A stretch of DNA of 39,055 bases, from positions 1 through 39,055 of the forward strand of contig JAMONQ010000090.1 of assembly GCA_027065635.1 (NCBI GenBank), written 5' to 3'. The notes below the pieces were generated by a model that had not been told where the DNA came from, did not search any database, and saw only the letters and a program-made list of their open reading frames with translations. This DNA comes from Campylobacterales bacterium (GTDB taxonomy: Bacteria > Campylobacterota > Campylobacteria > Campylobacterales > Hydrogenimonadaceae). Of the stretch, positions 1 to 39,055 are shown piece after piece (within the stretch, counting starts at the first letter, position 1; each line of letters opens with the position of its first letter). A program made the position numbers and the translations under genes.

Positions 1-65
1 TAGGCACCTCTTGTTCCGGTCACTTTCAGAAAAATATTGACTTTTGCCGGTGCGTTTCGCTTCAT
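1..65 (-). CDS. ispE: 4-diphosphocytidyl-2-C-methyl-D-erythritol kinase, N-terminal fragment (runs off the window start; not in the ORF track)
   Basis: Minus-strand ATG at 65 overlaps the csrA stop (ATGA) and reads MKRNAPAKVNIFLKVTGTRGA, the IspE 'AK(V/I)NxFL' N-terminal motif. truB-csrA-ispE order is known in Campylobacter. Confidence 0.88.
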   Translation of the reverse strand, partial: MKRNAPAKVNIFLKVTGTRGA

Positions 66-295
66 GATCTGGAGAGCTTCTCCTTGAGGCTTTCAAGCAG
101 TTGCGTAGGGGGTTCCTTCGAGGCTTTTTTGTTCTCTTCGCTCACCGCCAAAAAGAGCTCTTCTCTCAATATTGTTATATCGTCTGGAGCTTCTATTCCG
201 ATACGAACGCCGTGCGTATCGCAAGAGATTATCTTTATTTTTATATCCTCCCCGATACGTATGGCTTCATCTTTTTTCCGTGTCAGTACGAGCAT
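62..295 (-). CDS. csrA: Carbon storage regulator CsrA
   Basis: MLVLTRKxxExIxIG...VRIGIEAP...ILREEL is the CsrA signature; 77 aa. Confidence 0.97.
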   Translation of the reverse strand: MLVLTRKKDEAIRIGEDIKIKIISCDTHGVRIGIEAPDDITILREELFLAVSEENKKASKEPPTQLLESLKEKLSRS

Positions 296-1122
296 AGTTC
301 CACCTTGTTTAGCAGATAGGCAACCCGGTCGCCGTCATCTATCTCTATAATAGCAAAATATTTGTCGAAAACGGTGTAGTAGATACCTGGTCTTTCGTTT
401 TCGAAGTCTGATCTATAAACTTTTTTTCCCAGAAGGAGATTTTTTGGATCTCCCGTATAGCGGTTTGGAGGCGGTTTTAGATAGCTCAGCGGATCGAGAG
501 CCTTTTCGTGCTCATATATGAACTTTCCTTCACTGATACGCTCCAGATAGCTTAACGCGCCGCTGCAACCGAGTCTCTGTGCGATGGCGAGTCCCAAAGA
601 GCGTATGTATGTCCCCTCGCTCACATCCGCTTCGAAGGTTATGAATGGGTGCCGATAGTGCAGCAGGCGTATTGAGTGGACTGTCGAACTGGTCTGCTCG
701 AGTTTGACGTCTTCGCCGGAGCGTGCCAGCCGGTAGGCTCTTTTGCCGTCTATTCTCTTTGCGCTGAATTTGGGCGGAGTGTAGCGAAACTCACCTTCGA
801 ACGACTCCACCGCTTCCGCTACTCTCTCTTTTTCAATCGGCTCGATGTTTTCGATCTTTCGTATCGATTCGATATCCAGTGTATCGCTATGTGTGCCGAG
901 CCATAGTGTAGCTCTGTATCTCTTGGGACTCTTTTTCAAAAAGCGAAACAGTCTGGTATACTGCCCGAAAGCGATAATGAGCACTCCGCAGGCGAACGGA
1001 TCGAGTGTGCCTGAAAATCCGGCTTTTTTTACGCCGTAGCGCCGCTTTATTTTCGAGAGCATGGAGTTGGAGCCTACGAACATAGGTTTCTTTGCGACGA
1101 AAAGGCGATTGGTGCAGGCCAT
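283..1122 (-). CDS. truB: tRNA pseudouridine(55) synthase TruB
   Basis: KAGFSGTLDPFACGVL with catalytic Asp, PPKFSAKRIDGKRAY, VSEGTYIRSL. Confidence 0.96.
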   Translation of the reverse strand: MACTNRLFVAKKPMFVGSNSMLSKIKRRYGVKKAGFSGTLDPFACGVLIIAFGQYTRLFRFLKKSPKRYRATLWLGTHSDTLDIESIRKIENIEPIEKERVAEAVESFEGEFRYTPPKFSAKRIDGKRAYRLARSGEDVKLEQTSSTVHSIRLLHYRHPFITFEADVSEGTYIRSLGLAIAQRLGCSGALSYLERISEGKFIYEHEKALDPLSYLKPPPNRYTGDPKNLLLGKKVYRSDFENERPGIYYTVFDKYFAIIEIDDGDRVAYLLNKVELCSY

Positions 1123-1161
1123 AACGCTATCCTCTTCTATTCTCTTGCAAGCGCTTCAAGG

Positions 1162-3207
1162 CTAAACTCTCTCTACGAAAGATGAGAGAATCTCTCTTCG
1201 ATCTCCACCGAAATTTATCTGGAGCTTGAAGTCCCTTCCGGCTCTTGTTACACCAAGCACCCTTCCTATTCCGAAAAGTTTGTGTTTTACCAGGTCGCCC
1301 TTTTTGTAGCTGACAGATTTTTCTATGACCAGCGAGCCTTCCAGAAGGCCCGATTCGGTGAGGAAGCGGCTCTTTTCGAGCTGCTTTCTGCGCCCCTTGT
1401 GAAAGCGGCTCTGGACGGTGGATAGTGTGAGGCTCTCCTTGGCCCTTGTGATTGCTACATATCCGAGCCTGCGCTCCTCTTCTATATCGCAACCGTCGCC
1501 AAGAAGCGGAAAAAACTCCTCCTCCATACCTATTACGAAAAGATGGGAAAACTCCAGCCCTTTTGAAGCGTGTACACTCATGATCGAAATCTGCTCCCCC
1601 TTGATCTGATCCTGTTCGCTCTGAAGGGAGATTTCATTCAAAAAGGCATCAAGACTCATATCCGGATTCTTTTTTATCATGTCGCGAAAGAGGCCGTAAA
1701 ACTCGTCGAGGTTCAAAACGCGCTCCATTCCGTCCGGCATGGCGGCATAATACTCTTTCAGGCCGATGGTAGGATCGAGCATCTCGATAAACTCCATGGT
1801 CGAGCGTTCGAGAGTCTCTTGAAGTATTTCGAGATCGTTTATGAAACGGTTGATGGAAGCGTACGCTTTTTTGCTAAGAAGCTGCGAGAGTTCCGATTTT
1901 GGCGTTTCGGCGAGAAACTGGCAGAGCGATTGACGCTTCTGGTATGCCGCTTTTTCTATTTTGTCTATCGTAGCCTTGCCTATACCCCGCTTGGGACGGT
2001 TGATTACCCTTTTGAAACTGAAGTCGTCGTGACTGTTGGCGATAATTCTAAGATAGCTGATCGCATCTTTTATCTCCGCCCGTTCGTAAAAGCGTACACC
2101 GCCTACGAGCTGGTAGGCGATTCCGGCGCGGTTCAGTCCCTCTTCCAAAGATCTCGACAAAGCGTTGATCCTGTAAAGCACAGCGATCTCTCCGGCCGGT
2201 ACGCCGCTTTGTATGAGCTCTTTTACCGCACGGGCTATCTTGTCCGACTCTTCATTTTCGTCATAGCTTTGAAAGAGTGTGATGGGTTTTCCTTTGCCTT
2301 TCGTGCTTTTGAGCTTTTTACCAAGGCGACCTCTGTTGTGCTGTATAAGCAGGTTCGCCGCTGTCAGGATCTCCTCTGTGGAGCGGTAGTTCTCTTCGAG
2401 TTTGACCACCTTCGTGCCGGCGAACATGTTGGAAAACTCCAGTATGTTCTTTATATTGGCTCCCCGCCACCCGTAGATACTCTGGTCGTCGTCACCCACT
2501 ACGCACAGGTTGTTGTGGGAGTGGCATAGCTTTTTGAGCAGCTGCAGCTGCAGTTCGTTGGTATCCTGATACTCGTCTACCATTATGTAGCGGTAGCGAT
2601 CGCTAAGACTCTCCCTGATATCTTCGTTTTCTTCCAATATTCTATATGTAAGCATCAAAAGATCGTCGAAATCTACCAGGTTGTTCTCAACCAGATACTC
2701 CTGGTATGTCTTGTATATCGCGGAGATCTTTTTATAGTTTGGGTGCTCCGCCTGCTCTACGGCCTGAACGGGGTCTATCAAGGAGTTTTTGTAGCGTGAA
2801 ATTTCGCTTGCCACCAGAGGAGTCGGCAGCTCTTTGCTGATCTGCTTGACTATTCTCTTTTTGTCGTCCGTATCTATAACTATGAAGTCGTTTTTGCGTC
2901 CCAGTCTTTCGATGTTGAACTTTAAAAAGAGCAGACCGAACTTGTGAAAAGTACACAGTAGCGGCGGGTATACCGGGCTGTCGATCATGGAAAGAGCGCG
3001 CTCTCTCATCTGCGAAGCGGCCTTGTTGGTGAATGTGAGCGTGAGAGTGTTCGCCGGGTCTATTCCAAGCGAGAGAAGATATGCCAGACGGGAAGTGATG
3101 GTTTTTGTCTTTCCGCTGCCGGCACCTGCGAGAATCAGCATCGGCCCGTCGATATGGCATGCCGCTTCGCGCTGCTGAGGGTTCAGTTCTTCGAGTATCT
3201 TGTCCAT
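1162..3207 (-). CDS. uvrD: UvrD/Rep/PcrA-family ATP-dependent DNA helicase
   Basis: LNPQQREA Q-motif, AGAGSGKT Walker A, VDEYQD Walker B, VGDDDQSIYGWRGA, ENYRS, HASKGLEF, EERRLGYVAITRAK. Start moved to ATG 3207 (MDKILEEL); the ORF track extends to 3243. Confidence 0.93.
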   Translation of the reverse strand: MDKILEELNPQQREAACHIDGPMLILAGAGSGKTKTITSRLAYLLSLGIDPANTLTLTFTNKAASQMRERALSMIDSPVYPPLLCTFHKFGLLFLKFNIERLGRKNDFIVIDTDDKKRIVKQISKELPTPLVASEISRYKNSLIDPVQAVEQAEHPNYKKISAIYKTYQEYLVENNLVDFDDLLMLTYRILEENEDIRESLSDRYRYIMVDEYQDTNELQLQLLKKLCHSHNNLCVVGDDDQSIYGWRGANIKNILEFSNMFAGTKVVKLEENYRSTEEILTAANLLIQHNRGRLGKKLKSTKGKGKPITLFQSYDENEESDKIARAVKELIQSGVPAGEIAVLYRINALSRSLEEGLNRAGIAYQLVGGVRFYERAEIKDAISYLRIIANSHDDFSFKRVINRPKRGIGKATIDKIEKAAYQKRQSLCQFLAETPKSELSQLLSKKAYASINRFINDLEILQETLERSTMEFIEMLDPTIGLKEYYAAMPDGMERVLNLDEFYGLFRDMIKKNPDMSLDAFLNEISLQSEQDQIKGEQISIMSVHASKGLEFSHLFVIGMEEEFFPLLGDGCDIEEERRLGYVAITRAKESLTLSTVQSRFHKGRRKQLEKSRFLTESGLLEGSLVIEKSVSYKKGDLVKHKLFGIGRVLGVTRAGRDFKLQINFGGDRREILSSFVERV

Positions 3208-3291
3208 ACGTTCGCTATCTTTTCCAAATTGAACTTCCGTCAATACCGAAGCAGCGGTGGCCCGGTTATTGAAAGCTCTCTAATTTAATTG

Positions 3292-3300
3292 AGTATACCA
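3292..3300 (-). promoter_or_regulatory. Extended -10 sigma70 promoter of the uvrD-truB-csrA-ispE operon
   Basis: Minus strand reads TG-g-TATACT preceded by a T-rich tract, typical of Campylobacterota RpoD promoters. Confidence 0.6.
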
Positions 3301-3377
3301 AAAAAAATTTAATATTCAGGTTAGTTTCGCGCTACCTTTTCGAAGCGTGGAAAATGATTTGAAAGGAAAAATTGACG

Positions 3378-3394
3378 AATAATAAAAAATTATT
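3378..3394. promoter_or_regulatory. Candidate LysR autoregulatory box (T-N11-A inverted repeat)
   Basis: AATAAT-aaaaa-ATTATT palindrome with T3380-N11-A3392, abutting the -35 of the LysR promoter. AT-rich context lowers specificity. Confidence 0.45.
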
Positions 3395-3421
3395 GCTTTT
3401 GAAAAATTTATTTGGTAGAAT
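3393..3421 (+). promoter_or_regulatory. sigma70 promoter of the LysR gene
   Basis: TTGCTT (3393-3398), 17-bp spacer, TAGAAT (3416-3421) with TG extension at 3413-3414. Confidence 0.7.
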
Positions 3422-3448
3422 AACAAATAAAAATATTAAGGGCAGATT

Positions 3449-4354
3449 ATGTTGAAAGATTTTGCTAAACTGGAAACCTTTTTGACAGTCATCAGAGAGC
3501 ACAGTTTTTCCAAAGCTTCGGCCAAACTCGGAATTTCGCAGCCGGCGGTAACGCAGCAGATCAAGTTTATAGAGAAGTATCTCGACTGCAAGGTTATAGA
3601 GCGAAAGAAAAACGGTGTCATTCTGACGAAAGAGGGTGAAGATCTCTACCGTATAGCGCTTAGACTTGAGAAGTGTATCAACAGCGCAGAAAGAGACCTG
3701 ATCAAGATCATAAACAAAGAGATCACTTTCAGAATCGGCGCCTCGTTTACGATCGGAAACTTCGTTATCCCGGGCAAATGTCTAAACAATATAAAAGAGG
3801 TTATCCATAACGACGTTCAGGTAAAAGTGGAACTCTCGGCGCAGGTTATAGACGACATAATAAACAAAAAGATAGATCTCGGTCTGATAGAGTCGCCTGT
3901 TTTCAAAGAGGATGTGATCTACAGGGAGTGGCTCGATGACGAACTGGTGATATTCAGCAACAGACCTCTTCCCAGATACCTGAAACCGGACGATCTGAGG
4001 GGTTTCCGCTGGATATGCAGAAACGAATCCTCACATACAAGAAAACTGGTCAAGGAGGTTTTCGAGGATATAGGGTTTGACTGCAACAATCTCGACGTTC
4101 TGTATGAAGTAGACAGCACATCGACGCTGAAGGCCTCCATTTTGAAAGCGGACAAGGATGAGAGTAATCCTCCCGTAGTATCGGTCATTTCGCATGCTGC
4201 GATTGCGGACGAAGTTGAAAGCGGAATGCTTTACGAAGCCAAGATCAGAGGCTACCGTATCAAGAGAAAGCTATATATAGCCTATTCGAAAGAGCGAAAG
4301 CATGACGCCTTCATAGAAAATGTCGTAGGGTATCTTCAGCAGGCTAAATGCTAA
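3449..4354 (+). CDS. LysR-type transcriptional regulator (CysL/YeiE-like subgroup)
   Basis: N-terminal HTH SFSKASAKLGISQPAVTQQIK. Effector domain IGASFTIGNFVIP, DLGLIES and RNESSHTR resembles the CysL-like 'IGASxTIG..RExGSGTR' pattern. Confidence 0.9.
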   Translation: MLKDFAKLETFLTVIREHSFSKASAKLGISQPAVTQQIKFIEKYLDCKVIERKKNGVILTKEGEDLYRIALRLEKCINSAERDLIKIINKEITFRIGASFTIGNFVIPGKCLNNIKEVIHNDVQVKVELSAQVIDDIINKKIDLGLIESPVFKEDVIYREWLDDELVIFSNRPLPRYLKPDDLRGFRWICRNESSHTRKLVKEVFEDIGFDCNNLDVLYEVDSTSTLKASILKADKDESNPPVVSVISHAAIADEVESGMLYEAKIRGYRIKRKLYIAYSKERKHDAFIENVVGYLQQAKC

Positions 4355-4854
4355 TCCTCTCCATCGGGGCTCTCTTTTTTGGAGCCCTCTTTTAGGAATC
4401 TTCTGTTTTCCGGGTTGCTAAGAAGCGCTTCGAGAGAGCTTTTGACACCGCTCTTTTCATTTTGGTCGAACTCCTCTTTATGGGGAATCGCCATGTTTAC
4501 AAGAAGAGGTGTATCCTCGACAATGATCTGCATTACGGCGAGAATCGGCATCGAGACCAGGCTGCCGAAATTTTGCGGACCGAAACCGGCTTCGAAATAG
4601 ATACGGTGTCCATCTGTTTCGAAACTGTCGAACGTATACCCGGCGATTGCAAATAGCGTCACATTTTGCAGTTGCGAGGAGAGTTCCGGCGGAAGCGGAG
4701 GGTCGAAATCCACATACTCTATATTGCAAAGCAGTCCGAAAGGGATGCCGTTTTCCAAAAGCAACTCTAACATCTCGTTGATGGATCTTTCCATCAGACT
4801 CTGAAATTTTGGATCCTTAATGAGATCGATGACCATACTTCTCTCTTTGTGCAC
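4351..4854 (-). CDS. Hypothetical protein (start may be one of the downstream Met codons)
   Basis: 167-aa ORF in line with cysK and the class IV aminotransferase gene; protein-like composition (FEAGFG motif); no function recognised. Confidence 0.75.
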   Translation of the reverse strand: MHKERSMVIDLIKDPKFQSLMERSINEMLELLLENGIPFGLLCNIEYVDFDPPLPPELSSQLQNVTLFAIAGYTFDSFETDGHRIYFEAGFGPQNFGSLVSMPILAVMQIIVEDTPLLVNMAIPHKEEFDQNEKSGVKSSLEALLSNPENRRFLKEGSKKESPDGED

Positions 4855-4869
4855 TTGTCAAAATTCGAA

Positions 4870-5448
4870 TCAATCAGTGATTATACCATTTTCTACCGGT
4901 GAAAAACCGATCATGGCATTCATGAGCGCGAATCTTTCGAAACTCTCTATCTCGTTTACCCCGATATCCCTCGGTACCAAAAAGCCGCTTCTTATCAGCC
5001 TTTCGCGGGTTGTGCCGCGCAGAAGCGGGGTTTTGGGTGTCAGCCACTTTCGGCCGTCGTAGAAGGCGATATTGGCTATTGAGGTATCCGTGACGAGTCC
5101 GTCGCGAATGATTAGAATGTCGTCGGCGTCGCCGCGGGTTTGAAATAACTCCTCTATCGCCTCCCTATCGGTGTACTTGTGTGCATACTCTATGGATGAG
5201 GAGACTTTTTTCAGCTTTTTTATACATCTTCGCTTGTAGGGAGTATAGCTTATTTGCGTTATTTGGCTTCCGTATTCGATGCGGCATTTAAGTATGCAGG
5301 AGCCTGAAGGGGGTTTTATGACACTGCCAAGATCCACTCTGCCCGCCTCCTCTCCAAAGAGTGCGGCTCTGCTGGCATCGAAGCGGGCCTGATGGTAGGA
5401 GAGATGCTGGATGGATCCGTTTTGTATACATATCGTTTCAAAGAGCAT
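4870..5448 (-). CDS. Aminotransferase class IV / 4-amino-4-deoxychorismate lyase (PabC)-like protein
   Basis: LFETI, H..R, KYTDR, VTDTSIANI, LTPKTPLLRGTTRERL and NAMIG match the PLP fold-type IV pattern; GGAGG RBS upstream. Confidence 0.8.
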   Translation of the reverse strand: MLFETICIQNGSIQHLSYHQARFDASRAALFGEEAGRVDLGSVIKPPSGSCILKCRIEYGSQITQISYTPYKRRCIKKLKKVSSSIEYAHKYTDREAIEELFQTRGDADDILIIRDGLVTDTSIANIAFYDGRKWLTPKTPLLRGTTRERLIRSGFLVPRDIGVNEIESFERFALMNAMIGFSPVENGIITD

Positions 5449-5504
5449 GTCAGCCCTCCTTTTTATTGTCGAGACCTTTTGGGGAACCCTCTATATTCGC
5501 AGTT

Positions 5505-6434
5505 TTAGATCTCTTCGCTGAATAGTTCCGTACTCAAGTACCTCTCTCCGGTATCGCACAGAACCGTCACTATGGTTTTACCTCTGTTTTCCGGTCTGGA
5601 GGCTATCTTTACGGCAGCGTCTATATTGGCTCCGGAGGAGATGCCGACCAGTATTCCCTCCTCTTTGGCTATACGCCTGCTCATCGCAAACGCCTCTTCG
5701 TTCGAAACCTTTATAACCTCTTCGTAAACATCCGTATCGAGAACTTTCGGAACGAAACCGGCGCCTATCCCCTGGATTTTGTGAGGTCCTGGCCTGCCCC
5801 CGGAGAGAACCGCGGAAGTGACCGGCTCTACCGCATATACCTTAACCGAAGGCAGTCTCTCTTTCAAAACCTCTCCGACACCGGTTACGGTGCCGCCTGT
5901 TCCGACTGCGGCTATAAATATATCGATCCTGCCTTCCGTATCCCGCAGGATCTCTTCAGCTGTGGTTTTGCGGTGAATCTCCGGGTTGTCCGGATTTTCG
6001 AACTGTTGGAGAATCATGGAGTTTTTGATCTCTTTTTTCAGTTCGAAAGCCCGATCGATGGCTCCTTGCATACCCTCTGCCGCGGGTGTGAGCTCCAGTT
6101 GGGCCCCAAGAGCTTTTAAAAGCTTCCTGCGCTCTATGCTCATAGACTCTGGCATGGTAAGAATGAGGCGTATACCTTTCGCCGCGCAGACGCTTGCAAG
6201 GGCTATGCCCGTATTGCCGCTTGTCGGCTCTATCACTGTACTGCTTTCATCTATGAGCCCGCGCTCCAGTGCACGCTCTATCATGTTTTTGCCTATTCTG
6301 TCCTTTACCGAGCCTCCCGGATTCATAAATTCGCATTTGCCGAGTATCGTACATCCGGTATCCTTCGATGGACCTCTAAGCAGTACCAGCGGGGTGTTGC
6401 CTATCAGCTCCGTAACATCTTTTGCAATCTTCAT
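5505..6434 (-). CDS. cysK: Cysteine synthase A
   Basis: [18 protein letters not shown] with PLP lysine, [35 protein letters not shown] 6434 is preceded by AAGGAG. Confidence 0.96.
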
Positions 6435-6483
6435 ATCCCAAGACTCCTTGATTGAAATCACTGCTCCCCTGAGAGGATAGAGA

Positions 6484-6505
6484 ATCTATTGAATAGATAG
6501 TAGCA
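6484..6505 (-). promoter_or_regulatory. cysK promoter (TG-c-TACTAT) with overlapping 15-bp palindromic operator candidate
   Basis: ATCTATT-G-AATAGAT at 6484-6498 is a perfect dyad; the minus strand reads TGcTACTAT at 6497-6505. Confidence 0.5.
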
Positions 6506-6545
6506 TAAGAGATAATAAAATCGAATTATTCAGGATAGATTTCGC

Positions 6546-7769
6546 TCAACGCGGGCGGATAATGTCTGTGACGGGACCGTTTGTAGAGTGATATATGGTC
6601 GTACCGTGGCGATTTGCCTGCATCTGGAGGATCAGACGTTGAAGATCCGGCTCTATCGATGGAAGGAACCAGGCATTGTTGCTTATAGCCGCCATATATT
6701 CGGGCTCGCCTTCATAGAGTCTGTCTGTAGTCGCTTCATAGCATATCGCATTTCGCCACGTCACTCCCGCCATCTGAAAGTCGCTCGGCTCCTTCGCCGT
6801 CTCATAATCACTCGCGCCACCGAAGAATATCTCGTTGATCCATTTTCCTATCCACGAAGGAAGCGGCACCTCTTCGCCAAACGGAACCAAAACCACCTTG
6901 TGCATCACCTTCAGGTCTCCGTCATGAAAAAAGTATGTCGAGTTGTACGACTTTCCGTTCTCTTCATAGAGTGCTCCCGTCACTATATCTATCTCTTCGC
7001 TCATTGATATGATTCTTTCGAGAAGATCGATCTCTGTATTGAGGTAGAGCGGAAATGCACTCTCCGGTAGAATTACCGCTTTGTATCCTTCCCGTTCGGC
7101 CTCTTTTATCGATGCGAGATTGCTCTGGATTATTAGATTCAGGTAGCGCGGGTCCCATTTGTCGCGCTGGTCCAGATTTGTCTGTACAAGTTTTACCGGA
7201 AGATCCTTCTGTGCGGTGTGGTGCGGAAAATGTAGAGCGCATAGCATGGCGACCGGCATGAGCCATCGCCATCGTCTCTTGACGATGAGAAAGAGTGCAA
7301 GGAGTGCAAGGATCAGCCACAACTGCCAAAGAGAGTCGCCAAAGATCGATCCGGTGAACATGAGCGCCGGCCTGAACCAATCGAACCCCATCGGATGGAG
7401 CCACTCGAGTGTACCGAGTGCAAGCGCTCTGGCAGCGGGATGGGAAAGAAGACCTATCGCCCAGAAGATAAGGCCGTATGTCAGCGCAACGGCGACCGTG
7501 ACAAAGGGAATCATCCAGGCCAGATCGTAGTAGCGGAAACTAAGACCTATCCACCAGAACCAGAAAAGGCCGGTAAAAAAGCCGCTCCAAAAAAGTGCCG
7601 GTCTCGGAAGAGTGAGCCAGAAAAAGAGAGCGAGAACTCCAAGAAGAGCCTGAAGCCATGGAAAAAGAAGGCCGAAATGAAACATATAGATGAACATGGA
7701 GGCACAAAGTGCGCAAAGAAAGCCTAAACTTAGAGAAGGAGTGTTAAAATAGCGCATCGAAATTTTCAT
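6546..7769 (-). CDS. lnt: Apolipoprotein N-acyltransferase
   Basis: Hydrophobic N-half followed by a nitrilase domain with E-K-C triad (LPESA, HKVVLVPFGE, AICYE) and SNNAWF. Confidence 0.95.
   Translation of the reverse strand: MKISMRYFNTPSLSLGFLCALCASMFIYMFHFGLLFPWLQALLGVLALFFWLTLPRPALFWSGFFTGLFWFWWIGLSFRYYDLAWMIPFVTVAVALTYGLIFWAIGLLSHPAARALALGTLEWLHPMGFDWFRPALMFTGSIFGDSLWQLWLILALLALFLIVKRRWRWLMPVAMLCALHFPHHTAQKDLPVKLVQTNLDQRDKWDPRYLNLIIQSNLASIKEAEREGYKAVILPESAFPLYLNTEIDLLERIISMSEEIDIVTGALYEENGKSYNSTYFFHDGDLKVMHKVVLVPFGEEVPLPSWIGKWINEIFFGGASDYETAKEPSDFQMAGVTWRNAICYEATTDRLYEGEPEYMAAISNNAWFLPSIEPDLQRLILQMQANRHGTTIYHSTNGPVTDIIRPR
7742..7750 (+). promoter_or_regulatory. Extended -10 promoter for the yajC-secD operon
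   Basis: TG-t-TAAAAT about 35 bp before the yajC ATG; AAGGA RBS follows. Confidence 0.55.
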
Positions 7770-7784
7770 ACATAAGGATAAGAG

Positions 7785-8069
7785 ATGAATGGTGCCGAGC
7801 AGGGGAATATATTAGCTTCATTGTTTCCGCTTCTGATTTTGTTCGCGATCTTCTACTTTCTGGTGATTCGCCCGCAGCAAAAGCAGGCAAAACAGCACAA
7901 AGAGATGGTCGCTTCACTGAAAAAAGGCGACAAGATCGTTACTACCGGCGGATTGATAGCCGAAGTGATCAAGCCCGAAGAGGATTTTATCAAAATCAAG
8001 CTTAACGACGAAACGATCGTCAAGCTGGTACCAGACTACGTAGCCAGAAAGATAGAGGATGAAGCTTAA
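7785..8069 (+). CDS. yajC: Preprotein translocase subunit YajC
   Basis: [14 protein letters not shown]...[14 protein letters not shown] signature. Confidence 0.97.
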
Positions 8070-9633
8070 CTACCGGGTACTGATCTTCCTGGCCGCCGCC
8101 ATCTTCGGTATAGCGCTCTCCATGCCTTCGCTTCTACAGACGGAGAAGGGCTCCAAAATAACGCTTGGGCTCGATCTTCAAGGAGGCCTGCATATGCTTC
8201 TGGGTGTCGATACGGACGAAGCGATCCGGTCGAAAATAAAGTCGCTCGCGTCGGCTGTGAAGTATGCCGCTGAAGACGAAGAGCTGATAATAGACGGCTT
8301 CAAGGTCAAAAACGGCAAGGTGGAGTTCGAGCTGCTCGACAGGGACGATGTGCCGAAGATGGATGCGATACTCGACAAGATCGAAGGGATAGCCGTAGAG
8401 AAAAACGGACTCAAATATACGGTTTCGCTTACGCCGGCCGAGAAGGAGTCGATCAAGAAGTATGCGATTACCCAGGCAGTCGATACGATCAGGAACCGGC
8501 TCGATCAGTTCGGTCTTGCGGAGCCGACGGTAGCGAAGCAGGGCAAGGATAAGATACTGGTGGAAGTGCCCGGTGTCAAAACGCCCGAACAGGAGCAGCG
8601 TATTCGCGAGCTCATCGCCAAAGCGGCCCATTTGCAGCTCATGGCGATAGATGAAGAGCGTGCGGCGAATGTCGAAAACATGACGCCTGCCGAGGCCGCC
8701 AGGTATGGTGACGTAATCTTGCAGGGTGCCCAGGACGGCCGGAAGTATCTCGTCAAAGAGATTCCGATTCTCGACGGCTCGATGCTGACCGATGCGAGGG
8801 TCGCGTTCGATCAGAGCAACCAGCCTGTCATCAACTTCTCTCTCAACTCCCAGGGTGCAAAGATATTCGGTGACTTCACCGGCAAGAATGTAGGCAAGCG
8901 CCTTGCCGTCGTTCTGGACAACAAGGTCTACAGCGCGCCGGTGATTCGAGAACGTATCGGGGGAGGCAGCGGACAGATCTCCGGCGGTTTCAGCGTCAAG
9001 GAGGCTCACGACGTGGCGATCGCGCTACGAAGCGGCGCACTGCTGGCTCCGGTCTTCATGGAGGAGAAGCGAAGCGTTGGGCCGAGCCTCGGTGCCGACA
9101 GCATCAAGGCTTCGATGATAGCTCTGATCACAGGATTCATAGCCGTGGTGATCTTTATGGTCTTCTATTACGGGATCGCAGGGATAGTCGCCGATATCGC
9201 ACTTATAGTCAATCTCTTTTTGATACTCGCGATCATGGCGCTTTTCGGCGCGACACTGACTCTGCCAGGTATGGCGGGAATTGTATTGACGGTGGGTATG
9301 GCGGTAGATGCCAATGTCATAATCAACGAACGTATAAGAGAGCTTCTGTATGAAGGCAAGAGTATTACCAAAGCTATCGAGCAGGGGTATGCAAACGCCT
9401 TCAGTGCGATTTTGGACGCCAATATCACGACTCTTATCGCAGCAGTGGTGCTATACGCCTACGGTACAGGACCCATAAAGGGATTCGCGATCACTATGAG
9501 TATAGGTATTTTGGCATCTATGCTGACGGCGATCCTTGGAACCCACGGTATCTGGCAAATGCTCGAATCCAGAGTATCGAAAAAGAGACTGAATATCTGG
9601 TTCGGTATCAAGACTCCGGAGGTTGCGAAATGA
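8059..9633 (+). CDS. secD: Protein translocase subunit SecD
   Basis: [54 protein letters not shown]. Confidence 0.98.
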
Positions 9634-10001
9634 TACTTCGAGAGCTTATCGCCGGATACCCGGATTTCACGGTCATAGAGGCTATGCCTTTGCGCCGTTT
9701 CCCAACCGCGGAGCGAGCCGCACCAGTGCGGCGGGCCCGCTGGGAGAAGCGTTTAGTGAATGCGAACTGCTTCGCATTCATAGCTTCGCACGACGATCGT
9801 GCTGTGCCGTCGGCGCCACGACATGTCCGGACAAGCGAACACAGCGTTAGCGTAGCCGGTGGGGCTTTGCCGCAACGGCGTTTCCCAACCGCGGAGCGAG
9901 CCGCACCAGTGCGGCGGGCCCGCTGCCGAAGCGAACACAGCGTTAGCGTAGCCGGTGGGGCTTTGCCGCAACGGCGTTTCCCAATAATGGAGGGAGTCTA
10001 A
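9630..10001 (+). CDS. Possible repeat-derived 123-aa ORF overlapping the secD stop and the secF start
   Basis: ATG overlaps the secD stop (ATGA) and the stop overlaps the secF start (TAATG). The protein consists of repeated peptides ([16 protein letters not shown] x2, [18 protein letters not shown] x2). May not be translated. Confidence 0.3.
9696..9984. repeat. REP/BIME-like mosaic of palindromic direct repeats (A-spacer-B-A-B)
   Basis: Identical 47-bp unit A at 9696-9742 and 9879-9925; identical 56-bp unit B at 9833-9888 and 9929-9984. Internal dyads: GCCGCAC-ca-GTGCGGC, GCGGGCCCGC, TGAATGCGAA-ctgc-TTCGCATTCA (9757-9780), GCACGA-cga-TCGTGC, TGTCCGGACA. Confidence 0.9.
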
Positions 10002-10972
10002 TGGAACTGTTCAAATACAAAAAACCGATCCCCCTGATGGCCAAATCGAAGATCTTTTTTACGATCTCGGTAATAGCCGTTTTGGCATCATACGTACTGA
10101 TCTTCACCAAGGGCTTCAATCTCGGTATCGATTTTGCCGGAGGTACGGTGGTTCAGGTGAAATACGAGGGGGAGGCTCCCATCAAGAAAGTGCGCGAAGC
10201 CATACGCTCCTCCAAAATATTCGAAGGTGCGTCGGTCAACTATTTCGGCAGCAAGGACGAGATCGTCATAAAAGTGCGCACCAGCAGTAAAAAACTCGGT
10301 ACAGATATAGGTGACGAGGCGCGTAAACTTCTGGAAAAGACAGGCAAGTTCGAAGTCAGACGCGTAGATATGGTCGGTCCGAAGGTCGGGAGCGAGCTTC
10401 GTGAAAAGGGTATCATGGCCCTTGTCCTGGCAATCGCCGGTATCCTGATATATGTCTCTTTCAGATTCGAGTGGCGTTTTGCTATAGCATCGGTAGTGGC
10501 GCTGATACACGATGTATCGATAGCCATGGGTGCCATCGTCCTTTTCAACATAGAGGTCAATCTCGATATTCTGGCGGCACTTTTGACTATCCTCGGTTAT
10601 TCGCTGAATGATACGATTATCGTTTTCGACCGGATCAGGGAGGGGCTTGTGACTGTGCGAAGTTCCAAGCTTGCGGATGTTATCGACGAGTCGGTTACAC
10701 GTACGCTTTCACGTACGACACTCACATCATTGACCACCTTTTTCGTCGTCTTGACACTCTTTTTGATGGGCGGTGAGATTATCAACGGATTCAGCTTTAC
10801 GCTGCTTGTCGGTATAGTGGTGGGTACATACAGCTCGATATTCATCGCGTCGCCACTGCTTATGATCATGAAGTTCAATGTAGAGAACTACCGGAAAAAG
10901 CTTGCGGAGAAGAAGCGCAAAGAGGAGGAGAAGGCCAGATTGCGCGCTATGTATGAGCAAGGTACTGTATAA
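10001..10972 (+). CDS. secF: Protein translocase subunit SecF
   Basis: LGIDFAGGT, VGPKVGSEL, RFEWRF, HDV, GYSLNDTIIVFDRIRE, TLSRT, GTYSSIFIA. Confidence 0.98.
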   Translation: MELFKYKKPIPLMAKSKIFFTISVIAVLASYVLIFTKGFNLGIDFAGGTVVQVKYEGEAPIKKVREAIRSSKIFEGASVNYFGSKDEIVIKVRTSSKKLGTDIGDEARKLLEKTGKFEVRRVDMVGPKVGSELREKGIMALVLAIAGILIYVSFRFEWRFAIASVVALIHDVSIAMGAIVLFNIEVNLDILAALLTILGYSLNDTIIVFDRIREGLVTVRSSKLADVIDESVTRTLSRTTLTSLTTFFVVLTLFLMGGEIINGFSFTLLVGIVVGTYSSIFIASPLLMIMKFNVENYRKKLAEKKRKEEEKARLRAMYEQGTV

Positions 10973-10979
10973 AACAGCG

Positions 10980-11012
10980 GGTATCGGCGAAACACCTCTT
11001 TGCGCCGATGCC
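10980..11012. other. Intergenic stem-loop between secF and leuS
   Basis: GGTATCGGCG (10980-10989) pairs with CGCCGATGCC (11003-11012), with one G-U pair; no U-tract follows. Confidence 0.5.
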
Positions 11013-11053
11013 GACAAACCTCTATCTATCCCAAAATATTGCGAGAAGTTCAA

Positions 11054-13498
11054 ATGAAATACAATCCTCATCAAATCGAGAAAAAGTGGCAGAAGTTCTG
11101 GGAGGAAAACTGCAGTTTCGAGCCTGCCGACGATAAAAGCGCTCCGAAGAAGTATGTTCTTAGTATGTTTCCGTATCCAAGCGGCAGGATCCATATGGGG
11201 CATGTAAGAAACTATGCGATAGGCGATGCCATAGCGAGATACTGGCGCAAAAACGGCCATAACGTGCTCCATCCGATAGGGTGGGACGCTTTCGGTATGC
11301 CGGCTGAGAATGCAGCTATTAAAAACGGGGTTCATCCGAAGAAGTGGACCTATGAAAATATCGCATATATGAGAAAGGAGTTGGCGGCGCTTGGACTCTC
11401 TTTCTCGAAAGATCGTGAATTCGCCACATGCGATCCTCTCTATACAAAATATGAACAGGCGTTCTTTATCGATATGTGGGAGAGGGGTCTGGTATACAGA
11501 AAGAAGGGTTATCTGAACTGGTGCCCACACGACCAGACGGTTTTGGCGAACGAGCAGGTAATAGACGGCTGCTGTTGGCGCTGCGACACTCCAATCGTGC
11601 AGAAGGAGATGTACCAGTACTACATAAAGATTACAGAGTATGCGGACGAACTGCTCGAAGATCTTGGCAGGCTCGAGGAGGGATGGCCCGCACAGGTTAT
11701 CGCTATGCAGCGCAACTGGATAGGCAAAAGCGTGGGGCTCGAGTTCTCCTTTAGGCTGGATAAGCAGAGCGCCAGAATGTGCGGCATAGAGAGCTTTGAA
11801 GTCTTTACGACACGGCCGGATACGATTTGCGGTGTAAGCTATGCGGCGGTGGCTCCCGAACACCCGATCGCCAAAGCGGCTATCGAAAGAGGCGTTGTAG
11901 ACAGTGCCGCTGCCGAGAAGATCGCACAGATGCAAAGGATGCCGGTACGTGAACGCAATATGGCCGAAAAAGAGGGAGTACCGCTGGGACTTTACGCCGT
12001 CCATCCGGTCACGGGCGAGAGGGTGCCGGTGTGGGTGGCGAATTTCGTTTTGATGGAGTACGGCAGCGGAGCGGTGATGGCGGTGCCCGCGCACGACAGT
12101 AGAGATTACGATTTCGCAAAGAGGTATGATCTGCCGATAAAGCCGGTGGTTTTTCCCGAAGACGGTGAGTTGCCTGAAGGAGAAGCCTTTGTAGAAGACG
12201 GCGTAGTAAAAGGATGCGACGGCTTTGACGGTCTGTTTGGTCAGGAGGCGAGGGATGCGATAATCTCGTGGTTTGAAGAGAAGGGTCTCGGCAAAAAAGT
12301 GATCAACTTCAGGCTCAAGGACTGGGGAGTGAGTCGACAGCGTTACTGGGGAGCGCCTATTCCCATGATCCACTGTCGTGAGTGTGGTGTTGTGCCGGAA
12401 AGAAAAGAGAATCTGCCGGTGACGCTGCCTGACGATGTGGAGATAACCGGAGAGGGAAATCCTCTCGACCGTCATGCTTCCTGGAAAGATACGGTGTGTC
12501 CAGAATGCGGCGGCAGTGCCGAAAGAGAGACAGACACGCTCGATACCTTCGTGCAGTCGAGCTGGTATTTTCTGCGATATACGACGCCGCGCAGGCTATG
12601 GGAGGAGACCGCTTTCACAAAAGAGGATGCCGGGTACTGGATGCCTGTGGATCAATATATCGGCGGCATAGAACACGCTATTTTGCACCTTCTGTATGCG
12701 CGTTTCTTTACGAAGGTACTAAGAGATCTCGGATACGTGAATGTCGATGAGCCGTTCAAAAGACTTCTTACGCAGGGTATGGTACTCAAAGATGGTGCCA
12801 AAATGAGCAAATCCAAAGGGAATGTGGTCGATCCGGACGCTCTGATAGAGAAGTATGGTGCGGATACCGCAAGACTCTTTATACTTTTTGCGGCACCTCC
12901 TACCCAGGAGCTGGAGTGGAACGACAGCGCGGTGGAAGGAGCCCATCGCTTCTTGAGAAAGCTTTACGACAGGGCAGGCAGAGTCGATGAGTGTACGAGA
13001 CTTCCCGAGATTGATCACTCGGCTTTGCAGAAGAGTGAAAAGGAGGCGAGAAGAAAGGTTTACGAAGCACTCAAAAAGGGTGAAGATGTATATAGGGAGC
13101 GCTTTACGTTCAATACTCTAATCGCCGCGGTGATGGAGGCGCTCAACGCACTTGACAAACAGCAAAATCCTCAGGTATGGCAAGAGGGAATGTGGATTTT
13201 GCTTAATCTTCTGGAGCCGATAGTTCCGCATATCTGCTGGGATTTGAGCGAGACTCTCTTTAAAAGGAACAATTTTGGCTTTATAGATATCGTCGAGGAG
13301 GTTTTCGAAGTCGATACGATTCAGATGGCGGTATCTGTAAACGGCAAACCGAGAGCACAGATCGAGGTCTCGGCCGATGCCGCAAAAGAGGAGATACTCG
13401 AAATAGCGAAGAGCTCCGTACCCAAGTGGCTCGAAGGCAAAAGTGTCGTCAAGGAGATCGTAGTACCGGGCAGGCTTGTCAATCTCGTAGTAAAGTAG
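11054..13498 (+). CDS. leuS: Leucine--tRNA ligase
   Basis: [13 protein letters not shown] (HIGH), FTTRPDT editing domain, [28 protein letters not shown] 11054 chosen. Confidence 0.98.
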
Positions 13499-13507
13499 AA
13501 GAGGAGT

Positions 13508-14050
13508 TTGGTTGTGAGAAGAGCGGATCGCGGTACTATACGGGCTGTTGCGCTTCTCATGATTTTCAGTTTTCTCTTTTCGGCGACTTTTTCCGGCTGC
13601 GGATACAAGCCGATGACGGCCTATACCAAGAGGGTGTTTACGGACAGGATCTATACGGAGGTAGAGGTCTATCTTCGCGATCCGGAGAATGCCGTTTTGG
13701 TAAAAGATGCGATGAACGAAGCAATAGTAAGCCGGTTCGGTGCCAAGATCGCGAAGAAAGAGGATGCGACGACCCGCCTGTGGATCAGATTCAAGTCGGT
13801 CTCCTTTTCACCGATACAGTATGATGCCAACGGATATGCCGTCTACTATCGGGCCAGGGTAAATCTTAATGTTCGCTATGCCTCTGCCGGTACAAAGGGC
13901 AAGGAGAGCGTTGTCGGCTTTTATGACTTCCCGATCGAGCCAAATGCCGTAATATCGGATGCCAAGCGTTTTGAAGCTATTCGTTACGGTGCACAAAAGG
14001 CACTCGATGCCTTTATATCACGTATGGCTGTACGAGGAGAGAGCCTATGA
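13508..14050 (+). CDS. lptE: LPS assembly lipoprotein LptE (start uncertain)
   Basis: Lipobox FSG-C followed by GYKP; conserved position immediately after leuS. Confidence 0.8.
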   Translation: MVVRRADRGTIRAVALLMIFSFLFSATFSGCGYKPMTAYTKRVFTDRIYTEVEVYLRDPENAVLVKDAMNEAIVSRFGAKIAKKEDATTRLWIRFKSVSFSPIQYDANGYAVYYRARVNLNVRYASAGTKGKESVVGFYDFPIEPNAVISDAKRFEAIRYGAQKALDAFISRMAVRGESL

Positions 14051-15597
14051 CAATACAGGAGATCATCAAGAAGACGTTGATGGAGGTAAAGTCCAAAGGC
14101 GAGAGTCTAACGCCTGATCTTTACAGCGAGCTCTTTTGCAAAGAGGCCAAAAAGGCCAATGTGATCGTAGAAGATTGCCAGAGGGTGGAAAAGTTTTTGA
14201 AAAGACTTCCGCCGGAGATTCAAAAAGATTTGAAAAAAAGGCATGTGACGACGGTCGATCAGCTCGTACAGTATCTTGCATCGCAGCTTTCGCGCAGCAC
14301 CATGAAAGATAGCGTGGAAGTGATAGAAGCGTATAAAATACTTGCGAAGCGTCTGCTTCAGGCCATCACTCTGCTTCACGACAAAGAGGCGGCACAAATG
14401 GCGGAGGAGGATCGACGAAGAGTCGACGAGCTGGATGATATCGCGAAGATCGATGCGATGAGAATGAGATGGAACCGGTTCGTAATGGAGTACAGTGATG
14501 CCTATCTGGAGAGGCTAGATCCATATTGCCGTGTGGATAAAAGCGATCTAAAAGCGATGGTGGACGGGATCGTAAACTGTTTCAGAAATATGGAAAGAGG
14601 CGGCACTCTTCAAAAAAGCGGCGGTCTTGAAGCGGTAGCGCAGCTCATGATAGCTTCATTGACTCCATCCATAGCGTCGGGAATGGACGATGAGCTGGCC
14701 ACCATAAGTTCTCAGATAAGATCGGATCCGGAACTGCTGACATCGGATGCCATGGTGCAGGATCTGAAGCATATGATCAAAAAGAGGATCGAACTCGATA
14801 AAAAGGCTGTCATTTCCCAGATAGGTGAGCTCGATTCTGTAATAGAGCATATAAATCTCGCTCTTACCAGGGTTATTGACTCGGGAGAGGGAAACAAAGA
14901 GGCTCTCGGGGTGATCCAGGGGGAGCTTGAAAGCGTAAACCTCAAAGCCGACTCTTTCGAAGTGATCCATGCGAAACTTCTCGCCATAGCGGCCTCACTC
15001 GAGAAAGAGACCATGGTGCTCAGCGAAGAGATGCACAAAAGCAGGGAACGCATAAGCGAGCTTCAGCAAAAGGTGAGAGTACTTGAAGCGGCTCTTCACA
15101 GGGAGCGCAAAAAGTCCTCTACCGATACACTGACAAAGCTCCCGAACAGAAGAGGACTCGATGAGAGTCTATCCAAGGTCGAAGCCGCCTTCAAGCGCTA
15201 CGGCGACAACTACTCGGTAGTCCTTTTCGATCTCGATAATTTCAAGGCGGTCAACGATACATACGGGCACGATGCGGGGGATATGATTTTGGCCTCTTTT
15301 GCGAAGCAGTTGCGACGCTACAGCAGGGAGCTCGATATAGTCGGGCGCTGGGGAGGCGAAGAGTTCATGGTCATTCTGCCCAAGACCGACAAGGAGGGGG
15401 CATACAGATTTGCCCAAAAGTTAAGAGAGGTCGTGCAAAAGAGCAAGTTTCTCTACAAGGATAGGCGAATACCGGTCACGGTGAGCGGCGGTGTGGCCGA
15501 TCGCGCATCCTATCCCGATCAGCAGGCTATGCTCAAAGCGGCTGACGAGAAACTATACGAAGCCAAAGAGGGCGGGCGTAACAAAATTGTCAAGTGA
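14047..15597 (+). CDS. Diguanylate cyclase (cytoplasmic, long helical/coiled-coil N-terminus)
   Basis: TDTLTKLPNRR, FDLDNFKAVNDTYGHDAGD, RELD I-site five residues before RWGGEEF, TVSGG, ADEKLYEAKEGGRN. Confidence 0.93.
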   Translation: MTIQEIIKKTLMEVKSKGESLTPDLYSELFCKEAKKANVIVEDCQRVEKFLKRLPPEIQKDLKKRHVTTVDQLVQYLASQLSRSTMKDSVEVIEAYKILAKRLLQAITLLHDKEAAQMAEEDRRRVDELDDIAKIDAMRMRWNRFVMEYSDAYLERLDPYCRVDKSDLKAMVDGIVNCFRNMERGGTLQKSGGLEAVAQLMIASLTPSIASGMDDELATISSQIRSDPELLTSDAMVQDLKHMIKKRIELDKKAVISQIGELDSVIEHINLALTRVIDSGEGNKEALGVIQGELESVNLKADSFEVIHAKLLAIAASLEKETMVLSEEMHKSRERISELQQKVRVLEAALHRERKKSSTDTLTKLPNRRGLDESLSKVEAAFKRYGDNYSVVLFDLDNFKAVNDTYGHDAGDMILASFAKQLRRYSRELDIVGRWGGEEFMVILPKTDKEGAYRFAQKLREVVQKSKFLYKDRRIPVTVSGGVADRASYPDQQAMLKAADEKLYEAKEGGRNKIVK

Positions 15598-15601
15598 GTC
15601 G

Positions 15602-16753
15602 ATGAGTCTGGATCACTTTTTGCGGAGCAAGCCGCTCTACTACGATAAAATCGATCTCAGTCGTATGCCTCGTGCATACAATCTCGTCAAAAAGTATCTG
15701 AATCCGGGCCGTATAATACATCTTGTAGGTACAAACGGGAAAGGGAGTACGGGCCGTATTCTTGCGGAGCTTCTGCGTAGCAGCGGATTTGAAGTAGGTC
15801 ACTACAGCTCTCCTCACATCCTTGAATTCAATGAACGTATATGGATTGACGGGCATGATATTTCAGACTCCGGTCTTGAAAGGGCTCACGAAAAACTGTA
15901 CGGTCTGCTTCCGGAAGAGGTCTCTGATTCGCTTAGCTACTTCGAGTACACCACACTGCTTGCGCTTGTAGCTTTCGAAGGTCTCGATTTCGTGGTTTTC
16001 GAAGCCGGACTCGGCGGAGAGTTCGATGCCACGTCCGTGGCAGAAAGAGAGCTTAGCGTCATAACTCCCATCGGACTCGATCACCAGGCCTTTTTGGGCG
16101 ATACGATAGAGGAGATAGCTTCCACGAAACTCCGCTGTATGGCACGCTGTACGGTGGTGGCACCGCAACCGGAAGAGAAGATCTACTCTATCGCCGACTC
16201 CATAGCCGCCCAGAGAGGGAGCAGGCTTGTATTCGTAAAGGATTTCGACGCACAGAGGATTAAGAAGATAGGCGAAGTCTGCAAAAAGAGAGGCTGGCCG
16301 AAGTTTCTCGCGCAAAACGCCGCCACGGCGATTGCGGCGGCGGAAGAGATTCTCGGCAAAAGAATAGATCCCGAAGCTCTTGAAGGGGTTGTGCTTCGAG
16401 GCCGTTTCGAAAAGGTGGCCCCTAACGTGATTTTGGATGTCGGTCACAACCTATTGGCGGCTGAAGCGGTTGCTGGGGCGCTCGAAGGAGAAAAACCTGT
16501 TTTGGTCTATAACGCTTTGGAGGACAAGGATGCGGAGGGAATTTTGAAAACTTTGGCACCCCATGTCTCGGGTCTTGAGCTGATCGATATAGAGAATGCC
16601 AGGGTTATGGATAAAAAAGCGGTGATCGCCGCTGCCGAAAGAGCGGGATTGAGCGTCGGCAGATTCGATGGAGTGAGGAAGGACAGGAACTATCTCGTAT
16701 TCGGTTCGTTTGCGGTGGCGGAGGCATTTTTGAAGCGAGAAAATGAAGCATAA
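15602..16753 (+). CDS. folC: Bifunctional folylpolyglutamate synthase/dihydrofolate synthase
   Basis: HLVGTNGKGST, YSSPHI, NERI, SYFE, EAGLGGEFDAT, LDH, GRFE, DVGHN. Start at ATG 15602 (MSLDHFL) is inferred. Confidence 0.94.
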   Translation: MSLDHFLRSKPLYYDKIDLSRMPRAYNLVKKYLNPGRIIHLVGTNGKGSTGRILAELLRSSGFEVGHYSSPHILEFNERIWIDGHDISDSGLERAHEKLYGLLPEEVSDSLSYFEYTTLLALVAFEGLDFVVFEAGLGGEFDATSVAERELSVITPIGLDHQAFLGDTIEEIASTKLRCMARCTVVAPQPEEKIYSIADSIAAQRGSRLVFVKDFDAQRIKKIGEVCKKRGWPKFLAQNAATAIAAAEEILGKRIDPEALEGVVLRGRFEKVAPNVILDVGHNLLAAEAVAGALEGEKPVLVYNALEDKDAEGILKTLAPHVSGLELIDIENARVMDKKAVIAAAERAGLSVGRFDGVRKDRNYLVFGSFAVAEAFLKRENEA

Positions 16754-17720
16754 GATACTTATAACGATAACAGATACCGAAAACTTCAGGCAGTTTAGTC
16801 TGGGGCAGATATTCAGGTGGGTTTTTGCAGCGTTTCTGCTTTTGGTCGTAGCGGCAGGAGCGGCGGCCTACTTCTACCTTGTCTGGCTCGAAGAGGCCTA
16901 CGAGGAAGCGAGACTCAGGCAAGCGGTGCTGGAGCGCAACGTCTCTATACTGAATGGAAAGATACTGGAGCGTCAGCAGGCACTCGATCGTCTCGGCGAT
17001 CGCCTCAATGATCTGGAGCTTTTTGTGGGGGAGAGTCCCGGAAAGGACTTCTCAACCTCTGTAAGGATCCAGAACGTTACACTTTCTGCGGCACAGCTTG
17101 CACTGCTTTTTTCTATCGTACCAAACGGCGAGCCGCTTCCGATGCAGGGAGTGACGAGCGCTTACGGATGGAGAAAACACCCTATCAAGGGCGGCAAGGA
17201 GTTTCATGCCGGAATAGATCTAAGGGCCAAGAACCAAAAGCCTGTCTGGACCACGGCCAACGGTGTTGTAGAGTATGCAGGATATCACAAGAGAAGCGGA
17301 TACGGCAACCTCGTCATAGTTGACCACGGTTTCGGCTTCAAGACCTACTACGGCCATCTGAAAAAGGTGAGTGTACGTACCGGTGATACGCTGATAAAAG
17401 GCGATCTGGTCGGAATCAGCGGAAACAGCGGATTGAGTACGGCTCCACACCTGCACTACGAAATACGTTTTCTCGCACGCCCTCTGAACCCTTATCCGTT
17501 TTTGAAATGGAAAAAAGAGAGCTACACATCAATATTCAAGAAGGTGAAAAAAGTACCATGGGAATCTTTCATCGCACTAATAAGTCATATGGCGGCGCAG
17601 GCTATACCTCCGTCATCGCTCCAGGAACCAGAGTCGAAGGATCGATCGTCAGCGACGGAGGGGTCCATATCGACGGAGAAGTCGAAGGAGACGTCATCGC
17701 CGAAAGCCACGTCATCGTAA
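16743..17720 (+). CDS. M23 family peptidoglycan endopeptidase (Csd1-like)
   Basis: TM helix and coiled coil, then HAGID (HxxxD), GYGN, YYGHL, GNSGLSTAPHLHYE (HxH). Confidence 0.92.
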   Translation: MKHKILITITDTENFRQFSLGQIFRWVFAAFLLLVVAAGAAAYFYLVWLEEAYEEARLRQAVLERNVSILNGKILERQQALDRLGDRLNDLELFVGESPGKDFSTSVRIQNVTLSAAQLALLFSIVPNGEPLPMQGVTSAYGWRKHPIKGGKEFHAGIDLRAKNQKPVWTTANGVVEYAGYHKRSGYGNLVIVDHGFGFKTYYGHLKKVSVRTGDTLIKGDLVGISGNSGLSTAPHLHYEIRFLARPLNPYPFLKWKKESYTSIFKKVKKVPWESFIALISHMAAQAIPPSSLQEPESKDRSSATEGSISTEKSKETSSPKATSS

Positions 17721-17872
17721 CAGCTTCGGGTGTCGTCCGCGGCAATGTCGAGGCCAGAGAAGTCTATGTAGGCGGACGTGTTTGCGGTGATATCTGGGCT
17801 ATAGAGCTCGAGCTTTACGAAGGTGCCGAATGCGGCGGTGAAATCGAAGCTATGCGTATCATGAAAGGATAG
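17558..17872 (+). CDS. Bactofilin (CcmA-like polymer-forming cytoskeletal protein)
   Basis: MGIF N-terminal membrane-targeting peptide, then SVIAPGTRVEGSI..VHIDGEVEGDV..G.V.G.V beta-helix repeats; adjacent to the M23 gene as in Helicobacter csd1-ccmA. Confidence 0.88.
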   Translation: MGIFHRTNKSYGGAGYTSVIAPGTRVEGSIVSDGGVHIDGEVEGDVIAESHVIVTASGVVRGNVEAREVYVGGRVCGDIWAIELELYEGAECGGEIEAMRIMKG

Positions 17873-17877
17873 AGGAT

Positions 17878-20859
17878 ATGGCGTTCGAAGCCGCACTTTA
17901 TGACTATTTCGAAGAGGGTAACAGACCAGATATAGTTTTATGTGAAAACGACAAAGAGGCGTCGAGTGCCGCGACGGTAGCGGCGCTTCACGGTATCGAG
18001 TGTACGACTCTTCCGGATTTCAGAGCCGTGTTCGGTGAAGATCTAAGAAGTTGGCGCGAAGAGATTTTTGCACTGAATACAGCTTTGCAAGAGTATTATC
18101 GCTCTAAAAAAAAGAGGCTTCTGATAGCCCCTTTTCATACGCTTTTATATCCGCTCCCAAGAAGCGAACTGGTAGAAAGAATGCGACTTTCATTTGCCGA
18201 TGAGGTCGATCTCGAGGCTCTGAAAGAGAGGCTTTTTGCATGGGGATACAGTTTCGTGGATGTAGTGGAGGCCAAAGGAGAGGTCTCCGTAAGGGGAGAT
18301 ATAATCGATATATACTCCCCGGCGAGCGAAAAGCCTTGGCGTATAAGCCTCTTCGATACGGAGATAGAGAATATAAGAACTTTCGAAATCGAGAGCCAGA
18401 AGTCCAACAGAGAGGAGGAGATCGAAACGATAGAGATCTCGCCCGCTCTTTATTCACTCACAAAAGAGCAGTACGAGGCACTCTCTAAGCGTATCGAAAG
18501 AAGCGATTGCGACGTTTTTGTAAAGGATGCAGCCTCTTTGGGGTTTTGGTACCTTGATGACCTTGCCTGCGACCTGATGGCGGACAAAAAGGCTGTGACG
18601 GTAAAAGATTTGCAGGAGGAGATAGCTTTTGCCTATGAACATGCGCCAAAAGCGCTGCCGAAAGCGCGTTTTGAACTTCCATCCCTTCCAAAGAGCGGCA
18701 AAAGCAGAAGTATCGAGCCGATCAATGTCGATATATTGACACAAAACTATCCGGAGCGCGAACTGGTTATCGTCGCAGCGAGTGAAGCGCTGGTAAGGCG
18801 CAGTCCGATAAAGGATATAGCCAGGGCGCGTATCGTCAAAGCGGATGGGATCGTAAATCTGCTGACACCGGAGAAGATCATCGTTTCGCTGAACAAGCCG
18901 TTCAGGAAACGGGCGGTAAAACGTCCTGCGATAATGCTGGACGATCTGAAGCCCGGAGATTATGTGGTGCATGAAACATATGGAGTAGGTATCTTCAAGG
19001 GTATCGAACCGCACCGGGTTCTTGGTGCGGTAAGAGACTTTGTCCATATTGTGTACCAGAACGACGATACCCTGCTGCTTCCGGTGGAGAACCTCGATAC
19101 GATAGACAGGTATATCGCCGAAGGCGGATCTTTGCCCGTTCTCGACAGGCTCGGCAAGGGGAGCTTCGGTAGGCTGAAGGCGAAGGTCAAGGAGCGGCTT
19201 TTTGCCATCGCCGGAGAGATCGTCAATATGTCGGCAAAACGCATGCTCCTCAAGGGTGCCGTTATCGATACGCATATACCGGAGCTCGTAGCGTTCAAAG
19301 AGGCGGCCGGTTTCGAGTATACTCAAGATCAGGTACGGGCGGTCGAGGAGATTTTTACGGATCTTGGCAGCGGCAGGGTGATGGACAGGCTTCTAAGCGG
19401 CGATGTGGGGTTTGGCAAGACCGAGGTGGCTATGAATGCTATTCTTGCGGTCGTCAAATCCGGATACCAGTGTGCGTTCGTCGTTCCGACGACGCTTCTT
19501 AGCGCCCAGCACTTCAAGAGTGTGAGCGAAAGGTTGACACCTTTTGGAGTGAGTGTGGCGAAGCTTGACCGTTTTACAACAGCCAGGCAGAAAAGAGAGA
19601 TTTTGCAGAGGCTCGAAAACGGAGATCTCGATCTTGTGATCGGAACCCACGCTCTTTTGGGGGCGAAGTTTGAAAAGCTCGGTCTGGTAATTATCGACGA
19701 AGAGCACAAGTTTGGTGTCAAGCAGAAAGAGGCTCTCAAAAAGATGAGCGAAGATGTCCATCTGCTGAGCATGAGCGCCACACCGATCCCCAGAAGCCTC
19801 AATATGGCGCTTAGCAAAATCAAGGGTTACAGCGAATTGCGCACACCGCCGCTGGAGAGAAAAGGGGTGAGGACCTTTGTCAAGAGCTTTGACGAGACGG
19901 TCGTCAAAGAGGCTGTGATGCGTGAACTTCGCCGAGGCGGACAGATCTTTTACGTCTTCAACTCGATAGCTGGAATAGAGAGCAAAAAAGAGGAACTTCT
20001 CCAGATTCTGCCGGATCTGCGCATTCTGGTACTCCACTCCAAGATCTCAGCCGCCGCAACGGAAAAGGAGATGCTCCGCTTTGAAGCGGGCGAGTACGAC
20101 CTGCTTCTAAGTACCTCTATCATAGAGTCCGGTATACATATGCCGCGCGTAAACACTATGATAGTAGACGGAGCCGATCGCTTCGGCATGGCCGACCTTC
20201 ATCAGCTGCGGGGCCGTGTAGGTCGCGGGAAGGTGGAGGGGTACTGCTACTTTCTGGTAGAAAACAAGGATGCGCTTACAGAACAGGCGAAGCGGCGACT
20301 GGTGGCTCTGGAGTCCAACTCCTTCCTGGGTAGCGGTGCAATGCTGGCCTACCACGATCTGGAGATCCGCGGCGGCGGCAACCTGATAGGCGAGAGCCAG
20401 AGCGGTCACATCAAGCAGATCGGGTACGCTCTTTATCTCAGGATGCTCGAAGACGCCATCAGGGAGTTGAGCCGGGAGAGTGCACCGAAACGCAAAAGTG
20501 TCGATATTAAATTGTCTATCACAGCATACCTCTCTGAAGAGTTGATTCCCCACGAGAGGGTGAGGCTGGAGCTTTACAGGCGGCTAAGCGGCTGTGAAGA
20601 TACTCACGATGTCGTGGAGATCGAGCAGGAGATCGAGGATAGGTTCGGAAGGCCCGATCTGCCAACCAGGCAGTTTCTCGATCTGGTTACGATCAAGATA
20701 CTGGCGGTAAAAAGAGGTATAGAGAGAATCAGTAATTACAATGAGAATATCACTATACAGTATAATGAAGAGAAAAAGAGCCACTTCAAAGCCCGCAGCA
20801 GAGATGACGACGATCTCATTTCGGCGGTTTTGGAGTTTTTAAGGAGAGAAAGAGAATGA
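17878..20859 (+). CDS. mfd: Transcription-repair coupling factor
   Basis: RGDIIDIY, GDYVVHETYGVG (RID), GDVGFGKTEVA, DEEHKFG, SATPIPRSL, QLRGRVGR, DLEIRGGGNLIGESQSG, C-terminal TRCF domain. Confidence 0.97.
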   Translation: MAFEAALYDYFEEGNRPDIVLCENDKEASSAATVAALHGIECTTLPDFRAVFGEDLRSWREEIFALNTALQEYYRSKKKRLLIAPFHTLLYPLPRSELVERMRLSFADEVDLEALKERLFAWGYSFVDVVEAKGEVSVRGDIIDIYSPASEKPWRISLFDTEIENIRTFEIESQKSNREEEIETIEISPALYSLTKEQYEALSKRIERSDCDVFVKDAASLGFWYLDDLACDLMADKKAVTVKDLQEEIAFAYEHAPKALPKARFELPSLPKSGKSRSIEPINVDILTQNYPERELVIVAASEALVRRSPIKDIARARIVKADGIVNLLTPEKIIVSLNKPFRKRAVKRPAIMLDDLKPGDYVVHETYGVGIFKGIEPHRVLGAVRDFVHIVYQNDDTLLLPVENLDTIDRYIAEGGSLPVLDRLGKGSFGRLKAKVKERLFAIAGEIVNMSAKRMLLKGAVIDTHIPELVAFKEAAGFEYTQDQVRAVEEIFTDLGSGRVMDRLLSGDVGFGKTEVAMNAILAVVKSGYQCAFVVPTTLLSAQHFKSVSERLTPFGVSVAKLDRFTTARQKREILQRLENGDLDLVIGTHALLGAKFEKLGLVIIDEEHKFGVKQKEALKKMSEDVHLLSMSATPIPRSLNMALSKIKGYSELRTPPLERKGVRTFVKSFDETVVKEAVMRELRRGGQIFYVFNSIAGIESKKEELLQILPDLRILVLHSKISAAATEKEMLRFEAGEYDLLLSTSIIESGIHMPRVNTMIVDGADRFGMADLHQLRGRVGRGKVEGYCYFLVENKDALTEQAKRRLVALESNSFLGSGAMLAYHDLEIRGGGNLIGESQSGHIKQIGYALYLRMLEDAIRELSRESAPKRKSVDIKLSITAYLSEELIPHERVRLELYRRLSGCEDTHDVVEIEQEIEDRFGRPDLPTRQFLDLVTIKILAVKRGIERISNYNENITIQYNEEKKSHFKARSRDDDDLISAVLEFLRRERE

Positions 20860-21251
20860 AAAGCGGTCTATTGCTAATCTTCGGAGCCGTTTTGGTTTTT
20901 GGCGGAGAGTACTACTATATGAACGGTGACAAACGGGTGGAGTTGGAGCCTATTTCACCCTTGGCGGCGAAATACTCGGTTTCTGGATCGGCTCTTTATT
21001 TCAAAAAAGGGGACGGCAAAGAGATCGCCGTTCCGAATAGAGTGATACTAAAGCTCGATTCGCCCGAGAATCTGGATAGTTATCTTCGCAAGTACAATCT
21101 TAAGCTGGTCAAAAAGTTCGATTTCGGCAATATGTATCTTCTGGAAGCCCAAACACCGGAGCTTGCGCTGGAGGCGGCCAACGCTCTTTATGAGGAGAAG
21201 GATGTAGTTTTGGCGCAGCCCGATATCATAAGATCCTGGAGGCTGAGATGA
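20856..21251 (+). CDS. Secreted protein resembling a stand-alone subtilase pro-domain
   Basis: Signal peptide MKSGLLLIFGAVLVFG; VILKL...YLLE...ALEAANALYE..DVVLAQPD resembles the I9-like propeptide ending 'V.yAEP(D/N)'; ATGA overlaps with mfd and the S8 gene. Confidence 0.65.
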   Translation: MKSGLLLIFGAVLVFGGEYYYMNGDKRVELEPISPLAAKYSVSGSALYFKKGDGKEIAVPNRVILKLDSPENLDSYLRKYNLKLVKKFDFGNMYLLEAQTPELALEAANALYEEKDVVLAQPDIIRSWRLR

Positions 21252-22351
21252 GACTCTACATGTACGCTTTGGTAGCAGCCGCCGTTATACTGCTGCAAGG
21301 TTGCGGATCCGATACGGAAGGCTCCTTCGTCTCTACGACCGAACGAAGTGTGGCTCCATACAGTGACAACCCGCTTTATTATCAGCAGTGGTATCTGCAT
21401 CGCGACGACGCGTTTTATGCTACGTACGGAATCGATCCGGATGCCAATATACACCCGTGGCCCACTACGCAGTATACCGGTAGAGGCGTCAAGGTGGTCG
21501 TGATAGACGATGCGCTCGATACGTATCATGAAGATCTTAAGGATGGTATTGTCGCCACTTACGATGTAGAGAGCAGAACCTCCGACGTTTTGCCGAGAAG
21601 CTCCATCGAAAACCACGGCACCGAAGTGACAGGTGTAGTGCTGGCTACCAGCAACACTTTGGGAATAACCGGTATAGCGCCGGGGGCACAGATATATTTT
21701 ATAAGGATTCCGTTTACAAGCGCATTGACCGAGAGTATGATAATCGATGCGTTCCAGCAGGCGAAGGAGTGGGGAGCGGATGTGATCAACTGCAGCTGGG
21801 GAAGCGGCGATGTGAGTGCCGCGGTAGCGGCGGCTATACAGGATGTGGCCGTAAACGGACGCGGCGGTAAGGGGACGATAGTGGTCTTTGCCGCCGGAAA
21901 CGGCGGAGATGACGCGCTTGGCGATCCTATAGGAAACGACGAATCGGGGTTGCCGGAGGTGATAGCGGTCGGAGCTACAAATATATACAACCAACGCACT
22001 CCTTACAGCAACTACGGTCCCGAGCTCGATCTGATGGCTCCGGGAGGGGAGTATATGGGGATAGCTACGCTCGATCGCACGGGAAGCGTAGGAGACGATC
22101 CGGGCAACTACCTCTACTTCAATTCTCCGGGAGCGTTTGGCGGGACTTCGGCATCTGCTCCTATCGTAGCGGGAGCGGCGGCGCTTTTGCTTGAAGCAAA
22201 CGGCGATCTGACGAGAGAGGAGGTCATGAGTCTGCTGCAAAGCCATGCCGACAAGATAGATACGGCGCAGTGCAGTTACGATACCAACGGCCACAGTGAC
22301 TACTGCGGATACGGCAAGATAAACTTGTACAATACGCTGCTTGCTTTATGA
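21248..22351 (+). CDS. S8 family (subtilase) serine peptidase, lipoprotein
   Basis: Lipobox LLQG-C; triad Asp (VVVIDD), His (NHGTEVTG), Ser (GGTSASAPIVAG); oxyanion Asn (FAAGNG); NCSWG; C-terminal GYGKIN. Confidence 0.93.
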   Translation: MRLYMYALVAAAVILLQGCGSDTEGSFVSTTERSVAPYSDNPLYYQQWYLHRDDAFYATYGIDPDANIHPWPTTQYTGRGVKVVVIDDALDTYHEDLKDGIVATYDVESRTSDVLPRSSIENHGTEVTGVVLATSNTLGITGIAPGAQIYFIRIPFTSALTESMIIDAFQQAKEWGADVINCSWGSGDVSAAVAAAIQDVAVNGRGGKGTIVVFAAGNGGDDALGDPIGNDESGLPEVIAVGATNIYNQRTPYSNYGPELDLMAPGGEYMGIATLDRTGSVGDDPGNYLYFNSPGAFGGTSASAPIVAGAAALLLEANGDLTREEVMSLLQSHADKIDTAQCSYDTNGHSDYCGYGKINLYNTLLAL

Positions 22352-22361
22352 GGATTTTGGT

Positions 22362-22865
22362 GTGAGAGAACTTTTTCTATTGAGGCACGCGAAATCGAGC
22401 TGGGACGATCCCGCTCTTAGTGACTTTGAACGACCGTTGAACAGTCGAGGCAAAGAGGATGCCCCGCTTATGGGCGAACATATCGAAAGGCTCGGGATAA
22501 AGCCCGATCTCGTTCTGTCGTCTCCCGCCAAACGGGCCAAAAAGACGGCGAAGATAGTAGCACATAAGCTCGGTTATTCGGAAGAGAGGATCGAGTGGCT
22601 GGATCGGATATATGAAGCGTCGGTGCAGACTCTTCTTTATACTGTATGCCAGCTTCCGAAAGAGGCCAAACGGGTTATGATAGTAGGACACAACCCGGCT
22701 CTTACCATGCTGGCGAATATTCTTGGAGATGTAGCTATCGACAATATCCCCACAGCGGGCATCGTCGGAATCGCGTTCGACAGTTCAGACTGGCATGAAG
22801 CGTGCCGGATGCAGGGACATACGATACTTTTCGACTATCCGAAAAAAGTGAAAGGATTGAGTTGA
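22362..22865 (+). CDS. sixA: SixA-type histidine phosphatase
   Basis: LLRHAKSSW, DFERPL, SSPAKRA, VGHNP; GTG 22362 after GAGGA. Confidence 0.85.
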   Translation: MRELFLLRHAKSSWDDPALSDFERPLNSRGKEDAPLMGEHIERLGIKPDLVLSSPAKRAKKTAKIVAHKLGYSEERIEWLDRIYEASVQTLLYTVCQLPKEAKRVMIVGHNPALTMLANILGDVAIDNIPTAGIVGIAFDSSDWHEACRMQGHTILFDYPKKVKGLS

Positions 22866-23680
22866 GGGTAGGCTTTATAGGCGATATCGTCGGACGCCCC
22901 GGACGCAAGATGATACGGCGCTTTCTTCCTTCGCTCAGGAAGGAAGAGGAGATCGATTTCGTTGTTGCGAATTACGAGAATGCCAGTCACGGTTTCGGAT
23001 TGACGCAAAAGAGTGCGAACGAGCTTTTCGGTGCAGGTATCGATACGATGACCGGCGGAAATCACACATGGGACAAGAAAGAGATCGGCGGCTTGCTTGA
23101 GAGTATGCCGCTGCTAAGGCCTGCAAACTACCCCGAAGGTGTACCTGGAAGCGGTGTAGCGATCTATGAAGTGTGCGGAGAGCGGCTTGCCGTCGTCAAT
23201 ATAATGGGCCATTTCGCGATGCCCATGGTTGACAACCCATTTATAGCGGCCGAGCGGATCGTCGGGGAGCTCGAGGCTGAAGGAGTAGGCAACATTCTGA
23301 TAGATATGCATGCCGAGGCTACGAGCGAGAAGCGGGCTCTTTTGATGATGCTAAGAGAGCGTGTCAGCGCAATTATGGGTACTCATACCCATGTCGGTAC
23401 AGACGATCTGGTAATTGACAGAGGATGCGCCTATGTCACCGATGTAGGATTGACAGGATGCCGCGACAATGTGATCGGTATGGATGCCAGGGTGCCGATA
23501 GAGCGTTTTTTGACCGGTCTTCCGGGACGTTTTGAAGTACCGAACAGCTGCAAGGGTGTGCTGCAGATGATAGTTATGGAGTTTGAAGAGGGGCGGGCAT
23601 CCGAGGCGTATAAAATCAAAGTCTATAGCGAAGGCGAGAAGGAGACGGCTCTCAAAGCGAGAGTGGAGAGCGGGTTATGA
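22862..23680 (+). CDS. TIGR00282/YmdB family metallophosphoesterase
   Basis: FIGDIVGRPG, NYENASHGFG, TGGNHTWD, LRPANYP, DMHAEATSEK, GTHTHV, TDVGLTG; TTG 22862 overlaps the sixA stop. Confidence 0.93.
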   Translation: MRVGFIGDIVGRPGRKMIRRFLPSLRKEEEIDFVVANYENASHGFGLTQKSANELFGAGIDTMTGGNHTWDKKEIGGLLESMPLLRPANYPEGVPGSGVAIYEVCGERLAVVNIMGHFAMPMVDNPFIAAERIVGELEAEGVGNILIDMHAEATSEKRALLMMLRERVSAIMGTHTHVGTDDLVIDRGCAYVTDVGLTGCRDNVIGMDARVPIERFLTGLPGRFEVPNSCKGVLQMIVMEFEEGRASEAYKIKVYSEGEKETALKARVESGL

Positions 23681-23703
23681 GATTATCTGCGGAGTAAAAA
23701 AAG

Positions 23704-24366
23704 ATGGTAGATAGTTACGAGTTGATCGAAGCGTTGAGTGCCCTGAATCTGCCGTTGCGTGATAGAGATCCATGGTGGTGGCCAAACAGCGGCAGCTATG
23801 AAGTCGTAATCGGTGCGATCTTGACACAGAATACGAGATGGGAGAAGGTCGAGAAGGCGCTGCAAAACCTTGGATCTCTCGACGCTCTTACTATGGATGG
23901 GCTCGACAGGATCGATGAAGAGTCGCTCCGTGAAGCTATAAAGCCGGCAGGTTTTTACAATACAAAGGCGAAACGGTTGAAGATTCTAAACCAGGCCATA
24001 GGCGACAAGTTCGGTGATTTCGAGAGTTTTCAGATCGAAGTGGAGCGCGGATGGCTTCTGGGTAAAAAGGGGATAGGAGAGGAGACGGCCGATGCGATTT
24101 TAAACTACGCCTGCTATCGTGAAGCGATGGTCGTAGACTCCTATACCGCCGCTTTGCTTAGATCTTTCGGCTTCGAGTTTGAAAGCTACAGGGAGATTCA
24201 GGCGTGGCTGATAGAGGGACTCAAAATGAACGATACTAAAGTGCGCGCCATTTTTCCAAAAGAGCCGAAAGCGCAAATATACGCACTCTTTCACGGGATG
24301 ATCGTCGAATATTGCAAACGCTACAAGCGGGGCAGGGAGGTCGATATTTCGCCGCTGGCCGGGTAG
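23704..24366 (+). CDS. 3-methyladenine DNA glycosylase (MagIII-like, HhH-GPD family)
   Basis: WWWP, GAILTQNTRWEKV, IKPAGFYNTKA, KGIGEETADAIL (HhH), VVDSY, FHGMIVE. Confidence 0.88.
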   Translation: MVDSYELIEALSALNLPLRDRDPWWWPNSGSYEVVIGAILTQNTRWEKVEKALQNLGSLDALTMDGLDRIDEESLREAIKPAGFYNTKAKRLKILNQAIGDKFGDFESFQIEVERGWLLGKKGIGEETADAILNYACYREAMVVDSYTAALLRSFGFEFESYREIQAWLIEGLKMNDTKVRAIFPKEPKAQIYALFHGMIVEYCKRYKRGREVDISPLAG

Positions 24367-25640
24367 ATGGGGATATTCATGGAGTCTATTCTCTCTATAG
24401 GCAGCGACTTCTTGTCGGCTTCAGGGATTTCCATACCAAGATCGAGTCTGGTAATGACTGCCTTCGCGATGAGGTAGCGGCCGCCATCTTCGGTACGGAT
24501 TCCCCAGATATTGTGCATGACGTAGGCGTTTTTGTTTTTAGTGCCGACATAGAGCATTATATGCCCCGGAAGATGGACCAGGGTAAGAAAAGGGATACCG
24601 TTTTTGATGATCACTCGCTCCTTCTCTCTCTTTGAAAGTCCCTTCAAAGAGATCACTTTTCCTACTTTCGCCTGCGCTTTCGAGTTTCTCGGAAGCCATA
24701 TACCAAACGGTGCGAAGAAGTCGCGGGTCATTGCGGAGCAGTCCCTGTCCTGCGCAACTCCACCCCATCCGTAAGGCTCGCCGAGCAGGCCGCTTGCGAT
24801 GAGTGCGATATTGGTACGATCGAAAGAAAGAGGCATCCTTTTCGCCCATGTGAGCGGTATGAGGCTCTCTTCGAATCTCGCTTGCCGATCGATCTCTTTT
24901 GGAACCAGAATCCGGTAGAAGCCATCCTCCTCTCTGATAAGGGGAAAGAGAGTGGCGGTTTTGGCGTAGAAGAGAAAGTTCTGCTTTCCGTCATAAAGAG
25001 CCGCCCCCTCCTTGACTACCGTAACCATCGGCATCTTCATTATTCTATCTATCTGTTTTTGGGAAACGAAAGCTATATCTTCGATTTTTAGCCACCCGAG
25101 TGCGAAAGGTGTCTGTACAAATGCCCATCCTCCGTCTCGGCTGAGATGTGATACGAGCAGAGGTGTGAATGCCTTGATCGCACTGTTTTGGTTGTAATCG
25201 AAGGGATATCCCTCTCCAGCTGACGAGGGATCGAAAAAGATCGGTCGCTCAGAGGGAAAGAGGCGTAGGTTCGAGGGACGGATCGTAACTGCATGGCGCT
25301 TCATCCTGTTCAAGGCGTCGTAATTTGAATTTTCGATCCATCTTGACCATCTGCTTTTTAAAAGCGGCAGGCGGTTTTCCCCAAAGAGAGTTCTCTTTTC
25401 GTAGTAGCGTATGGCCCATGTAACGGATGAGGAAGCGGTGTCGACTCTGTTCAAAAGCCAGGGCGTATAACGTTTTTGTAAAAAGTCGGCATAGAGGCGC
25501 GAGTGCTCTTTCGGACTCAAGGAAGCTGGATCGTTTTTTAAAAAGGGAGCGAGTTCTTCGGTAGTTAAAGGAGCGGGCTTTTTATATGCACATCCGCCTA
25601 TAAGAAGTGCAAACAGAGCGCAAAGAAGCAGATCTCTCAT
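24321..25640 (-). CDS. NlpC/P60 + SH3 lipoprotein (peptidoglycan peptidase)
   Basis: ATG 25640 overlaps the dnaX stop; lipobox LIGG-C; GEGYPFDYNQNS, PYGWGG..RDCS (catalytic Cys), LPRNS, GHIMLY. Confidence 0.9.
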   Translation of the reverse strand: MRDLLLCALFALLIGGCAYKKPAPLTTEELAPFLKNDPASLSPKEHSRLYADFLQKRYTPWLLNRVDTASSSVTWAIRYYEKRTLFGENRLPLLKSRWSRWIENSNYDALNRMKRHAVTIRPSNLRLFPSERPIFFDPSSAGEGYPFDYNQNSAIKAFTPLLVSHLSRDGGWAFVQTPFALGWLKIEDIAFVSQKQIDRIMKMPMVTVVKEGAALYDGKQNFLFYAKTATLFPLIREEDGFYRILVPKEIDRQARFEESLIPLTWAKRMPLSFDRTNIALIASGLLGEPYGWGGVAQDRDCSAMTRDFFAPFGIWLPRNSKAQAKVGKVISLKGLSKREKERVIIKNGIPFLTLVHLPGHIMLYVGTKNKNAYVMHNIWGIRTEDGGRYLIAKAVITRLDLGMEIPEADKKSLPIERIDSMNIPIYPASGEISTSLPRL

Positions 25641-27337
25641 ACTTTGGATCGGATGACTATCTTTCTGGCACCGAAGAGTTCGACCGCCTTTTGTACCATA
25701 GGGTCGTTTTGTATCTCTTTTGCGTCGAACTCTTTTGACGGTTCGGCTTCGCTGCAGTTTCCTGTAACGCATCCGGCGCTGTTGCACTCGATATCTTCGA
25801 GCATGGAGGAGGTATGAGTTTTGGCATTTGCATCATCTTCGTTTTCTGTAGTGTCTGTTTCGGGCTCCCTTTCGGGAGCCTCACGCTTTGGGGGCGGATT
25901 CTTCGACTTTACGAGAGAGATTTTTGTCTCCAGGCCGAAAATCTCCTGTACGAAGTGCCGGATGATACCGAAGTGGGTTTTTAGCAGCTCCTTCTCCTTG
26001 CCCTCGGCATGGCTGGACCATGAGAGTACTCCGTTCTCGAAATTCACAAACTCTATACTCTCCTCGAAAGCTTTTCCAAGCTCCGCATTACGGTCATAAA
26101 GCCTCTCGATAAGCTTTTTGAAGCGAATCCCGCTATCCGGTGTATATGGGTTTTGGGGCTTGGTGTCGGCTACGTAAAGAGCGGTTTGCTCCGCCTGCTC
26201 ACTGATTGTGTCAGTTTCGGCATCTGGAGCGGTTTCAACTCTCTTTCGAGCCGGTTTGAGAGATGGTGTAACGTTGGCAAGTTCACTCTCAAGCGTCTCT
26301 ATCATCTCGTCGATCTGCTTGATATTGAGAGCTTCCACCATTTTGAAAAGGGTCAGGGCCAGGACAAATTCACCGTCTGCACCGAGCGCGAGAAGAGGTT
26401 TGTTCTCTGCAAGAATCCGGTAGAATCTATCGAGCAGCATCGGAGAGAATCGATGATCCGACGCAAAAAGCCTCTCTTTCAAAAAGAGGCTCATCTCGTC
26501 TATCACCATTTCCGCCTCGTAGTTTTCAAGCTCCTTTAGATAGGCATGTATCTGCGCTTCATCCTTTTTCAGTACGGCATCGAAGAGATTTTCCAGAAAC
26601 TTCGGGTCTATAATGCCGAGCATCTGCGTCACTGTGGATACATCGACATGATTTTTTGAGTAAACGATGGCCTGGTCAAGAAGCGTCAGAGTATCTCTTA
26701 AAGAGCCGCTTCCGCTTCTGGCGAGAATCTCCAGTGCTTCGGGCTCGAAAGCGACCCCTTCGGTATTCAGTATATGTTCGAGATGTTTTACGATAAGATT
26801 TTTTGCGATCTTTTTGAAGCGGAAGTGCTGGGTACGGCTTAAAATCGTGGCCGGAAGTTTCAAAGGATCGGTCGTGGCCAGAATGAACTTTACAAATTCA
26901 GGCGGCTCTTCGAGAGTCTTGAGCAGGGCATTGAAAGCCTCTTTTGTAAGCATGTGGACTTCATCGATTATGAAGACTTTGTATCTTCCTATGGACGGTT
27001 TGTATTTGGTATGCTCTATCAGGTCTCTGATATCGTCGATTTTTCGGCTTGAAGCGGCATCCATTTCGATGATGTCTATATGACGCCCCTCGTTTGCCGT
27101 TGCGCACTGTTCGCAAGTGTCGCACGGTTTGGATGTCGGGCCCTTTTCACACAGCAGCGCCTTTGCGAATATGCGTGCAGTAGAGGTCTTGCCGCTCCCT
27201 CTCAATCCCGAAAAGAGATAGGCGTGGCCGAGACGGTTTTGATCGAGCGCCATCGCCAGTGTCTGTGAGATGGAGTCCTGACCTATAAGATCTTCAAATC
27301 TTTTGGGACGATATTTCAGTGCGAGTGCCTGTGACAA
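25637..27337 (-). CDS. dnaX: DNA polymerase III subunit gamma/tau
   Basis: LALKYRP, HAYLFSGLRGSGKTS, Zn cysteines, IEMDAAS, IIDEVHML, FNALLKTLEEPP. Confidence 0.97.
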   Translation of the reverse strand: MSQALALKYRPKRFEDLIGQDSISQTLAMALDQNRLGHAYLFSGLRGSGKTSTARIFAKALLCEKGPTSKPCDTCEQCATANEGRHIDIIEMDAASSRKIDDIRDLIEHTKYKPSIGRYKVFIIDEVHMLTKEAFNALLKTLEEPPEFVKFILATTDPLKLPATILSRTQHFRFKKIAKNLIVKHLEHILNTEGVAFEPEALEILARSGSGSLRDTLTLLDQAIVYSKNHVDVSTVTQMLGIIDPKFLENLFDAVLKKDEAQIHAYLKELENYEAEMVIDEMSLFLKERLFASDHRFSPMLLDRFYRILAENKPLLALGADGEFVLALTLFKMVEALNIKQIDEMIETLESELANVTPSLKPARKRVETAPDAETDTISEQAEQTALYVADTKPQNPYTPDSGIRFKKLIERLYDRNAELGKAFEESIEFVNFENGVLSWSSHAEGKEKELLKTHFGIIRHFVQEIFGLETKISLVKSKNPPPKREAPEREPETDTTENEDDANAKTHTSSMLEDIECNSAGCVTGNCSEAEPSKEFDAKEIQNDPMVQKAVELFGARKIVIRSKV

Positions 27338-27375
27338 ATCTACCTCTTTCGATATCTTGATAACTTTTGTAGTCT

Positions 27376-27384
27376 ATCTTATCA
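27376..27384 (-). promoter_or_regulatory. Candidate extended -10 promoter for dnaX
   Basis: Minus strand reads TG-a-TAAGAT about 40 bp upstream of the dnaX start; GAGGT RBS. Confidence 0.45.
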
Positions 27385-27388
27385 CGGC

Positions 27389-28180
27389 TTAAAGCCACTT
27401 TTTTGCTATCTCTTTGAGTGCCTCCGGATTGTCGGAGGAGAAGATCCTAAGCTCCGTCTCTTTCGCTCTTTCGGGAGTGAAGCCGCTACTTTCAAGATGT
27501 TCGGCTATCGCCTCTCCGGAGTGGATCAGAAGAGGGCGATTTGGAAAATAGTCTCGAATGGCATCGGCTATCAGCGGGAAGTGTGTACATCCCAAAATAA
27601 TCGCATCAGGCGGTGTAAGATCTGCGAAATAATGATCGAGTGCGCTTTGAAGAAGCTCTCCTGAAAATATTCCCTCTTCTACGAGCGGTACGAATAGAGA
27701 GGGAGAGAGAGCTTCGATATTTGAAAAGCCGAGCCTGGAGATTTCATTCTGGTAGCGTCCGCTGCCGATCGTGGCACGGGTACCAAGTATCAGTATACGG
27801 CTCGAGTTCGGAAGGCCCGCGTTTTTTAATGCGAGGACTCCCGGCTCTATAACCCCGTATATCGGGAATGAGGCTTTAGCGCGAAGCTCAGGCAGGGCAT
27901 GGGCGCTGACGCTGTTGCAGGCGGTGATCATCAGGTCGATCTCGAAATTCTTGAAAAACTCCAGCGCTTCGAGGGCGTAGCGTGTAATGGTGGCCGGATC
28001 TTTCGGCCCGTATGGAACTCTTGCGGTATCACCGTAGTAGATTATCTCGTCGAAAAGGCGATGTTTCAGAAGCGACTTGACGACCGTCAGCCCGCCGGCA
28101 CCGCTGTCGAATACACCAACTTTGGTTGGTGTATTCGAGATGATAGATGATGGATGGTGGATGATGGATGGCTTTTTCAT
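27389..28180 (-). CDS. murI: Glutamate racemase with repeat-derived N-terminal extension
   Basis: GVFDSGAGGLTV, YGDTARVPYG, ACNS and LGCTHFP (two catalytic Cys). The N-terminus MKKPSIIHHPSSIISNTPT is encoded by a 7-mer array and a hairpin arm. Confidence 0.96.
   Translation of the reverse strand: MKKPSIIHHPSSIISNTPTKVGVFDSGAGGLTVVKSLLKHRLFDEIIYYGDTARVPYGPKDPATITRYALEALEFFKNFEIDLMITACNSVSAHALPELRAKASFPIYGVIEPGVLALKNAGLPNSSRILILGTRATIGSGRYQNEISRLGFSNIEALSPSLFVPLVEEGIFSGELLQSALDHYFADLTPPDAIILGCTHFPLIADAIRDYFPNRPLLIHSGEAIAEHLESSGFTPERAKETELRIFSSDNPEALKEIAKKWL
28107..28138. repeat. Perfect 14-bp inverted repeat (hairpin) at the murI 5' end
   Basis: TCGAATACACCAAC-tttg-GTTGGTGTATTCGA. Confidence 0.9.
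28139..28171. repeat. Heptamer tandem array downstream of the four-helix-bundle gene
   Basis: GATGATA GATGATG GATGGTG GATGATG GATGG on the + strand. Confidence 0.9.
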
Positions 28181-28542
28181 TCTGTTCTATTTTTCGATGA
28201 TATGAGAATGGCGGAGAGTAGTCGAATAATCGATTCGAGATCATTTTGCAAAGATTTGACTTTGTCGCTCTTTTTTGGCAGATAACCGGTCTCAAGAAGA
28301 AGTTGAATCCAATAGTTGGATTCCCGTGCCTCTTTTTGGGCGATGGACATTTTTGAGATAAAATCTTTTTTACTTTGTGCACTTTGTGCTTCTGCGACAT
28401 TCGCGCCTATGGATGTTCCGGAACGAAGAAGCTGTTTGGAGAGAATGAACTCTCCTCCATCCTCTGTCAAAAATTTATACAGCTTTACAATTCTGACTGC
28501 AAACTTAAATGAAAGCGAAGCGATTTCATTCTTTTCATCCAT
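28177..28542 (-). CDS. Four helix bundle protein (TIGR02436 / '23S rRNA IVS protein' family)
   Basis: SFKFAVRIVKLY, LSKQLLRSGTSIGANVAEA, SKKDFISKMSIAQKEARESNYWIQLL are the characteristic family motifs. Confidence 0.93.
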   Translation of the reverse strand: MDEKNEIASLSFKFAVRIVKLYKFLTEDGGEFILSKQLLRSGTSIGANVAEAQSAQSKKDFISKMSIAQKEARESNYWIQLLLETGYLPKKSDKVKSLQNDLESIIRLLSAILISSKNRTE

Positions 28543-28570
28543 AATCTTGCATCCGAGAAGCGCAGCTTCT
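28533..28570. repeat. Degenerate opposite-orientation heptamers plus a small hairpin at the 5' side of the four-helix-bundle gene
   Basis: Minus strand reads G-GATGCAA-GATTATG-GATGAAA (28533-28554); AGAAGC-gca-GCTTCT hairpin at 28556-28570. Confidence 0.45.
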
Positions 28571-28572
28571 TG

Positions 28573-29892
28573 CTACGCTCCTTCGTTCATGATGCTCAAA
28601 AACTCTTCGTTGTTTTTGGTTTTGAGCATTTTCGAGTAGAGAAACTTGAGAGCTTCAACTTCATCCATCTGGTGCATGGCGTTTCTGAGTGCCCATATTT
28701 TCGGAAGCGTATTGGGATCTGTCAGCAGCTCCTCTTTTCTGGTGCCTGACTTGATGATATCGATTGCTGGATAGATACGACGGTCGGCGATGTTGCGACT
28801 AAGGACTATTTCGCTGTTTCCGGTACCCTTGAACTCTTCGAATATCACTTCGTCCATTCGGCTTCCTGTATCGACCAGGGCCGTGGCGATGATCGTGAGG
28901 CTGCCGCCGTTTTCGATATTTCTGGCCGCACCGAAGAAGCGTTTGGGTTTGTGCAGGGCGTTGGCGTCGACACCGCCTGAAAGGACCTTTCCGCTGGAAG
29001 GGGTTACCGTATTGTACGCCCTGGCGAGTCTGGTGATCGAGTCGAGCAGTATGACGACATCTTTACCCATTTCGACGCGGCGTTTTGCCTTTTCTATTAC
29101 CAGTTCCGCGACCCGGACATGGTTTTGTGCCGGCAGATCGAAGGTGGAGCTGTACACCTCCCCTTTGACGCTTCGCTCCATATCTGTCACCTCTTCCGGG
29201 CGCTCGTCCACCAGCAGGACTATCAATTCGACCTCCGGATGGTTGTGGGTGATACCGTGGGCGAGTTCCTTCATCAGCTCCGTCTTGCCCGAGCGCGGAG
29301 GGGCTACTATGAGTCCCCTCTGACCTTTGCCTATGGGGGTGAAAAGATCGAGAACCCTGCCTGTGAGCTTGGTGGGGTTGTATTCGAGTTTCAGCTTCTC
29401 CTGCGGGTAGAGCGGGGTCAGGTTGTCAAAGAGCGGCCTGTTCTTGCTCTCGGCCACCGGCATATAGTTGATCGCTTCGATCTTCAGCAGAGCGTAGTAG
29501 CGCTCCTGCTCTTTGGGCGGGCGCACCTGCCCTGTGACGACGTCGCCGTTTCTAAGAGCAAACTTTCTTATCTGCGTACTGGAGACGTAGGCGTCGTTGC
29601 TGGAGTTGGAGAAGTTTGCGTCCATGGCACGCAAAAAGCCGTATCCTTCGTTGGTTATTTCGAGGATTCCGGTAAAGAGGATATAGCCCCCCTTGCTTAC
29701 TTGCGACTTGAGAATCTCGAACATCAGATCCTGTCGTTTCAGCTCGTTTGGATGCTCTACACCGAGCTCCTTGGCGATGGCGATCAGCTCTTCGAGGCTC
29801 TTTTGCCTTAGATCTTCTATCTTGTATCCCTCTACGGGGATATGGGTTCTCGATTTTCCGTTATGGTTGTTGCGGGTGGAGGTTTCGCTCAT
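28573..29892 (-). CDS. rho: Transcription termination factor Rho
   Basis: [68 protein letters not shown]. Confidence 0.99.
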
Positions 29893-29995
29893 GATTCCTT
29901 CTTTGTGAACTTGAAATTTGCAGAGTTCCGGCAGTGTATGTAGATATCCGGGCCTTAATTATAAAAGGTCCGGTCGTTTCGATTTTGCTGGGGCT

Positions 29996-30025
29996 ATTGT
30001 ATCAATTTTGGCTTTTTATTGTCAA
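29996..30025 (-). promoter_or_regulatory. sigma70 promoter of rho
   Basis: Minus strand TTGACA (30020-30025), 18-bp spacer ending in TG-a, then TACAAT (29996-30001). Confidence 0.8.
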
Positions 30026-30089
30026 CCTGCTGTAGCGTCACAAGCTTGAAGTATCGTTTCATGGATAGCAGTACCACTTCTTAATAGGC

Positions 30090-30095
30090 TATAAT
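30090..30095 (+). promoter_or_regulatory. -10 box for ccoI
   Basis: Perfect TATAAT 27 bp before the TTG start. Confidence 0.55.
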
Positions 30096-30121
30096 TTCGA
30101 AAAAAAATCTGAAGGGTTGTT

Positions 30122-32539
30122 TTGGCCAAGGTTCCTTGTACCCATTGTCATCTCGAGTTCGACGAATCTGTAATGATCACCGAGAAAGATCGCGACAAAG
30201 AGACTCTCTATTTCTGCTGCAAGGGTTGTCAGGGAATTTTTCATCTGCTGCGCGACGAGGGGCTTGACACCTTTTACGACAAGCTCGGCAAACAGAGTCT
30301 GGAGCCTCCCAGGTTGAGAGAGGACGATCTGCACAAGTTCGATCTGGAGGGCTTCAGAAAAAAGTATATTATCGAGCGTCCGGACGGTTTGAACGAAATA
30401 TACATGATTATAGAGGGGATCCACTGTAGCGCCTGTGTATGGCTCAATGAAAAAGTACTCCACAAAACCGAAGGGATTGTGGAAGCGACGATAAACTATA
30501 CGACCAACAAAGCCCACATAGTTTGGGACCCCGATAGCGTAAAACTCTCCAAAATAGTAGAAAAGATCCGCTCCATAGGCTACAACGCCTATCCGTACGA
30601 TCCGAAACTTCAGGAGGAGCGGGCCAACAGGGCGCGCAGAGACTACTACGCCCGTTTGCTGGTGGCCATTTTCGCCACGATGAATATAATGTGGATAGCG
30701 GTTGCCAAATATACAGGGATGTTTACCGGTATGCGCGAAGATGTCAAGCTGGTACTGAGCGTCGCGGAGTGGATTCTGGCGACACCAACCCTGTTTTACA
30801 GCGGCTGGATCTTCTATCGTGGGGCCTGGTACGGCTTCAAGAACCGTTTTGTGAATATGGACACGCTTGTAGCCACCGGGGCCACATTGGCCTACTTCTA
30901 TTCGATATGGGCGATGATAACCGGTCACGGCGAAGTCTATTTCGACTCTGTCACGATGATTATCACATTCGTTTTGAGCGGCAAATATCTTGAAGTCCTC
31001 AGCAAAAAAAGAGCCGCCGATACGATGGATGCCCTCTCGAACGCTCTTCCTACGGAAGTGACGGTGATAGAAGATGGCGAGAAGGCCCTGATTCCGGTAG
31101 AGGAGGTGAAGCCGGGCGATATCATAGAAGTGCGTCCCGGTGAGAAGGCCGCGATAGACGGTGTCGTGATAAGCGGCGAGGGGAGTTTCGACGAGAGTTC
31201 TCTTACGGGTGAGAGCGAACCGATCTACAAGAGACCGGGTGACGAGATAGTAAGCGGGACGGTGGCAATAGACGGCGTTGTACGATATGAAGCGAGCAAG
31301 GATTACGCCACTTCGACTCTGGCTACGCTTGTGGGGCTGCTGGAGGAGTCGCTTACCAAAAAGCCGAAGATCGAGCAGCTTGCAAACGAAATATCCGGCT
31401 ACTTCTCGAGTACCATTTTGACTATCGCGCTTCTTACCTTTGCGGGATGGTACTGGCTGAGCGGCGGATTTGAGCATGCGCTTGTCGTAGCAATCTCTGT
31501 AATTGTCATCGCCTGCCCGTGCGCACTCGGGCTGGCGACTCCCGTCGCGACGCTGATAGGGATCAATCTCGCCGCAAGAAGAGGTGTCCTTTTCAAAGAG
31601 GCCGCATATATAGAGACTATGGCCAAATGCGATACGCTTGTACTTGATAAAACGGGAACGGTCACCGAAGGAAAGCCGCATGTGGTTGGCTACAAAGAGT
31701 ATGAAAATTTTGATCCGTCGCTTCTTTACTCACTGGTAAAAAGCTCCATTCATCCGGTCAGTCGAGGAATAGAAAAGTACCTTCGGGAGCACTATGAAAA
31801 CCTGAAAACCGTAGAGCTGGAGCAGGTAAAACAGGTGCAGGCGCGTGGAATCACTGCGAAATTCGGTCCCCATACCCTTTACGGCGGAAATGCGAAGTTG
31901 ATGGAGGATTTCGGACTTTCGGTCGATGAGGCGAGCGAATATACCCTCTTTTACTTCGCAATAGACGACAAGGTGGTAGCACGTTTTGAGTTGCGCGATC
32001 TGCCGAAGCAGGGAGCGAAAGAGGCGATCGAGGAGATTGGAAAGCTCGGTATAGAGGTGATTATGCTTACCGGCGATAATGAAAAGGCTGCCGCGAGAGT
32101 AGCCGAAGAGGTGGGTATATCCTTATACAAGTCCAATCTACTGCCTGACGAAAAGGCCGGGCAGATCGATATTCTGCACGCCGAGGGCCGTCTCGTGGTG
32201 ATGGCCGGAGACGGGATCAACGACGCACTGGCGCTCAGCAAGAGCGATATCGCAATCGCGATGGGCAGCGGCTCGGATGTGGCGCTCGAGGTGAGCGATG
32301 TGGTTTTGCTTGATGACAGGATCACTTCGCTCAAAGATGCCTTTTTGATAAGTCGCCGTACTTTCAGATTTGTAAAACAGAATCTCGCACTATCGATTCT
32401 TTACAATACGATAACCATACCGCTGGCGATAGCGGGGTATGTCATTCCTCTGGTCGCGGCCCTGTCCATGAGTCTTAGCTCCTTGCTGGTAGTCGGAAAC
32501 TCGATGCGCATCAAATCGGCCTTTAAAGAGAAAAATTAA
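30122..32539 (+). CDS. ccoI: P1B-type heavy-metal (Cu) ATPase, CcoI/FixI type
   Basis: N-terminal CxHC...CCxGC domain, HMA GIHCSAC, LTGES, ACPCALGLATP, DKTGT, TGDN, GDGIND, YN; ccoS is nearby. Confidence 0.9.
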   Translation: MAKVPCTHCHLEFDESVMITEKDRDKETLYFCCKGCQGIFHLLRDEGLDTFYDKLGKQSLEPPRLREDDLHKFDLEGFRKKYIIERPDGLNEIYMIIEGIHCSACVWLNEKVLHKTEGIVEATINYTTNKAHIVWDPDSVKLSKIVEKIRSIGYNAYPYDPKLQEERANRARRDYYARLLVAIFATMNIMWIAVAKYTGMFTGMREDVKLVLSVAEWILATPTLFYSGWIFYRGAWYGFKNRFVNMDTLVATGATLAYFYSIWAMITGHGEVYFDSVTMIITFVLSGKYLEVLSKKRAADTMDALSNALPTEVTVIEDGEKALIPVEEVKPGDIIEVRPGEKAAIDGVVISGEGSFDESSLTGESEPIYKRPGDEIVSGTVAIDGVVRYEASKDYATSTLATLVGLLEESLTKKPKIEQLANEISGYFSSTILTIALLTFAGWYWLSGGFEHALVVAISVIVIACPCALGLATPVATLIGINLAARRGVLFKEAAYIETMAKCDTLVLDKTGTVTEGKPHVVGYKEYENFDPSLLYSLVKSSIHPVSRGIEKYLREHYENLKTVELEQVKQVQARGITAKFGPHTLYGGNAKLMEDFGLSVDEASEYTLFYFAIDDKVVARFELRDLPKQGAKEAIEEIGKLGIEVIMLTGDNEKAAARVAEEVGISLYKSNLLPDEKAGQIDILHAEGRLVVMAGDGINDALALSKSDIAIAMGSGSDVALEVSDVVLLDDRITSLKDAFLISRRTFRFVKQNLALSILYNTITIPLAIAGYVIPLVAALSMSLSSLLVVGNSMRIKSAFKEKN

Positions 32540-32577
32540 GTAAAAGTGTAGAAGCGGCGTGATAGCATTAACGAAAC

Positions 32578-32583
32578 TATAAT
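32578..32583 (+). promoter_or_regulatory. -10 box upstream of the FTR-like gene
   Basis: TATAAT followed by an AGGGG RBS and ATG 32597. Confidence 0.45.
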
Positions 32584-32596
32584 ATCAGGGGTAAAG

Positions 32597-32935
32597 ATGC
32601 AGCAGATCGATATGAGCTCTGACGAGTTTCTGGCGGAGCTGGAGAAGACGAAGAAGTTTACGGACAAGGTGTGCAAGCAGTTTGGATGGGTATACAATCC
32701 GAACGAAGATGTAAACGAAGGCGTTACGATGGGGCTGGCGCGCAACAAGATGCTATACGGAAAAAGGTGGTGCCCGTGTTTCATGGTGATAGAAGACGAA
32801 AACGGAAACCACAAAAGCGCGGATGATCGTCTGTGCCCGTGCAAACCTGCGATAGAGAAGGAGATACCCGAAGAGGGCAAATGCCACTGCGGGATCTTCT
32901 GTACGCCTGAATATGCCGCTTCACACGAACACTAA
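32597..32935 (+). CDS. Ferredoxin:thioredoxin reductase catalytic (beta) subunit-like protein
   Basis: GLARNKMLYG..WCPC, LCPC and KCHCGIF give the CPC-CPC-CHC [4Fe-4S]/disulfide signature. Confidence 0.9.
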   Translation: MQQIDMSSDEFLAELEKTKKFTDKVCKQFGWVYNPNEDVNEGVTMGLARNKMLYGKRWCPCFMVIEDENGNHKSADDRLCPCKPAIEKEIPEEGKCHCGIFCTPEYAASHEH

Positions 32936-32955
32936 AGAGGAAAGAAGGGTTTGAT

Positions 32956-33255
32956 TTGGTAGTGCATATCGTAATGTTCCGCTTCAAAGATGAGAGAAAA
33001 GAGGAGAATATCGCCAGGGTAAAGGCGATGCTCGAAGCTCTGCCGGAGAAGATCGGGCCGCTTCGCTCGATGGAAGTGGGAGTTGACTTTCTTCACTCCG
33101 AACGCTCTATGGATCTGGTATTGACCTCCGTTTTCGATGACAGGGAGGGGCTTGAGGCATACAGGGTTCATCCGGCGCATCAGGAGGTTGTGGCTCTCAT
33201 CAAAGAGGTGACGATAGAGAGCCGTGTCGTAGATTATGAAAAGGGAGAGGATTGA
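32956..33255 (+). CDS. Dabb family (stress-responsive dimeric alpha/beta barrel) protein
   Basis: HIVMFRFK, LEAYRVHPAHQEV, VVDY. Confidence 0.9.
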   Translation: MVVHIVMFRFKDERKEENIARVKAMLEALPEKIGPLRSMEVGVDFLHSERSMDLVLTSVFDDREGLEAYRVHPAHQEVVALIKEVTIESRVVDYEKGED

Positions 33256-33497
33256 GCTCCGGTATACTCGCTATGATGCTCGGCATCTCCACCCTGCTTG
33301 GCGCGCTTGGGCTTTTGGCTCTTTTGTGGGGGCACAGAACCGGGCAGTTTGAGGATCACCACAAGTTCATAGACGGTGCGCTTTACGACGGCGAAGAGGA
33401 ACTCAAAGACGCCATCTCGATGGAACAAAAACAGAAAGAGGCCAAGGCCCGTGCCCTGGAGCGAAAACGTCAGGACAAGCGGGTGATGCCCGATTGA
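33252..33497 (+). CDS. ccoS: cbb3-type cytochrome oxidase assembly protein CcoS
   Basis: Single N-terminal TM helix followed by W..RTGQFED (family motif W...GQFDD). Confidence 0.85.
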   Translation: MSSGILAMMLGISTLLGALGLLALLWGHRTGQFEDHHKFIDGALYDGEEELKDAISMEQKQKEAKARALERKRQDKRVMPD

Positions 33498-33630
33498 AAA
33501 GAGGGGTGTGAATGGGGGCTTCGTATGCGCCTGCGGGAGGCCATGTGATAAACAGTGCCGCACTTCCCGGATTTTTGGTATGGGCCGGAGTGATAGTTTT
33601 GATAATGGCGCTGGCTTGGTTGCTTGAGAG

Positions 33631-34116
33631 ATGAGAAAAGCTCTCTTTCTTGATCGTGACGGCGTGATCAATATCGATCACGGTTATGTGGGGAGGATCG
33701 AGGAATTCGAATTTGTCGAGGGAGTTCTGGATCTGATACGCAAAGCGCAGCAAAGAGGCTATCTGCCGATTGTAGTCACGAACCAGTCAGGTATCGGAAG
33801 AGGCTACTATAGCGAAGAGGACTTCAAAAGGTTAAGCGACTGGATGATCGATGAGATGCGTCAAAACGGTATTGTGATCGATCGTTCACACATCTTTTTC
33901 TGCCCCCATAGGCCGGATGCCGGATGCGACTGCCGCAAGCCGGAGCCTGGAATGTTTCTGGAAGCTAAAGATCGTTTTGGTATCGATATGGCGGCTTCCT
34001 GGATGATAGGCGACAAGCCGAGCGATATAGAGGCCGCCAGGCGTGCCGGCGTCGGACACACCTATCTGGCCAGAAAGAATGAAAAAATCGAGTTGAAGGA
34101 TCTGCATGGATTTTAA
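33631..34116 (+). CDS. gmhB: D-glycero-D-manno-heptose 1,7-bisphosphate phosphatase
   Basis: FLDRDGVIN, VTNQSGIGRG, CPH...CDCRKPEPG, MIGDKPSD. Confidence 0.96.
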   Translation: MRKALFLDRDGVINIDHGYVGRIEEFEFVEGVLDLIRKAQQRGYLPIVVTNQSGIGRGYYSEEDFKRLSDWMIDEMRQNGIVIDRSHIFFCPHRPDAGCDCRKPEPGMFLEAKDRFGIDMAASWMIGDKPSDIEAARRAGVGHTYLARKNEKIELKDLHGF

Positions 34117-35101
34117 CGGCAAAACCATACTCATCACCGGGGGAGCGGGCTTTATAGGATCGAATCTCGCCTTCTGGTTCCAGGAGAATTTTCCTGATGC
34201 GAAAGTGGTGGTCTTCGATCTTTTTCGTACCGGTGAAACTTTCGCCAACGGAAATCTGAAAAGTTTCGGACACTACAAGAATCTCAAAGGTTTCAGAGGT
34301 GAAATCATCTCCGGTGACATCACGAAAAAGGAGGATCTGGCGCGACTGGAGGATTTTAGTTTCGACTACATCTTCCACGAGGCGGCCATAAGCGATACGA
34401 CCGTTTACGACCAGAAGATCATGATCGATACCAATCTCAACGCCTTCAAGGATCTTCTGAAGATGGCACAGCGGATGGGAGCGGCGATGATATATGCCAG
34501 CAGCGGAGCTACATACGGCAACGCCCCGGCACCGCAGACGGTGGGGCGGGAAGATCCGGCCAACATCTACGGCTTCAGCAAGCTGGCGATGGACCACCTC
34601 GCCTACGACTGGATGAAACGGAGCGATCTTCCCATCGTGGGATTGCGCTATTTCAACGTCTACGGTCCCCGGGAATTTTTCAAGAACAGGACCGCCTCGA
34701 TGGTGCTGCAGTTCGGGCACCAGATCCTCGCCGGCAAAAACCCCAGACTCTTCGAAGGAAGCGACAAGATCCTGCGCGACTTCATCTATATCGACGATGT
34801 GATTCAGGCCAATATCAAGGCGTGCGAACCGAAGCGAAGCGGCGTCTACAATGTCGGCACCGGCAAGGCCAGAAGCTTTCAGGATATCGTCGACATCCTC
34901 CAGAAGGAGCTCGGCACCGATCTGCCCTGCGAGTATATCCCCAACCCCTATATCGGGCAGTACCAGTTTTTTACCCAGGCCGATATCGAACCGACCCGCG
35001 AATATCTGGGGTACGAACCGGAAGTGAGCCTGGAGGAGGGTATCCGGCGCTATCTTCCGGAGATCGTCCGGATTTATGAGACTGAAGTCGATAGTCGATA
35101 G
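34106..35101 (+). CDS. rfaD: ADP-L-glycero-D-manno-heptose-6-epimerase (HldD/RfaD)
   Basis: ITGGAGFIGSN, FHEAAISDTT, YASSGATYG, YGFSK, LRYFNVYGPRE, RDFIYIDDV, YQFFTQAD. Confidence 0.96.
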   Translation: MDFNGKTILITGGAGFIGSNLAFWFQENFPDAKVVVFDLFRTGETFANGNLKSFGHYKNLKGFRGEIISGDITKKEDLARLEDFSFDYIFHEAAISDTTVYDQKIMIDTNLNAFKDLLKMAQRMGAAMIYASSGATYGNAPAPQTVGREDPANIYGFSKLAMDHLAYDWMKRSDLPIVGLRYFNVYGPREFFKNRTASMVLQFGHQILAGKNPRLFEGSDKILRDFIYIDDVIQANIKACEPKRSGVYNVGTGKARSFQDIVDILQKELGTDLPCEYIPNPYIGQYQFFTQADIEPTREYLGYEPEVSLEEGIRRYLPEIVRIYETEVDSR

Positions 35102-35122
35102 TCAATGGTTAATGGTCAATAG
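35087..35122. repeat. Heptamer tandem array (left), overlapping the rfaD stop
   Basis: GTCGATA GTCGATA GTCAATG GTTAATG GTCAATA G. Confidence 0.9.
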
Positions 35123-35206
35123 AAAGAGAAGGGATGCGATGAAGAGTAAAACGTTCGGTCGAATGTTAATGTTTTTGATTGTGGGAAACGATATGGAAAA
35201 AAGATA

Positions 35207-35235
35207 CTATCGATCATCGACCATCGACCATCGAC
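35207..35235. repeat. Heptamer tandem array (right), inverted relative to the left array
   Basis: C TATCGAT CATCGAC CATCGAC CATCGAC; its reverse complement (GTCGATG)3 ATCGATA G matches the left array consensus. Confidence 0.9.
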
Positions 35236-35256
35236 ACTTCACCCCAGGGGGTGGCA

Positions 35257-36693
35257 ATGCGTAGATACCAGAACCTGGCTCCCCGCGTAATGGTGGTAGG
35301 TGATCTGATGATAGATCACTACCTCTGGGGAAAGACGGAGAGAATCTCTCCGGAAGCGCCTGTGCCGGTGATAGACGTACAGGAAGAAAGCGAGGTTCTC
35401 GGCGGCGCGGGAAACGTGATAAACAACCTTGTAGCACTCGGGGCCAGAGTATATGTCGCATCGGTCATAGGCGATGATGAGAACGGCAGGCGGCTTATTG
35501 GCATGCTTGAAAGCCTCGGTGTGGATACGGGTGCGATCGTGACCGACAGCATGCGCAAGACCACCAGAAAAAGCAGGGTGATAGCTTCCCATCAGCAGGT
35601 TGTGCGCTTCGATAGTGAAACACGTCAGGAGATAGGCAAGGGTGCAGAGGAGAAGATCACGGCAGCTTTGGAACGACAGCTCCCGGATGTCGATATCCTG
35701 CTCCTCTCCGACTATGGGAAGGGTGTGCTGGGCGATACGTTTACGCAACGGATTATTGCGACTGCGCGCAAAAGAGGAATAAAGGTGCTGGTCGATCCGA
35801 AAGGGCGTGACTACTCCAAATATCGCGGTGCTACTCTGGTGACTCCCAACAAAAAGGAGGCGAGTGAAGCGACCGGTATCGAGATTTCAGACGAGACCGC
35901 TTTGAAAGAGGCCGGCTTTCGGCTGAAAGAGGAGCTCGATCTTGATATGGCGATGATCACTCTATCTGAAGAGGGTATGGCCATCTTTGATGAGAGTATG
36001 CGCAAGATCCCGACAGTCGCAAAAGAGGTTTACGATGTCACCGGTGCCGGTGATACGGTTCTTTCGACACTTGGGTATGTACTTGCCTGCGGCGGTCAGA
36101 TCGACGAGGCGGCCCGTATCGCCAACGCCGCCGCCGCCGTTGTCGTGGGCAAGCTCGGAAGTGCCACGGCTACATGGGACGAGATCATAGCCTATGAGAC
36201 GACCCTTCATGAATCTACTACGGAGCATCGTATCAAAGAACGCAAGGCTCTTGAAGAGAGTGTACAAAGACTTAAAAACGAAGGCAAACGGATCGTCTTT
36301 ACTAACGGATGTTTCGATATACTTCACCTGGGACATGTCAAGTATCTGGAGGTGGCGAAAAGCTTCGGCGATGTACTGATCGTCGGGGTCAACTCCGACG
36401 CTTCCGTACGGAGGCTGAAGGGTGAAAACCGTCCTGTAAATCCGGAGTTTGACAGAGCCTATCTGCTTGCGGCTCTCGATGCTGTCGACTTTGTAACCAT
36501 TTTTGATGAGGATACCCCGTATGAGCTTATAAGGCTCGTAGAACCAGATGTGCTGGTGAAGGGGGGAGATTATGCCGGTAAAGAGGTGGTCGGCAGCGAT
36601 ATAGCCAAAGAGGTGAGGCTGGTCGATTTTGTAGATGGTAAAAGTACGACTAAAATAATAGAAAAAATCGGTAAAAAGGAGAACTTATGCTAA
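35257..36693 (+). CDS. hldE: Bifunctional heptose 7-phosphate kinase / heptose 1-phosphate adenylyltransferase (HldE/RfaE)
   Basis: VGDLMIDHY, RISPEAPVP, GGAGNV, SDYGKG, DVTGAGDT; C-domain FTNGCFDILHLGH, LVKGGDY, STT. ATG 35257 follows AGGGGG. Confidence 0.96.
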   Translation: MRRYQNLAPRVMVVGDLMIDHYLWGKTERISPEAPVPVIDVQEESEVLGGAGNVINNLVALGARVYVASVIGDDENGRRLIGMLESLGVDTGAIVTDSMRKTTRKSRVIASHQQVVRFDSETRQEIGKGAEEKITAALERQLPDVDILLLSDYGKGVLGDTFTQRIIATARKRGIKVLVDPKGRDYSKYRGATLVTPNKKEASEATGIEISDETALKEAGFRLKEELDLDMAMITLSEEGMAIFDESMRKIPTVAKEVYDVTGAGDTVLSTLGYVLACGGQIDEAARIANAAAAVVVGKLGSATATWDEIIAYETTLHESTTEHRIKERKALEESVQRLKNEGKRIVFTNGCFDILHLGHVKYLEVAKSFGDVLIVGVNSDASVRRLKGENRPVNPEFDRAYLLAALDAVDFVTIFDEDTPYELIRLVEPDVLVKGGDYAGKEVVGSDIAKEVRLVDFVDGKSTTKIIEKIGKKENLC

Positions 36694-37256
36694 AAAAATA
36701 TCTGATTGCCTCTTTTGCGGCACTTGTGCCTCTGATGGCGCAAAACAGTGCGGAGCTGAATCTCAACTCCAACGACATTGAAATTGCCGGGAGCTACCAG
36801 ACGGGACAGAGCTTCGCCTATGACGGTAGAAGCAGCAGCAACTATCTGCATGTTCGCTACCTCTACAGCGGTGAAAGCGGTACGGGCAACAAGCATCTTG
36901 GGGAAGTGGGATATCTGGCGACCGGAACTGTGGGAAGTTTTACAAGATTACGGTTCGGTATAGGAATCATGGCCTCTTTCGCCGACAACTATGCGGCTGT
37001 ACCTATCGGTTTGACGGTCAGGTATCAGGTTCCTGTGGAGTGGCCGGTAACCGTAAGCGGTTCGCTCTATGTAGCTCCCGATCCTTTGGTTTTCGAGGAT
37101 GGTGACGGCTACAATGCCTACAGGATCGGTGTCGAGTCACAGATAATACCAAATGCCTCGATCTACGGCGGATACAGAAATATCAATCTCAAATATGAAG
37201 ACGGAAGAGAAAACTTCAATGACGGATGGTATGCAGGTATCCGTTTCTACTTTTAA
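36687..37256 (+). CDS. Outer-membrane beta-barrel protein, YfaZ-like
   Basis: Signal peptide, AELNLNSNDIE, YVAPDPL.F, YGGYR, C-terminal WYAGIRFYF beta-signal. Confidence 0.72.
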   Translation: MLKKYLIASFAALVPLMAQNSAELNLNSNDIEIAGSYQTGQSFAYDGRSSSNYLHVRYLYSGESGTGNKHLGEVGYLATGTVGSFTRLRFGIGIMASFADNYAAVPIGLTVRYQVPVEWPVTVSGSLYVAPDPLVFEDGDGYNAYRIGVESQIIPNASIYGGYRNINLKYEDGRENFNDGWYAGIRFYF

Positions 37257-37265
37257 GGAGTGGTG

Positions 37266-37832
37266 ATGCTGACCGTTATAGAAAAGGAGCTCGCCTCTCA
37301 CCAAAAGACGCTGGAATCGGTGATAGAAGGGTTGCAGCACTTCATCTACTCTTTGGGTGTGATTGCTACCGAAACACTGGAGAGAGGGAACAAGATACTT
37401 CTTTGCGGAAACGGCGGCAGTGCCGCTGACGCACAGCATATCGCGGCGGAGCTTACAGGACGCTACAAAAGCGAGCGCCGCGCTCTGCCCGCTGTTGCGT
37501 TGACAACAGATACGTCGGCACTGACGGCGATCGGAAACGATTACGGATATGAGCATGTATTCTCCAGACAGGTTGAAGCACTGGCGCAAAAAGGGGATCT
37601 GCTAATAGGTATCTCTACAAGCGGCAACAGTCTTAATGTCATATACGCTCTTGAAAAGGCGCGCAAGATGGGGTGTAAAGCCGTAGGCCTCAGCGGCAAG
37701 GGAGGCGGCAAGATGAACGACGTCTGCGATCTGAACATCATCGTCCCTTCCGACGACACGGCCCGCATTCAGGAGATGCACATCCTCATCGGCCACATAC
37801 TCTGCCAGCTCATCGACAACGAGTATCGTTAA
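37266..37832 (+). CDS. gmhA: D-sedoheptulose 7-phosphate isomerase
   Basis: [47 protein letters not shown]; AAGGAG RBS at 37255-37260. Confidence 0.97.
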
Positions 37833-38764
37833 AGAAGGGTTTTAGCCGCTGCGATCACATCCTGGGGCGTAATGTCGCGCATACAGGCGTGGGTTTTGAG
37901 GGGGCAGGTGCGCTTCATACACGGAGCGCACTCCATCTCTTTACGAACGATGGCGCTTTTTGGATTCATCCATTGTGAAGTCTCTTTATGTTTTGTCGGA
38001 CCGAAAAGGGCTACGGTAGGGACCTGGTATGCCGCCGCTATATGCATCGGACCGCTGTCACCGGTGATAAAGAGATCGACTCCCCCGATCGCTTCGCACA
38101 GTTGTGGAATCGATGTCTTTCCGGCAAGGTTTTTATAGTTTTTTACTCCCTCTTCTTGTAATTTCATTTCGATATCTTTTGCTATTTTTACCTCGTCCGG
38201 TCCGCCGAAGATGATGATATCATAGTTGGCCGAGAGTGAAGAGGCTACTTCGGCGAACTTTTCCGGGTACCACCGTTTGGCGCTTCCGTAGGTGGCGCCG
38301 GGATTGATGCCGAGTGTTGGCCGGTCGTAGCGCTTTGTAGGCCAGTGGAGTTTCAGTGCTCCGGGGGTATCGTTGCGGCCCGTAACATCATTGATAAAAC
38401 TCTGATATTTTTCGACCTGGTGGCCCTGGCCGACACCTTTTTTGTCGAAGAGTGCACGCCGCGGGCTTCGGGTCAGAAACAGCAGCATCTTCGAGGCGGG
38501 ATGGCTGCGGAAAGAGAGGGCCAGATCGTGGCGTCCCAGCTCTTTGGCGAGGCGGTAGAGGTTCAGCGGGCGCCATCCCCCCGCTTTTGTCCGGTCCACC
38601 ACCACCCGCTCGATGCGCGGATGGGCCTTTAGGGCTTCGGTGGCCACGTAGGATCCCACTACCGTGACGCTCGCCTCCGGATAGGCCAAAAAGAGATTTT
38701 CGAGTGCGGGTGTCGCCATGACGGCGTCGCCGAGCCAGGTGGGGAGTTCGACGAGGATTCTCAA
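37829..38764 (-). CDS. waaF: Lipopolysaccharide heptosyltransferase II (GT9)
   Basis: [53 protein letters not shown]...HACM. Confidence 0.93.
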
Positions 38765-39054
38765 GGCTTTTGTACCGAAATCCCCAAGAAAGAGCGAATA
38801 CGTTCATAGAGGTCGATGGCAAACCCCATAACGGTGTAGATCTCCTCTCTCGAGGGCAGGGAATAGTTGGGATTGGGATAGCGATCCTCTTTATAGTATT
38901 CTGTTGCTCTGATCAAGAGCTGAATCTCTTCATCGCTTAGTTCAAAAGGTGCTGTCAGCTCCCATAAAAGGAGAAGATCGTGGCTTTTGGGGATCTTTGC
39001 GTTTTTGTTGGCCAGGATCGCTTTGAGTGATTTTTCGATACCCTGTTGAATATT
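38761..39054 (-). CDS. HEPN domain protein, C-terminal part (runs off the window end; not in the ORF track)
   Basis: Manual translation NIQQGIEKSLKAIL...IPKSHDLLLL...YKEDRYP...QKP* shows the HEPN QQ..EK.LKA, HDL and RY motifs; the TGA overlaps the waaF TTG. Confidence 0.85.
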   Translation of the reverse strand, partial: NIQQGIEKSLKAILANKNAKIPKSHDLLLLWELTAPFELSDEEIQLLIRATEYYKEDRYPNPNYSLPSREEIYTVMGFAIDLYERIRSFLGISVQKP

Positions 39055-39055
39055 G

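What the first reader, a model, noticed from the sequence alone, without database searches (positions are those of the whole stretch)
28107..28570. Four-helix-bundle gene as a cassette bounded by inverted 7-mer arrays and hairpins, wedged between rho and murI
Seen: a TIGR02436-like gene lies between two housekeeping genes. It is followed by a clear (GATGATG)n heptamer array (28139-28171) and preceded by degenerate GAT-phased heptamers of opposite orientation (28533-28554). A hairpin lies outside each array (28107-28138 and 28556-28570). Its stop overlaps the murI start (ATGA). Established: the family has no assigned function, is patchily distributed, and is structurally related to the DGR accessory protein Avd, which binds nucleic acid. 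Inference: gene plus inverted heptamer arrays form a transposase-free mobile or RNA-structured unit, possibly with the protein recognising the arrays. A second array pair in this window (35087-35235) supports a recurring system.
Basis: partly seen in the sequence, partly recalled or inferred. Interest (0 to 1): 0.78.

Follow-up and report, generated by a model that had tools for sequence, protein, structure and literature searches.

The report
Repeat-armed four-helix-bundle gene cassette
A small, well-conserved gene sits inside a housekeeping operon between two mirror-image runs of 7-base repeats, the same package recurs at many gene junctions across bacteria, and its protein likely helps keep and slowly spread gene-less copies of those repeat arms.

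Summary
Real. The gene (28177-28542, minus strand) is a TIGR02436/PF05635 four-helix bundle between rho and murI. Its 3' heptamer array is far above chance; the 5' array has decayed but is clear in orthologs. The 3' array and a 14-bp hairpin lie inside murI's coding frame. Both refutation tests failed: relatives have filled, remnant and empty alleles, every filled one with inverted arms, and 94 of 138 family loci have both arms against 0 of 257 controls. The second pair (35086-35235) is a gene-less remnant; 6 of 16 genus junctions there hold the gene. Mobility is slow: here the gene is inherited under purifying selection (dN/dS about 0.08). Added here: gene-less arm doublets form a dispersed family that shares ends with a sister cassette, occurs flipped at orthologous junctions and tracks that gene (10 of 10 against 0 of 8 genomes); arms show no G-U bias. 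Best reading: a REPIN/RAYT-like system with an Avd-like helper and no enzyme of its own; the RNase III reading is the close rival. This scan noted the gene-plus-arms design before in at least 13 other genomes; my 10 paper searches found no such link outside the Coxiella 23S IVS.

The parts
28177..28542 (-). Four-helix-bundle gene (TIGR02436/PF05635), 121 aa, pI 9.3; stop overlaps murI start (ATGA)
28533..28554 (-). 5' heptamer arm, decayed (about two units lost against the G004 ortholog); contains the gene's own start codon
28138..28171 (-). 3' heptamer arm, inverted, 4.6 units; read in frame as the N-terminal extension of MurI (codons 4-14)
28107..28138 (-). Perfect 14-bp hairpin: murI codons for VGVFD plus an inverted copy; kept with two-sided changes in relatives
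28556..28581 (-). 5' outer hairpin region: 6-bp stem 28556-28570, or predicted 10-bp stem 28557-28581 that pairs rho's last codons and stop with an inverted copy
28573..29892 (-). rho, upstream host gene
   Evidence: TIGR00767
27389..28180 (-). murI, downstream host gene; its only ATG/GTG/TTG start before the conserved VGVFD lies inside the cassette
   Evidence: (TIGR00067)
35086..35120 (+). 5' arm of the gene-less remnant at the gmhD-hldE junction; overlaps the gmhD stop
35121..35208 (+). Short spacer where 6 of 16 genus junctions carry a four-helix-bundle gene; no protein match is left here
35209..35235 (+). 3' arm of the remnant, upstream of the hldE start (35257)

Best explanation
The gene and its two inverted 7-base arrays form one cassette that is inherited at the rho-murI junction, and it likely works as the resident, slowly moving master copy of a REPIN-like repeat family, with the four-helix-bundle pentamer likely acting as a non-catalytic helper that recognises the arms. 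Shown: the gene-plus-arms anatomy across phyla and phages; filled, remnant and empty alleles; arms that match their own partner and follow the protein rather than the site; purifying selection on the protein; gene-less doublets that share ends with the tpiA-fabI cassette, are alike across sites and stand in both orientations at the same junction. Inferred: the arms fold back or synapse as DNA; the basic, Avd-like pentamer (4-5 units per arm, five subunits) binds them; host recombination or replication enzymes do the chemistry, which would homogenise the two arms, flip or delete the interior, and rarely copy a cassette or doublet to a new gene junction. Insertions would survive where the cassette supplies the upstream stop and the downstream start, as it does for murI. 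In a transcript the same arms would pair into an RNase III-type stem, which would explain why the cassette is tolerated in 23S rRNA.
For: Both arms at 94 of 138 loci against 0 of 257 controls. 74 distinct neighbour pairs among 76 broad loci. Arm-unit similarity follows protein identity across different junctions (0.61 at 55% identity or more, 0.46 below 40%) and is only 0.46 for distant proteins at the same junction; the same junction holds different clades. dN 0.13 and dS 1.6 against G004, like murI. Doublet interiors align across sites at 69-92%, one duplicated pair aside, and match the inner flank of tpiA-fabI cassettes. Interior orientation differs among genomes at two orthologous junctions. 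Doublet hits in 10 of 10 genomes with an intact tpiA-fabI gene and 0 of 8 without. G010 and G011 have no family match and no arrays at the junctions read. No G-U excess in arms (53 G-U, 63 A-C) against 14 to 5 in control hairpins. 6 of 15 viral loci are antisense to phage head or tail genes. Fold matches pentamers 2RLD and 2GSC and, weakly, Avd.
Against: No binding or transposition was observed. No excision or inversion joint with long sides was listed in DNA contigs of 5 runs. No direct target duplication or fixed terminus was seen. No Y1 transposase or reverse transcriptase was found in G000, which is 82% complete. Flipped interiors could be separate insertions. The co-occurrence rests on one genus, on kin, on a single query and on at most 14 scored candidates per genome. 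Doublet units track the genome's own cassette only weakly (mean percentile 0.72, 16 doublets). The doublet family belongs to the sister cassette; no doublet with this window's unit was found among the 17 arrays of G000. The control for the G-U test is small (36 hairpins, p 0.06). Bacterial copies are mostly co-directional with neighbours (65 of 70 upstream, 63 of 73 downstream), which fits an RNA-level role as well.
Confidence: 0.45

Rival explanations
1. RNA device: the cassette is an ORF-bearing intervening sequence in mRNA. The arms pair in the operon transcript, hide the gene's own start and the murI start region, and make an RNase III site; the protein binds this RNA and guards or tunes it, so the host keeps the gene. 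The outer hairpins protect the cut ends.
For: Arms are predicted to pair in all 9 cassettes folded (mean probability 0.62-0.99; 0.82 here). The same design lies in a 23S rRNA gene (L089). In the Coxiella IVS, RNase III cuts at the first heptamer repeat (PMC4990558, passages). The murI hairpin has two-sided changes and G-U cells. Co-directional placement. Avd binds RNA (10.1101/2023.10.23.563531, passages).
Against: No G-U excess in arms. Cutting here would remove murI's only standard start codon. Antisense copies in phages. Interior flips and dispersed doublets need a DNA step. The Coxiella paper found its ORF probably untranslated and decaying, unlike this one.
Confidence: 0.3
2. Host regulon: the protein is an ordinary nucleic-acid-binding regulator; arrays are its binding sites, which arise in place by slippage, and nothing moves as a unit.
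For: Purifying selection and vertical inheritance; doublets conserved at junctions with no gene in any relative read; heptamer repeats affect expression in Nostoc (10.1101/2022.06.06.494920, passages) and were proposed as regulator sites in Beggiatoaceae (PMC4679880, abstract).
Against: The gene itself appears at dozens of unrelated junctions with its arms; doublet interiors are homologous across sites; binding alone does not explain why free positions match between the two arms (own-partner percentile 0.95).
Confidence: 0.12
3. Neutral relics: old insertions whose arms are kept alike by slippage and template switching, while the protein has an unrelated job.
For: Arms decay and are lost often, including the 5' arm here; unit order is not mirrored between arms; template switching can perfect hairpins without selection (established knowledge, recalled).
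Against: Arms persist and change together over saturated synonymous divergence; arms are near universal in the subfamily sampled (74 of 76 with arm-to-arm score 14 or more); arrays are missing where the gene is missing.
Confidence: 0.08
4. Retro-element remnant: like DGR Avd, the protein partners a reverse transcriptase in trans and the cassette moves through RNA.
For: Structural likeness to Avd (4DWL TM 0.73, 8UB8 TM 0.72, both E above 0.1); Avd is needed by the DGR enzyme.
Against: No RVT_1 match in G000 (82% complete); no template/variable repeat pair seen; the reading of G000's junctions showed housekeeping neighbours.
Confidence: 0.05

Closest known systems
ORF-bearing intervening sequence of 23S rRNA (S23p/PF05635; Coxiella, Leptospira)
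   Same: Same protein family; terminal inverted arms closing the ORF in a loop; heptamer repeats just upstream of the ORF in Coxiella (PMC4990558, passages); an IVS from this order has the same arms (L089).
   Different: Here it is in a protein-coding operon, supplies the murI start, is under purifying selection, and has dispersed gene-less relatives; RNase III cleavage is untested here.
REPIN-RAYT systems
   Same: About 100-bp extragenic doublets of inverted units with a variable spacer, and a conserved, vertically inherited gene on which they appear to depend (10.1101/2021.07.10.451892, abstract and section 4; here).
   Different: No HUH/tyrosine transposase; arms are tandem heptamers, not short palindromes; 2-16 hits per genome rather than hundreds; several gene copies per genome, and the gene does change site over time.
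DGR accessory protein Avd
   Same: Four-helix-bundle fold; basic protein; homologs 2RLD and 2GSC have five chains per entry; likeness already noted (PMC10053308, passages).
   Different: 12% identity; no reverse transcriptase or template repeat found with it.
Intergenic heptamer repeats of Beggiatoaceae, Cyanobacteria and Bacteroidetes (TAACTGA, STRR-type)
   Same: Period-7 arrays of 2-6 units at gene junctions, some inside ORF ends (PMC4679880, abstract and passages).
   Different: That paper has no occurrence of 'helix bundle', 'S23' or 'intervening'; it treats them as direct repeats, with no partner gene.

Membership tests
TIGR02436 / PF05635 four-helix-bundle protein | Score above the curated cut-offs | tested here: met
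   105.7 against 24 bits; 95.1 against 33.8 bits
TIGR02436 / PF05635 four-helix-bundle protein | Four long helices matching solved members | tested here: met
   pLDDT 93, four helices; 2RLD TM 0.86, 50% identity
TIGR02436 / PF05635 four-helix-bundle protein | Homopentamer | not tested
   Inferred from 2RLD and 2GSC (five chains each); the complex tool takes at most four copies and no job ran
ORF-bearing 23S rRNA intervening sequence | Located inside a 23S rRNA gene | tested here: not met
   No Rfam match in L001; neighbours are rho and murI
ORF-bearing 23S rRNA intervening sequence | Complementary ends that close the ORF in a stem-loop | tested here: met
   Predicted arm pairing 0.82 here, 15 of 18 nt; weaker than in orthologs
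ORF-bearing 23S rRNA intervening sequence | Excised by RNase III without religation | not testable with these tools
   No RNA holder listed
REPIN-RAYT | HUH/Y1 tyrosine transposase as the partner gene | tested here: not met
   The partner is a four-helix bundle; no PF01797 match in G000, 82% complete
REPIN-RAYT | Dispersed extragenic doublets of inverted units with variable spacer | tested here: met
   (family tied to the tpiA-fabI cassette)
REPIN-RAYT | Doublets depend on the partner gene | tested here: inconclusive
   10 of 10 against 0 of 8 genomes, but one genus, kin and capped candidates
REPIN-RAYT | Partner gene vertically inherited and conserved | tested here: met
   dS like rho and murI, dN/dS about 0.08; clade swaps also occur
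Diversity-generating retroelement | Linked reverse transcriptase with template and variable repeats | tested here: not met
   No PF00078 match in G000, 82% complete; housekeeping neighbours
Insertion sequence / MITE | Fixed terminal inverted repeats, direct target duplication and a cognate transposase | tested here: inconclusive
   None seen on reading filled and empty junctions, but the insertions are old (saturated dS)

The most novel reading that the evidence does not exclude
PF05635 pentamers are the trans-acting factor of a widespread repeat-replicating system with no nuclease or polymerase domain of its own: each protein clade recognises its own heptamer arms, keeps them paired and homogenised, and seeds gene-less doublets through the genome. 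The unexplained heptamer arrays of many phyla and the ORF-bearing 23S IVSs would then be products of one system, and the inverted copies of host flanks at cassette edges would be its insertion scar.
Probability: 0.25. Interest if true: 0.85.

Novelty: new variant of a known kind. Interest (0 to 1): 0.6.

Why it matters
It gives a testable substrate to a large protein family of unknown function with solved structures, and ties three open puzzles together: ORF-bearing rRNA intervening sequences, intergenic heptamer repeats and the origin of the DGR helper Avd. At this locus an essential cell-wall gene takes its start codon and N-terminus from the cassette, which shows how such inserts get locked into operons. 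If the doublets depend on the protein, this is a second REPIN-like system built on a different, non-enzymatic protein.

Tried and rejected
1) Register-specific pairing of arms: a first test looked strongly positive but used the optimised alignment; the unbiased repeat showed nothing (56 loci, 1077 against 1077.6), so I dropped it. 2) G-U bias as proof of sense-RNA pairing: absent (115 to 132; 53 to 63). 3) Period 7 as a stop-in-all-frames device: 41 of 94 5' arms have stops in all three frames but 18 have none, and 22 of 94 3' arms also have all three; not the rule. 4) GC-GAA-GC-type mini-hairpins as a general end signal: enriched in this genus (15 of 41 against 10 of 150) but not in the class or broad sets. 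5) Active excision or inversion: in 4 DNA runs on this locus no joint removes just the cassette; one X2 contig joins 28057 to 28817 with unknown letters between, most simply a related organism. On the C12 cassette the skipping joints have sides of 19-30 letters and are not counted; no strand-changing joint was listed. Contigs drop rare variants. 6) Expression: no RNA holder listed. 7) Helper enzymes in G000: no PF01797, PF00078 or PF13366 match, genome 82% complete. 8) Rfam: nothing at this locus. 9) No internal promoter or terminator stands out in the cassette beyond weak consensus hits. 10) ORF-based orientation calls in the genus were confused by shadow ORFs, so only the broad counts are quoted. 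11) Oligomer prediction was not obtained. 12) CGTC/GTAG REP paper (PMC3733652, passages): no mention of heptamers or this protein.

Full report
Observation. The gene at 28177-28542 (-) is a 121-aa TIGR02436/PF05635 protein between rho and murI. Its stop overlaps the murI ATG. The 3' array (28138-28171) is real: 100 simulated windows gave 0.06 period-7 arrays scoring 10 or more and none scoring 16, against three arrays of 16-17 in the window. The 5' array is weak by itself. The 14-bp hairpin at 28107-28138 is the longest perfect stem in the window; the 6-bp hairpin at 28556-28570 is at chance level alone. The 3' array and the long hairpin lie inside murI: they encode an N-terminal extension, and no standard start codon follows the array in frame.

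This junction in relatives. Of 18 genus murI loci, 11 have rho directly upstream: 4 are filled (G000, G003, G004, G020) and 7 lack the gene; 8 of 12 loci from other genera have rho adjacent, all with 5-21 nt junctions. Reading downstream of rho in 17 genus genomes adds a fifth filled allele (G009) and, by eye, remnants in G014, G018 and G021. G048, of another family, is also filled. Every filled allele has inverted arms, and the unit changes in both arms together. The window's 5' arm is the G004 arm less about two units. The clean alleles of G010 and G011 are sister to filled G020 (97% bootstrap; other nodes are weaker and composition may bias the tree), so they are likely losses. The gene has dN 0.13 and dS 1.6 against G004, close to murI (0.17, 2.0), so it is co-inherited and conserved. 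In the protein tree the G003/G009 copies fall apart from G000/G004/G020, which hints at replacement, with modest support.

The genome. G000 has two intact copies, here and at tpiA-fabI on C12. It has 17 period-7 arrays scoring 10 or more against 2.5 expected. Three flank the two intact genes, one flanks a decayed copy between type II secretion genes on C91, two are the 35086-35235 pair, six belong to gene-less pairs or half-pairs (C116, C146, C151, C120) and five are unassigned. At gmhD-hldE, of 16 genus junctions read, 6 hold the gene, 2 an internally deleted gene, G000 both arms only, G020 one arm, G004 a gap, and 5 are clean.

The family. 20 of 22 genus genomes and 15 of 151 class genomes match TIGR02436. 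Of 145 distinct full-length genes, 7 were dropped for contig ends or gaps. Of the other 138, 94 have period-7 arrays on both sides (25 of 41 genus, 10 of 21 class, 59 of 76 broad) against 0 of 257 control window pairs, and 121 have an arm-to-arm score of 14 or more against 2 of 257. The broad set is the best 80 of at least 590 hits to this subfamily, not a random sample. Arms have a median of 4.3 units, G exceeds C in the 5' arm in 111 of 121, and the broad-set unit reads N-A-R-T-K-N-N. An arm fits its own partner better than about 95% of others. 76 broad loci give 74 distinct neighbour pairs, mostly co-directional. Arm units follow the protein and not the site (49 cassettes, non-independent pairs), and one junction can hold unrelated clades. 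One class locus is a 23S rRNA IVS with the same arms. 14 of 15 viral loci have arm-to-arm scores of 17 or more, and 6 lie antisense among head or tail genes, four of them (two near-identical) right after a terminase gene.

RNA or DNA. The arms are predicted to pair in RNA. But mismatches show no sense-strand G-U excess (53 to 63 in arrays; 14 to 5 in 36 U-tailed control hairpins, p 0.06) and the order of variant units is not mirrored. That fits a strand-symmetric DNA process, or a duplex that needs strict Watson-Crick pairs; it does not exclude RNA. The outer hairpins differ: the murI hairpin is strong in the 4 filled genus alleles, in G010, G011 and G014, and in 1 of the other 21 loci. It has 10 cells with two-sided changes (0 of 500 shuffles; rows were chosen for having the hairpin and G003 is out of register), and a minority contig in run X2 carries one more compensatory pair (28114 and 28131). 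Such hairpins, made of host flank plus an inverted copy, abut the arms in 9 of 32 (5') and 5 of 32 (3') genus cassettes against 2 of 122 controls, 5 of 15 and 2 of 15 against 3 of 60 in the class, and 6 of 74 and 1 of 74 against 4 of 285 in the broad set. They may be selected insulators or insertion scars.

Gene-less doublets. At three G000 junctions (flhA-DHH, mqnD-side, dnaG-side) arm pairs without a gene are conserved: both arms in 10 of 17, 8 of 19 and 13 of 19 genomes read, and none of these junctions holds the gene (read by length and eye). The interior motif points one way in G001, G006, G016, G017 and the other way in G000, G003, G008, G014, G021 at the first junction; at the second it is G000, G008, G021 against G003, G004, G007, G009, G013. 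The same 125-135 bp element has up to 16 hits per genome; of 20 hits fetched from three genomes, copies at different sites align at 69-92%, and their arm-plus-hairpin halves match the inner flank of tpiA-fabI cassettes. Among 18 genomes where that junction's state is known, 10 of 10 with the intact gene have such hits and 0 of 8 without do; four more genomes have hits but no assembled fabI. Kin are not independent, candidates were capped, and G002 has doublets of another unit that matches its own other cassette. Tracking of the genome's own cassette unit is weak overall.

Protein. The model is a four-helix bundle (pLDDT 93) matching 2RLD and 2GSC, and weakly Avd. It is basic (pI 9.3; 83% of the 138 above pI 8). 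Only Q37, R40 and E74 are invariant in 16 diverse members. No catalytic family matches.

Mechanism. I commit, at 0.45, to a domesticated, REPIN/RAYT-like cassette acting on DNA, with the pentamer as helper and host enzymes as catalysts. The RNA device with RNase III is the close rival (0.3), and the two are not exclusive. That the gene and arms are one unit I put above 0.9. Binding, the mobilising step and any host benefit are inferred, not shown.

What is known. Papers seen: PMC4990558 (passages): Coxiella IVS, S23p ORF, heptamers, RNase III. PMC4679880 (abstract, outline, passages). PMC10053308 (passages). 10.1101/2023.10.23.563531 (passages). 10.1101/2022.06.06.494920 (passages). PMC3733652 (passages). 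10.1101/2022.05.22.493013 (abstract). 10.1101/2021.07.10.451892 (abstract and section 4). Ten searches listed no paper linking this family to flanking heptamer arms outside the Coxiella IVS; subscription journals are largely missing and no supplements were read, so the link may be in print. This scan has noted the gene-plus-arms design in at least 13 other genomes; one word look-up for dispersed, flipped doublets returned nothing, and nothing was on file for this genome or look-alike stretches. The analogy to template switching and the gene names gmhD, hldE, emrA/emrB-type and gspF/G rest on family hits or on my reading of translations.

Verdict. A real feature; a new variant of a known kind (ORF-bearing IVS outside rRNA), working most like REPIN-RAYT without being a member. 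Interest 0.6.

Noticed in passing
G000:C91:1199-1480 (L258): Decayed four-helix-bundle pseudogene with both arms between type II secretion gspF- and gspG-like genes; the 3' arm is read as the N-terminus of the pilin-like protein.
   Followed up: partly
L241:2001-2444, L243:2001-2389, L245:2001-2380: Cassettes inserted antisense directly after the same phage terminase family (phrog_38) in separate viral contigs, a possible hot spot.
   Followed up: partly
L039 (G009), L193 (G021), L199 (G018): rho is followed by a cassette or remnant and then dnaX, with murI elsewhere or missing from the locus; murI may be prone to moving from this site.
   Followed up: no
L094 (G048): Cassette at rho-murI in another family, in front of a divergent murI (38% identity) whose N-terminus is again read from the arm.
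   Followed up: partly
L256:1380-1500 (G000:C116:7580-7700): A second, REP-like palindromic repeat family next to the doublet, with several copies per genome; one such repeat is inserted inside a doublet in G008 (L363).
   Followed up: no
L062, L064, L069, L080, L171: Some cassettes use period-8 arms instead of period 7; three of them form one protein clade.
   Followed up: partly
L364, L366, L304: Doublets whose two arms have different units, possibly recombinants between elements.
   Followed up: no
L089 (G074): Three identical copies of the gene, one shown to lie in a 23S rRNA gene with heptamer arms.
   Followed up: partly
window 32597-32935: Ferredoxin-thioredoxin reductase beta-chain gene (PF02943) in a copper-ATPase/ccoS/heptose cluster.
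   Followed up: no
window 29996-30025 (-): Strong sigma-70-like promoter match (11 of 12, extended -10) upstream of rho, the likely driver of the rho-cassette-murI-dnaX transcript.
   Followed up: no
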